Part shown: positions 1 to 53,275 of the stretch, one piece after another
Position numbering within the stretch: position 1 is the stretch's first letter
Layout of the letters: each line of letters begins with the position of its first letter
Virus genome (UHGV): UHGV-0205694
Reading direction: 5' to 3' (one strand)
DNA length: 53,275 nucleotides
From: a virus
Position numbers and translations under genes: made by a program
The notes under the pieces: model-generated
Seen by the model: only the letters and a program-made list of their open reading frames with translations
Told to the model about the DNA's origin: nothing
The model's database searches: none

Positions 1-2
1 CT

Positions 3-155
3 GTCAGTCATTGGAAAAAACGTCACGGCGGCGTTGTGCCGCAAAAACGGGTTTTCCCAATCTTTAACGCAACAGGTGTTACACCGCACGAACTCCGCCC
101 GGATCTTTATCCAAATCCGAATGATGGATTGCCCTCTCAGGGATTGGGGGATTAG
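3..155 (+). CDS. Cro/YdaS-like HTH protein, C-terminal part; the ORF enters from the window start and continues in frame from 53197..53275
   Basis: Reading frame 3 is open from the window edge to TAG at 153-155 (TVSHWKKRHGGVVPQKRVFPIFNATGVTPHELRPDL...). It joins in frame the ORF begun at 53197 and is tightly coupled to the next ATG at 158. Confidence 0.5.
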   Translation, partial: VSHWKKRHGGVVPQKRVFPIFNATGVTPHELRPDLYPNPNDGLPSQGLGD

Positions 156-157
156 CC

Positions 158-694
158 ATGCAAACACTATCTTTTCAACAAAATACCGGATTCAACACCG
201 GTGCTCTGATAAAGCGAAATCAGGCGAAAGTGGCAGATCACGACGGCGTTCGTTCTGCCGTTCGCGCCTGGGCTGCAGTTGAAGGTCAGGATGTTGTTTC
301 GGCATACATCATCGATGAGTGGCGCCAGCAGGGTGGGGAAGAAATTGAATTTCCCTCTGACATCAGCCGTGCCCGTCAGAAGCTTTTCCGTTACTTGGAT
401 AACGAGGTCGATTCGGAAAAGTATCGAGCGAATTTGCGTCTTCTGACGCCAGCCATCATGGCGGTACTCCCGCTGGAATACCGCAACCGGCTGATGCCTC
501 ATGACGATGTTTTGTCGCGCCTGTCTTCAGCAATTAAAGAGTGCGCCGAAGCAAAGCAGGCAGTGATGCTGAATGCGCCAGAGCACCAGAAATTGAAGGA
601 GGTAAGCGAGGGGATAGCTTCGCTATTCAGGCTGATGCCTGAGCAGACAGGAACGCTGATGACAATCGTGAGCTCGATGCTGGGCGTGATGTAA
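158..694 (+). CDS. YdaT/CII-like early regulatory protein (178 aa)
   Basis: Sits directly after the Cro-like gene and before O; no clear motif beyond its position in the early right operon. Confidence 0.35.
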   Translation: MQTLSFQQNTGFNTGALIKRNQAKVADHDGVRSAVRAWAAVEGQDVVSAYIIDEWRQQGGEEIEFPSDISRARQKLFRYLDNEVDSEKYRANLRLLTPAIMAVLPLEYRNRLMPHDDVLSRLSSAIKECAEAKQAVMLNAPEHQKLKEVSEGIASLFRLMPEQTGTLMTIVSSMLGVM

Positions 695-705
695 GCGGGG
701 TATCC

Positions 706-966
706 ATGAATCACATCGAATTCATTGAGAAGAACGTTCGCGAAGTACTGCTTCGCCAGGGCTTCACGCAGGCAGTGGCTCAGGGGGGGGCATACCAGGC
801 GGTCGATATGTACAAGCGGATGTCACAGGCAAGCCGAAAAGGGGGAATGTTTGACGATGTTATGCGACACGCAAAGTTATGGGCAGAGAAGCAGACAAGC
901 GCAGCTGAACGCCGGGAAGCAAAGCGCACCGTGCGAAAGGGCAGCAATCAGGCTGGGTTGTTCTGA
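706..966 (+). CDS. small hypothetical early protein (86 aa)
   Basis: ORF in the operon between the YdaT-like gene and O; contains a G8 homopolymer at 783-790. Confidence 0.3.
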   Translation: MNHIEFIEKNVREVLLRQGFTQAVAQGGAYQAVDMYKRMSQASRKGGMFDDVMRHAKLWAEKQTSAAERREAKRTVRKGSNQAGLF

Positions 967-1043
967 AAGGGTGAAGACCGTTGTGCTCGAACACAGCCGG
1001 TCTTCGGGGTGTGAAAAAGGGGCTCTTAGTTCACGGAGTGAGT

Positions 1044-1964
1044 ATGTCAAATACCGCTGAAGTTATCAATTTTCCGATTAAAACCGAGCGTTCGGGAGGT
1101 CAAATGGCCGACCTGGCTAACGGGTATACCAAGATCGCAAACGAGATACAGAAGCTCAAGCCGCGTCTGCGGATGTCTGGTCGTGAGTGGCAGTGTCTTG
1201 AGGCTGTAATCTGGCTTACCTATGGATGGAACAAGAAGCAGGACCGAGTGACAAACACGGTGATTGCTGAGCTGACAGACCTCGGAGAGTCGCATATTTC
1301 CGACACAATCAAATCTCTCGCGGAGCGGAAAATTATCTTCGCTCATAAGCAGGGAGTGATGAAAATTGTCGGTATAAATACTGAGCTATCTGAGTGGATT
1401 TTAGACAAACCGAAAACGGGAAAACTCTTCCCGGAATCGGGAAAAGTGTTACCGAAAACGGGAAAACCTTTCCCGGAAACGGGAGACACCCAATACAAGA
1501 ACAAGAACAATAGTAAAAGATCTTCTTCGTCTCGGAATTCTAAAGAATCCCGAAACGAGGAAACTTTGAAGTTTCTCTCTCGTCATCCAGAAGCGGCCGA
1601 TGGGATTTATACCCCTGCGGGAAAATCCTGGGGAACAGCTGACGACCTCAAAGCCGCGCGATGGATTTTCGATAAAGCCCTCACCGTGAATGCCTCACTC
1701 TCAGAACCGAACTGGGTTGAATGGGCAAATACCATCCGTCTGATGCGCATGCAGGACAAACGCAGCCATTACGAAATCTGCGAACTGTTCAAGTGGGCCA
1801 ATGAAGACGATTTCTGGCAAAAAAACATTCTCAGCCCTTCAAAACTACGCAAGCAGTGGGATCAACTGACAACTAAGCGCCTGCGCAGCCCTGGCCCATT
1901 AAAAACCACATCAGGCGTTAGTGCGCTGGACAATACCGACTGGATCGACGGAGTACTCGAATGA
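1044..1964 (+). CDS. replication initiator, lambda O-like, with internal origin
   Basis: GGAG Shine-Dalgarno before ATG 1044; four 21-bp-spaced iterons and an AT-rich tract lie inside the gene, as in lambda O/ori; immediately upstream of the P homologue. Confidence 0.7.
   Translation: MSNTAEVINFPIKTERSGGQMADLANGYTKIANEIQKLKPRLRMSGREWQCLEAVIWLTYGWNKKQDRVTNTVIAELTDLGESHISDTIKSLAERKIIFAHKQGVMKIVGINTELSEWILDKPKTGKLFPESGKVLPKTGKPFPETGDTQYKNKNNSKRSSSSRNSKESRNEETLKFLSRHPEAADGIYTPAGKSWGTADDLKAARWIFDKALTVNASLSEPNWVEWANTIRLMRMQDKRSHYEICELFKWANEDDFWQKNILSPSKLRKQWDQLTTKRLRSPGPLKTTSGVSALDNTDWIDGVLE
1410..1487 (+). repeat. ori iterons: 4 x ~16 bp CCGRAAWCGGGARAA at 1410, 1431, 1452, 1473 (21-bp phasing), followed by an AT-rich tract at 1490-1535
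   Basis: Direct repeats are visible in the sequence; the phasing and position inside the O-like gene match lambda ori. Confidence 0.7.
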
Positions 1965-2704
1965 AATCTATCGCAGAAAGCATGCATAACTTCGATCGGA
2001 AGAACTTCCAACGTATCGCCGCCGGTATGCCTGAAATGCAGGATGCGCAGAGCTTTGCACATCAGGCGACAAAGACGGCTGAGGTATTCAACGAACTGTT
2101 TCGCCAGTTGCTCGCGGTATTCCCGGCGCTTGCCAACAAATCAGCGGAAGACCTCAACGAGATGCGTCGCCAGTGGCTCCTGGCGTTCAAGGAGAACGGC
2201 ATCACCACGGTAGAGCAGATTAACGCCGGCATGCGGGTTGCTCGCAAGCAGGAAAAACCCTTCATGCCATCTCCTGGTCAGTTTGTTGCCTGGTGCCGTT
2301 CTGAGGAGGCGGTGACGGTAGGCCTTCCAGATGCGAGTGAGCTGGTTGATATGGTTTACCAGTATTGCCGGACCCGCGGTCAGTATCCTGACGCTGAGTC
2401 GTACCCATGGCCTGAACACAAAATCGAACCGATAACGCTGAAACACAAAGCCTGCTACTGGATGGTTACCGGTCTGTATACGGATATGCGCGCAAATGGT
2501 CTCAGCGATTCAGAACTGCGTCGTAAAGCATCAGATGAGCTGTTGCGTATGGTTCGTCGCTTGAACGCCGGAGAAACGATTCCAGAGCCGGTTAAGCAGA
2601 TCCCAAAACTCGGCGGACGTCCGCTGAGTAACGAGCAGGGCTTAAACAAAATCGCTGAAATCCGCGCGAAGTTTGGCCTTGGGAGAGGGCGCAACCATGG
2701 CTAA
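1961..2704 (+). CDS. P: replication protein P (DnaB helicase loader)
   Basis: Strong similarity along its length to lambda P as recalled (MK.IA..M.NFDR...RIA..MPE..., ...NAGMRVAR.Q..PF.PSPGQFVAWCR.E..., ...IPEPVKQ.P..GGRPL); ATGA overlap with O. Confidence 0.85.
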   Translation: MKSIAESMHNFDRKNFQRIAAGMPEMQDAQSFAHQATKTAEVFNELFRQLLAVFPALANKSAEDLNEMRRQWLLAFKENGITTVEQINAGMRVARKQEKPFMPSPGQFVAWCRSEEAVTVGLPDASELVDMVYQYCRTRGQYPDAESYPWPEHKIEPITLKHKACYWMVTGLYTDMRANGLSDSELRRKASDELLRMVRRLNAGETIPEPVKQIPKLGGRPLSNEQGLNKIAEIRAKFGLGRGRNHG

Positions 2705-2963
2705 CAAATCACGTGAACAAAAACAGGCCTGCGTCCAGGCGATTATCGAACTTACTCGCGAGAAAGGGCGCCTGACAGTGAAAGAAGCCTGCGCAGAACT
2801 ACGCATGTGCAGGGATACCGCAGGTCGATATTTCCAGGCTGCAGTCAGAACCGGAAAGGTCATCCGCTACGGGCGGCTTGGATTGTTCCGGGACCAGCGG
2901 GCGACCATAGATTTTGACCTTCAGAGATTCAGTCGTCGGAAGGATACGGGAGCATGCAAATGA
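2697..2963 (+). CDS. small hypothetical protein at the ren position (88 aa)
   Basis: ATG overlaps the P stop; basic small protein; position only. Confidence 0.4.
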   Translation: MANKSREQKQACVQAIIELTREKGRLTVKEACAELRMCRDTAGRYFQAAVRTGKVIRYGRLGLFRDQRATIDFDLQRFSRRKDTGACK

Positions 2964-3352
2964 CAGAGCAAACCATTCTCGACATGTGCTGTGGCTCTCG
3001 GATGTTCTGGTTCGATAAACAGGACGAGCGCGCTGTATTCAGTGATATTCGCGCTGAACAGCACAAACTTTGTGACGGTCGCAGCCTGGTTATCAGCCCG
3101 GACATTATTGCCTACTTCCGCGCGCTGCCGTTCGCTGACACCTCTTTCCCGATTGTCGTGTTTGACCCGCCGCATCTTGAACGAGTGGGCGAAAACGCCT
3201 GGATGGGTAAGAAATACGGTCGCCTGAACAAAGATATCTGGCGCGATGACCTGCGCACAGGTTTTGAAGAGGCTTTTCGCGTGCTGCGGCCACACGACGT
3301 AATCATCTTCAAATGGAACGAAACCCAGATAACCGCGCAGCGTCTGGGGTAG
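2954..3352 (+). CDS. small methyltransferase-like protein (132 aa; DPPH motif)
   Basis: DMCCGSRMF (SAM-loop-like) and VVFDPPHL (DPPY/H-like catalytic motif) followed by FRVLRPHDVIIFKW; too short for a full MTase. Confidence 0.35.
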   Translation: MQMTEQTILDMCCGSRMFWFDKQDERAVFSDIRAEQHKLCDGRSLVISPDIIAYFRALPFADTSFPIVVFDPPHLERVGENAWMGKKYGRLNKDIWRDDLRTGFEEAFRVLRPHDVIIFKWNETQITAQRLG

Positions 3353-3445
3353 ATAATTTGGCATCTGAAAAAATCGCAGTTAAGAAAAAAATCTGACGAG
3401 CTTCTCAATCGTTGGAAAGTGGCTGTAAACATTAATAGGGGCTAG

Positions 3446-3508
3446 TTGACAAAATCAATGTTTTGCACCATTATCCCGGTTGACAAAGTTTGATTTTTGC
3501 ACTGAAAG
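3446..3508 (+). promoter_or_regulatory. sigma70-like promoter with tandem 23-bp repeats (TTGACAAA-N7-TTTTGCAC x2)
   Basis: TTGACA 3446-3451, 17-nt spacer, CATTAT 3469-3474. A second copy has TTGACA 3480-3485 with a poor -10. The direct repeat may be an operator. Confidence 0.45.
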
Positions 3509-3520
3509 GAAAGTGACCCG

Positions 3521-4114
3521 ATGCAAAATTACCCATTACCTTGGACGTTTCATCCGCAGTTAACCGAAGAACGCTTATCTATTATTGCGGAGGCTCTCCT
3601 TAAAGTGCAGGAAGACACGCATGAGCTTTTGTCTTCTTCGCTTGATGATAATTATACCCGAGCAACATGTACTTTTGGGCGCCAGAAAAATCGAATCGTC
3701 AAATTGTGCATGTCAAATAAATACGACTGGTTGGGGCTTTCTAATCCGAATAATGATTACACAATCACTATTGGCGGTATCCCAATCCGTTCATTTAGCG
3801 ATGATCCAACTAATCCGAAAAAGGCTAACTTCTTTCGAAAGAATAGTGTTGATCAGCTATTCGCATCGGAAGATACAATCCCTACGATTTGGCGCTTCGT
3901 TGTAGAGAAACCTGAGTTCGAAGGTGAAGGTGGGCGAGTGCATTTTGCGGGTTATAATGCGCTGGAAGAAATGCTCTCTTTATGGACGTATGGCGAAGAA
4001 CGGGTAACTGTGCTGCATTCTACAGATGATACCCCGCCAGCACCTGTCAAGATTGAGCTGGATGATATCAGCGCTTCTATTCCTGAAAAGGAAAAGAAAA
4101 GCGATAACGGATAA
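3521..4114 (+). CDS. hypothetical protein (197 aa), candidate toxin/effector partner of the HTH-M78 protein
   Basis: Own promoter upstream; 13-nt gap to the next gene; lower GC than flanks; no recognisable motif. Confidence 0.55.
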   Translation: MQNYPLPWTFHPQLTEERLSIIAEALLKVQEDTHELLSSSLDDNYTRATCTFGRQKNRIVKLCMSNKYDWLGLSNPNNDYTITIGGIPIRSFSDDPTNPKKANFFRKNSVDQLFASEDTIPTIWRFVVEKPEFEGEGGRVHFAGYNALEEMLSLWTYGEERVTVLHSTDDTPPAPVKIELDDISASIPEKEKKSDNG

Positions 4115-4127
4115 TAGTAGGTGAAAA

Positions 4128-5240
4128 GTGTTTAACGGTTCTAATTTGCGATTGGCTCGTCTGTATCATGAGTTATCACTGGAGCAAGTAGCTGAGCGGG
4201 TCGATAAGACCCGCCAGTACATTCAGCGGCTGGAATCCGGTTCGGCTGTGCCTACTCCTGAGCTTGCGAATAAATTAGCTGCCGTATTGCTGGTCACGCC
4301 TGAATTTTTCTCAGTGCAAGAGCAGTCTCCAGTGAATGAAGAGCTCGTTCACTTCCGCAAGCGTAGTTCAACACGCATGGCTACTAAGTTGGCGACGCTT
4401 GCTAAAGCTGAATTATATCGCCGCCTCATTGAAGTTTTTGAAGAGTACTTGAATTTACCGCCAGTAAGATTTCCTGAACTGAGAGTAAATACTCAAGAGG
4501 ACATAGAAAGAGCCGCTGAGAAATGCCGGACTGATTGGGGATTAGGTTTTGGGCCGATTGACAATATGACTCGACTTGCTGAAAAGCTGGGAGCATTTGT
4601 TACTTCTTTCGATTCTGTCTCTGATGATGTGGATGCGCTTTCTGTTCCTTTAAGCCGGCCATTCATTGTAAGAAATACGGCTAAAAAATCGCCTTGCCGT
4701 CAGCGTTTTGATATTGCTCACGAAGTAGCACATTTGATTTTGCATGAAGGTATTTCAACGGGAGATCGGGTAACTGAATCTCAAGCTAACCGTTTTGCAT
4801 CGGCATTGCTTTTACCCCGTTCGGCGATGGCAAAATATTTCCCTCGCCCAATTGGTGGTCGTATCGACTGGCAAGGGCTGAGTCAATTTAAATTGACATG
4901 GAAAGTAAGTAAGGCAGCAACAATTTATAGGGCGCATCAGCTTTCTCTCTTAACCGATGCCCAATATAAAACGGCATTCTTCGGTTTAAAGCGCAAGGGG
5001 GAAGCAATTGATGAAAAAGAGGATTATTTGATTCCTAATGAAAAGCCTGAGCTTTTTCATAAGGCAATGAAGTTTCTCTTAACGGATCTGTCTGTTGATG
5101 TTGAGTACTTAGCCAAGCGTTTGTGTATTACCCCGACGATGTTAGCAGAGTTAGCAAACGATAATACGTTAGATTTTGCCCGAGAAGTCGCTAACGAAAA
5201 TGTCGTTTCTCTGTCTGCATACCGAATGAATACCGTTTAA
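4128..5240 (+). CDS. XRE-family HTH fused to an ImmA/IrrE-type (M78) zinc metallopeptidase, 370 aa
   Basis: N-terminal HTH (LSLEQVAERVDKTRQYIQRLESG); HEXXH motif HEVAHLILHE in the C-terminal half, the COG2856-like arrangement. Confidence 0.75.
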   Translation: MFNGSNLRLARLYHELSLEQVAERVDKTRQYIQRLESGSAVPTPELANKLAAVLLVTPEFFSVQEQSPVNEELVHFRKRSSTRMATKLATLAKAELYRRLIEVFEEYLNLPPVRFPELRVNTQEDIERAAEKCRTDWGLGFGPIDNMTRLAEKLGAFVTSFDSVSDDVDALSVPLSRPFIVRNTAKKSPCRQRFDIAHEVAHLILHEGISTGDRVTESQANRFASALLLPRSAMAKYFPRPIGGRIDWQGLSQFKLTWKVSKAATIYRAHQLSLLTDAQYKTAFFGLKRKGEAIDEKEDYLIPNEKPELFHKAMKFLLTDLSVDVEYLAKRLCITPTMLAELANDNTLDFAREVANENVVSLSAYRMNTV

Positions 5241-5253
5241 TCTAGTTGTAAAG

Positions 5254-5279
5254 AGATCCCGCTTTGGCGGGATTTTTTA
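5254..5279 (+). terminator. rho-independent terminator
   Basis: ATCCCGC-TTTG-GCGGGAT stem-loop followed by TTTTTAT. Confidence 0.6.
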
Positions 5280-5339
5280 TGTGTAATATTAAATAACTAA
5301 TTGATTTATATAAATTTATTTTGAAAAAGGAAAGTTTTA

Positions 5340-5606
5340 ATGAAGATTCGCCTCACAGTGACAGTTAGCGCTTATGGCCAGGGTGATAACCCTTTGTTTA
5401 CAAGATTGATATTTGTAGATAAAGACCTTACTAATGCGCCTCCGATAGAGGTTTTTGTGGAAGGATTACAAATGGAGTTGCTTCCTGATTTTCAAAAAGA
5501 AAACAGTAGTATTGCAAGCATTGCGGTTGAATCAATTGTGATTATTGACAGCGGAAAAAGCGTCGCGCATACAGTCTGGCCGAAGCCTGATAAAAAAGGT
5601 GCATAA
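5340..5606 (+). CDS. hypothetical low-GC moron protein (88 aa)
   Basis: AT-rich ORF with an AT-rich leader. Confidence 0.35.
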   Translation: MKIRLTVTVSAYGQGDNPLFTRLIFVDKDLTNAPPIEVFVEGLQMELLPDFQKENSSIASIAVESIVIIDSGKSVAHTVWPKPDKKGA

Positions 5607-6216
5607 ATCTGCATTCATATGTACAAAATTTAGGATGGTAATTTTTCAAGAGCAGACCAGATGGGTGGGTCTTCCGGTGGTCTGCACATTTGCACAAAAA
5701 AGCGGGGTTTCTGCGTGCGTGCGGGCGAGGCGGGGAGTTGGTGATACCTAAATCCCCTACAGTGACAAAAACCATAAAACGCAAACACGCTATTTGTTAT
5801 CAACAAACCGCAGGTTTGTATTTATGCGAATGATAACCAGGAAGAAACCCGCCTTTACTGGGCTGTATCAGACAGGCGTACTGACTCGCATAGCTGCTGT
5901 AAAAAGTCCTGATGGTGGCGGCTTGCGATTGTTCAGTTTGTGGGGGAGGCAAGGATATAGCTGTGTTTGTGAAGGCTGCTCGCGGAGGAATCCGCGAGTG
6001 GTCTGGTCTCGACTACCTTGCTAACTTCTGCGCGAGCTGCGGAATCAGCCTCTGGGAGATTCACAACAAGGTCACAGAAAAACCGCCGCAGTGATATATA
6101 ATCCCCTCCACACAAGAGTGGGCTTGTGTCGAAGTGGAGCCTCTCCCTCCGGCTTTACATGTAAAATGCGCATTAGTGAACTTTGGACGCAAGGGAAACA
6201 ACAGTTGGTATAGTAT

Positions 6217-6537
6217 ATGAATAAAACATTACTTCTGGTTTGCGCTGTTCTTATATCAAACTTGGCACTTGCTGTAGAAAATAAAGAAGAAATAGTGCCT
6301 GTGCGTATAAGTTGCCCTTTCCCTTATTATCCAGCTTCTGCTATGGCTAATAAGATTAGCGGCACTGTAACATACTCTGCCGAAGTAAATGAAAAAGGAG
6401 AAGTTACTTCTGTTGATACAACTGGCACTGAGATCTTTTTTAGAGAAACTAGATCAGCAATCCGGAAATGCAAGTTTGAGCCAGGAAGACCGGGCATTGC
6501 CCGTGGAACCATAAGATTTAGGCCGTATCAACCGTAA
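6217..6537 (+). CDS. secreted stand-alone TonB C-terminal-domain protein (106 aa)
   Basis: Signal peptide MNKTLLLVCAVLISNLALA. The YPASAMANKISGTVTYSAEV...FEPGRPG region parallels the TonB C-terminal domain (YPARAQALRIEGQVKVKFDV...YEPGKPG). Low GC. Confidence 0.6.
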   Translation: MNKTLLLVCAVLISNLALAVENKEEIVPVRISCPFPYYPASAMANKISGTVTYSAEVNEKGEVTSVDTTGTEIFFRETRSAIRKCKFEPGRPGIARGTIRFRPYQP

Positions 6538-7043
6538 GAGCTCCTAACTTTTTGGGGAAGTTACCTCTGGAACTATGCTTCGCAAGAAGATTTAGATGCA
6601 CATGACATGTTTTATCTATTTCCTGCATAGATTATCTGGTTTTTCTTGCATATGTATGGCGATAAACCTTGCTATTGTATTGGCATTTGGGCTTTACCTA
6701 CAGGCGCGCTCAAGCAAAACATCATGTACCCGCTTCAGTGGGGCTTTTCGCATATGCTCATTTTGCATTTATCCCCAAGGCGAGCGATTATTACCTCGTC
6801 AGCCTGAACACCTGATACCTGTTATCCGGCTCCAAGTGGGGGCACATGGCGCACAAAACCTTAAAGCAATTCCTGTCACCGATGGCGAAAGTCACCGGAT
6901 ATTTTCTGCATTCACCATTTGGCCTCTGCGGAGGTGAAGCGTGAACATTCCTCAAGAAGGCATCAAACTCCATCGCGGTAACTTTTCGGCTATTGATGAA
7001 TACCTACAGCCATATCTGGCGAATGGCGATACCTACTGACTAA

Positions 7044-7226
7044 TACTCAAGCCGCGGCGTGAAATATGCAAAGGATAAGCAGGTCGCGCGCTGTGGCAAT
7101 GCCGTCCCGCCGCCGTTTGCTGAGGCGTTGGTGAGGGCTAATTTACCTGAATTATGTCAAAAGAAAGACCCGCCACCTGATATATATTATAAAGCTGAGA
7201 ATGCAACTGTGTTTGAAATTTGTTGA
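7044..7226 (+). pseudogene. C-terminal remnant of a C5-cytosine DNA methyltransferase
   Basis: Translates to ...KYAKDKQVARCGNAVPPPFAEALVRANLPEL... (motif X, GNAV-PP) with no upstream remainder or start codon. Confidence 0.45.
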
Positions 7227-7433
7227 ATGAAATTATTGAAGTGAATTTATGTGGCGCGCTTATCATTATATAGCTTTAGGTTAAATTATTTGGAAAACTC
7301 TCAATTTGAAAATAGTTAAATCTTTTCTCCATTAAAGCTGCTATTGTCTCTTATGAAAGGGACCCATCAGGTACCAGAGCCTTCTGGTACTTGATTTTTA
7401 AGTCTATCGCTTAGGGAAGATTGAGGGTTTGCC

Positions 7434-7727
7434 ATGGCTAATGATTCACGAGGAAATGAAGTGATCTTCAATCGTGCATATCTAAACTTATGCTTTAAAA
7501 ACAAAAAATTAAGCCCGTTGGTTATAGTGGGGAAAATTAAAGAACACAATATTGTTGAATGTTTTTCTTTTGGTCTTAAGGGTACGATAGATATTGAGTC
7601 AAGATGTCTTTTTTTGCGTTATAAATATCCGTGGCCAGATTTTGAAATTGAACTGGTTAGAAAAAAAGGAGGTGATTATGAGTTCATGCTCTTTCATAAT
7701 TATTTTCTTAAGGGTATTGGCAATTAA
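7434..7727 (+). CDS. hypothetical AT-rich ORF (97 aa)
   Basis: Only an ORF inside a 1.5-kb AT-rich stretch. Confidence 0.2.
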   Translation: MANDSRGNEVIFNRAYLNLCFKNKKLSPLVIVGKIKEHNIVECFSFGLKGTIDIESRCLFLRYKYPWPDFEIELVRKKGGDYEFMLFHNYFLKGIGN

Positions 7728-8017
7728 GACATTTATAATGCTTTTTTAATAAAAATGGATTTCCCTAGACTATATGACTTAGGTGTCTTTTTTCTTGAAC
7801 CTGTCTATAAATAACATTCAAAGAGTATGGCGTACTTTCCGACGCTTCTATCAAATAATTGTAGTGTCGCTAAACACTTATATTTGGCCTCCATGTAATT
7901 AAAAAATGTACTTCTAAATGACTCTTTTGAACTCACATGAGTTGGTTGAATTTTGTTCATCGCGACCTATGCTCCTGTCCATATATAAAGCTATTGTCTA
8001 AAAAAAACCATAAAATC

Positions 8018-8045
8018 AACCCGCTACGGCGGGTTTTCTTTTCCC
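8018..8045 (+). terminator. rho-independent terminator
   Basis: AACCCGC-TACG-GCGGGTT stem followed by TTCTTTT. Confidence 0.45.
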
Positions 8046-8106
8046 ATTCCTGACAAAAATTAACGTTTTGTGCTCTTAAGATATTGAACATTCAGTAAGT
8101 TAGGTG

Positions 8107-8126
8107 TACTGTTTATTTATACAGTA
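8107..8126 (+). promoter_or_regulatory. LexA box (SOS operator) upstream of the dinI-like gene
   Basis: TACTGTTTATTTATACAGTA is a near-perfect match to the CTGT-N8-ACAG consensus. Confidence 0.7.
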
Positions 8127-8148
8127 TATCGAACGGGGGGGTGATACC

Positions 8149-8382
8149 ATGAGAATCGAAGTAACCATCGACAAAGCTAAAAAACTGCCTACCGGTGCTG
8201 AACCAGCGTTAGAGGCCGAATTCCTGCGGCGATTAAATCAAAAATATGATGATTGCAAATTATCTATTCGTCGCGCGGGTGCTGATGGACTCAGTGTTTT
8301 CGGTGGCATAGATGGCGATAAAGAAACCATTGCAGAAATTCTACAGGAGACCTGGGAAAGCGCCGACGACTGGTTTTATTGA
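8149..8382 (+). CDS. dinI: DinI-family protein
   Basis: MRIEVTIDKAKKLPTGA...LSVFGG...ETIAEILQETWESADDWFY matches E. coli DinI; LexA box upstream. Confidence 0.8.
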   Translation: MRIEVTIDKAKKLPTGAEPALEAEFLRRLNQKYDDCKLSIRRAGADGLSVFGGIDGDKETIAEILQETWESADDWFY

Positions 8383-8437
8383 GTATTTTTATTGGCGGCG
8401 GCCTTTCTCCCAGAGCATCGCATTTGCGTTACCCTTG

Positions 8438-8737
8438 ATGCTGCCGCCCGTTTTCATGAGTGCGTCAGTGTGTCGCTCAGGGGGTAATGTGACTGATGGT
8501 ATTGAGGTTCCTACTAATCATTCCTGGTACGATGTTGTCAGGAGATCGGATGGCGCCATTATTTGTAGCTTCCCGGCCGAAGGAAGGCATCTGATTTACA
8601 GGGCTAATGGCATAATTTCAATGCGTCCATTATTGCCCGATGAAGAAATATTTACTCTAAACGGATTTATGAAGTTTGCTGAACGACTCGGCTACCGAGT
8701 TTTTCCACCTTCTGATAATATGAAATCAACGGCCTGA
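8438..8737 (+). CDS. hypothetical protein (start uncertain)
   Basis: ORF downstream of dinI; the longest version overlaps dinI, so an internal Met was chosen. Confidence 0.3.
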   Translation: MLPPVFMSASVCRSGGNVTDGIEVPTNHSWYDVVRRSDGAIICSFPAEGRHLIYRANGIISMRPLLPDEEIFTLNGFMKFAERLGYRVFPPSDNMKSTA

Positions 8738-8772
8738 ACAACCGTTAACCTACTGCGCCACGGAGAGAAACC

Positions 8773-9372
8773 ATGGCGCAACAATTACACCTGATAAAAC
8801 AGTCTCAAGGTATCCTGATCCCTGCAACGCAGGAGACCAGCGATTTTCTGCAATCAAAATGTAAGCTCGGCGCCGTTCTGGAAGCCGACTATAAGCTTGT
8901 CCGCAATCCGGCGTTTCATCGCCGCTACTTTGCTTTACTCAATCTCGGCTTTGACTACTGGGAACCTACCGGCGGAGCGATCTCATCCAATGAGCGCAAG
9001 CTTGTGTATGGCTACGCCAGTTTTCTAGCCGCCTATGGCGGTAACGAATCAGCCCTGCTTGATGCCGCAGAACAATACCTCGATCGCGTAGCCGAGAAAC
9101 GTGCCGGTAGTATCAGTATTTGCAAATCTTTTGACGCCTACCGGGCGTGGGTCATTGTCGAAGCTGGTCACTATGACGCCATAAAGCTGCCGGATGGCAC
9201 GCTGAAAAAACACCCCCGCAGCATTTCTTTCGCCAGCATGGACGAATGCGAATTTCAGGAACTGTACAAAGCATCGCTCGATGTTCTCTGGCGGTGGATC
9301 CTCTCTCGCTCGTTCAACAGCCCGCTGGAAGTCGAGAACGCCGCAAACCAGCTTTTAAGCTTCGCGGGGTGA
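8773..9372 (+). CDS. hypothetical nin-region phage protein (199 aa)
   Basis: Well-formed ORF with a Shine-Dalgarno; position in the nin region. Confidence 0.5.
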   Translation: MAQQLHLIKQSQGILIPATQETSDFLQSKCKLGAVLEADYKLVRNPAFHRRYFALLNLGFDYWEPTGGAISSNERKLVYGYASFLAAYGGNESALLDAAEQYLDRVAEKRAGSISICKSFDAYRAWVIVEAGHYDAIKLPDGTLKKHPRSISFASMDECEFQELYKASLDVLWRWILSRSFNSPLEVENAANQLLSFAG

Positions 9373-9376
9373 GCCG

Positions 9377-9577
9377 ATGAAATATTCATGGTTTCACCAT
9401 CACGACTGCACAACTCAGCAGGCTGATGAGCTGATGGCGAAATATCGCCAGCGGGGCGTAAGGGTCGAGCGCAGTCTGAATCAGGATTTAATCACCTGGA
9501 CCGTCAGTGCGCAGCTGGTGGAGGACCAGAATCCACCGCGGCCCACTTCCCGCTCGCGTAACCGGATGTGGGAGTGA
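9377..9577 (+). CDS. small hypothetical nin-region protein (66 aa)
   Basis: Coupled to neighbours; position only. Confidence 0.4.
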   Translation: MKYSWFHHHDCTTQQADELMAKYRQRGVRVERSLNQDLITWTVSAQLVEDQNPPRPTSRSRNRMWE

Positions 9578-9579
9578 TT

Positions 9580-9999
9580 ATGGCCAGAAAAGAAAAATGC
9601 CTCTTCTGCGGTAAACCCGCAACTTTATATTGTGATGGGATCCTCGGCTGGGATGCTGATGAGGATGAAAATCATCACCTTTCCAATGCCCGGGGAATTT
9701 TTACCTGCGACGCGCCAATGTGTGCGGAGTGTGGAACCTGGCACGGCAATATCTTTTTTTCAGGTAAAGCGGGTGGAATGGAAACCCGCGATTACTGTCC
9801 ACTTTGTCAGGCGCTGCACGTAAGCGGTGACGTGATCCGTGAAGACCCGCATCGAAAAGGTAAGGCTATTCGTGAACCGGTTCTACAGGCAGAGCAGGCG
9901 GCAATCATCCGAAAGGCGCACTGGAACAGTTATCTGAATGAGCATCGCCGGGAACTGAACGCAATTCAGGGAGGTGGACAACAATGCCTGCCATTCTGA
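9580..9999 (+). CDS. Cys-rich zinc-ribbon nin-region protein
   Basis: CLFCGK...C..MCAEC...CPLC cysteine pairs. Confidence 0.45.
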   Translation: MARKEKCLFCGKPATLYCDGILGWDADEDENHHLSNARGIFTCDAPMCAECGTWHGNIFFSGKAGGMETRDYCPLCQALHVSGDVIREDPHRKGKAIREPVLQAEQAAIIRKAHWNSYLNEHRRELNAIQGGGQQCLPF

Positions 10000-10595
10000 A
10001 AAAGAAACCACGCCGTAAATGTACCGTGTGCCGGGAATGGTTCAATCCAGCCCGTGACGGTCAATTTGTCTGTTCATTCGAATGTGCCAGCGCCCACGGC
10101 AAAGCCGCGAACGATGCCGCTAAGGCCGCCGCTCAGTTGAAAGTCAAACAACAGCAGAAGAAGGCAGCTAAGAGCGAACGCAAGCGCCAGGCAGAACGTC
10201 GAATGGCTGTGAAGCCGATTAGCTACTTCATCAAGCAGGCTCAGCAGGCATTTAATGATTTCATCCGGTACCGGGATCGGCATCTGGTGTGCATCAGCTG
10301 CGATCGCCACCATGACGGCCAGTATCACGCGGGGCACTTCCGCACAACCGGGGCCAACCCTGAACTGCGCTTCGATGAGGATAACTGCCATAAACAGTGC
10401 TCCGTTTGCAATAACCACTTGTCCGGAAACCTCACCGCATATCGACCGGCGCTGATCGCAAAAATCGGCCAGGCGCGTTTTGACGTCCTGATGGGCCCAC
10501 ACGCATTACCCAAATGGAGCAGAGATGACTATATCCGGATCCGAGACGAATACCGGACGAAACTCCGCGACCTAAAAAAGCAGGAGGTCGAGTGA
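9984..10595 (+). CDS. ninG: NinG / Rap-like recombination endonuclease
   Basis: Close match to lambda NinG (C.V/EC.EWF.P...SYWIKQAQQA.N.FIR.RDR.L.CISC...HAGH.RT....P.LRF.E.N.HKQC..CN.H.SGNL). Confidence 0.8.
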   Translation: MPAILKKKPRRKCTVCREWFNPARDGQFVCSFECASAHGKAANDAAKAAAQLKVKQQQKKAAKSERKRQAERRMAVKPISYFIKQAQQAFNDFIRYRDRHLVCISCDRHHDGQYHAGHFRTTGANPELRFDEDNCHKQCSVCNNHLSGNLTAYRPALIAKIGQARFDVLMGPHALPKWSRDDYIRIRDEYRTKLRDLKKQEVE

Positions 10596-10707
10596 ATTCT
10601 GAATTTATCCGGTACCAGGCAGAAAGCGTTAAGCGTGCCAACATGCCGCCAGTAGCAAAGCACAACCTGAACCAGACCAAAACCAAACAGCCAAAGAGGG
10701 CCGCAGC

Positions 10708-11529
10708 GTGAATCTTGAAAACACAGTGAAATACCACTTCGCAAAATCCACGCTGATTAGCGATTCTCCGCGTGCTACCGCCTCTGATTCACTGACCGGT
10801 ACCGACATCATGGCAGCAATGGGCATGACGCAGGAACGTGCCGCGATGGGATATAGCGCATTCCTGGGCAAGATGGGCATAAGCAACAATGACCGGGAGC
10901 GGGCTATCGGACTATTGGCTGAGTACGCGCTCACAAAATGCGATAAGGTTGCCGCGTTGCGAAAGCTCTCGCCAAACGTAAAACCCCGGGTTATACGGAT
11001 CCTCGCAGAGTACGCCTTTGAGGATTACTCCCGCAGTGCTTCCAGTAAAAAAACATGCGACTGCTGCCATGGGGCTGGATTCATCGATGCAGAGATATTC
11101 ACCAACAAAGTAACGTATCCGGACGGCAAGCCGCCAAAGTGGGTCAAAGTTACAAAGGGGATCTATCCATCATACTGGGAGGAGATGAAGTCGGTCCGGG
11201 AGCAGGTCCGGGTGCTTTGCCAAAAGTGCAAGGGGAAAGGGACTGTAAGCGCCGCCTGTAATGATTGCCATGGTCGAGGGAAGGTAGTGAACCAGAAAGA
11301 GACGGAGAAGCAGGGAGTGCCTGTTATGGGTAATTGCAAACGCTGTGGTGGTCGGGGGTATGAGCGAATCCTCTCCACTGCTGTGCACAATGCCATTTGC
11401 CAGATAACGGACGACATCACTCTGGATACCTGGAAGAAATCGGTTAAACCGTTCTTCGACGTATTGATCACTAAATTCGATATAGAGGAGGCGTGGGCAG
11501 AGGCACAACTCAAACAAATAACGCGCTGA
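10708..11529 (+). CDS. Q: late antiterminator Q (Gifsy/82-type family with four CxxCxGxG zinc-finger repeats)
   Basis: MNLENTVKYHFAKS... N-terminus and CxxC repeats as in enterobacterial prophage Q proteins; last gene before tR' and the late region. Confidence 0.75.
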   Translation: MNLENTVKYHFAKSTLISDSPRATASDSLTGTDIMAAMGMTQERAAMGYSAFLGKMGISNNDRERAIGLLAEYALTKCDKVAALRKLSPNVKPRVIRILAEYAFEDYSRSASSKKTCDCCHGAGFIDAEIFTNKVTYPDGKPPKWVKVTKGIYPSYWEEMKSVREQVRVLCQKCKGKGTVSAACNDCHGRGKVVNQKETEKQGVPVMGNCKRCGGRGYERILSTAVHNAICQITDDITLDTWKKSVKPFFDVLITKFDIEEAWAEAQLKQITR

Positions 11530-11611
11530 GATATTTACTTTTCCCGAATTTGTGTTAATTTGTTCTAACGATGGGCATTGTATGTTCACCGTTCAAGTAA
11601 AATTTCAAGAA

Positions 11612-11637
11612 CCTCGCCTCGGCGGGGTTTTTTCACA
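11612..11637 (+). terminator. tR'-like intrinsic terminator downstream of Q (the PR'/qut region lies at ~11530-11611)
   Basis: CCTCGCC-TC-GGCGGGG hairpin followed by TTTTTTC. Confidence 0.65.
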
Positions 11638-11802
11638 TCTGGACCTTTGTATTTTAACTCTCGCCAACACGCTTTAATGAAATGGGCGACCGTTGATAGC
11701 TTGGACCCTATCAGCGGCCATCTACCCCATGCAGAAGGTCATGAAGTAAACCAAGGCCCACCACGCTAGCTAGCCTGGTGATACTAATGGAATACTGTAT
11801 AA

Positions 11803-12837
11803 ATGACCAGTAATTTAGCATCTGTAACTTATGGTTCTGTTTGTTCTGGAATTGAAGCTGCATCAGTCGCTTGGGAGTCACTCAACTGGAAAGCTGAGTG
11901 GTTCGCAGAGATCGAAAAATTCCCCAGCGCTGTATTGCAGCATCACTGGCCCAACATTCCCAACCTTGGCGATATGACCCGGATTGCAGGGCGTATCCGT
12001 GAAGGGACAATAACAGCACCGGCAGTTCTTGTGGGAGGAACACCTTGCCAGGCATTCAGTGTTGCAGGAAAACGAAAAGGGCTAGATGACGAGCGCGGGA
12101 AGCTTACCTTATCTTTCGTTGAATTAGCAGATCAGATCGACAATACCCGCATTGCATCAGGAAAAGAGCCAGCAATCATTCTTTGGGAAAATGTAACAGG
12201 GGTACTAAATAGCCATGACAATGCATTCGGTTGCTTTCTCGGTGCGCTGGCCGGGGAAGGTTGCGCACTACAGCCAGCAGGGAAAAAATGGGCAAACGCT
12301 GGTGTTGTCTCTGGACCATCGCGAACTGTTGCCTGGCGAGTGCTCAACGCCGAATTTTTCGGAGTGCCCCAGTCACGTAAACGTGTCTTCGTTATGGCAA
12401 GTGCTCGACGTGAATTTGACCCCGGAATGGTTTTATTTGAATTCCCGACTTTGCCTCCGCGCACTGCGAAATATTACGGAGCACAGAAAAAAACCGGCAC
12501 CAGAGCTTATACAGGCATTGAGAGAGAATTCCATCGATATTGCCTGAGGGCAATCCCTGAGACGGCGGGAACTTTACTCGCGAGCTATAACGGAACGTCA
12601 AACCAGGATATGCGAATGCGTGGTGGCTTGATTGTAGAAGTTACCCCCTCCCTTAGAGTTCGCCGGCTCACCCCATCGGAATGTGAACGACTACAGGGCT
12701 TTCCTGTAGGACACACGAATATTCCTTGGCGCTCAAACTCCCCTTTGCCTCGTTACAAAGCTCTCGGCAACTCAATGCCAGTGCCAGTAATGAAATGGTT
12801 AGGAGAGAGAATACAAAATGCTATTTCTTCAACTTAA
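11803..12837 (+). CDS. DNA (cytosine-5) methyltransferase, orphan
   Basis: Motifs: I (VCSGIEAA), IV (TPCQAFSVAG), VI (ILWENV), VIII (QSRKRVF), X (LGNSMPVPV). Confidence 0.85.
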   Translation: MTSNLASVTYGSVCSGIEAASVAWESLNWKAEWFAEIEKFPSAVLQHHWPNIPNLGDMTRIAGRIREGTITAPAVLVGGTPCQAFSVAGKRKGLDDERGKLTLSFVELADQIDNTRIASGKEPAIILWENVTGVLNSHDNAFGCFLGALAGEGCALQPAGKKWANAGVVSGPSRTVAWRVLNAEFFGVPQSRKRVFVMASARREFDPGMVLFEFPTLPPRTAKYYGAQKKTGTRAYTGIEREFHRYCLRAIPETAGTLLASYNGTSNQDMRMRGGLIVEVTPSLRVRRLTPSECERLQGFPVGHTNIPWRSNSPLPRYKALGNSMPVPVMKWLGERIQNAISST

Positions 12838-12976
12838 GGCTGCCATCGGGCGGCCTTTTTAAATTTCAGGCTCACGGGAATCATCTACGAGGTGCTCTGT
12901 TGATAAATCCAGCCCGTGAAGTCTGATTCTCTTTCCCCTCAACTTTGAGAGGATTCACAGCAATTGAGGGGGCTAA

Positions 12977-13372
12977 ATGTCCGATCCTGTTTCTGCCACA
13001 ACGATAGCGGCTGGTGGTCTGTTCGGCGCCAGTCTATTCGGCCTGGCAACTGGCATTGATTACGGCGTGGTGTTTGGTGCGTTTGCTGGTGCGGTGTTCT
13101 ATGTCGCAACGGCGGTTAATATTAGCCGCATTAAGCTGGTTGGCTACTTCATCACTTCATTCATATTCGGTGTGATTGGTGCTCCTCTGCTGGGGTCGTA
13201 CTTCTCAAAGTGGACAGGTTACAACGACAGGCCGCTTGATGCACTCGGAGCGGTAATCGTGGCAGCCATAGCCATTAAGTTGCTGACGTTCGTCAACAGT
13301 CAGGACCTGGGTAGCCTGTTTGGGATTCTCTCTCGCTTACGTGGAGGAGGGACAAGCAATGGTAACAAGTGA
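12977..13372 (+). CDS. holin-like membrane protein (131 aa, multiple TMDs)
   Basis: Hydrophobic segments; sits immediately upstream of the endolysin. Confidence 0.5.
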   Translation: MSDPVSATTIAAGGLFGASLFGLATGIDYGVVFGAFAGAVFYVATAVNISRIKLVGYFITSFIFGVIGAPLLGSYFSKWTGYNDRPLDALGAVIVAAIAIKLLTFVNSQDLGSLFGILSRLRGGGTSNGNK

Positions 13373-13640
13373 TCCGAGCGCAATCATTAATGCGGTGATA
13401 TGCGCTGTAATTGTTGTTGCGTTGATGTTCTACCGGCGCGACGGGTCAAGACACCGCCCCATGATATCGCTGATGGCTTACTTCACTGTGCTGGTTTACG
13501 CCAGCATCCCTTTTCGTTTCCTGTTTGGCCTGTACGAGTCATCACACTGGCTGGTTGTGCTGGCTAACATTCTTATCTGCGGCGCGGTTCTCTGGTTCAG
13601 GGGGAATGTAGCGCGTCTGGTTGATGCACTGAGGCACTGA
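13359..13640 (+). CDS. second holin/antiholin-like membrane protein (93 aa)
   Basis: GGAGGAGGG Shine-Dalgarno before ATG 13359; three hydrophobic segments. Confidence 0.4.
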   Translation: MVTSDPSAIINAVICAVIVVALMFYRRDGSRHRPMISLMAYFTVLVYASIPFRFLFGLYESSHWLVVLANILICGAVLWFRGNVARLVDALRH

Positions 13641-14269
13641 TGAACCAATCACAATTTCAACGGGCGGCTGGTATTAGCGCCGGGTTAGCTGCGCGCTGGT
13701 TTCCGCATATTGATGCTGCGATGAAAGAATTCGGCATTACTGCCCCACTCGATCAGGCGATGTTCATTGCGCAGATGGGGCATGAGTCCGGCGGTTATAC
13801 AACTCTGGTGGAAAGCCTGAATTATGCCGCCGACAGAATTGTGCCTACGTTCGGTAAACACCGCATCACCGCCCAGCAGGCCGCCGCACTTGGCAGAACG
13901 GCAACAAAACCAGCGAATCAGCGAGCTATCGCTAACCTGGTGTATGGGGGCGAGTGGGGTAAAAAGAACCTCGGAAATCAGGTTGCCGGTGATGGCTGGA
14001 AATATCGCGGTCGCGGCCTGAAACAAGTTACGGGCTTGAGCAACTATCGCAGCTGCGGACAAGCGCTGAAACTTGACCTTGTCACCCAGCCTGAGCTGCT
14101 GGAGCGAGATGACTACGCCGCACGTTCAGCCGCATGGTTTTATGTCTCCCACGGTTGCCTTCTTCATTCCGGTGATGTTGAGCGCGTCACCCTGCTTATT
14201 AACGGTGGCCGCAACGGTCTGGATAAACGCCGAGCGCTGTTTAACCTGGCTAAATCAGTACTGGTGTGA
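13640..14269 (+). CDS. endolysin, glycoside hydrolase family 19 (chitinase-like lysozyme)
   Basis: FIAQMGHESGGYTTLVESLNY plus GRGLKQVTG and NY...A motifs typical of GH19 phage endolysins. Confidence 0.8.
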   Translation: MNQSQFQRAAGISAGLAARWFPHIDAAMKEFGITAPLDQAMFIAQMGHESGGYTTLVESLNYAADRIVPTFGKHRITAQQAAALGRTATKPANQRAIANLVYGGEWGKKNLGNQVAGDGWKYRGRGLKQVTGLSNYRSCGQALKLDLVTQPELLERDDYAARSAAWFYVSHGCLLHSGDVERVTLLINGGRNGLDKRRALFNLAKSVLV

Positions 14270-14276
14270 GGTAGCT

Positions 14277-14552
14277 ATGGGCATTGAAATGGTTATTGGT
14301 CTGGCAACTGCGTTGCTGGCCGTTATCGCTGGCGCATTTGGGTTAGGCCATGCGCGTGGGACCAACAAGGCGGAAGCCAAAGCCGAGCAGCAGCGAACCG
14401 AAGAGAACGCCGCTGCCAGCGTCGCAGCGGCGGAACGGAAAGAGGAAGCCACCAGAGAGGCCAGCAATGTACAGCAGACTGTTAGCCATATGCCTGATGA
14501 CGATGTTGATCGGGAGCTGCGCGAAAAGTTTACCCGCCCCGGTGGTGGTTGA
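14277..14552 (+). CDS. Rz-like inner-membrane spanin
   Basis: N-terminal TMD, charged Ala/Glu-rich coiled-coil region; GAGG Shine-Dalgarno. Confidence 0.65.
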   Translation: MGIEMVIGLATALLAVIAGAFGLGHARGTNKAEAKAEQQRTEENAAASVAAAERKEEATREASNVQQTVSHMPDDDVDRELREKFTRPGGG

Positions 14553-14697
14553 TACCGCATGTAGTTGGGTGCGGATCATCTATCTGACTGATCACGATAT
14601 TGACGTTCTCGACCGTCAGACCAAGCGCGACATTCTGGCGCACAACAAATCAGTGCTGGCGAACTGCCCGCAATCAACCGAAAAGGCTATGAAATGA
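14467..14697 (+). CDS. Rz1-like outer-membrane lipoprotein spanin, embedded in the +1 frame of Rz
   Basis: MYSRLLAICLMTMLIGSC lipobox (IGSC); nested within and extending beyond the Rz gene. Confidence 0.65.
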   Translation: MYSRLLAICLMTMLIGSCAKSLPAPVVVDTACSWVRIIYLTDHDIDVLDRQTKRDILAHNKSVLANCPQSTEKAMK

Positions 14698-14987
14698 GTG
14701 AAGCTAAACCGCAGGACGGCAGCACCGTAAAGGGCTGCCGCACATTAACCACGGGCGACATTGAGCGTATGAACCGCCTTAAAGGCGTCAGCCGCCATTT
14801 CTGTAGTTTGCTTGATACCGAGCGAGGTGAATTGTTGGCTGTCCGTAATGGCCCGGCAATGTTAAGCGCTGAGCAGGCTCGGGAGATTGATGAAGCTATG
14901 CGCAGCCTGTCTATCGCGCGCACCAAAATGCAGGAAGCGTGTATGTGGGCATGCCGTGCAGTTGCCCGGCCTGATGCAGATTGCTAA
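14694..14987 (+). CDS. hypothetical protein (97 aa)
   Basis: ATGA overlap with Rz1. Confidence 0.4.
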   Translation: MSEAKPQDGSTVKGCRTLTTGDIERMNRLKGVSRHFCSLLDTERGELLAVRNGPAMLSAEQAREIDEAMRSLSIARTKMQEACMWACRAVARPDADC

Positions 14988-15069
14988 TGCATTACAGAAG
15001 CTATTCACAGTGAGTGGCTTCGATAATGTAACGTTTACCGCTTTATGATACCTTTTCAACATCAATTTT

Positions 15070-15465
15070 ATGGTCAAGTTAGGGGCGGTGATGGGGGAGT
15101 ATTTTAGAATTACGATTCAGGTACTTTTCGATATGTTAATAACATATCGTTCAGCCCAGAGACAAATGGCTTTGGATAAGGTAAACGCTTTAAACAAGGT
15201 GTTGATTGATAATAAAATATACCTTACTGAGTGTAGTAATGGTAAGGGCAGATGTGCTTCAACTGAGCGAAGCTTATCTACTGAGTGGAGTAGGGTAGGC
15301 GATTTAATCCAAAATGACTCACCAGATCTTGCAGCGTTCTGTCGTAATAAGTCAGATTATTGGATTGATCCTGAAGGCCATTCTCGTGAAAAAGTTGAAC
15401 AACTCGGCATAACAATCAAGATGCTGGAAAGGCAGATAGAAAAATTAAAAGCCACCATGCTTTAA
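15070..15465 (+). CDS. hypothetical low-GC moron protein (131 aa)
   Basis: AT-rich ORF with a terminator-like hairpin downstream. Confidence 0.35.
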   Translation: MVKLGAVMGEYFRITIQVLFDMLITYRSAQRQMALDKVNALNKVLIDNKIYLTECSNGKGRCASTERSLSTEWSRVGDLIQNDSPDLAAFCRNKSDYWIDPEGHSREKVEQLGITIKMLERQIEKLKATML

Positions 15466-15523
15466 GTGGTTCTCTACACTAAATTGAAGCTGCCTTCAGG
15501 CGTTTTTAAAACCATCACAAAGA

Positions 15524-15546
15524 CCACCTACGGGTGGCTTTTTTAA
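15524..15546. terminator. weak bidirectional terminator hairpin
   Basis: CCACC-TACG-GGTGG stem followed by CTTTTTTAA; sits between convergent genes. Confidence 0.35.
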
Positions 15547-15551
15547 TGGTT

Positions 15552-15887
15552 TCAACTACAGACCAGATGCATGCATGGGCATGTCTCCACTCTTGCCAGC
15601 CCAGTAACCGATTTCGCTTCTCTCTCAGCCAATTCTAAGGTAGCTGCGCAAAGCTTCTGGTATCTACCGGTTGTGAAGCCTTTCTTTTCTGTCAGTCCAA
15701 GTAGCGGGTTGATGCTTTTGCAATTAGCCCGATGAATCCTGGTAAAGCGTTCATCACTCTTGCTTGCCTTACCGCTGGCGGTTTTTAAGGTGTTGACGAC
15801 ATATCCATCAGGATTATCGCTAAGCCAATGACGATACGCAGATTCACTATCCGGTTGAAGTTCGCTTCTGAATACCTTTACGCCCAT
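15552..15887 (-). CDS. hypothetical protein transcribed against the late operon (111 aa)
   Basis: Clean minus-strand ORF in a gap between plus-strand genes. Confidence 0.35.
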   Translation of the reverse strand: MGVKVFRSELQPDSESAYRHWLSDNPDGYVVNTLKTASGKASKSDERFTRIHRANCKSINPLLGLTEKKGFTTGRYQKLCAATLELAEREAKSVTGLARVETCPCMHLVCS

Positions 15888-15933
15888 ACGATATCTCCGT
15901 GTTGTTTTTAATGAATTATAACAGGATTAACCC

Positions 15934-16938
15934 ATGGCAAAACCGGACTGGGGCGAGCTTCAGCAACGGTTCCTGTCCGAACATGCCGCAACCGGCGTAT
16001 CACCGAAGGACTGGTGTGAAGCGCAGGGACTGAATTACGCTACTGCCCGCCGATACATCAAGAAACCCACTGCGCAAACTGCGCAAAAACCTGCGCAGAA
16101 GAAATTGCGCACTGCGCAAAAGGAAAAGTGCGCAGAAGAGCTGGTGGACGATGACGGCCTTACTGCCCAGCAGCGTTTATTTGTCGCAGAATACCTGAAG
16201 GACAACAACGCCACGCAGGCCGCTATCCGTGCCGGGTACAGCAAGAAGACAGCGAATGAGCAGGGAGCAAGGCTGTTAGCAAAAGTTAGTATTGCGCAGG
16301 CCATTGCGCAGCAGCAGAAAGCATCAATTGTGCGCACGCTTGGCAGCGCTGATGAAGTGCTTGAGCAGATGTGGCGCCTGGCCACCTTCGACGCCAACCA
16401 GCTATCACAGTATCGCCGCGGGAGTTGCCGTTATTGTTGGGGCTTCGGTCACCAGTATCAATGGCGTGATGCCGTGGAGTACGAAGAGAAGCGGCTCGAA
16501 GCGCTTGAGCGTAAACGTCGCGAGCCTTTGGATGATGGCGGCTATGGCTACAACCATAAGCGCGAGCCTAACCCTCATTGCCCCCGGTGTAATGGTGATG
16601 GTATCGGGCAACCCTTCTTTGCCGATACCACGAAGTTGCCATCTGATGCCGCCCGGGCTTATTCCGGAGTGAAGCTTGGTAAGAATGGCGTTGAGATAAC
16701 CGCAATCAGCCGTGAGCGCATGTACGAGGCGGTGATGAAACGTCTCGGCCTGGCTGACAGTGAGTTTGCCCAGCGCCTGCAGCAGATAGAAATTGAGCGA
16801 CGGCAGCTGGAGATCGACAAACTTCGCAAAGAACTGGCCACTGACCCGGAGGATGACGAACCAACGCCAGTTGCAATCAATATCAACGTAGTCGATGCGC
16901 GAGTGAGGGAAGAGGATGGCGATAGCTCCGACGCTTAA
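15934..16938 (+). CDS. terminase small subunit (P27/Terminase_2 family) with extended C-terminal region
   Basis: LTAQQRLFVAEYLKDNNATQAAIRAGYSKKTANEQGARLL hallmark motif. Confidence 0.75.
   Translation: MAKPDWGELQQRFLSEHAATGVSPKDWCEAQGLNYATARRYIKKPTAQTAQKPAQKKLRTAQKEKCAEELVDDDGLTAQQRLFVAEYLKDNNATQAAIRAGYSKKTANEQGARLLAKVSIAQAIAQQQKASIVRTLGSADEVLEQMWRLATFDANQLSQYRRGSCRYCWGFGHQYQWRDAVEYEEKRLEALERKRREPLDDGGYGYNHKREPNPHCPRCNGDGIGQPFFADTTKLPSDAARAYSGVKLGKNGVEITAISRERMYEAVMKRLGLADSEFAQRLQQIEIERRQLEIDKLRKELATDPEDDEPTPVAININVVDARVREEDGDSSDA
16071..16134 (+). repeat. array of six TGCGCA hexamers within 64 bp at the 5' end of terS (candidate pac/TerS recognition site)
   Basis: TGCGCA at 16071, 16080, 16092, 16106, 16113 and 16129. 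Confidence 0.6.
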
Positions 16939-18223
16939 CGTTCCCCAGGCTCGTTTTCTGGCTATGCAGCAAAAATTCAAAGCCTATGTGGCTGGCTTTG
17001 GATCCGGTAAGACGTGGGTTGGCTGCGGTGGAATATGCAAAGGGTTCTGGGAGTTCCCCAAAATAAACCAGGGCTACTTTGCCCCAACCTATCCTCAGAT
17101 CCGCGATATTTTCTATCCCACGGTGGAAGAGGTTGCTCACGACTGGGGACTGAAAGTCAAAATCGTTGAGAGCAACAAAGAGGTCCATTTCTACAGTGGG
17201 CGCCAGTACCGCGGTACGACAATTTGTCGTTCGATGGAAAAGCCGGACACGATAGTCGGCTTTAAAATCGGCAATGCGCTGGTGGATGAGCTCGACGTTC
17301 TGAAAGCGGATAAGGCGCGTCAGGCGTGGCGAAAAATCATCGCGCGTATGCGTTATAAGGTTGATGGTCTCCGTAACGGCATTGACGTCACCACAACGCC
17401 TGAAGGATTTAAGTTCGTCTATAACCAGTTTGTTAAGGCTGTGAGGGAAAAACCTGAACTGAGGCCGATGTATGGTCTGGTACAGGCTTCGACATTCGAC
17501 AACGAAAAGAACCTGCCGGATGACTATATTCCTTCGCTCCTGGCGAGTTACCCGCCGGAATTGATCAAGGCATATCTGAACGGCCAGTTTACTAACCTGA
17601 CAAGCGGCACCATTTATCACCAGTTCGACAGGGTGCTGAACAACTCCAGCGAAGAAGAACAGCCGGGTGAAGCGCTCTATATCGGGATGGACTTCAACGT
17701 CGGGAAGATGGCCGGGATCGTACATGTATTGCGTCTCGGCTTACCGCACGCGGTAACAGAGATTATCAACGCTTACGATACGCCCGACATGATACGCATC
17801 ATCAAGGAGCGTTTCTGGCTGTATGCCGACGGTGACTACCGCAAGGTCCGCGAGATTTACATTTATCCGGATGCCTCTGGTGATTCCAGGAAGTCAAACA
17901 ACGCCAGCAAAACAGATATTGAGCAACTCCGACAGGCCGGATTTAACGTCATCGTTGATGATGCTAACCCGCCAGTAAAGGACCGCATCAACTCCATGAA
18001 CGCCATGTTCTGCAATGGTAATGGCGATCGCCGATACAAGGTGAATGTGGCCCGTTGTCCGGTCTATGCCGACTGCCTGGAACAACAGGTGTGGGATAAA
18101 AACGGCGAGCCGGATAAAAAGAGCGATAACGATCACCCCAACGATGGCGCCGGTTACTTCATTGTGAAGCAATTCCCAATCGTTCGACCTGCATTCTCTA
18201 TTTCACTGGACACGACATTCTGA
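16916..18223 (+). CDS. terminase large subunit
   Basis: Walker A-like GFGSGKT; ~435 aa; follows terS; C-terminal nuclease-like acidic motifs. Confidence 0.8.
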   Translation: MAIAPTLNVPQARFLAMQQKFKAYVAGFGSGKTWVGCGGICKGFWEFPKINQGYFAPTYPQIRDIFYPTVEEVAHDWGLKVKIVESNKEVHFYSGRQYRGTTICRSMEKPDTIVGFKIGNALVDELDVLKADKARQAWRKIIARMRYKVDGLRNGIDVTTTPEGFKFVYNQFVKAVREKPELRPMYGLVQASTFDNEKNLPDDYIPSLLASYPPELIKAYLNGQFTNLTSGTIYHQFDRVLNNSSEEEQPGEALYIGMDFNVGKMAGIVHVLRLGLPHAVTEIINAYDTPDMIRIIKERFWLYADGDYRKVREIYIYPDASGDSRKSNNASKTDIEQLRQAGFNVIVDDANPPVKDRINSMNAMFCNGNGDRRYKVNVARCPVYADCLEQQVWDKNGEPDKKSDNDHPNDGAGYFIVKQFPIVRPAFSISLDTTF

Positions 18224-19623
18224 TGGCCAATAACGATATTACTTACGTTCGCCCTGAGGTCAGGGCGGCGATGCCCGTGTGGAAAAAAATTCGTGACGTG
18301 TGCAAAGGGGCTGATGCTGTAAAGGCCGCCGGGAATGAATATCTCCCTTTTCTGGATACGTCCGATAAGTCTGCACGCAATAAAAAGCGCAATGCCGATT
18401 ATATTCAGCGCGCCGTTTTCTACGCGATAACGGGCAATACAAAGGTGGGGTTACTGGGGCTGGCATTCCGAAAAGACCCGACCATGACCGCGCCGGATAA
18501 GCTGAATTATCTTCGTGATAACGCCGACGGTGCTGGTGCAAGCATTTATCAGCAGTCCCAGCAGGTTACAGAAAATATTCTGGAGGCTGCGCGCGAGGGG
18601 CTTTATACGGATTATGCCGCTGAGACCGATGAGGCGATCATTCTTCGCTATCAGGCGGAAAGCATCATAAACTGGCGCACCAAACGCATCAATGGACGTG
18701 ATCAACTGGTGCTGGTGGTTTTACGCGAATGCATGGAAAAGGAAGATGGCTTTGCGTACGAGGATGAAATCCAGTATCGCGAACTGGCTCTGGAGAACGG
18801 AAAGTTTGTCTGCCGGGTGTGGCGAAAGGCAGCTGACGCAGGCTCTTTTTCCGTCAGTTCCGAGTATCTGCCGAAGCCAAAAGGTGAGGAATTCTGGGAT
18901 GAAATTCCCTTTACCTTTGTTGGTGCGCAGAATAACGATCCCACCATCGATGAGTCGCCGTTAGCTGCTCTCGTTGAAATCAACCTTGGCCATTATCGAA
19001 ATTCGGCAGATTACGAAGACAGCGTATTTTTCTGCGGTCAGGTGCAGCCGGTGATTTCCGGTCTTGATACAGCATGGCGTGACTGGCTGCAGGATAAGGG
19101 AATTCGTGTCGGTTCTCGTTCTCCTTTCCTGCTGCCGAACGAGGGGAGTTTTACGTATGCTCAGGCGCAACCAAACACCCTGGCTAAAGAGGCGATGGAC
19201 AGTAAGCGTGATTATTCTGTTCAGCTTGGCGCCCGGCTTATCGAGCAAAACAGTGCGGTTAAAACCGCCACGCAATCGAGCGGTGAACAAACTGCTTCCA
19301 CATCGGTGCTCGGCATTTGCGTGTCCAATGTCTCGGAGGCCTACACGCTGGCGCTCGGCTGGTGCGCCAGATATCTCGGCATTAAAGACGAGAGCTACCG
19401 TTACAACATCAATCAGGAGTTTATTGCTAAAGTCGCTGAATCCGGCATGGTAACGGCAATCGTTAATGCCTGGCAGTCCGGTGCGATCCGCGACACGGAT
19501 ATGGTCAGAGCGTTGCAGAGGCTTGACCTGATAGATCCCGCTGATGACCCTGAAACTGTCATTGACGCTATTCGTAACGGCGCGCCTAACCTGATTGGTG
19601 GCAATAATGGCAACGGCGAATGA
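18223..19623 (+). CDS. portal protein (putative)
   Basis: 466-aa gene directly after TerL; size and position. Confidence 0.55.
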   Translation: MANNDITYVRPEVRAAMPVWKKIRDVCKGADAVKAAGNEYLPFLDTSDKSARNKKRNADYIQRAVFYAITGNTKVGLLGLAFRKDPTMTAPDKLNYLRDNADGAGASIYQQSQQVTENILEAAREGLYTDYAAETDEAIILRYQAESIINWRTKRINGRDQLVLVVLRECMEKEDGFAYEDEIQYRELALENGKFVCRVWRKAADAGSFSVSSEYLPKPKGEEFWDEIPFTFVGAQNNDPTIDESPLAALVEINLGHYRNSADYEDSVFFCGQVQPVISGLDTAWRDWLQDKGIRVGSRSPFLLPNEGSFTYAQAQPNTLAKEAMDSKRDYSVQLGARLIEQNSAVKTATQSSGEQTASTSVLGICVSNVSEAYTLALGWCARYLGIKDESYRYNINQEFIAKVAESGMVTAIVNAWQSGAIRDTDMVRALQRLDLIDPADDPETVIDAIRNGAPNLIGGNNGNGE

Positions 19624-20719
19624 CAAACTGCAGGATGAATCAGTAGCCCACGCTATATGGGTGAGTCGCTACAGTACCGGCGTTGCCAACAGGATGATAA
19701 AAGTCCTGAATGACAGCGACGCCGAACTTACCGCAAGGTTGCTGGTGGCTATTGATACGCTGGACGCTGAGAGCTTTACCGTTTCTCGGCTGGAAGCGTT
19801 ACTGGTAAGCGTCAGGGCGATAAACAAGGATGCGATTCAGTCGATGTATGCAGCTCTTACTGCCGAGCTGCAGGAACTGGCGAAGCACGAAGCCACTTTT
19901 CAGATGAGCCTCTTCCAGTTTGCTATTCCCGACGATGTTCTTGCTCTTCATCCGCTGGTGGGCATCTCCCCGGATGCGGTTTATGCCGCGGCGATGGGAC
20001 GTCCATTCCAGGGACGTTTGCTGAGTGAATGGGCCAGCAACCTCGAAGCTGATCGGATGGCGCGGATATCCAATACGGTGAGGCAGGGATTCCTGCTGGG
20101 CGATACGCAGGAGCAAATCGCAAAAAAGGTCCGTGGCCATGCTAATCGTGGTTACCAGGACGGCGCGCTGCAGATGAGCCGGGCCAATGCTGCCAGCATT
20201 GCAAAAACGGCAGTAGGGCATCTTGCATCGACAGCCAGACAAAGCTTTGCGGCGGCGAACGACGACATCCTGAAGGGTAAACAATGGCTATCTACCTTGG
20301 ATAACCGGACGTCAAAGGAATGTCGGATCCGCGACCGTCTCAAGTACACGCTGGATAACAAACCGATAGGGCACAAGGTGCCTTATTTGCAGGGGCCGGG
20401 GAAAATCCATTTTTGCTGTCGCAGCACCGAAACTTACATCCTGAAATCTTCCGAGGAATTGGGTATCAAAGTCGGCGAAATCAAGGACAGCTCGCGCGCC
20501 AGTATGGATGGACAGGTTCCGGCCGATACCAATTACCAGGACTGGTTCTCCCGGCAGTCGTTCACGCGACAAGCTGAGATTGTCGGAGAAACGCGCGCCA
20601 GGCTGATTCGTGATGGCGGTTTGTCTCCCGATGAGTTCTACAACGACAGGGGCGAGTGGCTGACGCTGGACCAGTTGCGCTCAAAGGATGAGCAGGCATT
20701 CAGGAACGCCAGAATTTAA
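19595..20719 (+). CDS. head morphogenesis protein (Mu F / SPP1 gp7-like), putative
   Basis: Position after the portal; ~370 aa; start may be at 19607. Confidence 0.5.
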   Translation: MVAIMATANDKLQDESVAHAIWVSRYSTGVANRMIKVLNDSDAELTARLLVAIDTLDAESFTVSRLEALLVSVRAINKDAIQSMYAALTAELQELAKHEATFQMSLFQFAIPDDVLALHPLVGISPDAVYAAAMGRPFQGRLLSEWASNLEADRMARISNTVRQGFLLGDTQEQIAKKVRGHANRGYQDGALQMSRANAASIAKTAVGHLASTARQSFAAANDDILKGKQWLSTLDNRTSKECRIRDRLKYTLDNKPIGHKVPYLQGPGKIHFCCRSTETYILKSSEELGIKVGEIKDSSRASMDGQVPADTNYQDWFSRQSFTRQAEIVGETRARLIRDGGLSPDEFYNDRGEWLTLDQLRSKDEQAFRNARI

Positions 20720-20804
20720 TCAACAAACATTCTTCAATCAGGCTGCCTTCGGGCGGCCTTTTTTTATTGGGCCAGGCCCACGGTAACTATCCCAAGGGGA
20801 CAAT

Positions 20805-21590
20805 ATGCTTATTCGTAACATGCTCATTAAATATTATTCGGCAGCTGGTGGTGAAGGTGGTGATGGCGGTGGCTCCGGTGGTGGTGCGCCTGAGATTACG
20901 CCGGAAATCCAAAAGCTGATCGATGAGCAGGTCAACGCTCAGGTCTCTGGCCTGAAGAATAAAAATAGCGAGCTACTCGGTAAGCTCAAAGAGTCCACCG
21001 AGTCGCTTAAACGTTTTGATGGTATCGACCCTGACGCGGTGAAAACGATTCTCCAGCGTTTTTCCGACGATGAAGAAGCGCAGCTGATTGCCGCCGGGAA
21101 AGTTGATGAGGTTCTGGATAAGCGCACTGAAAGGCTACGCGCTGATGTTGATAAGCAAATCAAAGCCGCTAATGAACGCGCTGAAAAGGCGGAAGCGTTC
21201 TCCAACAAATTCCGTGATCGTGTCCTGGGTGATGCCATCCGCAGCGCAGCGCTTAAGGCTGGCGCGCTGCCAGAAGCATCCGACGATCTAATTCTACGTG
21301 CTAAAGGCACTTTCCAGCTCAACGACGAAGGCGAGGCCGTAGCAGTTGATGCAAATGGCGATGTTCTGTTCGGGAAAGACGGCAAAACTCCGCTCACCCC
21401 TGTTGAGTGGGCTGAATCTCTGAAAGAGACGGCCCCGCACCTGTTCCCACGCGCTGAAGGCTCCGGGGCTGGTGGTCACAAGCCAGGTGGCGGCGGCGGA
21501 AGCCTCAAACGTTCAGAAATGAGCTCAAGCGATAAAGCGGACTACATCCGCAAACATGGCCAGCAGGCCTATCTCAAATTGCCTAAGTAA
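20805..21590 (+). CDS. scaffolding protein (putative)
   Basis: Gly-rich N-terminus, highly charged helical protein immediately before the capsid gene. Confidence 0.5.
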   Translation: MLIRNMLIKYYSAAGGEGGDGGGSGGGAPEITPEIQKLIDEQVNAQVSGLKNKNSELLGKLKESTESLKRFDGIDPDAVKTILQRFSDDEEAQLIAAGKVDEVLDKRTERLRADVDKQIKAANERAEKAEAFSNKFRDRVLGDAIRSAALKAGALPEASDDLILRAKGTFQLNDEGEAVAVDANGDVLFGKDGKTPLTPVEWAESLKETAPHLFPRAEGSGAGGHKPGGGGGSLKRSEMSSSDKADYIRKHGQQAYLKLPK

Positions 21591-21600
21591 GGACTAATCA

Positions 21601-22554
21601 ATGCCTACGACCGTAAACACTGACCTGATTATCTATGACGACCTCGCGCAGACTGCGTTTCTTGAGCGTCGCCAGGATAATCTGGAAGTCTTCAACGCCG
21701 CTTCAAACGGCGCAATCATTCTCGACAACGAACTGATCGAGGGTGATTTTCGCAAGCGCACCTTCTATAAAGTTGGTGGCTCTATCGAATCGCGCAACGT
21801 TAACTCCACTGACCCGGTAACGGGTAAAAAAATCGGTGCCGGCGAATCTGTCAGCGTTAAGGCACCGTGGAAATACGGCCCGTATGAAACTACTGAAGAA
21901 GCGTTTAAACGTCGTGGTCGCGATGTAAGCGAATTCTCCGAAGTGATCGGCGTCGACGTCGCTGATGCAACGCTTGAAGGTTATATCAAGTATGCACTTC
22001 AGGGACTTGTGGCAGCCATTGGCGCAAACGCTGATATGACGGTTTCAGCGGATATTGCCACGGATGGTAAGAAAACCCTGACCCGCGGCCTGCGTAAATA
22101 CGGCGATAAATTTAACCGTGTTGCGCTGTTTGTTATGCATTCCACGACCTATTTCGACATTGTTGATCAGGCTATCGACAACAAAATCTACGAAGAAGCG
22201 GGCGTGGTGGTTTATGGCGGACAGCCAGGTACTCTCGGTAAGCCTGTACTGGTAACCGACACCATGCCAGTTGATGCGATTCTGGGTCTGGTGGCCGGCG
22301 CGGTATCCGTAACGGAATCACAGGCTCCGGGCTTCCGTTCCTACGATATCAACGACCAGGAAAACCTTGCCATTGGCTATCGCGCAGAGGGTACGGTCAA
22401 CGTTGAACTGTTGGGTTACAGCTGGGATGAGACGAAGGGCGCTAACCCTGACCTGACCAAAATCGGCACCGGCGCGAACTGGAAGAAACATTTCACCAGT
22501 AACAAATCCACTGCAGGCGTACTGATTAAGCTGGAAGCCCCTGCGGGGGAGTAA
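21601..22554 (+). CDS. major capsid protein
   Basis: 317-aa gene after the scaffold; typical position and size. Confidence 0.65.
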   Translation: MPTTVNTDLIIYDDLAQTAFLERRQDNLEVFNAASNGAIILDNELIEGDFRKRTFYKVGGSIESRNVNSTDPVTGKKIGAGESVSVKAPWKYGPYETTEEAFKRRGRDVSEFSEVIGVDVADATLEGYIKYALQGLVAAIGANADMTVSADIATDGKKTLTRGLRKYGDKFNRVALFVMHSTTYFDIVDQAIDNKIYEEAGVVVYGGQPGTLGKPVLVTDTMPVDAILGLVAGAVSVTESQAPGFRSYDINDQENLAIGYRAEGTVNVELLGYSWDETKGANPDLTKIGTGANWKKHFTSNKSTAGVLIKLEAPAGE

Positions 22555-22562
22555 CCCTGTCA

Positions 22563-22835
22563 GTGGATAAAACTTCCGCAACTGCTGACAGTACCGACGC
22601 GGTGACCGTTTCGCTCAAGTACACCAGAAATGGTGCCGGAGTCTCCGGGGCAGCTGTGGCGTGGACGTCTACTGGCGGCACGCTAAGTGCTTCGACGTCA
22701 CAGACAGGGTCTGCTGGTGGCTCGACCGTGAAACTCACCTCTGATACGGCCGGCTCCTTCACGGTGACAGCTACCGTTGACGGCGTAGTGAAAACAACTG
22801 AAGCGATCGCGTTCACTGCTCCAGCGGGTGGTTAA
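22563..22835 (+). CDS. Ig-like (BIG_2-type) domain protein, GTG start, in the -1 frame relative to the capsid gene
   Basis: Thr/Ser-rich repeat-like segments (VTVSLKY...SFTVTATVDGV...AFTAP); resembles the C-terminal Ig domain of the major tail protein. Confidence 0.5.
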   Translation: MDKTSATADSTDAVTVSLKYTRNGAGVSGAAVAWTSTGGTLSASTSQTGSAGGSTVKLTSDTAGSFTVTATVDGVVKTTEAIAFTAPAGG

Positions 22836-22875
22836 CTGACGGGGCGAAAGCCCCGTTTCTTTTGGTGAGGATCCG

Positions 22876-23271
22876 ATGACCGTTTATATAACAATCCAGG
22901 ACGTTGACGAGTTGCTGGGGGATACCTGGGCTGCCGCCGACAAAAAGGTTAAAGCCGTGCTCCAGGCAAACACCTGGATGACGGCGCTTAACCTTCAGGA
23001 TATCGACCCGGAGCATATTCCTGAAGAAGTTAAGCAAGCCGGAGCGTTTATCGCTTCCGTAGCCGCTGCAGGCAATCTGTATCAGCAAAAAACAGATTCC
23101 GGCGTGGTGACGAGCAAAAGCGTTGAGGCCGACGATGTGAAGGTTTCCCGCACTTTTGCCGAGCTTTCAACCACCAGCACTGAATTACTCGATCCTGATT
23201 TGCAGCTGGCGCTGGATATGCTCAAACCGTGGATGATTAACCCTTTCCAGACGTTCTTTGTGAGGGCGTGA
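22876..23271 (+). CDS. head-tail connector (gp6-like), putative
   Basis: Position and size in the head-tail joining block. Confidence 0.45.
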   Translation: MTVYITIQDVDELLGDTWAAADKKVKAVLQANTWMTALNLQDIDPEHIPEEVKQAGAFIASVAAAGNLYQQKTDSGVVTSKSVEADDVKVSRTFAELSTTSTELLDPDLQLALDMLKPWMINPFQTFFVRA

Positions 23272-23272
23272 T

Positions 23273-23527
23273 ATGTCCGATTTGAAGGTGGTCCCATTTC
23301 AAAAGCCCAGCCATCACAACCTCGATAACGACCAGGTTATTCGCCTGCTGAAACAGGCTCTGGAGCGAGCCGAAAACGGCGGCTGCCACAGTGTCGCAGT
23401 GATACTGCTTGATGATGAGGGTAACGCGATTGATTGCTGGCATAACGGTGGACGCCCCTATGTGATGGTTGGCGCTATGGAGTCGCTTAAAACCGACTTT
23501 ATCCATGCTCATATTGAGCGGCGGTAA
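23273..23527 (+). CDS. head-tail joining protein, putative
   Basis: Position; ATGA coupling. Confidence 0.35.
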   Translation: MSDLKVVPFQKPSHHNLDNDQVIRLLKQALERAENGGCHSVAVILLDDEGNAIDCWHNGGRPYVMVGAMESLKTDFIHAHIERR

Positions 23528-23536
23528 GGGGGTAAC

Positions 23537-23770
23537 ATGCAAAATCCATATGTGCATTATGCCGGCGACGGGCTCGGTCCCCGCGATGTGTTTGTGAATG
23601 GAAACCCGATCAGACATGTCGTTTACGCAAACCAGGCAAAGGGTGTTGTAGAGTTTGCTCCGCTCCCGCTGCGGGTTAAGCGCAATGGCGAAATTTATAC
23701 CCGCAAACTCCACGGTACAGTGATCGTTAAACCTCAGCAGCGTATTGGTGGGTGCAATGGGCATTCGTGA
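23537..23770 (+). CDS. head-tail joining protein, putative
   Basis: Position. Confidence 0.35.
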   Translation: MQNPYVHYAGDGLGPRDVFVNGNPIRHVVYANQAKGVVEFAPLPLRVKRNGEIYTRKLHGTVIVKPQQRIGGCNGHS

Positions 23771-24140
23771 CGAGCTGCAAACCGAAGTCGCCGCGGCATT
23801 CGATACCGACCTGCAGGATGCCGTTAAGGATTTCACTGGGTCATATACCGTTCGGGGTGCCTGGGACCCGGTGACGGAAACCGGCACTGAAACGCATGTG
23901 ACTTACTCGGGGCGTGGAGTGCTGGCGCGCTATAAGCTGCGCCGTATCGATGGCGTTAACATTCTGCATGGTGATGTGAAGCTAACCGCACTGGTTAACG
24001 AGGTGACTGATAAGCCGGCCGTCGGGCATATCATCACCGCACCAGATCCGATTACGGGTGAGCTTCAGCGCTACGAGGTCATCACCGCTTCTTCCGACTC
24101 TGCTGGCGTTGCGTACTCCATTCAACTGCGGAGAGCGTAA
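23757..24140 (+). CDS. head closure / tail completion protein, putative
   Basis: Position; an internal Met was chosen to limit overlap. Confidence 0.4.
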   Translation: MGIRDELQTEVAAAFDTDLQDAVKDFTGSYTVRGAWDPVTETGTETHVTYSGRGVLARYKLRRIDGVNILHGDVKLTALVNEVTDKPAVGHIITAPDPITGELQRYEVITASSDSAGVAYSIQLRRA

Positions 24141-24141
24141 T

Positions 24142-24693
24142 ATGGCTAAGGGCTGGAACATCGACCCGGCGGCATTCGCCGGGCTAGTGGAAGACGATGT
24201 GAGGTTACGGCAGAGAACCATCGCCATTCAGCTGCTGAATGAAATTGTTCAACGGTCGCCGGTAGGAAACCCGGAGCTGTGGGCCATCAACGCGACCGCG
24301 GTTCAATACAACAAAGCTGTTGGGGAATGGAACGAATCTCTTTATGCCGATCCTGCCAACCTGACAAAGACGGGCCGTCTCAGAAAAAAAGTCCGTGTTA
24401 ATGACAGCATGGATATCAGGCGGCCGGCTGAGTATCGCGCAGGAACCTTCAGGGCATCGCATTTTGTCAGCATCGGCGAACCTAATCATTCCGTCCCGAC
24501 CGAACCGGATCCGCGCGGGACAATGACGTTTCTTAATGGCAAAAATATTATTGACCAGGCGCCAGCCTACTCGGTGATTTACATCCAGTCGAACCTGCCT
24601 TACTCCGTGCCTCTGGAGAATGGCCACTCAACACAGGCGCCGACAGGCGTCTATGCCGTCTCGTTTAATGGTGTAATTCAGGCCTACAAATGA
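24142..24693 (+). CDS. tail completion protein, putative
   Basis: Position; start at the Met after the upstream stop. Confidence 0.45.
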   Translation: MAKGWNIDPAAFAGLVEDDVRLRQRTIAIQLLNEIVQRSPVGNPELWAINATAVQYNKAVGEWNESLYADPANLTKTGRLRKKVRVNDSMDIRRPAEYRAGTFRASHFVSIGEPNHSVPTEPDPRGTMTFLNGKNIIDQAPAYSVIYIQSNLPYSVPLENGHSTQAPTGVYAVSFNGVIQAYK

Positions 24694-25082
24694 CCCTTAC
24701 AGAAATCAGAAACGCTGTCATTTCCCGAATGGCGGCACAGACCGCTATTGCCTCTGATGCGGTGGATTATCCCAATGGCCCGGTATTTGACCCCAGTAAC
24801 CGCGATATCTGGGCCCGATTAACCAACATTGCTGGGCAGGCTGGCGCAACAGAGATCGGGGATGGGCCGGTCGTCCACAGGACGGGCTTACTCATCATTC
24901 AGCTGTTTGTTCCGGTCGGATCCGGGACGTTGCTAATCTCCCGAACGGCCGATCAGCTAACGGAGCTATTCGAGTTTAAGGACGACGGAAAGCTAAGTTA
25001 TTTCGCTGTATCTGCTGTGCCGGCGGGTGAGACCGATGGCTGGTTACAGCTCAATCTTCAAATTCCTTATCGCGCTCTGTAG
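24690..25082 (+). CDS. tail terminator-like protein, putative
   Basis: Position immediately before the major tail protein. Confidence 0.4.
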   Translation: MTLTEIRNAVISRMAAQTAIASDAVDYPNGPVFDPSNRDIWARLTNIAGQAGATEIGDGPVVHRTGLLIIQLFVPVGSGTLLISRTADQLTELFEFKDDGKLSYFAVSAVPAGETDGWLQLNLQIPYRAL

Positions 25083-25105
25083 CGCACAAAAAACAGGAGG
25101 CTCCT

Positions 25106-26278
25106 GTGAGCTCAGGTGCAAAAGTAGTAGCCGCGTTTATTCGCGAGACAACGCCAGGAATCACGCCTACAGCAGGGGCGTGGAACCTGCTGCGTCGTTC
25201 TTCATTTGGTCTGAAACCAACGCAGAACACCAACGACAATGACGAAATCGCTGGTGACCGCATGGCGCAGGGCGTTTCACGTGGCACAGTGGATGTCGGC
25301 GGCGATGTCGGCACGCGGTTTCGCTGGAACCAGCATGATGATTTTCTTGCCAGCTGCTTCGGTTCCGAATGGGTAAATAACGTGCTGACGATGGGTAATG
25401 GTCGCATTACGTTCTCCGTGGCGACTTTTGCCAGTGATGTGGGGATCGCCCAGATTGCCCGCGGTTGCCAGGTTGGCACCTTCCAGATGGAAATCCCGGC
25501 CGATGGTGATATCACTGCAACCATTACGTTTGCAGGGCTGGACTGGGAGACGAAGGGGGACGATACCAGCTATTTCACCGCGCCGGTGGATTTAGCGGGG
25601 GCGCTGCGTTACTCCTTCAAAGAGGTCACGAACATCCGGCTAAATGGTGTTGATGGCGGGACAGGCTTCTGCGTCGACACCTTTAACATTCAGTTCAACA
25701 ACAATATGCAGACTCAGCGCTGCATCGGTACCGGTTCGGCATTCGCCGGCGCAAACATTCCGACAACCTTTACCCCGTCAGGTCAAATCACGCTGTCATG
25801 GTCAAAGGCTGCCTGGGAGGTTTACAAAAAAACGTTCACCGGCGAAACGGTGCCGTTTAGCTTCACGCTGGAGAATGCTGAAGGCGCCTATACCTTCGAT
25901 TTCCCGGAAGTGCAGATCTCTGGCGACTGGCCGGATGCGGGGAGCACTGACATTGTTCAGGTTCAGCTGGATATCACCGCGGCCAATACTCCGCCAACTA
26001 TCACCCGCGTTCCCAAAGTGCCGGCGACGGCAATCAGTGTTGCGCCAGCCACTTCAACTGGGGCCGTGGGATCTACTGTGACGTTAACCGCCACGCTTAC
26101 GCCAGCTGATTCAACTGATACCGTCCAGTGGACGTCATCGGATCCGACTATCGCCAGCGTGGTTTCTACCGGGCAGAAAACAGCGAAAGTCACACGTAAC
26201 GCAGCCGGTACTGCAACCATCACCGGTAAGGCCCGCACCTTTACCGCAACGTCTGAAATCACCGTTACCGCGCCTTAA
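25106..26278 (+). CDS. major tail (tube) protein with C-terminal Ig-like domain
   Basis: 390 aa; C-terminal BIG_2-like segment; precedes the chaperone pair. Confidence 0.65.
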   Translation: MSSGAKVVAAFIRETTPGITPTAGAWNLLRRSSFGLKPTQNTNDNDEIAGDRMAQGVSRGTVDVGGDVGTRFRWNQHDDFLASCFGSEWVNNVLTMGNGRITFSVATFASDVGIAQIARGCQVGTFQMEIPADGDITATITFAGLDWETKGDDTSYFTAPVDLAGALRYSFKEVTNIRLNGVDGGTGFCVDTFNIQFNNNMQTQRCIGTGSAFAGANIPTTFTPSGQITLSWSKAAWEVYKKTFTGETVPFSFTLENAEGAYTFDFPEVQISGDWPDAGSTDIVQVQLDITAANTPPTITRVPKVPATAISVAPATSTGAVGSTVTLTATLTPADSTDTVQWTSSDPTIASVVSTGQKTAKVTRNAAGTATITGKARTFTATSEITVTAP

Positions 26279-26332
26279 TTTACCTGGCCCGTTCTGCAGT
26301 CATCGCGGATCGGGCTTTTCCATGGAGTTCTT

Positions 26333-26815
26333 ATGCTGATTGTTACCCCAAAAATTGATTTAGACGGCGAGCGCTGGTTTTACCCCTACAAAAAGCCAGA
26401 AGACAGCAAAAAGGAATTCTCGCCGGAAGAAGAATCGCTGTTCAAACTTCGCCTGCTGGTGGCCAGCAGCGAGAATTCACAATATCGCTCACGGAACGCG
26501 TTGGTGCGCCGCCACATCGATAAGATGGACGCAGGCTATAAGGTAGGAACCAAAGAATTTAATCTCGCCAGCGTGGGCGATATCGACTCTGTTGATGACC
26601 TGCTGATCGATAACGTAGCGCGGTTCCTGCTGAAAGGCTGGGAAGGTGTGGGCCAACTGGTGGACGGTATAGAGGTTGCTCTCGATTACACCCCAGAACT
26701 CGGGGCCGCCATGCTTAAACAGCACCCGGAACTGTACTGGCTGATTCTTACCGAGGCCGCAAACATTGCTCAGGGTAAAGAGCAGCAGACTCAGGAAACC
26801 GTAAAAAAGCCCTAG
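26333..26815 (+). CDS. tail assembly chaperone (lambda G-like)
   Basis: Acidic 160-aa protein ending at a slippery A AAA AAG directly before an open -1 frame. Confidence 0.65.
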   Translation: MLIVTPKIDLDGERWFYPYKKPEDSKKEFSPEEESLFKLRLLVASSENSQYRSRNALVRRHIDKMDAGYKVGTKEFNLASVGDIDSVDDLLIDNVARFLLKGWEGVGQLVDGIEVALDYTPELGAAMLKQHPELYWLILTEAANIAQGKEQQTQETVKKP

Positions 26816-27150
26816 AGGCGCAGGCGTGGCTAAAGGAGTTCGGGGGCGAAAGGGGAGATAAGGCAAAGTGGCGGCGGGAGAAGCTACATCTCCCGCCCGT
26901 TACAGAGCCTGAAATCGATGCGGTCACTGGGGAGATCCTCAACGCATACGCGATGATTTCTCGCGGCAGGCAGTATGCAGGAATGGCTGGCGTACCACTC
27001 CCGTTGTCCCTGAGCGATATCGAGCGCTATCTGGCCTCACGTTCCATATTGATTGACCGAACCGAATTTGACACTGCCATACTTGCCCTCGACGATGCCT
27101 GGCGGGATGCGTGGGCTGAAGAGCAGAAAAGACAGGCAAAAGTGAAGTAG
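26803..27150 (+). CDS. T-like extension of the tail chaperone, reached by programmed -1 frameshift (G-T fusion, 26333..27150)
   Basis: Heptamer A AAA AAG at 26803-26809; the -1 frame is open from within G through to TAG at 27148-27150. Confidence 0.55.
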   Translation, partial: KKALEAQAWLKEFGGERGDKAKWRREKLHLPPVTEPEIDAVTGEILNAYAMISRGRQYAGMAGVPLPLSLSDIERYLASRSILIDRTEFDTAILALDDAWRDAWAEEQKRQAKVK

Positions 27151-27217
27151 TCATATCATTGTCTCCATCTTTTCCTGTGCTAACCTGTGTGCAAATGTTA
27201 ATGATGGGGATAGGGAT

Positions 27218-27616
27218 ATGAAAATACTGGGGTACATAATTGGAGCTTTCTTTGTGATCATTGTACTGGTGGTTGTGGTGACTAATGTATCAGACCCCTC
27301 CCCAAGCGATGCCACTTCTTTTGTTGAAAAAGGGGTGCGTAACATGATGAAAGACCCTGACTCAGCAACTTTTGATAATGTTAGATTTTATCCAGACTCA
27401 AGTCCACAGGGTGAAGAGATAAGCGGTGCTGTCTGTGGATATGTTAATGGAAAGAATAGCTTTAATGCATACACTGGAAGGGTACGATTCTTTTCAAGAA
27501 TAACCGTATCCAACAATGGAAGAACAGCCGATTACTCAAGTCCGACTGTCGAAGATCCAAGTAATCCAATTTCTGTCGGAGGGATGGATAATGCTTGGAG
27601 TGAGTCATGCAAGTAA
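27218..27616 (+). CDS. membrane-anchored moron protein (132 aa) between tail chaperone and tape measure
   Basis: N-terminal TMD (ILGYIIGAFFVIIVLVVVV), low GC, own terminator downstream. Confidence 0.45.
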   Translation: MKILGYIIGAFFVIIVLVVVVTNVSDPSPSDATSFVEKGVRNMMKDPDSATFDNVRFYPDSSPQGEEISGAVCGYVNGKNSFNAYTGRVRFFSRITVSNNGRTADYSSPTVEDPSNPISVGGMDNAWSESCK

Positions 27617-27743
27617 TCTATATGATTATTTAATTCCTTAGTTCATCCAGTCGGTTCTTCTGTTAAGTGTAGAGTTTTTTTCTTCGCTTTTAAGATTTAT
27701 TGCGAATAAACACTTGTTATGCGAAGAATTACCCGATGTGACG

Positions 27744-27770
27744 AACCTCGCCTAGGCGAGGTTTTTTATT
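27744..27770 (+). terminator. rho-independent terminator
   Basis: AACCTCGCC-TA-GGCGAGGTT followed by TTTTTTATT; near-copy of the tR' hairpin. Confidence 0.6.
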
Positions 27771-27786
27771 GCCTGGAGAAAAATAA

Positions 27787-30700
27787 ATGTCAGAACAAGA
27801 ATCAAGACTAGCGATACGCCTTGACAGCTCCGGGGCAGAGAAGCAAGCCGATAGCCTGGCGGTGGCTCTGGTAAAAATGACGCGCGCGGGTGAAGAGGCT
27901 GAAAGAGCAGCCGACGATCTGGGGGATGCAACTCAAAATCTAAATTCACGCCTTAGGGATGGTGCGACTGCAACAGGAAGAGCGACAAAATTTACTGAGG
28001 AGCAGCGAGAGGCATTTCGTAAACTCCGCGATCAGATTGATCCCGTGGGTGCTGCCATAGACAGAATTGGCAAAAAATACTCCGAACTTAAAGGATATTT
28101 TGACCGTGGTCAGATTGATCTTGAGGAGTATCGCTCGTTAGCGAAAAGCCTTGATGCTGCCACTAATGAATTAACTGGTGTGGCGAAGGCAGAGCGTGAA
28201 GCTGCAAAAGCAGCTGATGAGCAAAAAGCTGCATTACAGCGCCTAGCTGCACAGCTAGATCCTATATCTGATGGTTTTCGAAAAATTGCTGACAACCAGA
28301 AATTGTTGGATAGCGCAAAATCTAACGGAATGCTCTCTACAGAGCAGTACGACTCACTTTCTGGAAAGTTAAAACAAATGCGAGGCGAGCTTGAGTTGAC
28401 TCAGGCCCAACTCGGAAAAACGGGAATGTCAGCCAGACAAACCGCTTTTGCCATGCGCATGATCCCCGCACAGATGACTGATATCGTTGTCGGCCTCTCC
28501 ACTGGTCAATCTCCATTTATGGTGCTCATGCAGCAGGGCGGTCAGCTTAAGGATATGTTCGGCGGTATTGGCCCAGCGATTAAAGGCGTTGGCGGGTATG
28601 TAGTAGGGTTGATTAACCCCTTTACTCTGGCCGCTGCGGCGGTCGGTGTACTTGGTTTGGCTTATTACAAAGGTTCTCAGGAACAGGACGAGTTTTATAA
28701 ATCTCTTGTTCTTACTGGTAATCAGGTAAACAAAACATCTGGCCAACTTGCCGATATAGCTGCTCGCGCTGGAGTTGCAGCGGATTCAACCACAGGCAAG
28801 GCTGCATCAACACTTAATCTGTTAGTGTCATCGGGGAAGGTTGCTGGCGATTCGCTGGAGCGCGTGACAGCAGCTATCGTTAAGATCAGTGACGCGACGG
28901 GTATTGCTACCGATAAGTTGGTAAGCGACTTCAACGATATCGCCGCCGACCCGGTTGCAGCTATTACCAAGCTGAATGACCAGTACCACTTTCTGACGCT
29001 GGCGACCTACAACCAGATTAAAGCGCTTCAGGATGAAGGGAATCAACAGGAAGCTGCTCGCGTGGCGACTGATGCTTATGCTAACACCATGCAGCAACGA
29101 GCGAATGATATTCATGAGAATCTCGGTCTTCTGGAACGGGGGTGGAATTCTGTTACCAATGCCATAAAAGGGGCTACAGATGCATTATTGGATTTTGGCC
29201 GCGAAAAGGGACCATCTGAAAGATTAGCAGAGATAAGAAAAGAAATTGATTGGATCGATAAGGCTGCTGGCGGGAAGTTTTTTTTTGGTGGAAGAAAGAA
29301 TGAACTCGAAGCCGAGCTAAATAATCTTCAATCTCAAATCACCACTGAAAGCGTTTTAACTGGAATAATCAGCAATCATGACAAAGCAGAACAAAAGCGC
29401 ATTAAAACTCAGCAGGAAGCGGATCGAGTTAACCAGCAATATCTCAGCAATGCGGACAAGCGCAATAAAGCCATTAAGCAGCAGAGTGAGTTCCTGAAGG
29501 CTGGCGCAATCACAGCGGACCAATACGCTAAAAACGTTTCCCGCATTAACGAGATGTATAAGGATCCAAAAGCACCTAAAACGCCAAAGGAAAAAGCCTT
29601 TACAGAGGACGCCGCAACCCGACTGCTCGACCAGATTAACCAGCAGACTGCAGCCATGCAGTCCCAACTGGATGCCAGCGACAAGTTGAATAGCGCAACA
29701 CAGGCGCGGGTTAAGTTCGAGCAACAGATCGCTGACCTCAAGTCTAAAACGCAGCTCACTGCTGACCAGAAGTCGATCCTTTCCCGTTCAGATGAAATCC
29801 TCCAGGCGTATAAGCAGCAGGAGGCACTGCAAAATTCCGTAAAAACCCTGGACGATTATCGGAAGATGCAGGAAGAGATAACGCCGAAGGAGCTACGACA
29901 GAACGAGACGCTGCAAAAACGTCTCGAAATCCTGCAAAAGATGGTCGATCTCAAAAAGCTATCACCGGAAGACGCAGGGCAGCAGGCCAGCGATCTGATT
30001 GGTAAATCTGTACTTCCTGATTCCGTTATCTCAGGGGTGAACAAAGCTGGTGGAACGCTTACTTCTGGTGCGACTAATAGCGACCTGTCAGGGCAGGGTC
30101 TGAACATGATAGGGCTGCAAATTGACCCGCAACTTGAAATCATCGAGAAGCTGAAAGTTGCCCAGACTGATTATGCGGCCTGGCTGAATCAGCAACAGCA
30201 GGCGATAACGCAGAGCACCGTCCTGAATGAGCAGCAGAAGCAGCAGCAGCTACTGGCCTTACAGCAACAGGGCCAGCAGAATCAGGAGGCATTAACTACG
30301 GCTGTCTACGTTGCGCAGATGCAATCCGCTCAAAACTCCTTCTCCAGCATCACCGATTCGATGGGAACTATGTTTGGCGAGCAATCCGCGATGTATAAAG
30401 CTGCTTTTGTGACGCAGAAGGCATTCGCTATCGCTCAGGCAGCCCTGCAGCTTCCTATGGCGATGGGGCAGGCGATGGCTGGCTTGCCGTTCCCGGCTAA
30501 CCTTGCAGCTGTCGCTCAGGTTATCGGGCTCATGGCCTCCATTACTTCCAGCATCACCAGTGCCGCTGCTGTTGGCTTCGCCTCTGGCGGTTATACCGGC
30601 CCCGGCGGTAAGTATCAGCCCGCAGGTATCGTTCATAAAGGTGAATACGTCTTTGACCAGGCGTCAACGAACCGGATCGGGGTGTCTCAGCTTGAGGCGC

Positions 30701-30990
30701 TTCGGAATGGTAAACCGCTCGATGCCACGCTCAGCAAACCGGGTTTTGGGACCGGGGTGCAGAACGTGAATAGTGATAACAGCAGGAAAACCACTATTCA
30801 CGCACCGATAGAACAGCATTTCCATTCACCTGCTGGTGTAACCCCTGACCAGATGGCTATCTCCATGGCACAAACGCAGAAGCGGGCGACAACAGATGCG
30901 CTTAATCAGGTTGCAGCGCAAGTGCTGAAGGGGGACGGGAAAGTTGGAAACGCAATGCGCAATAAATACCCGGGAAGGGGGATAGGTTGA
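27787..30990 (+). CDS. tail tape measure protein
   Basis: 1067 aa, coiled-coil rich, Gly/Ala-rich hydrophobic central segments; follows G/G-T. Confidence 0.85.
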
Positions 30991-31463
30991 TGGCCAATAT
31001 CTACTACCCACATGACTATCTTCCAATGCCACTGCAGGAAGGATACGGATTCCAGCCTGTAAGCCCATTAAAACGAACTCAGCTAACCACCGGCCGCGCG
31101 CGGCAAAGGCGAGCTTATACGTCAACGCCGACGCAGGCCAGTATCGCCTGGTTCATGGAAAACGATGCTCAGGGACTGGCGTTTGAATCGTGGTTCCGCG
31201 ATGCATTATCTGATGGTGCGGCTTGGTTCCTGATGAAGCTGCAGACGCCGGCGGGCATTAAGTTTTATAAATGCCGGTTTACGGATATTTATCAGGGGCC
31301 GGAGCTGGTTGCGCCAATTTACTGGAAATATTCAGCGACTCTGGAGTTATGGGAACGTCCGCTTATTCCGGCACCGTGGGGTAATTACCCGGAATGGATT
31401 GTCGGTAGCTCGCTGCTCGATATCGCGCTGAATAAGGAGTGGCCAAAGCATGACGCAGATTAA
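30990..31463 (+). CDS. distal tail protein, putative
   Basis: Position after the tape measure; overlapping stop/start. Confidence 0.5.
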   Translation: MANIYYPHDYLPMPLQEGYGFQPVSPLKRTQLTTGRARQRRAYTSTPTQASIAWFMENDAQGLAFESWFRDALSDGAAWFLMKLQTPAGIKFYKCRFTDIYQGPELVAPIYWKYSATLELWERPLIPAPWGNYPEWIVGSSLLDIALNKEWPKHDAD

Positions 31464-31932
31464 CCGCCTTTATGCCAGCAGCGGGCCGGAGGTGATCATT
31501 GAAACGCTGCAGATAACTATCGGTTCTGATGTTCACTACCTCTGCCAGGGTTATGAGGATATTACCGCGACGACGGAGAACGGCGATACCGTAACATTTA
31601 CCGCCTGTGCGATAGACATTGCACTGCCGGCGCGCAATGCGGACGGTACGCAAGATTTGAAATTTGCCCTGTGCAATATCGATGGTGTTGTATCCACGGC
31701 GATCCGCAATGCGCTGGCGAACCGCCTTTCTGCGTCGCTGACTTACCGGAGTTATATTTCCACGGATTTAGCGGCGCCTGCAGCGGTTCCGTACACGTTG
31801 CAGATTAAATCAGGATACTGGACGGCGACAGAAGTGCAGATCACCGCGGGCTATATGAATGTCCTCGATACAGCCTGGCCGCGGTACCGCTATACGCTCC
31901 CATCATTCCCCGGTCTGCGTTACATCAGCTAA
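31450..31932 (+). CDS. minor tail protein, putative
   Basis: Position. Confidence 0.45.
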   Translation: MTQINRLYASSGPEVIIETLQITIGSDVHYLCQGYEDITATTENGDTVTFTACAIDIALPARNADGTQDLKFALCNIDGVVSTAIRNALANRLSASLTYRSYISTDLAAPAAVPYTLQIKSGYWTATEVQITAGYMNVLDTAWPRYRYTLPSFPGLRYIS

Positions 31933-31941
31933 GGAATCCCA

Positions 31942-32322
31942 ATGTTTAACCCTGATAAATACCTTTCAGTCACCTGGCTGAAGGGCGGCAGAGTGTATCC
32001 GCAACTCGACTGCTTCGGCATTGTGAACGAAATCCGGGCGGACCTTGGGCTGCCTCTCTGGCCTGAGTTCGCCGGGGTAACCAAAGACGACGACGGGCTC
32101 GACCGCGAAGCGCGCCGGATGATGCTTTCACTGGAACGCTGCGAACCTTGTGAAGGTGCCGGGGTTGCCTGCTATTCCGGTTCAGCAGTCACCCATGTGG
32201 GGATCGTCGTCAATATCGGTGGCATGCTGCACGTGGCGGAATGCAATCCGGTCACGAACGTCACCTTTCTGCTTTTACCGCGATTTAAGCGGCGATTTGT
32301 CAAAGTGGAGTTCTGGCAATGA
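31942..32322 (+). CDS. NlpC/P60-like tail protein (lambda K-like), putative
   Basis: Cys...His spacing (DCFGIV...THVGIV); position before the host-specificity protein. Confidence 0.45.
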   Translation: MFNPDKYLSVTWLKGGRVYPQLDCFGIVNEIRADLGLPLWPEFAGVTKDDDGLDREARRMMLSLERCEPCEGAGVACYSGSAVTHVGIVVNIGGMLHVAECNPVTNVTFLLLPRFKRRFVKVEFWQ

Positions 32323-35300
32323 CTATTCGTTTTTACCCGTCGCGGCTGCCTGGTGAACCGCTGGAAACGCATGAGCATGGCGTTACCACCATTCGCAGCT
32401 GGCTGGTTGCCAATGTCGAAGATTATGAGGATCGGGATGTTCCTCCGCTGGCTATTGAACTGGATGGCCAGCCGGTACCACCTGGCGAATGGGCGTTTTG
32501 CATCATCCGGCCGGAGAGCGATGTCCGCATGTACCCGGTTCCTTTCGGGCTTGAAGTAGCAACGATCGCATGGATAGGGGTAGGTATCGCCGTGGCAACG
32601 GCGGCTTATTCACTGTTCATGATGGGTAATATTGATGCTGGTGGCTATACGTCATCCACCGGACGAAGCCTCGACCTGAACCCCGCGAAAGCAAACAGCG
32701 CGAAACTGGGTGATGCGATTCGTGAAGTTTTTGGGCGCGTACGTATTTATCCGGATTATGTTGTGCAGCCCGTTACCCGGTTCGATGCTGCCGATCCCAC
32801 GAAAATGCGCGTACAGATGCTGCTGTGCCTTGGTGTCGGAGCTCTGGATTATACCAATGGCGATATCCGGGTTGGCAGCACGCCTGCATCGACCCTGCCG
32901 GGATTCAGCAGCACGCATTATCCCCCTGGTGCGGACGTATCAGGTGATGAGCGCAGTGAAAACTGGTTCAACAGTACGGAGGTGGGCGGGACGTCATCCG
33001 GTACCGGGCTGGACATGGCCCAGACGTCGCCGGATGCGGACGACATTATCGCAGACAGCATGACCGTTGCCGGAGCAGATGTAACGTTTACCGGGCTGGA
33101 CACGGATGACGGCGATGATGACGACGAGAACGACAATTCTCTTCCGGATAGCTGGGTAGAAGGCGCGATTGTTGAGATAAAGGCTCCCGCCAACTACCAG
33201 ATATCAACGGCGGCCGGGTACAGTGTTATCGCGAGTCCGCTGCTGACGGAGATCGCGCCGGTGGTTGGTATGCCGGTGACGCTGGGGTTTAACTCAGTCG
33301 ATTACGATCTGTTTATCGCGTCATATACACCGGGTCAGGCCGCCGTCCCCGGCGTCGGTGGCAGCGCTGCCAAAATTCAGGCCAGCGCAGCCCCTACCAC
33401 CTACGACTTTTCGACCAGCTCCAGCACGTTCACGATCACGTGGCGTGGCACAACTTATACGGTGTCGCTGGTGGCGAACTATGTCTCAATGTCGGGACTG
33501 CTGGCGGCCATCACCGAGGGGCTGACTGGCTCCGGTCTGGTCGCGCAGGACAACGGCGGCACCGTACTGATAACCGAGTCGGCCAGTCCGTTCGCGGGTG
33601 GGGCGGTCTCATCCTCTTCGCTGCCTGCTGCCGTTTTCGGTGATGCTCCGGTTTATACCTCCGGTACGGCGTCAACCGGCGGCAGCCCGGCGGTAACAGC
33701 AAACGTGACACTCGCCTATAACAGCGCCACGGGAACGGCCTTTTCCGGGATGCCGGAGGGGGTGCAACGGCTTTCACTTGCTCACCGCGGGAATGAGTAC
33801 CGGATTGTGTCAGCTGACGGCACGACGGCGACAGTGGGGCGCCTGGTAAACGGTGCAGTTGATGAGTCATGGCCGGGATTCACCACCAGGACGATGATCG
33901 ACTATGAGGCCACTGGCCTCAACGACACACTGAGCTGGCTGGGGCCGTTCCTGGTCTGTCCTGAAAATGAAACTGTGGATATGTTCGAAGTGAATTTTTC
34001 CTTTCCGAACGGCATCTGCGGTTTTGACAGCAAGGGCAAAAAACGACTCCGGCATGTTGAGTGGGAAATTCAGTATCGGATTTACGGCTCCGGCTCTGGG
34101 TGGGTCAGTAAACAGGGCGAGTACGCGCTGAAGAACGTCAACGGTCTGGGCTTTACTGAGCGGATTACACTCGGTTCACCTGGGCTTGTAGAGGTTCGTT
34201 GCCGACGGCGCAACGAACAGGGCTCCAATAATGCCAGGGATTCGATGTACTGGCAGGCACTGCGCGGGCGCCTGCTGACGCGTCCTTCATCCTATCCCGG
34301 CGTGTCGCTGATGGCGGTGACCGTCGAGACGGGCGGGAAGCTGGCGGCGCAGTCTGACCGCCGCGTAAACGTTGTTGGGACTCGTGCCTATGAAACCGGA
34401 ACGGCCAGAACCATTTCGGGGGCGCTGCTGCATGTCGGGAACTCGCTGGGACTGGAGATGGATGTCGACACCATCAACGCGCTGGAGTCTGCGTACTGGA
34501 CGCCACGGGGAGAGTATTTCGATTACGCTACCGGCGACAGTATCTCAGCGCTGGAAATGCTGCAGAAGATTACCACAGCGGGGAAATCGTATTTTCTGCT
34601 GAGTGATGGGCTCGCATCCGTAGGCAGGGAAGGGGTTAAGAACTGGTCGGGGATCATCAGCCCGCATGAAATGACCGAAGAACTGCAGACTAGTTTTACG
34701 GCACCGTCTGCTGATGATTACGATGGCGTTGATGTGACATATATCAACGGCATCACCTGGGCAGAGGAGACTGTGAAATGCCGAACACCCGACAATCCCA
34801 CGCCGGTGAAAATCGAGAACTACAAACTCGATGGGGTACTCAATCAGGACCACGCTTACCAGATAGGTATGCGGCGTCTGATGAAATATTTGCATCAGCG
34901 GCTGGGTCATAATACGACGACTGAGCTGGATGCACTGGTATATGAGTACGGTGATCGCATCCTGCTGACAGATGATATTCCAGGGAATAAAACCGTGAGT
35001 TGTCTGGTCGTGGATATGGCCACAACGGGTATCGAAACGGTATTTACCGTTTCCGAACAGCTGGACTGGACCTTTGAAAACCCGCGCGCAATTTTGCGCT
35101 ACCAGGATGGCTCTGCCTCGGGGCTGCTGGAGGCCACTTTCGTCGGGGATTATCAGCTGTCTGTTCCATGGCAAGCCGCTTTCGATGAAATCATGCTGAA
35201 CGATCCGAGCATTGAACCGCCGCGACTGGTGTTCTGTAGCTCAACGCGGGGTATCTATGACGCCATATTTGAGGAGATAGCGCCGCAGGCAGACGGAACC

Positions 35301-35378
35301 TGCCAGGTGACTGCAAGACAGTACAGCGACATTTACTACCAGTACGACGACGCCACATACCCCGGCGACGTCGCTTAA
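32319..35378 (+). CDS. tail host-specificity / central fibre protein (J-like)
   Basis: 1019 aa; position and size. Confidence 0.7.
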   Translation: MTIRFYPSRLPGEPLETHEHGVTTIRSWLVANVEDYEDRDVPPLAIELDGQPVPPGEWAFCIIRPESDVRMYPVPFGLEVATIAWIGVGIAVATAAYSLFMMGNIDAGGYTSSTGRSLDLNPAKANSAKLGDAIREVFGRVRIYPDYVVQPVTRFDAADPTKMRVQMLLCLGVGALDYTNGDIRVGSTPASTLPGFSSTHYPPGADVSGDERSENWFNSTEVGGTSSGTGLDMAQTSPDADDIIADSMTVAGADVTFTGLDTDDGDDDDENDNSLPDSWVEGAIVEIKAPANYQISTAAGYSVIASPLLTEIAPVVGMPVTLGFNSVDYDLFIASYTPGQAAVPGVGGSAAKIQASAAPTTYDFSTSSSTFTITWRGTTYTVSLVANYVSMSGLLAAITEGLTGSGLVAQDNGGTVLITESASPFAGGAVSSSSLPAAVFGDAPVYTSGTASTGGSPAVTANVTLAYNSATGTAFSGMPEGVQRLSLAHRGNEYRIVSADGTTATVGRLVNGAVDESWPGFTTRTMIDYEATGLNDTLSWLGPFLVCPENETVDMFEVNFSFPNGICGFDSKGKKRLRHVEWEIQYRIYGSGSGWVSKQGEYALKNVNGLGFTERITLGSPGLVEVRCRRRNEQGSNNARDSMYWQALRGRLLTRPSSYPGVSLMAVTVETGGKLAAQSDRRVNVVGTRAYETGTARTISGALLHVGNSLGLEMDVDTINALESAYWTPRGEYFDYATGDSISALEMLQKITTAGKSYFLLSDGLASVGREGVKNWSGIISPHEMTEELQTSFTAPSADDYDGVDVTYINGITWAEETVKCRTPDNPTPVKIENYKLDGVLNQDHAYQIGMRRLMKYLHQRLGHNTTTELDALVYEYGDRILLTDDIPGNKTVSCLVVDMATTGIETVFTVSEQLDWTFENPRAILRYQDGSASGLLEATFVGDYQLSVPWQAAFDEIMLNDPSIEPPRLVFCSSTRGIYDAIFEEIAPQADGTCQVTARQYSDIYYQYDDATYPGDVA

Positions 35379-35407
35379 TACCCCATAAAAACCCCTTATT
35401 AACTCTT

Positions 35408-35433
35408 TTCGCACAAACCCTCGTTTGGGCGAA
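35408..35433 (+). other. hix/gix-like 26-bp inversion crossover site (left)
   Basis: TTCGCACAAACC-CT-CGTTTGGGCGAA is an imperfect palindrome resembling gix TTCCTGTAAACC-GA-GGTTTTGGATAA; an inverted copy lies at 41522-41547. Confidence 0.5.
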
Positions 35434-35455
35434 CGCCTTTTTTGGAGCAAAAAAC

Positions 35456-37603
35456 ATGGCCTTTAACCCGGAGCTGGGGAGTACTTCTCCGGCGGTGCTG
35501 CTCGATAATGCCGAGCGCCTGGATAAGCTGGTGAACTCGGACGCTCTCACCGTGCCTGATCGCGCGGATGTTGATCTGGATACCTGGCGCGGATTCATGG
35601 CGAAAAATGACGAGATTCGTCAGAACCTTGTGCCATTGAGTAAGCAGTACATGACGCCTGAAGCGGCTCAGGCTGATATTGCAAACATCCCGGATGGCTC
35701 AACAACCTATGTACGCAGCCCTGATGATGCTTATCTGGCTGTTGAATACAAGAACACGGGTGGAACGTTAGAGGCTACCGGGCGCAGGATGATTTCAGCG
35801 GGATATGTTGACGCGTTGAGGGATTTAGTTATCACCGAACTGGCGAAGATTATGGCCTTCGGTGCCGCGCAGACAACTGATGCTTATCCGGATATTGCTG
35901 AACTGATTCTTGATAGTGTAGGGAATGCAGTTTATCGCCGCTTCGCGGACGGAACGAGCCAGTTTCCGGCGCTGATGATTGGTTCAGGGATTGAGCTTGT
36001 GCAAATGACGGGCGGAGGGTTTGTCTGCCAGATGCGCGCCACCGGAGAAGAAATATTTAATATTTCTGCATTGGGTAACCTGACGCATGGCAGCCAGACA
36101 ACGTGGTTTGCTGATGATGACAGTGTCAGTGATTATGCTGAAATACATATGGACGGACAGGGAAGAATTTTTCGGAGAGTTCTCACGGATGGTACTGTGG
36201 AGCAAGTGGGTGATGATACACCTGATGATGACGCCTCTGAATTCCCAATGGTTGCTTCAGTTGATGGAAACATCATTGCAGTAAACGGCAACAACGTTAC
36301 TCAGATAACGAACGACACCGGAGTTTCAAATATTGCTCCTGTAGCATTCGCTAAATTTCTTCGTTTTCTGTCCAACCTTAGCGGCAACTATCTGACGAAT
36401 CGCTCTACGTATAACGGGAAATACCGGGTGCGTGAAAGCAAGAATATCCTGCTTCATTACATTGGCACCGGGCAATCTCTTAAAGCAGGGGGATCGACGA
36501 TTAGCCAGGCTCCTGTCACTATCGCCTCAGAAGCAGACTATGGAGTGATCAGCTTTTCAACTGGCCCGAAGGTCGATTTCAAATACGATACTCTGGACGA
36601 ATCCCTGCTGGGATCGGCCACCCCTGCGCGAGAAAACGTGGGGACCCGTCCCGGCCAGGAGTCACCATCCAGCGGCATAGCTTATAAAATTCATGAGCTG
36701 ACAGGGCATACCGTTTTGGCCTCCACCGCTGCAAGTTCGGGTACAGATATTGCGGGGATTTCGGCTGGAACCGCCACGTTTACCGCCGCCACCAAAATGA
36801 TTCAGGCGGCCGTTGCGATGGCTGATGAACTGGGCATGGAGTATGTCCCGGTACTTGTGCTCATCCACGGAAACCAGAATGCGGCAGCAGGAACATCGAT
36901 ATCCAGTTATCGCACAGCGATGGAAACCCTGCGCACTCAGTATGAGTCTGTAATAAATGCCGCAACAGGCGAAACGCAGTCACTGCACATGTTTGTCGGG
37001 CAGCTATCCAACACGATCCCATATGGTGGCACTGCCGGCACGACAAAAACCAATAACATTGGCATCGCGCAGTACCAGGAGGCCCGTGATAACGCGTTAA
37101 TCCATCTCGCCAGCGCACAATATGCCCGCCCGTATTCAGACGGGGAGCATCTGACAAGCGCAGGATATCGGACAGAAGGTGAAGTTATTGGCGCGGTGGT
37201 TGGTGGGTGGCTGAATGACAACACAAAATCCTCGCTTGTGCCGATAGAGTCTGGTGTTGTGCAGTCCGGCACCACAATCACTATTCCTGTGGCGGGCTGT
37301 GTAGGTGATCTCGTGATTGACACCGCGAGGGTCACTGACCCCGGCAACTACGGATTTGTCCTGACCAGGGCCACTATTGCTTCGGTAGCCGTCAGCGGCA
37401 GCGGAACAGCGGCAAAAATAGTTATCACAAAGACCGATTCCACCACTGCGACGGCAATATCTTATGCAAGCCAGGGGATTGCGGGACAAAACCCTGGACC
37501 CGTTACTGGTTCGCGGGGGTGCATTCGTGACTCTCAGTCTGGATCATCACTATCCGGCCTGCCTCTCTATAACGATCTATGCGTTTTCTCCATCCAGCTT
37601 TAA
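35456..37603 (+). CDS. tailspike/tail fibre A with SGNH(GDSL)-type esterase motifs
   Basis: N-terminal ~110 aa shared with the inverted gene at 38967-41498. Downstream motifs IGTGQS (block I), IHGNQN (block III) and DGEH (block V). Confidence 0.65.
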   Translation: MAFNPELGSTSPAVLLDNAERLDKLVNSDALTVPDRADVDLDTWRGFMAKNDEIRQNLVPLSKQYMTPEAAQADIANIPDGSTTYVRSPDDAYLAVEYKNTGGTLEATGRRMISAGYVDALRDLVITELAKIMAFGAAQTTDAYPDIAELILDSVGNAVYRRFADGTSQFPALMIGSGIELVQMTGGGFVCQMRATGEEIFNISALGNLTHGSQTTWFADDDSVSDYAEIHMDGQGRIFRRVLTDGTVEQVGDDTPDDDASEFPMVASVDGNIIAVNGNNVTQITNDTGVSNIAPVAFAKFLRFLSNLSGNYLTNRSTYNGKYRVRESKNILLHYIGTGQSLKAGGSTISQAPVTIASEADYGVISFSTGPKVDFKYDTLDESLLGSATPARENVGTRPGQESPSSGIAYKIHELTGHTVLASTAASSGTDIAGISAGTATFTAATKMIQAAVAMADELGMEYVPVLVLIHGNQNAAAGTSISSYRTAMETLRTQYESVINAATGETQSLHMFVGQLSNTIPYGGTAGTTKTNNIGIAQYQEARDNALIHLASAQYARPYSDGEHLTSAGYRTEGEVIGAVVGGWLNDNTKSSLVPIESGVVQSGTTITIPVAGCVGDLVIDTARVTDPGNYGFVLTRATIASVAVSGSGTAAKIVITKTDSTTATAISYASQGIAGQNPGPVTGSRGCIRDSQSGSSLSGLPLYNDLCVFSIQL

Positions 37604-37616
37604 AGGACTGTAAATC

Positions 37617-38369
37617 ATGACTACCCGCTTTTATGTTGATAACGGCGTGACAGCCACGCGTTACCTGGACACTTACCCGTATCCAAACGACATCACGCAA
37701 CTACCAGCACTGATCCCCGGTATTATTTTGCAGGCGGATTTCGATGTGAATGATCCCGCCTCATTAACCAGAAACCGGGTTGGGGCTGCTATGTCCGTTG
37801 TTGGCTCTCCTGCTCTGGGTGATTACGGCGTCAGCCTTACTGAGGTAAACCACCTTGATACGAACATCGACATAGCAGCATATAACGGCAGCGATCTGAC
37901 AATGGTGACAATTGCAGTTCATCCAGGCGTTGTTGGTGCAATTGTAGGGCGCGCACAAATGAATGCCCCCCAGCGCTCGCGTGCGACGCAGACTACAACG
38001 ACAGGATGGCAGGCAAAATGGCTGACGTCTGCCGGAGCGGCGCAGCAGGCCATTATTGTCCCGTCCAGTGCAGCGGTCGATGGCGAAATGGCAGTCAGTC
38101 GGTTTGTGCGAGACAACGGTAGCGGATCAATGCTGACTAAGCTTGATCTGCCACGCACATCACAGTCAGCAACCGGCACCGCAGCGACGACTCCTTATGC
38201 TGTACCTTCGTCAAACATTCTGCTGGGCGGTTCGGTTGAGGGAGGCACGACAGCGAATATCTCTATGCGGGCCTGTCTGATTGTATCCAGGTCAATTACG
38301 AATACTGAAATGGCAACTATTTACACCTGTTACAAAAACTACTATCAGCTGAAAGGTAAAACTATTTAA
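37617..38369 (+). CDS. accessory tail fibre protein for cassette A, hypothetical
   Basis: Position downstream of tailspike A inside the invertible segment. Confidence 0.4.
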   Translation: MTTRFYVDNGVTATRYLDTYPYPNDITQLPALIPGIILQADFDVNDPASLTRNRVGAAMSVVGSPALGDYGVSLTEVNHLDTNIDIAAYNGSDLTMVTIAVHPGVVGAIVGRAQMNAPQRSRATQTTTTGWQAKWLTSAGAAQQAIIVPSSAAVDGEMAVSRFVRDNGSGSMLTKLDLPRTSQSATGTAATTPYAVPSSNILLGGSVEGGTTANISMRACLIVSRSITNTEMATIYTCYKNYYQLKGKTI

Positions 38370-38378
38370 GGGGCAAGT

Positions 38379-38573
38379 ATGGCTGGCTACATTGTCGATT
38401 ATCAGGCAACTAAAAACGGGCAGGTAATTTATTCTGGAACACTGGCGGTTGAGTCAGAGGGAACTGATGCTGCAGTAAAGGAGGCAGTTACAGCCGAACT
38501 GAACAACATCAATACCCAGTATGGCGGCGGCGTACCAGACTCCGTCATCGTTAACTCTTGGCTGGGAATTTAA
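38379..38573 (+). CDS. small hypothetical protein, cassette A
   Basis: Position only. Confidence 0.3.
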   Translation: MAGYIVDYQATKNGQVIYSGTLAVESEGTDAAVKEAVTAELNNINTQYGGGVPDSVIVNSWLGI

Positions 38574-38681
38574 TTTAACCGTAAAAGGATATATCTTCAT
38601 ATTATTTAAGATGAATAGATTTGCGGCTGTCAGTCATCTGGACAGCCGCTCTCATCCATTAAATCTGTGCTGTGAAATAAT

Positions 38682-38957
38682 TTATTGTGAAAAATCCTCC
38701 ATAGTCACAAGCTGCGCTTCTGCTTGTTCTGCCCACGACTTTGAAGATAAAACATCTAAAGTAATAGGGTAATCACCAGCGTTGACCTTCGCTCCATCAT
38801 CATATCGTACTGATATTGATGCCATTAACAGTCCCGCATCATCTTGCCTGACACTTTCAACAGCATAAATCAGGTCAATGTCTATCTCTTTATCGCACAG
38901 ATACCCACCCAGATAATAAATCTGGACTGTTTTTGTTGTTGATAATTTGAAAGCCAT
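38682..38957 (-). CDS. small hypothetical protein, cassette B
   Basis: Downstream of tailspike B on the minus strand. Confidence 0.3.
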   Translation of the reverse strand: MAFKLSTTKTVQIYYLGGYLCDKEIDIDLIYAVESVRQDDAGLLMASISVRYDDGAKVNAGDYPITLDVLSSKSWAEQAEAQLVTMEDFSQ

Positions 38958-38966
38958 AACAATTCC

Positions 38967-41498
38967 TCACGAAGGTAAATAATATTTTTCGCCATAAATC
39001 AGCTTGCACAGACTGAATGCCGCAGCATCTGCGCCAGCCTTGTAACTGACGGTATAGCCGAGGTCATTCGGATGGTTGTAATTAGGAGAGTTAAAAAGCG
39101 CCGACCATCCGTGAACCTCAACACCCAGCCTGAACGAGGGGATTTCAGCCTCCAGTACAAATGCGGATTTCCCACGCGCCACTGCACGCACCATGCTGTT
39201 GTAAAGGCCAAAACGTACATCCCCAACAACTTTAATGCCGCTTCCTGACCAGTCGGCCTCCACAAACGATTTTGAAGGTGGCGGGTCCAGCACCTCTTCA
39301 ATAATGCTGTCGAGATTGATGTGCTGAATGCTGGTATTAAGCAGGCCTGAAACCGGGATATTTTCTGCAACGGTGATGGTTTTCCTGTCCTCGGATATGG
39401 CGGCAATGGTGTAATCACCGGCATTCACACCGCTAACCCGAAGAATGTGCCCCGGTCGCAGGATTTGCCCGCCCCAGCTGGTCGCTGCGTTTCCTGTGTC
39501 ATAGGCAAATGCCGTGCTGTTTATAGTTTTGCTCACTGAATCGAATGTAAAATTCGCTGTAACGTTGAAGGTTCGAACCGGCCACAGGACATTAAGATCA
39601 CCCAGCGTGATGTTTTTGACGGTGGCGGACTCGACATTGTGGTGCGGCGTGGTGCAGACAATAACCACAGCGCCCTTTGCAGTGCACTGGTCAATAAGAT
39701 CTTCCAGCACTGCCCGCTGAAGTGGGTACGTGCGCCCGCGGTTAAAGTTCCCGGTCGGTGTGGCATCATTCATCCCGCCGACAATCAGCACGATATCCGG
39801 CCAGTCTTCAGGCTCACTGCTGGTGAAATAGGGCGAGTTTTGTAGCTGCGCGGCAAACTGGTGTATCGCCTGGCCTCCGATACTCTGGTTGTCGTCGATA
39901 AACTCAAATTCGCCATAGCCAGAAAGGTGCTCTTTCATCGCTTCAATAAACAAAGCGCTAGGAGAGAACGGCGCGCCCACCACACCCCCGTCAGTGGACC
40001 CAGCCCCCAGGCCTATGGAGGAGCCGGGCGTGGTTATAATTATGCGCTTCTTGGTTACAGTTCTGACGCCATTGCTGAACGAAATTTTACCGAATGGCGA
40101 GGTATTGGCCTGGGTTCCGTCACCGATAAGCTTTTTGCTCAGTTTAACGTAGGGGTCAGTGATTGCACCCTGCAGAGTGGTGACATCGCTTATGAGGTTC
40201 AGAATGTCGGTAGTCGGGTCCCCGGCATACAGCAATTTAAAGTTATTCTGTGGTGAGCCTCGGTATTGCACGGTAACAGGCATTGCTGCCCGCAGCTCTC
40301 CGCCAGTTAGTGCGGTATTGGCTCCTTTAAACAAACTACGTGTGACTGAGTTCCCGTAGAGGTCTGTAATAACCAGCGTTGTTGCACCGGTATTCGCCAC
40401 CACAGGCTCAAACGTTATCTGAGTACCGTCACCCAAAGAGCCAGGGATCGTGATTGATACCGCATCAGGAGTAGAGGTATCACTTGTCACTGTGGCTTTG
40501 GAATACGCATTCAATAAGCGGTTTCTGTCTGCCGGGTAGGTCAGCAGCCGAAAATCTGCTGAAGCGAAATTGAATTTAACGAGATACGTATAACCCGCTA
40601 CCAAATCACCAGCCGCGACGTTCGAACCGTTATTCTGCTTTATCTGGCGAGCGGTACCGCCATTGACTGAAAGCGTTGGCGTTCTGGTCGTGTTAGTAGC
40701 GTTCGGAGTAAAGAGGAACACACGATCAGAAGCAACAATACCAGGGATTGTAGATGCGGTGCCGGAATATGCGTCGGCATTATTAACAACTCCCGAAAGT
40801 AACGCGATGCTGTTTATTTCCAGTGCTGAAATTCTGACAGCCAACTCGGCCGCTACCGGACCGGATGCGACCATAACAAAATTATTAGCAGTCCCGGTTC
40901 TGAATTGCATCAAAACGGGCTGGCCCAGAAGTAATTCACCTCCGGTTAACGTCCCGTTGTTTTGCTTCTGTATTGCGCGCGTGACGCTGTTTCCCTTCGT
41001 ATCTGTAACGGTCACATTGACCGCAGCAGTGTTTAGAATTGGGGAAAGAAAATAGACCAGGCTACCTTCAATCAACAGTCCAGGAATGGTGATAGCGATA
41101 GTATTAGCCGCGCTGCTGCTAACCGCGGTAGCAGACTGATATCCCGTTGGAATCGCCGATGGCATTTTCCGACCCGTTGCAACCAGCGTACCGCCGACAT
41201 TCATATACTCAATAGCCAGATAAGCATCATCAGGACTGCGCACATAGGTTGTTGACCCATCCGGGATATTGACGATATCCGTCTGGGCCGCCTCAGGCGT
41301 CATGTACTGCTTACTCAATGGCACAAGGTTCTGACGAATCTCGTCATTCTTCGCCATCATTCCGCGCCAGGTATCCAGATAAACGCCAGCGCGGTCCGGT
41401 TCGGTCGGCGCATCACCATTCACCAGCTTATCCAGGCGCTCGGCGTTATCGAGCAGCACTGCGGGAGACGTGCTCCCCAGCTCCGGGTTAAAGGCCAT
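38967..41498 (-). CDS. tailspike/tail fibre B (alternative, currently inverted) with SGNH-like esterase motifs
   Basis: N-terminus ~85% identical over ~110 aa to tailspike A; C-terminal motifs TPGSSIG, GGMNDA and NHPNDLGY. Confidence 0.65.
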   Translation of the reverse strand: MAFNPELGSTSPAVLLDNAERLDKLVNGDAPTEPDRAGVYLDTWRGMMAKNDEIRQNLVPLSKQYMTPEAAQTDIVNIPDGSTTYVRSPDDAYLAIEYMNVGGTLVATGRKMPSAIPTGYQSATAVSSSAANTIAITIPGLLIEGSLVYFLSPILNTAAVNVTVTDTKGNSVTRAIQKQNNGTLTGGELLLGQPVLMQFRTGTANNFVMVASGPVAAELAVRISALEINSIALLSGVVNNADAYSGTASTIPGIVASDRVFLFTPNATNTTRTPTLSVNGGTARQIKQNNGSNVAAGDLVAGYTYLVKFNFASADFRLLTYPADRNRLLNAYSKATVTSDTSTPDAVSITIPGSLGDGTQITFEPVVANTGATTLVITDLYGNSVTRSLFKGANTALTGGELRAAMPVTVQYRGSPQNNFKLLYAGDPTTDILNLISDVTTLQGAITDPYVKLSKKLIGDGTQANTSPFGKISFSNGVRTVTKKRIIITTPGSSIGLGAGSTDGGVVGAPFSPSALFIEAMKEHLSGYGEFEFIDDNQSIGGQAIHQFAAQLQNSPYFTSSEPEDWPDIVLIVGGMNDATPTGNFNRGRTYPLQRAVLEDLIDQCTAKGAVVIVCTTPHHNVESATVKNITLGDLNVLWPVRTFNVTANFTFDSVSKTINSTAFAYDTGNAATSWGGQILRPGHILRVSGVNAGDYTIAAISEDRKTITVAENIPVSGLLNTSIQHINLDSIIEEVLDPPPSKSFVEADWSGSGIKVVGDVRFGLYNSMVRAVARGKSAFVLEAEIPSFRLGVEVHGWSALFNSPNYNHPNDLGYTVSYKAGADAAAFSLCKLIYGEKYYLPS

Positions 41499-41521
41499 GT
41501 TTTTTGCTCCAAAAAATAGCG

Positions 41522-41547
41522 TTCGCTTAAACGAGGGTTTGAGCGAA
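41522..41547 (+). other. hix/gix-like 26-bp inversion crossover site (right, inverted)
   Basis: TTCGCTTAAACG-AG-GGTTTGAGCGAA; its reverse complement matches the left site at 23 of 26 positions. Confidence 0.5.
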
Positions 41548-41590
41548 CGCCAGGAGCTTTTTACAATCAGCTATTTCAAAGGGTTACATC

Positions 41591-42142
41591 ATGCTGATTG
41601 GTTACGCCAGGGTGTCAACCGGGGATCAAAACCTCGATTTACAGAAAAATGCGCTGATCCGCGCAGAATGTGAGCTGGTTTTCGAAGATACGGCGAGCGG
41701 GAAGAATGCCCGGAGACCAGGGCTAAAACGCGCGCTGCGGCGGCTGCGACCGGGGGACGTGCTGGTCGTCTGGAAACTGGACAGACTGGGCCGCAGCGTG
41801 CGCGATCTGATTACGCTCGTGTCGGAGCTGCAGGCGCGCGGGGTGAATTTCCGCAGCCTGACGGACAGCATAGATACCAGTACGCCAGCAGGACGCTTTT
41901 TCTTCCATGTAATGAGCGCTCTGGCGGAAATGGAAAGAGAGCTGATCGTCGAGCGTACCCGCGCCGGTTTAGCAGCGGCAAGGGAGCAGGGGCGCATCGG
42001 TGGTCGCCGCCGGGTAATGACCGAAGAAGTAGTGGAACGCTGCCGCCGGATGTTGGATGCAGGTGCCACCCGTCAGCAGGTGGCGGGAGTGATCGGGGTA
42101 GATGTGAAGACGATCTATAAGTACCTGCCAGCTGCTGAATAA
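41591..42142 (+). CDS. serine recombinase, DNA invertase (Hin/Gin/Pin/Cin family)
   Basis: MLIGYARVSTGDQNLDLQ catalytic-Ser N-terminus; 183 aa; C-terminal HTH. Confidence 0.85.
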   Translation: MLIGYARVSTGDQNLDLQKNALIRAECELVFEDTASGKNARRPGLKRALRRLRPGDVLVVWKLDRLGRSVRDLITLVSELQARGVNFRSLTDSIDTSTPAGRFFFHVMSALAEMERELIVERTRAGLAAAREQGRIGGRRRVMTEEVVERCRRMLDAGATRQQVAGVIGVDVKTIYKYLPAAE

Positions 42143-42210
42143 TCATTAATTTGCGTCGGTGTGCCTGATTGATAGCTGCAATCTCTATTGATCAGATTAA
42201 CGAATATAAC

Positions 42211-42230
42211 TACTGTATATAAAAACAGTA
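42211..42230 (+). promoter_or_regulatory. LexA box
   Basis: TACTGTATATAAAAACAGTA (CTGT-N8-ACAG). Confidence 0.65.
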
Positions 42231-42248
42231 TTTATATGAGGTGAAATT

Positions 42249-42488
42249 ATGCCGCGAAACTCAGATATCGAAATGGCCTGGCGTCAGGCAATTGTCATTG
42301 AATCAAATGGCCGCCGTACAGTGACAACATCCAGGTTTATCTTGGAACTCGCAAAAGTTAACTGGATATGGTCTCCGCGTCAGGCAAACCAGTGGATAGA
42401 GCATTATGTGACGACGTTCCGTGATGTCTCAACGAAAGAGGGGGATGAGCGAACATTCCAGCTTTATAACCCGAACGGAGGGCTGTAA
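42249..42488 (+). CDS. hypothetical protein (79 aa), first gene of a LexA-controlled pair
   Basis: GAGGTG Shine-Dalgarno; LexA box 19 bp upstream. Confidence 0.4.
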   Translation: MPRNSDIEMAWRQAIVIESNGRRTVTTSRFILELAKVNWIWSPRQANQWIEHYVTTFRDVSTKEGDERTFQLYNPNGGL

Positions 42489-42490
42489 TC

Positions 42491-42808
42491 GTGGGATTCC
42501 CGTCACCGGCTACGGATTACATTGAAACTGCTTTGACAGTGAATTCTCTGTGCAATATCGGTGCAAACTCGCGAGTTATCCCCACCGACCGTGGGTATGT
42601 CGTTCTGGACTTGTCGCTGAAGGTTAAGCAGGGGAGTATTCTACTTATACGTTCGGCAGGAGAACTGCAGTTTGCAAAGCTAATGGGCCGTTCATTTATC
42701 ACAGTTGAGGGAGAATCGATTGAAGGTGATGCCATGGATGAGGTAGAAGTGCTCGGAGTCGCAACGCACGTGATCAATGATATGCGGCAAGATGATGCTC
42801 CTGTTTAA
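42491..42808 (+). CDS. UmuD'-like protein (pre-truncated, HumD-like), S24 fold with degenerate Ser site
   Basis: MGFPSPATDYIE... matches the UmuD' N-terminus (GFPSPAADYVEQ); C-terminus VLGVATHVINDMR resembles VFGVVIHVVKAMR; GDSM is replaced by TDRG. Confidence 0.7.
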   Translation: MGFPSPATDYIETALTVNSLCNIGANSRVIPTDRGYVVLDLSLKVKQGSILLIRSAGELQFAKLMGRSFITVEGESIEGDAMDEVEVLGVATHVINDMRQDDAPV

Positions 42809-42809
42809 T

Positions 42810-43258
42810 GAAAGGATTTAGTTTCTCGATAAAACATAAGAAGAGCCTTGCGATAATCCTGGTTCGTTCCTGTAACGTATCCCTTGCTGACGATTAAGGC
42901 GCTACAGTGTAATATGCAGGCCAGCATACGGACAGGTAGGTTTGAGATAGTGTCCACCGATGTGTCCATTAAATAGAAAACGTTACAAAATAAGGTTAAA
43001 AAATCCTTATATATGAAGAATATAAGAAACTTTTCAATCATCGCTCACATCGATAATTGACACCAAGACACCCTAAGCCAACCTTAGACAATTTCTCGCT
43101 CAAGACCCGCCACAATCAACCCTCTTCGAAAAACTACTGTTTACATATACAGACAACCTAAGACAACGTAAGCCACTCTTTTTGTGTCCATAGCCGCGTC
43201 CATGAACTATGATGGACACGATCACAACATTTCTGATGGACACGGTGGATTATTTTCT
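42810..43258. other. AT-rich attP-like region with candidate arm-type repeats upstream of int
   Basis: CCTTAGACAAT / CCTAAGACAAC and two GATGGACACG repeats; position next to a P4-type integrase. Confidence 0.35.
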
Positions 43259-44488
43259 ATGGCTATTTCAGATAGTTATCTAAAGTCTTGCCTCGGGCGT
43301 GAAAGAGAAAAGGTCGAAGAGAAATCAGACCGCGACGGCCTGTGGGTGCGCATATCCCGGAAGGGGGCGGTAACCTTTTTCTACCGTTACCGTTTTCTTG
43401 GTAAGCAGGACAAGATGACGATCGGTAGTTATCCTGAGTTTGGATTAAAAGCAGCTCGTGAGGAGGTCGTTAAATGGTCGGCTATCCTCGCCCGGGGTGA
43501 GAACCCCCGGATCCGCCAGAGTCTGGATAAAGCAAAAATAAACAGTCAGCACTCGTTTGAAGAATTATTTCGTGAATGGCACGAGATGGTCTGTATCCAA
43601 AAGGAAACGGCTGACCAGATCCTGAGAACGTTCGAACTTCATGTATTCCCAAAGCTCGGGAAGTACCCGGCTAACCAACTCACATTACATAATTGGCTAA
43701 CCGTCCTGGACCGACTCGCCGAAGGCTACACAGAAATCACGAAGCGGGTGATCAGTAACGGCCGGCAGTGCTATTCATGGGCAGTTAAGCGCCAGTTACT
43801 GGAAAATAACCCACTGTCAGAGCTTTCCGGGCGTGACTTTGGCATTCAGAAAAAGATGGGGGAGCGGACGCTTAATCGCAAAGAACTGGCCATTGTCTGG
43901 CGTGCTATTGAAGATTCCCGCCTCATGGAAAGAAACAAGATAATGTACAAGTTATGCCTGGTTTGGGCTTGCAGGGTTGGGGAGATCCGTTTGGCAGAAG
44001 TTCAGCACTTTGATTTTGAAGAAGGTGTATGGACAGTGCCATGGGAAAACCACAAGACCGGTCGCAAGACCAAAAAGCCGCTGATAAGGCCGATCATCCC
44101 AGAAATGTTACCATTACTAAAAAGGGCCATTGAACTGGCACCCGGCCGGTATGTCTTCTCAAGGTATGAGGATAAGCCGATGAGTGAAGGTTTCCACTTA
44201 AGCATCAGCAGCAACCTGGTTAAGTTTATGCTGAAGTCATACAGTGAGCAGGTCCCTCACTTTACCGTTCACGATCTGCGCAGAACAGCGAGAACTAACT
44301 TTTCTGAGCTGACGCAACCGCATATTGCAGAAATTATGCTGGGGCATAAATTGCCCGGCGTCTGGTCAGTCTATGACAAGCATACTTATATCGAAGAAAT
44401 GCGCGATGCCTATAGCAGATGGTGGGCTCGACTGATGAGCATCATCGAGCCCGATGTGCTGGAGTTCACGCCGAGGCATGCCGGGTAA
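43259..44488 (+). CDS. tyrosine integrase, P4-like (N-terminal arm-binding DUF4102-type domain); longest ORF begins at 43184
   Basis: GLWVRISRKGAVTFFYRYRFLGK...IGSYP N-domain; catalytic HDLRRT box and C-terminal Tyr. Confidence 0.8.
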   Translation: MAISDSYLKSCLGREREKVEEKSDRDGLWVRISRKGAVTFFYRYRFLGKQDKMTIGSYPEFGLKAAREEVVKWSAILARGENPRIRQSLDKAKINSQHSFEELFREWHEMVCIQKETADQILRTFELHVFPKLGKYPANQLTLHNWLTVLDRLAEGYTEITKRVISNGRQCYSWAVKRQLLENNPLSELSGRDFGIQKKMGERTLNRKELAIVWRAIEDSRLMERNKIMYKLCLVWACRVGEIRLAEVQHFDFEEGVWTVPWENHKTGRKTKKPLIRPIIPEMLPLLKRAIELAPGRYVFSRYEDKPMSEGFHLSISSNLVKFMLKSYSEQVPHFTVHDLRRTARTNFSELTQPHIAEIMLGHKLPGVWSVYDKHTYIEEMRDAYSRWWARLMSIIEPDVLEFTPRHAG

Positions 44489-44756
44489 GGCGCCCCTTTA
44501 CATCCCTTACCAGATCGTTGAGGTGTGACATAGGGCGGCGCGTTCTGCGTCGCATCTCTTTTTCCTGCCACTCGGTGACCTTGCTCTTTAGCCACTTATT
44601 TGGACCGCCCATATAGGAGCAGTCCGGTGCAGGGAATGGATTATCATTTTTCTTTCGCTTCCGGTAGCGATCGAGTGTCCGCGGTGTGATGCTCAGTTGT
44701 TCGCAAATATCGCGAGTTTTCATTAATTCGAGTTCGTTGCCCATCATTTCCTCCAC
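44466..44756 (-). CDS. AlpA-family excisionase/regulator-like protein
   Basis: ICEQLSITPRTLDRYRKRKKNDNPFPAP...W; small HTH protein next to int. Confidence 0.55.
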   Translation of the reverse strand: MEEMMGNELELMKTRDICEQLSITPRTLDRYRKRKKNDNPFPAPDCSYMGGPNKWLKSKVTEWQEKEMRRRTRRPMSHLNDLVRDVKGRLTRHASA

Positions 44757-44781
44757 TGGCCCTTTACAGGGCCATCTCTAA

Positions 44782-45021
44782 TCAGTCAGTCTGGCCCGGG
44801 AGACTTCTCAGTCTGCGCATTCCTGTCATCGCTGTGGCGACGTAGCTTTTATGGCGATTGACTACCTCAACCCAGACTTTCACTCCTTCAACTTCTACGG
44901 TGTAAGTCACTTTTCTTTCGCAGTGTCCATAATTCCCATAACGCTCAAAATGCTTCGCCAGTGCCGCATCGCATGCCTGACGCCCCAGCGGAGATTGTTT
45001 GCTTCGGTTTATCAGTCGCAT
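44782..45021 (-). CDS. hypothetical protein
   Basis: ORF in the leftward operon; start set at an internal Met to avoid overlap. Confidence 0.3.
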   Translation of the reverse strand: MRLINRSKQSPLGRQACDAALAKHFERYGNYGHCERKVTYTVEVEGVKVWVEVVNRHKSYVATAMTGMRRLRSLPGQTD

Positions 45022-45028
45022 ATCCACC

Positions 45029-45337
45029 TCACACAAATACATCAACCGGATCGCCAGCTGCACGCGCGTTGTCGTTAGCTTCACGGCGGAGGCCGAGAAC
45101 ATAACCAACGGGATCCCAACTGGACAGAATCGCGTTGAGCTCCTTCTGGCTATGCCAAGTTGTCAGGCGTTTTTTAAGCTCGGTGGCGCATGCGCGCACG
45201 TTCGCCCGGGTGGGGCCGGACATTTTCATGCACAGGCATAATGTCAACAGCAGATCAGAATACTCATCGGCGGCCGCGCGCAATGCTGCCGGGTCAATGC
45301 TGGCTTCCAGTTCGGATAAACGGTGTTTAAGGCTCAT
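45029..45337 (-). CDS. hypothetical protein
   Basis: ORF in the leftward operon. Confidence 0.35.
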   Translation of the reverse strand: MSLKHRLSELEASIDPAALRAAADEYSDLLLTLCLCMKMSGPTRANVRACATELKKRLTTWHSQKELNAILSSWDPVGYVLGLRREANDNARAAGDPVDVFV

Positions 45338-45819
45338 CAGTATTCCCCCCAGCTATAAGTTGACGCTATCGGGCCCGGAGCCGCGGCAGCCACAAACCCT
45401 GTATCTGCAGGCAATTTCTTAACCGTGCATCGATATCCACCTGTAATCATCCCTGCATCATGAAGCCCCGCCAGGCACATTTTCACCGTTTCTGCTGTAA
45501 GCTGGATTTTTTCAAGCTGATACATTTTCCGGTACACAAACGCTCGCAAAGCCTCTTCTCGCGTGTAGTGGTAACGAGAACGGTAAGCACCTTTTAAGCA
45601 GCGCTTTACGTGATATTTTTGATTCTCTTTCCGGCCGGTGTTGCGATACTGCACAAGCTGCTCAAACGTCATTTGCGGCATATCTTCGACATGCCAGAAG
45701 GTTTTCTCCGTCTCACGAATAATGACCCGCTTCCAAAGTGTTACGACCGGGCGACCTTCGCCATCATGACCATCGTCGTAGCGGTAGCAGTATTTTTTAC
45801 CGTCAGTGATTTTGCTCAT
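45337..45819 (-). CDS. hypothetical protein (160 aa)
   Basis: ORF in the leftward operon, coupled to the upstream gene. Confidence 0.4.
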   Translation of the reverse strand: MSKITDGKKYCYRYDDGHDGEGRPVVTLWKRVIIRETEKTFWHVEDMPQMTFEQLVQYRNTGRKENQKYHVKRCLKGAYRSRYHYTREEALRAFVYRKMYQLEKIQLTAETVKMCLAGLHDAGMITGGYRCTVKKLPADTGFVAAAAPGPIASTYSWGEY

Positions 45820-45853
45820 TTGATTACCGGGAGGGCGTACCCTCCCGCCTCCC

Positions 45854-46942
45854 TTAGCCCACGTATTCCGGTTTCATATCGTCAAGGGTGATGCGGAACT
45901 GTTCATACAGTTCATCACCAAGATGGCGTTTGGCGGCGGTGAGGGTGCCTTCAGCTTTAGCAAACAGCTCGACAGCTTCCGGTTCGCCAGGGTTAGGCAG
46001 TGAATTGATCGCGGCCTCAATCTTGTTTCGTGCATCAACGAGGTAGTAGCGTTTCACTGCCTTGTTTTTCAGTTCGGTATACAGAGCAGTACCCAGCAGT
46101 GCTTTTTGCGATTCGATATCTACGCGGATGGCTTTAGCCTGATCAACAGAACTTGCAGAATCAATCCGGTTGCGCAGTTCGTCCGCTACAGAGTCAACGT
46201 TGACTGCAGAGTCTTGCACGCTGGCGGAAGCGCCCGCGGAGCTTGTAATCTCATCCAGCGTGATTTTTTCAGCCTGAGCCGGGTTGATTACCTTTTCCTC
46301 GCGCTCGTCAATCTCATCTGCGGTATAGACACCGAGGATCACATCCGGGCAGTACAGCCGCGCCCAACGTTTAACGGCGAGATAAGCCAGCTGCTGACGG
46401 GGATCTGTCGCCCAGAGTGTTGAATTGCGAACCTGTGCCTGCGAAAGCATCAGGACAAGCTCGCGAGGTTCGGATTCTCCTTTGAGCGTTGCCCAGGCGC
46501 GAACGCCCACACCAGCTTCATCTTTCAAATTCCAGCCCGGAGCGATGTACTTCTTGTTCTGGCTGCTTGTCTTCTCTATGAAGCGCCCTACGATATTTTC
46601 CCATTCCCCGAACCATTCGAAGTGGATTCGATCCTTTGTTGGCGCCATGGTATTGATTACCGCATTCACCAGTTGCGCTTCATAGCCAAGAACACCTGAA
46701 TTACCCACGATGAATGTTTTCTGTGCCACTGCGAATGGGTCCATGCCCCAGCGTGCAGCCTGCATTACAACAGCCATGCACGCATCTGGTTTCCCGCGGT
46801 AATGCTCGGGCACGAAGTTTCCACTATTGGCCATTACCTCCGAGAGCGTGCGCAGGCGGTTGAACAATTCACCATTCGTCAGGATTGAAACGTTGTCGAT
46901 CTTCTGGGTCTGGTTGTCAGTAGTTGCGACTAAATTGGACAT
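45854..46942 (-). CDS. recT: RecT-family single-strand annealing protein
   Basis: 362 aa; pairs with the large exonuclease gene immediately upstream; composition resembles Rac RecT. Confidence 0.65.
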   Translation of the reverse strand: MSNLVATTDNQTQKIDNVSILTNGELFNRLRTLSEVMANSGNFVPEHYRGKPDACMAVVMQAARWGMDPFAVAQKTFIVGNSGVLGYEAQLVNAVINTMAPTKDRIHFEWFGEWENIVGRFIEKTSSQNKKYIAPGWNLKDEAGVGVRAWATLKGESEPRELVLMLSQAQVRNSTLWATDPRQQLAYLAVKRWARLYCPDVILGVYTADEIDEREEKVINPAQAEKITLDEITSSAGASASVQDSAVNVDSVADELRNRIDSASSVDQAKAIRVDIESQKALLGTALYTELKNKAVKRYYLVDARNKIEAAINSLPNPGEPEAVELFAKAEGTLTAAKRHLGDELYEQFRITLDDMKPEYVG

Positions 46943-46953
46943 TGTTTTTCCCC

Positions 46954-49893
46954 TTATGCCTGTACGCGCAGCGCTTCGAGACGGCGCACATCAAAATCGT
47001 TAAGTTCTTCGGCGTAGTCTTCGGTAATCGGTGCCGGCCATTCGCCAGTGTCGAAACCGTTAGCGATGGCTCTCATTGCTTTGCGGTATTCCAGCATGCC
47101 GAGTTCCAGCAGTTCTTCGGATGCCTCGATGATGGCGATCCAGTGGTAGTTGTCGTCTTTGTTGACGAAAATCCAGAAGAACTGATCCAGCGCTGCGGTT
47201 TCGCAGTACATAGCGGCGCTGAGGTGGTAATCGCGCTCAATGATTTCCCTGTGCAACTTCGCGCGCAGGCCTTCCTGCTTGATGTTCCACATGCTGATGG
47301 TCTTCAGGTCCGCACCAATGCGCAGGCCGCTCATGTCTATCTCAAGGTCAGGGCGCACGCGAACTTCCAGCCCGGTTTCCTCATCAATACCGAAATAGCT
47401 CACCTCGACGGCGCGGCTCGGATGCTGGAGCAGCTTGCCGGCGGTAGGGTGATTCAACAGTGCTTTCTGAATGTCCAGCGCAGTGCTCATCTGCTGGCGG
47501 GTAACCAGAATTTTTCCTTCCGGGTTTTCGCGCCATGCATCCAGCAGTTCGTCGGCAAACACGGCATTCGGTTTAACCGATTTCACGGCCTGAATCAGAT
47601 CCGTTTTAGTGCCTGATACTTTCAGCGGCTGCGCCTTCTGGGCCTCCTGAGCGACCATGTCAGGATTGATAATCGTCAGTTGCTCTAACAGGGCATCACG
47701 GCTGCCGCTGGTTTTCACCGGCGCGGGCAGGGTGGCGTTGTATTCTTTGATGCAGGCCTTCATTGCCGTAGCGGTATGCTTAGTCCCATTCTCGATGCGC
47801 TGGAACTCCTCCGGGAGTTGCTCATATGACGCATAGGATTCGTCAACGGATGCTCCAAGCGGGAACGGCGCGGGCAGGGTGGCGTTATGTGCATCCAGTA
47901 ATGCTTTGATATCGTCGGCGCTCAACAGCGGCGGCAGGCTGGCGTTGTGCTCGTCGATAAACGCGCGGATCGTCGCAGTCGTGGTGAAGGCGCCTTCCGG
48001 GATTTCCGGCTCAATGCTGAATTCTTTTTCCAACTGCTCGGGCTGCAGCGCCAGCGCATGCACCAGGTTCCCCATATCCAGAACCGGCGAGCGTTCCTTT
48101 TTGATAGTTTTTGAGACATGGCGCGCTTCGAAATACATCAGCGATACCCGGGCATCTTTAACCATCGTGGAGCTGATGCCGTTAGCAGCGTGATAAACCT
48201 CGTTCGGTACACCTTCATATCGACCAGGCTCGAAGTATTCCGGCCACGCTGGCCCTGTCGGTTTCTGGGCTGGTTCTTCGACAGAACCTTCAGGCTTGAT
48301 TGTTGGTTCCTGGTCCTGCAGAACCGCAGCGGCCAGGTCAGGACAGCGCTCAGTTAAAATTTTGCGTGCGTTTACGGCATCTGTTTTTTCAGCATCTGCA
48401 TCAGGGCTTTCGCCTGCTGGTACCGGATTATCAACTTCGTCTTTGACCTGCTGAGTCTCTTCCATCTGCACATCGCTGGTGGCCTCTTCGTTGTCGCTTT
48501 TCGGGGCAGGAGAGGCCATAAGGCCTTCAATGGAGAATACGGTAGAACTGACCCTGGCAATTTCAGGCTGCCTCTTTTTGGTCAGGTCTTCGTGTACCCA
48601 TTTAGGATCGTTGGGGTCGCTGATGCCTTCGACGTATTCACCACGGCCGGCGGCAAGCTGGCGCCCAACTTCTTCATCTGAATCATTTTTCGACGGATGA
48701 CGCGCAGCTGCGATTGTCTCCGCTGACGGTTTATCGTGTACGCTTTCAGTGAGGCAGGAGTTGATGTACCGGCGCAGGCTATCCGGGAAATGATGCACGT
48801 TATCACCAGCACTGCGGATCATGGCAAATATTGCCGCGCGGGAATAATCAAGGATTCCAGGGACACTACGAAGTGCCACCGACCATTCTTTCCAGGGGCT
48901 TTCTTTGTCCGCGATGATTTCTTTCGCACGACGGTGAATAGATGCCGGGAAATCGTAGATATCGAAATCCATTGGCAACGTGGCCAGCGCGATTTCTTGA
49001 TCCAAGGTATCCAGTGTGTGGACATAATCCGGATTACGGTCTGTTTTGTTACCGCCTCCGGCATTGGTTCCGGCATCAGTGCGTTGTACTGAGGTAATGC
49101 GATTACCGGAAGCCCATTCTTTTACGAGAATGCCGCGATCAACATAAGCTGTCTTCACCCACAACTTCGCAAACTCAATGCGTTTGCCGAGCTCATGCCG
49201 TTTGCCTTCCGGGAATACTTTTTTACAGGCGCTTGTGTACTTCCAGAGAGAAGGCATGTCGAATTTCTTAATTTCAGGTTCGTTCTCTGTTGAGAGAATC
49301 AGATCCTGCACTGCGGAGTTATCGGTATCCATTTCCAGAACTGCGAGCTCTTTATGGTGAGGAATACTGATTTGATAGACGTGGTTATCATTCGCCATGT
49401 ACTGCGCCAGCAGCTTAATGCGGAACGGCTGCTCAGCAATATTGAACAGGGCGTTTTTATCGTTTTCGTATTCAGCATTGCCGAACGACTCCACGGTATC
49501 GACATCACCAGCATCACTAGCATCGTCACCACTATTGTCATCAACCAACTCGCCAGTGACAGGCCCAGAGGATACTTCAGCATCATCGGTGTGATGAACG
49601 TCTGCAGGCTCTTGTCCTGGCTTCAGTGCCCAGGTACGACCATCGTCGGCGAGCTGGTAGCGTTCGCACCAGGAGTAATCGAGAACACCTTCAGCCGGAA
49701 GATCGTTAAATACCGGGAAATCGGTACGGATTGGCTTTTGATAGTCTTTGCCGCGGCCTGTTTCGATCTCAGCATCTTCCAGGTCGACGTCCAGCTGCAG
49801 CAGCGCGCGAGCTTCAGACTTCGCGGAACGCCAGATAATGGCATCGGCTTTACCCGATTTTTGAGTTGCCTTTATCAGATAAAAATATTCCAT
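46954..49893 (-). CDS. recE: RecE-like exonuclease VIII (979 aa) with C-terminal PD-(D/E)XK / YqaJ-type nuclease domain
   Basis: Large acidic N-terminal region; C-terminal ...DLEIDMSGL...GADLKT... nuclease-like core; directly upstream of recT. Confidence 0.6.
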   Translation of the reverse strand: MEYFYLIKATQKSGKADAIIWRSAKSEARALLQLDVDLEDAEIETGRGKDYQKPIRTDFPVFNDLPAEGVLDYSWCERYQLADDGRTWALKPGQEPADVHHTDDAEVSSGPVTGELVDDNSGDDASDAGDVDTVESFGNAEYENDKNALFNIAEQPFRIKLLAQYMANDNHVYQISIPHHKELAVLEMDTDNSAVQDLILSTENEPEIKKFDMPSLWKYTSACKKVFPEGKRHELGKRIEFAKLWVKTAYVDRGILVKEWASGNRITSVQRTDAGTNAGGGNKTDRNPDYVHTLDTLDQEIALATLPMDFDIYDFPASIHRRAKEIIADKESPWKEWSVALRSVPGILDYSRAAIFAMIRSAGDNVHHFPDSLRRYINSCLTESVHDKPSAETIAAARHPSKNDSDEEVGRQLAAGRGEYVEGISDPNDPKWVHEDLTKKRQPEIARVSSTVFSIEGLMASPAPKSDNEEATSDVQMEETQQVKDEVDNPVPAGESPDADAEKTDAVNARKILTERCPDLAAAVLQDQEPTIKPEGSVEEPAQKPTGPAWPEYFEPGRYEGVPNEVYHAANGISSTMVKDARVSLMYFEARHVSKTIKKERSPVLDMGNLVHALALQPEQLEKEFSIEPEIPEGAFTTTATIRAFIDEHNASLPPLLSADDIKALLDAHNATLPAPFPLGASVDESYASYEQLPEEFQRIENGTKHTATAMKACIKEYNATLPAPVKTSGSRDALLEQLTIINPDMVAQEAQKAQPLKVSGTKTDLIQAVKSVKPNAVFADELLDAWRENPEGKILVTRQQMSTALDIQKALLNHPTAGKLLQHPSRAVEVSYFGIDEETGLEVRVRPDLEIDMSGLRIGADLKTISMWNIKQEGLRAKLHREIIERDYHLSAAMYCETAALDQFFWIFVNKDDNYHWIAIIEASEELLELGMLEYRKAMRAIANGFDTGEWPAPITEDYAEELNDFDVRRLEALRVQA

Positions 49894-50032
49894 GTGATAG
49901 CCTCAATTTTGGGTGTTAGAATCCCCGGGCCATTGATAGCGCCCATTCAGGGTGTTCATTGGTTTTTGGTAATTTCCGGTGGAACTTTGGTCGGTGTCAC
50001 CGGACGTACAGCCCGCTTCGGCGGGTTTTACG

Positions 50033-50191
50033 TTAGGCCTCGTTGGCCATGGCGTCGTATTCGCCACAACGTTTCGAGCAATACGTTCTTTCACGTGGTA
50101 CTAACTGCGTGCCGTGAATGATGAGAATGGTCATCTTCACAACTTTTCCTTCCTCCAGTGCCTTGCGGCAATACGCACATCGTTTCTGCAT
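50033..50191 (-). CDS. small zinc-finger protein (CxxC...CxxC)
   Basis: MQKRCAYCRK...CSKRCGE. Confidence 0.3.
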   Translation of the reverse strand: MQKRCAYCRKALEEGKVVKMTILIIHGTQLVPRERTYCSKRCGEYDAMANEA

Positions 50192-50199
50192 AACGCCTC

Positions 50200-50391
50200 C
50201 TACATCTGTGCGGTGAATCCGGCGGGGTGTTCCGCCAGAACGCCTTTCAATGGCAGGCATTCGCCCTTTACACCTTGTTCAACAGCAGCTTCCTCACATG
50301 CTTTCTCGCTGTCATATACACCCAGCAAAACATCCTGATTACCGCCAATGAGCATGCCGACGGTTATCACCAGAGCGAACATTGTGCTCAT
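50200..50391 (-). CDS. small hypothetical membrane-anchored protein
   Basis: N-terminal hydrophobic segment. Confidence 0.25.
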   Translation of the reverse strand: MSTMFALVITVGMLIGGNQDVLLGVYDSEKACEEAAVEQGVKGECLPLKGVLAEHPAGFTAQM

Positions 50392-50600
50392 CAGTGGGTA
50401 CCTGCCGGAACGAGATAGGGCGCAAGCTCCCTTGAGTAAAAGGGCTGACGGATAAAGCGCAGATTTCCCTGCGGTTCATGGAAATAGGTTTTGCGAACAT
50501 GGTCGTATGAAACAGACCAGGGCGCGCCGGTGCGCGGATTACGCATTGGTATTGCGCGACCGCTGTTTGGAACTGGATTAGCCATAGATAACCCCCGCAA
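50391..50600 (-). CDS. small hypothetical protein
   Basis: ORF in the early leftward operon. Confidence 0.25.
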   Translation of the reverse strand: MRGLSMANPVPNSGRAIPMRNPRTGAPWSVSYDHVRKTYFHEPQGNLRFIRQPFYSRELAPYLVPAGTH

Positions 50601-50748
50601 TGCATATGATGAATAAAGGCCATAAGATGAGCCCGATAACTACCGAAATGACCAACGAACGAATGCCGTTTCTACTCATTTCAACCTCTGCCTTGTCGCC
50701 GGCTAGCGGAACGTTGCTACCTACTGCGCATTGATATTTCCACCTCAT
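50578..50748 (-). CDS. small hypothetical protein with C-terminal TMD; first gene after PL (start uncertain)
   Basis: Hydrophobic SLVISVVIGLILWPLFIICIAGVIYG; lies downstream of the PL-like promoter. Confidence 0.25.
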   Translation of the reverse strand: MRWKYQCAVGSNVPLAGDKAEVEMSRNGIRSLVISVVIGLILWPLFIICIAGVIYG

Positions 50749-50818
50749 CCCGGCATTCGTATGCTCCGGGCAGCTACTTCGTGGGCGTCCTGCCTTGGTG
50801 GCTTGTTGCGATGGAGTA

Positions 50819-50881
50819 ATTAAACACAATGTTTATTTTTATGTCAACAAAATGAGTTGATTTAGATAAACAAAAAGTTTA
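50819..50881 (-). promoter_or_regulatory. PL-like promoter with two operator palindromes (OL)
   Basis: Minus strand TTGACA (plus 50843-50848), ~17-18-nt spacer, TTTAAT. Palindromes are TAAACACAATGTTTA (50821-50835) and TAAACAAAAAGTTTA (50867-50881). Confidence 0.5.
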
Positions 50882-50958
50882 GTTGGGGGCGTTTTTTGGC
50901 AGGGGTAGCATGTTTTTAGTTCTTTTATTGGGCGGAAAATAGACAGTTGAGGTGAGCT

Positions 50959-51168
50959 ATGGACTATGAGGAAGCTGCGCAACTACGCTATCAAGAAATG
51001 TGCCGGATTGTAGGTGATGTCGTATTTGCGATGGTAGCTGAAGGGCATGAAACCAAAAGAGTGGCTATAGCTGACGTGATACGAACGGAGGTATCGAAGG
51101 GGCTGGGTAAGTGGGATGCTGACCAACTACAGTGCACGGAGCTTGCTGTGAAGTTGCCGGAAGAGTAG
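50959..51168 (+). CDS. small hypothetical protein on the opposite strand (69 aa)
   Basis: GAGGTG Shine-Dalgarno; lies between PL and the leftward terminator. Confidence 0.3.
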   Translation: MDYEEAAQLRYQEMCRIVGDVVFAMVAEGHETKRVAIADVIRTEVSKGLGKWDADQLQCTELAVKLPEE

Positions 51169-51173
51169 GGGCA

Positions 51174-51199
51174 ATAAAAACCCGGCTCGGAGGCCGGGT
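51174..51199 (-). terminator. rho-independent terminator ending the repressor operon
   Basis: Minus-strand ACCCGGCC-TCCGAG-CCGGGTT hairpin followed by TTTTT. Confidence 0.55.
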
Positions 51200-51211
51200 C
51201 AGTAAAGAAAC

Positions 51212-51589
51212 TTAAGCGGGTAAGTAGAGATACGATTGTGGCGGTTTAATGTTTCCGCCTAAGTCAGAGATGGGGAGAGGCTCCTGATAGCGTTCGACTT
51301 CACCGATCTTTATAGCGTATGCCTTGTCTCTGCCCGAGTAGTAACTATCAAAAAACTGTTTTGATATACCAGCATATTTTTTCGTTTCATTCCATAAAGA
51401 CTCTGGCTCTCCGGAAAGGATAGTTTCTATTTGGAACTGACCAACGACTTTACCAAGAGGCATTGTGGCATAGATTATAACAATGCTGATCTCTTGATTT
51501 TTAAAAATACCTTTTCGAAACTCAAATCGTTTAGTCCCATCCAAAATTTTTTCTGCAAATTCTGGCTTAATGGATAATAAAACTTTCAT
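51212..51589 (-). CDS. ASCH-domain (PUA-like) protein, 125 aa
   Basis: MKVLLSIKPEFAEKILDGTKRFEFRKG... is the canonical ASCH N-terminal strand motif; overlaps the upstream gene by 23 nt. Confidence 0.65.
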   Translation of the reverse strand: MKVLLSIKPEFAEKILDGTKRFEFRKGIFKNQEISIVIIYATMPLGKVVGQFQIETILSGEPESLWNETKKYAGISKQFFDSYYSGRDKAYAIKIGEVERYQEPLPISDLGGNIKPPQSYLYLPA

Positions 51590-52628
51590 TTATACGACCT
51601 AACTCTATGATCTTAAAAAACTGCTCATCAGTAAGTTGAAAATGACTCCATCTAAATCCACGAGCACCATTTAAACCGACCTGATCAATAAGACTAGCAC
51701 GATTTGGACGTTTAGGTAAAGATATGTTATAGGAAAAGCGTATAACATAGGGGTAACGCTTATCTTTGTAAAAACCTCTGAGCTCCTCTTCAGAGAAGAC
51801 GCTAAAGCGAAGGCAGTATTCGACAAAGCTATCTTCATTTCGAAAATCATCAATGGTTTTTACTGACTCGACGACACAAATCGTGGATGCGACTGCACGG
51901 TAGTGCGCTGGGCCTTGCCCATCTCCTGTGCGATAGATAACAATAATATCGCCCCTGTTCATGCGGGTAACTGTTGGCATCCCACAAATGTATATTTTAT
52001 GTATGCTGTTTGCGTGAGAGATGTCTTTAACAATATCTGGTGATTCGTTAATAAGCTTGGAGTCAGGGAATAGTCTTGTATGATAATCTGGATAAATAGC
52101 AAGAAGGTATTTATTTACTTTCGCTGTTAATATTCTGGGATAATCCAACAGGATATCACCGTAGACATCATGCAAGGAGCGAGCATATACATACTCTTTT
52201 CCATTATGCGTTTCTTTTTCACCATGCACATAAAAACCATAGGTTTGGAAGAGTTTTATTAGGTGGGCATGTTTATCAAACACTGTGACGTATATGTCAT
52301 CAGAACCAGATGAAAAAGCATGGTCAAAGGCTTTTTTTAAGAAACGCTGCCCCCTAAGTGTTCCCTTTGACTCGAACTTAAATGTACCTATCTTTAAATG
52401 ACGGCCGTGAGGCAATTTGGGGCTTATGTCGTCGGCATCATCATTTTCCTTAAGGTACATGAATCCTTCAATTTTGTGATTTTCATCGTAGAGAATGTAG
52501 GCGGATTCATTAGCGTCGGCTTTTTTCTTGAGCCAATCAGGGAACTCTTTGTAATCACTCTTCAATGAATCAAAAAATGGGTCGTTATGATCAAATTGAG
52601 AGAAACTTTCATACCTTAAGCTATCCAT
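51567..52628 (-). CDS. GNAT-like acetyltransferase N-terminal domain fused to a PUA-like C-terminal domain (353 aa)
   Basis: LKIGTFKFESKGTLRGQRF...FDKHAHLIKLFQTYGFYVHGE fits GNAT motifs A/B; C-terminal RMNRGDIIVIYR... reads as a beta-rich PUA-like fold. Low GC. Confidence 0.5.
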   Translation of the reverse strand: MDSLRYESFSQFDHNDPFFDSLKSDYKEFPDWLKKKADANESAYILYDENHKIEGFMYLKENDDADDISPKLPHGRHLKIGTFKFESKGTLRGQRFLKKAFDHAFSSGSDDIYVTVFDKHAHLIKLFQTYGFYVHGEKETHNGKEYVYARSLHDVYGDILLDYPRILTAKVNKYLLAIYPDYHTRLFPDSKLINESPDIVKDISHANSIHKIYICGMPTVTRMNRGDIIVIYRTGDGQGPAHYRAVASTICVVESVKTIDDFRNEDSFVEYCLRFSVFSEEELRGFYKDKRYPYVIRFSYNISLPKRPNRASLIDQVGLNGARGFRWSHFQLTDEQFFKIIELGRINESFIIH

Positions 52629-52696
52629 GTGCCCTCACTTATAATCGAAAATCTCACATTATATTAATGTCCGTAAATCATTCAGATGTTTACAGT

Positions 52697-53092
52697 TCAT
52701 TCACCGTCACCCTTAATCCTTCGCCCCATGTACTTGGCATACAGCTCATCAAGTTCCTTCAGCCGCAGAGATACGATCCGCAACATGTTTTGCTGCTCTT
52801 CTTCATTCGGTAGCTGGTTATAGAGCTCCAACAGTCTCCGCTCATCTGGCCTCAAGCCATCTTTAGAATCGACGTCCTGCCCCAAAACCCACTCAAGACT
52901 AACACCTAGCGCATCAGCAAGTTTTATTGCAGAGCTTTTCCCGATCGCTCCTCTAACAAACCAGTTGTTAACAGATTGCGAGCTCACACCACAGATCCTC
53001 GCTATATCAGCTTTAGATATGCGCTTCTGCTCAATGATTTCGTTAAGCCGCTTTACCTGCGGGTTATCTGCTTGGTGCGTATTTTTTCTCAT
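52697..53092 (-). CDS. cI-type prophage repressor, HTH-XRE only (131 aa), no S24 autocleavage domain
   Basis: HTH ISKADIARICGVSSQSVNNW; divergent from a Cro-like gene with operators between; no GDSM...K peptidase segment. Confidence 0.75.
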   Translation of the reverse strand: MRKNTHQADNPQVKRLNEIIEQKRISKADIARICGVSSQSVNNWFVRGAIGKSSAIKLADALGVSLEWVLGQDVDSKDGLRPDERRLLELYNQLPNEEEQQNMLRIVSLRLKELDELYAKYMGRRIKGDGE

Positions 53093-53104
53093 ATATCACG
53101 ATTT

Positions 53105-53168
53105 TAAACTAAAAGTTTATCGCCTCAACATTCATAAAGTTGACAATAAAATAAACATAATGTTTAAT
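53105..53168 (+). promoter_or_regulatory. OR/PR region: two operator palindromes and PR
   Basis: TAAACTAAAAGTTTA (53105-53119) and TAAACATAATGTTTA (53152-53166); TTGACA 53140-53145, 17-nt spacer, TTTAAT 53163-53168; GGGAG Shine-Dalgarno before ATG 53197. Confidence 0.55.
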
Positions 53169-53196
53169 TTGTGGTGTAACTTAAAGGGAGTGGTTT

Positions 53197-53275
53197 ATGA
53201 ACGCACTTGAAAGAGCCATACATATCGCCGGTGACGCTACAAAACTGGCTGAAAAATTGGATGTTTCCTCAATGA
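53197..53275 (+). CDS. Cro/YdaS-like HTH protein, N-terminal part (runs off the window end; continues in frame at 3..155)
   Basis: MNALERAIHIAGDATKLAEKLDVS (YdaS/Cro-like HTH) directly downstream of PR. Confidence 0.55.
   Translation, partial: MNALERAIHIAGDATKLAEKLDVSSM

Follow-up and report, generated by a model that had tools for sequence, protein, structure and literature searches.

A GevT/GevA (PDC-M11) orthologue behind a phage repressor gene, a probable toxin-antitoxin-like prophage cargo

In the virus genome UHGV-0205694, a stretch of 53,275 nucleotides (hereafter, the window), two overlapping genes that encode a 353-aa and a 125-aa protein lie behind a phage repressor gene on the same strand. 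Judged by its sequence, this gene pair is an orthologue of an already catalogued cassette, GevT/GevA or PDC-M11, and not a new system. The best explanation of the locus, which we consider probable, is that the pair is a toxin-antitoxin-like mobile prophage cargo with a role in abortive infection or exclusion. The features of the locus, in the direction of repressor transcription and followed by the flanking gene and the regulatory sites, are:

52697..53092 (-), repressor gene, 131 aa, HTH_3 / Phage_CI_repr helix-turn-helix, without S24 peptidase domain
52629..52696 (-), spacer of 68 nt from the repressor stop to the GevT start
51567..52628 (-), GevT-like gene, 353 aa, PDC-M11A, phrog_6345, putative toxin
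52164..52628 (-), GNAT-fold domain of the GevT-like protein, residues 1 to ~155
51570..52136 (-), PUA-like reader domain of the GevT-like protein (EVE/ZmASCH class), residues ~165 to 353
51567..51589 (-), overlap of 23 nt in which the end of GevT and the start of GevA are read in different frames
51212..51589 (-), GevA-like gene, 125 aa, ASCH domain, PDC-M11B, phrog_3136, putative antitoxin
51179..51200 (-), intrinsic-terminator-like hairpin, 8 bp stem with 6 GC pairs, then TTTTTATT (T-run)
50959-51168 (+), DUF2767/FumD-like gene, 69 aa, convergent with the pair, between the terminator and oL/PL
50821..50881 (no strand), oL, exact operator palindromes at 50821-50835 and 50867-50881
50847..50842 (TTGACA) and 50824..50819 (TTTAAT) with a 17-nt spacer, leftward PL-like promoter overlapped by the oL palindromes, read by eye
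53105..53166 (no strand), oR, exact operator palindromes at 53105-53119 and 53152-53166
53128..53101 (-), PRM-like site flanked by the oR palindromes, divergent from the PR-like site
53125-53152 (+), PR-like site flanked by the oR palindromes

The palindrome TAAAC-N5-GTTTA occurs in the window in four exact copies, starting at 50821, 50867, 53105 and 53152, and nowhere else there; with one mismatch permitted, 7 sites in the window match, where chance alone would give 1.3. Because the operator copies are confined to oL and oR, this part of the window is the immunity region. The PL-like promoter was missed by the scanner because the second base of its -10 hexamer is T. The repressor gene heads the leftward lysogenic transcript, and the hairpin with its T-run, 12 nt past the ASCH stop codon, is predicted to terminate the repressor-GevT-GevA unit. 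The terminator scan found no terminator-like site between the repressor and the 353-aa gene; this result and the gene spacing are the basis on which the pair appears to be co-transcribed with the repressor. Within the 68-nt spacer, a GAGGG Shine-Dalgarno sequence can be read ahead of the GevT ATG, and a TATAAT hexamer (in 52629-52696) suggests that the pair might have an additional promoter of its own. The 23-nt overlap suggests that translation of GevT and GevA is coupled. No Rfam match was detected in 50400-53275, and no tRNA genes were found in the window. The GC content of the pair is 39.0%, compared to 50.6% in the window, which places it in the lowest 2% among equal-sized windows.

The preliminary description of this DNA had given the positions of both genes, their 23-nt overlap and a repressor immediately upstream on the same strand, all of which agree with the ORF coordinates (the repressor is 68 nt away), and had called the genes markedly AT-rich relative to the phage backbone, as the GC values confirm. 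The order of repressor, pair and terminator that it proposed was likewise borne out by the hairpin at 51200..51179 and the lack of a terminator-like site after the repressor. Its placement of a terminator before PL was right with respect to the hairpin, but the pair does not directly abut PL because the 69-aa DUF2767/FumD-like gene intervenes.

Both genes appear to be genuine and not chance ORFs, considering the many homologous database clusters detected at E <= 1e-5 (1444 for the 353-aa protein and 2194 for the 125-aa protein). In tblastn comparisons, the two proteins show 82.2% (residues 1-353) and 85.6% (residues 1-125) amino acid identity to the products of the genes annotated as "GevT toxin" and "GevA antitoxin" in Escherichia phage PhiR47_2 (GenBank PV340567.1), which are located directly after cI; the nucleotide identity of the pairs is about 74.7%. 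The names toxin and antitoxin come from the GenBank annotation only, and a literature search found no paper describing the GevTA system, its toxicity or its involvement in defence. The phage panel reportedly originates from Brenes and Laub in 2025, where the SNIPE-tested phages are said to bear the names PhiR40.1 and PhiR47.1, similar to PhiR47_2.

In PADLOC, PDC-M11 is a candidate, not a validated, defence system, and in the literature it is mentioned once, in a list of predicted systems of an O157:H7 strain. The GevT-like protein matched the PDC-M11A profile PDLC04419 with an E-value of 7.9e-134, its residues 2-352 covering positions 10-356 of the 357-position profile, and the GevA-like protein matched the PDC-M11B profile PDLC04425 over residues 1-123 (E 3.7e-51). 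Thus, both profiles are matched end to end, by adjacent genes on the same strand; some PDC-M11A profiles have 90-155 additional N-terminal residues that the window protein lacks. The same combination is known as the (PIN)-GNAT-EVE + ASCH operon, for which a toxin-antitoxin function was predicted in 2013 (Iyer et al.) and in 2020 (Bell, Wolf & Koonin, PMC7641849). Therefore, the pair is not the unnamed combination that it had seemed to be when first described. The window pair shares with these operons the GNAT-like domain, the C-terminal domain of the EVE class and the ASCH gene in the operon, but includes neither a PIN domain nor an AAA_17 ATPase.

The domain calls made in the preliminary description, GNAT-like N-terminal and PUA-like C-terminal domains in the larger protein and an ASCH domain in the smaller one, were correct according to the domain profiles and the AlphaFold model of the GevT-like protein (pLDDT 88). 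In the alignment to PaiA, the GNAT acetyl-CoA motif Q/R-x-x-G-x-G/A reads K88-G-T-L-R-G93 in the GevT-like protein, and Phe127 aligns with a Tyr of PaiA. In GNATs, this position often holds a catalytic Tyr. Given the atypical motif and Phe127, acetyl transfer by GevT is not assured; residues Y130, H120, R92, G93 and R95 are invariant in alignment A1. The GNAT domain begins at residue 1 and no match to a PIN domain was detected in the protein, which places it in the PIN-less, prophage-associated subclass; the PIN-less GNAT-EVE form is common in prophages of beta- and gamma-proteobacteria (PMC7641849).

The GevA-like protein matches the Pfam ASCH domain with an E-value of 4.2e-6 and, in a PDB sequence search, ZmASCH (5GUQ/5GUS) with an E-value of 1.4e-14 over residues 3-123. 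ZmASCH, which was studied alone and of which GevA is a sequence homologue, binds nucleic acids and is a Mg-dependent ssRNA nuclease in vitro; its residues Tyr47 and Ser128 were mutated experimentally, and Gln127 is a modelled RNA contact (PMC5615036). The three ZmASCH cleft residues Tyr47, Gln127 and Ser128 correspond to Y40, Q118 and S119 in GevA, each at least 95% conserved among 81 homologues. ZmASCH is also the best structural match of the C-terminal domain of GevT. When this domain was compared to the GevA family with hhalign, only a 20-residue match comprising the first strand and helix was obtained, with a probability of 20%; it is therefore their structure, and not their sequence, that relates the two reader domains.

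The two genes are tightly associated across a broad range of genomes. Both are retained in each of the 159 loci that are complete enough to judge, 80 of them genomic and 79 viral. Among the species-level genomic loci, which represent many phyla, both genes were present in 80/80, and the ASCH gene was located directly downstream in 77; in 70 of these 77 co-directional pairs (~80 species), the overlap measures 23 nt. Of the 80 viral loci, 79 contain both genes, and the other ends inside GevT. The mean identity of the family is about 50% across Proteobacteria, Bacteroidota, Firmicutes, Verrucomicrobia and other phyla. In E. coli, the pair is present in 275 of the 5426 complete genomes (~5%), including O157:H7 clade 8, as a single copy in each.

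The neighbourhoods of the pair are far less uniform; the neighbour statistics come from naive ORF calling, and many nearly identical copies from E. coli make the IMG/VR set redundant, so that the counts are descriptive and do not represent independent events. The comparison with the lambda rexAB position that had been drawn at the outset is supported: of 79 IMG/VR loci, 78 have an upstream neighbour that points the same way and 53 have an HTH_3 repressor there, and in E. coli lambdoid prophages the pair is inserted between cI and the kil/gam/bet genes. Elsewhere, 186-like Dickeya prophages have it between CI and the integrase, and the P2-like SopEPhi has it between gene A and the portal gene; in Lactobacillus prophage Lj965, it is flanked by tRNA genes, with the small terminase gene just downstream, and is not adjacent to a repressor. 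In a related Klebsiella phage whose repressor is the same, the slot holds an IS1 element and small ORFs instead of the pair. Many chromosomal copies are located among housekeeping genes, and many have no phage genes among the immediate neighbours checked. The flanks are highly variable and include AAA_17 ATPases, integrases and about ten kinds of defence-protein matches per side. We take the pair to be a self-contained, horizontally mobile two-gene cassette with a patchy distribution, represented in the window as AT-rich prophage cargo.

An antitoxin role of GevA is consistent with observations on Dickeya. In prophage 1 of D. dadantii 3937, the ASCH gene Dda3937_01763 is essential by Tn-seq, as is the CI repressor (PMC13566846), which fits an antitoxin, although chance alone may leave a gene of this small size free of transposon insertions. 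In this strain, the ASCH protein ADM97071.1 and the GNAT protein ADM97072.1 have consecutive accession numbers and fall into the same 90% clusters as homologues of the window pair; Dda3937_01763 presumably encodes ADM97071.1. Together with the GevT/GevA annotation in GenBank and the strict gene pairing, this essentiality supports the toxin-antitoxin-like reading put forward in the preliminary description.

Compared to the E. coli GevT/GevA phages (PhiR47_2, 4A7, Lambda_4C10, D2, 1W and 3W), the window shows the same gene order, overlap and same-strand slot after the repressor, at a nucleotide divergence of about 25%. The surroundings differ: the window backbone is related to Klebsiella phages that have RecE/RecT rather than Exo/Bet/Gam, its 131-aa repressor consists of the HTH domain only, whereas theirs is a cI with an S24 peptidase domain, and a DUF2767 gene separates the terminator from oL. 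The arrangement also resembles lambda cI-rexA-rexB in the repressor-oriented cargo, the terminator before oL/PL and the presumed expression in the lysogen. However, RexAB combines a sensor with a membrane ion channel, whereas the window proteins are soluble, one enzyme-like and the other reader-like; homology to RexA/RexB was rejected, as PDC-M11 families were the only PADLOC matches of the two proteins, and position alone is shared. With TacAT, AtaRT, KacAT and ItaRT, the pair would have in common, by analogy, a GNAT-fold toxin curbed by a small protein encoded in its own operon, and acyl transfer may block translation as it does in these type II systems, which acetylate aminoacyl-tRNA and whose toxins canonically combine the Q/R-x-x-G-x-G/A motif with a catalytic Tyr four residues before the G-F motif. 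In contrast to their single-domain toxins, the window toxin is twice as long and bears a reader domain; its putative antitoxin is a downstream ASCH protein instead of an upstream RHH/DUF1778 protein, and its acetyl-CoA motif is atypical, with Phe127 opposite the PaiA Tyr. Membership in the TacT-type toxin-antitoxin systems was rejected on account of the two-domain 353-aa toxin and the downstream ASCH partner.

For the window copy, we infer toxicity, a target, acyl-transfer chemistry, neutralisation by GevA and an anti-phage role along the following lines. Leftward transcription of the cassette, together with the repressor and perhaps from a promoter of its own as well, would run to the terminator at 51200-51179, and the cassette would therefore be made in the lysogen; the overlapping frames would couple the translation of GevT and GevA and so tie their amounts together. 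GevT would be the toxic effector, with the EVE/ASCH-class reader domain docking it on nucleic acid, where the target would most likely be a modified base of tRNA or of some other RNA and less likely DNA, and the GNAT domain transferring an acyl group, which would arrest growth. GevA, a predicted stand-alone reader that shares its structural class with the C-terminal domain of GevT, would keep GevT harmless, acting either at the substrate, which it might shield, compete for or process, or through a complex with GevT that involves the cleft; these two modes are favoured because the cleft is conserved across phyla. A superinfecting phage would upset the balance, and GevT would then arrest the cell, resulting in abortive infection or exclusion; the pair would also make loss of the prophage costly.

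A more specific version of this account, which we regard as doubtful, holds that GevT is a nucleic-acid acyltransferase guided by modified bases, acting on tRNA or incoming phage nucleic acid, and that GevA is a substrate-shielding antitoxin that occupies or processes the same ligand rather than plugging the enzyme. To our knowledge, neither a substrate-shielding antitoxin nor immunity by nucleic-acid acylation has been shown for any defence system. The chemistry first suggested for the pair, an acetyl writer and eraser in the manner of DarTG, with GevT acetylating a base or nucleoside (for example, to N4-acetylcytidine) and GevA deacetylating it like YqfB, appears unlikely. YqfB is a true ASCH-fold N4-acetylcytidine amidohydrolase with a Lys-Thr-Glu triad (PMC6972931), the fusion of the GNAT to a reader domain suggests that the substrate is a nucleic acid or a nucleoside, and the strong conservation of the GevA cleft is as expected of an enzyme or a specific binder. 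Moreover, K20 and R25 of GevA are spaced as K21 and R26 of YqfB, the YqfB motif G-x-K-x-x-T-x-R reading G-x-K20-x-x-E23-x-R25 in GevA. However, the hhalign alignment that pairs these residues (GevA 11-25 with YqfB 12-26; probability 1.3%) places Glu23 at the position of the nucleophile Thr24, where Ala abolishes the activity of YqfB and only Ser can substitute (PMC6972931), and no YqfB chain was among the PDB sequence matches to GevA at E <= 10. The solved homologue, ZmASCH, cleaves ssRNA, and amidase activity is not reported in PMC5615036. With Glu at the Thr24 position and no detectable sequence similarity, GevA was rejected as a YqfB-type amidohydrolase.

Two further alternatives were considered. 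If the pair silenced or stabilised the prophage, as an addiction module without anti-phage specificity or with the ASCH protein as an RNase or regulator, this would agree with the proposal of the Tn-seq authors that the ASCH protein prevents virion production (PMC13566846), with the cleavage of ssRNA by ZmASCH-type proteins in vitro, with the fusion of some ASCH partners to HTH domains (PMC7641849) and with the general capacity of toxin-antitoxin modules to stabilise mobile elements. We consider such a maintenance-only role quite unlikely: the pair is no less conserved in chromosomal loci, where silencing would be senseless because phage genes are absent among the immediate neighbours checked, it is found in known defence slots of prophages and, frequently, beside defence genes, and PADLOC includes it among its known and candidate defence models; furthermore, addiction and defence are compatible with each other. 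Very unlikely, in our estimation, is a function on behalf of the phage, namely nucleic-acid modification or counter-defence against host restriction, with the ASCH protein as a regulator or partner but not an antitoxin. Bell et al. raised the protection of phages from restriction-modification for GNAT-EVE proteins (PMC7641849), EVE-class domains read modified DNA bases (THYN1, VcaM4I), and the location of the Lj965 pair by phage tRNA and terminase genes points the same way. Yet the window pair and most of the phage copies examined belong to the lysogenic unit behind the repressor, not to early or late lytic operons, many chromosomal copies lack phage genes among the immediate neighbours checked, and an ASCH gene that is essential in a lysogen fits an antitoxin better.

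As an orthologue of a catalogued cassette in a known prophage cargo slot, the window copy adds little alone. The family is noteworthy for its unusual conservation, strict pairing and usually identical 23-nt overlap, and the literature found gives no biochemical function for it. An effect of the GNAT-reader protein on the cell that is countered by the ASCH protein, if shown, would define a new toxin-antitoxin and defence chemistry and would give ZmASCH-type ASCH proteins their first physiological role; the substrate-shielding reading, if true, would amount to prophage immunity by nucleic-acid acylation.

The pair lies in a temperate, Klebsiella-phage-like genome encoding RecE/RecT, within an immunity region that is laid out as follows.

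52697-53092, minus strand: gene of a 131-aa HTH protein (ORF call)
68-nt spacer of the minus-strand unit, between the HTH gene and the 353-aa ORF
51567-52628, minus strand: GevT, putative toxin, 353 aa (ORF call)
51212-51589, minus strand: GevA, putative antitoxin, 125 aa (ORF call), sharing 23 nt with the GevT ORF
51200..51179, minus strand: terminator-like hairpin and T-run, starting 12 nt past the GevA stop codon
50959-51168, plus strand: DUF2767/FumD-like (PRK10292) gene, 69 aa, between the terminator of the pair and oL/PL, convergent with the pair

A terminator scan found no terminator-like site between the HTH gene and the pair. Across the 53-kb window there are four exact copies of the palindrome TAAAC-N5-GTTTA (50821, 50867, 53105 and 53152); allowing one mismatch gives seven matches versus 1.3 expected by chance. 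These sites flank the region as operators oL (50821, 50867) and oR (53105, 53152); the promoter scan placed divergent promoter-like sites at oR, and oL is overlapped by a leftward promoter, TTGACA-17-TTTAAT, read by eye. Bracketing by operator-like palindromes marks the 131-aa HTH protein as the prophage repressor, and the pair occupies the position that rexAB has in lambda. The repressor-pair-terminator architecture proposed in the preliminary description is thus borne out by the ORFs, their 23-nt overlap, the hairpin and the bracketing operators. The pair was also said to end at a terminator before PL; the terminator is there, but direct abutment does not hold, the DUF2767/FumD-like gene lying between. 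Homologues of this gene, with inconsistent annotations, are found in P22-like Salmonella phages at about 81% nucleotide identity, and its promoter region overlaps the operator at 50867-50881. A PRM-like -10 hexamer ends at 53101, 9 nt ahead of the repressor ATG at 53092 (region 53092-53128), so that the repressor mRNA may be leaderless or nearly so, like that of lambda cI.

The pair is AT-rich relative to the phage backbone, as previously noted (39.0% GC compared to 50.6% for the window, within the lowest 2% of same-size windows). The same repressor (83% nucleotide identity) is found in a related Klebsiella phage whose slot holds IS1 and small ORFs, which makes the pair exchangeable cargo. A second AT-rich island, at 4128-8737, with GC content down to 37.5% around 7150-8570, is probably further cargo; it includes several small ORFs that matched no family and the following genes.

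4128-5240: HTH and Peptidase_M78 (ImmA/IrrE-like) fusion protein
6217-6537: small TonB_C-domain protein
8104-8382: DinI-like protein

The combination, which the preliminary description did not recognise as a named defence system, does have a name. Both proteins are matched end to end in PADLOC-DB, as candidates PDC-M11A (GevT, E 8e-134) and PDC-M11B (GevA, E 4e-51), and both have PHROGs families, with the function listed as unknown. E. coli lambdoid phages carry a copy at about 74.7% nucleotide identity and 82% (GevT) and 86% (GevA) protein identity, and in PV340567.1 (phage PhiR47_2) the copies directly follow cI and are labelled "GevT toxin" and "GevA antitoxin". The name GevT did not occur in the literature that could be searched; the name PhiR47_2 follows the pattern of PhiR40.1, PhiR47.1 and other temperate phages tested in the SNIPE paper, whose lambda-relative panel was taken from Brenes & Laub 2025. 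Bell, Wolf and Koonin (PMC7641849), after Iyer et al. 2013, described (PIN)-GNAT-EVE proteins encoded in operons nearly always with an ASCH gene, the PIN-less form being common in beta- and gamma-proteobacterial prophages; these operons were predicted to be toxin-antitoxin systems, with no module characterised at that time. The pair is a further copy (82-86% identical) of a known, catalogued family.

The domain assignment originally made for the 353-aa protein, GNAT-like at the N-terminus and PUA-like at the C-terminus, agrees with profile and structural searches. The sole Pfam match of GevT was a sub-threshold GNAT, whereas the family profile matches the GNAT protein PaiA (1TIQ) with E 6e-5, and an AlphaFold model from an alignment of 36 family sequences reached mean pLDDT 88 and pTM 0.86. 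In structural comparison, the C-terminal domain scored 13.2 with the solved ASCH protein ZmASCH; 11.5, 11.4 and 11.1 with the EVE proteins 2gbs, 1wmm and 2ar1; 10.8 with THYN1 with 5mC DNA bound; 10.0 with VcaM4I; about 9 with YTH m6A readers; 8.7 with the McrB N-terminal domain (6n0s); 7.5 with TRIP4 ASCH; and 7.4 with YqfB. These matches place the domain, as modelled, among PUA-like readers of the EVE/YTH/ZmASCH class. The acetyl-CoA loop aligned to that of PaiA reads K88-G-T-L-R-G93, Phe127 stands opposite a PaiA Tyr, four residues ahead of the G-F motif, and Y130, H120, R92, G93 and R95 are invariant in the 36 sequences. Judging from its sequence, the GNAT domain appears atypical, so that the donor and chemistry of GevT are not assured.

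GevA is an ASCH-domain protein, as originally assigned (Pfam E 4e-6), and is homologous in sequence to ZmASCH (E 1.4e-14), a nucleic-acid binder that cleaves ssRNA in vitro and in which Tyr47, Lys53 and Ser128 matter (PMC5615036). Tyr47, Gln127, Ser128 and Arg32 of ZmASCH correspond to Y40, Q118, S119 and R25 of GevA; conservation of these residues and of the motif G18-x-K20-x-x-E23-x-R25 reaches at least 95% among 81 GevA homologues. GevA and the GevT reader domain belong to the same structural class, but their sequences are alike only in the opening strand and helix ("LLSIKPEF" for GevA, "LLAIYPDY" for GevT). In NCBIfam, GevA is matched best by NF008917 (E 2.5e-14), a family of ribosomal protein L22 fusions, in the 'unknown domain' at the C-terminal end; this would tie the ASCH subtype of GevA to the ribosome or rRNA.

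It had been proposed that GevT writes an acetyl mark that GevA, acting like YqfB, erases. This chemistry is unsupported. The nucleophile of YqfB is Thr24: the Thr24Ala variant has no activity, and Ser is the sole working substitute (PMC6972931). Alignment of GevA residues 11-25 with YqfB residues 12-26 (hhalign) pairs K20 with K21 and R25 with R26 but sets E23 against T24, so that a YqfB-type eraser role fails at its most telling point; GevA might still be hydrolytic by another mechanism.

At E <= 1e-5, database relatives formed 1444 (GevT) and 2194 (GevA) clusters at 90% identity. Scanning one genome per species yielded 214 relatives, the best 80 of which (45-74% identity) were analysed; they come from gamma-, beta-, alpha-, delta- and epsilon-proteobacteria, Bacteroidota, Firmicutes, Verrucomicrobia, Acidobacteria and Myxococcota. 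An ASCH gene is present at all 80 loci, following GevT immediately and in the same orientation in 77; in the other three (L015, L017 and L025, from Vibrio / Photobacterium) it is encoded on the other strand at a distance of 0.04-2.3 kb. Pairwise identity averages about 50% for either protein. Of the 77 co-directional pairs, drawn from about 80 species of many phyla, 70 have an out-of-frame overlap of exactly 23 nt (51567-51589 in the window); the remaining seven overlap by 29 or 35 nt, a difference that start-codon choice alone may explain. The GevA N-terminus (M1, L4-E10) is at least 95% conserved, and together with the overlap this points to constrained translational coupling. Complete E. 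coli genomes carry one chromosomal copy in 275 of 5426 cases; the O157:H7 copy (L002; NC_013008.1 2930851-2932267) falls within a ten-gene prophage segment reported to be exclusive to clade 8 (PMC8553066). Plasmid-borne copies exist, and the archaeal virus Methanothermobacter phage psiM100 encodes a distant GevT relative, ORFD (AF301375.1 8716-9594; 26% identity across 83% of the query, E 1e-15), within its 'inserted fragment IFa'.

Neighbours at the 80 genomic loci are highly varied, including AAA_17 ATPases (10 loci), phage integrases (5), S24 repressors (3) and many housekeeping genes. About ten kinds of defence protein were matched per side (E <= 1e-8), among them type I and III restriction-modification, SoFic, ThsA, LmuA, DRT, CapP, RmrT and several PDC candidates. 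In IMG/VR, 222 relatives were found, some 97-100% identical on contigs of about 53 kb. Both genes occur in 79 of the best 80 loci, the one exception stopping inside GevT; the gene upstream of the pair has the same orientation in 78 of 79, mostly at a distance of 0-100 nt, and contains HTH_3 in 53, S24 peptidase in 32 and a CI-type HTH in 20, these loci being partly redundant but representing at least three repressor types. Dickeya 186-like prophages have the order CI, a 260- or 358-aa protein, GevT, GevA, integrase; the extra protein (L083 4893-5969; L085/L086 4217-4999), without a Pfam domain, is co-directional with GevT and tightly spaced, and could be either cargo in its own right or a third part of the system. 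In the P2-like Salmonella phage SopEPhi (L088 3944-5408), the homologous orf12/orf13 (43% identity) are flanked by the gene A/DinI-like region and the portal gene; this is the P2-type moron slot, which in P2 holds old and tin. The pair of Lactobacillus prophage Lj965 (L089 3307-5402), with no repressor adjoining, lies upstream of the small terminase gene and directly after a run of four tRNA genes of the phage, for Ser, Glu, Tyr and Phe; this could be a clue that tRNA is the target, or a coincidence.

Functional evidence comes from Tn-seq of Pectobacteriaceae, in which two genes of prophage 1 of D. dadantii 3937 were scored as essential, the CI repressor Dda3937_01765 and the ASCH gene Dda3937_01763 (PMC13566846). 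In this strain, the ASCH protein ADM97071.1 and the "GNAT family acetyltransferase" ADM97072.1 have consecutive accession numbers and share 90% clusters with homologues of the pair; we infer that Dda3937_01763 corresponds to ADM97071.1. When the downstream gene is essential and its upstream partner dispensable, the pattern is that of an antitoxin, although the authors of the screen alternatively suggested that the ASCH gene prevents virion production (PMC13566846). Given the Tn-seq data, the GenBank annotation, obligate pairing, the conserved overlap, mobility and the prophage cargo/defence slots, the pair is most likely a toxin-antitoxin-like cassette made in the lysogen for exclusion or abortive infection, incidentally stabilising the prophage. 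Because a GNAT fold is joined to a modified-base reader, GevT would transfer an acyl group onto a nucleic-acid target, for which tRNA is the most economical guess, being rich in modified bases and, as aminoacyl-tRNA, acetylated by known GNAT toxins (cited in PMC7641849). With its nucleic-acid cleft conserved across phyla, GevA would neutralise at or through the substrate-binding site rather than as a featureless protein plug. The significance of the window copy itself is modest; the GevTA family is still a good experimental target.
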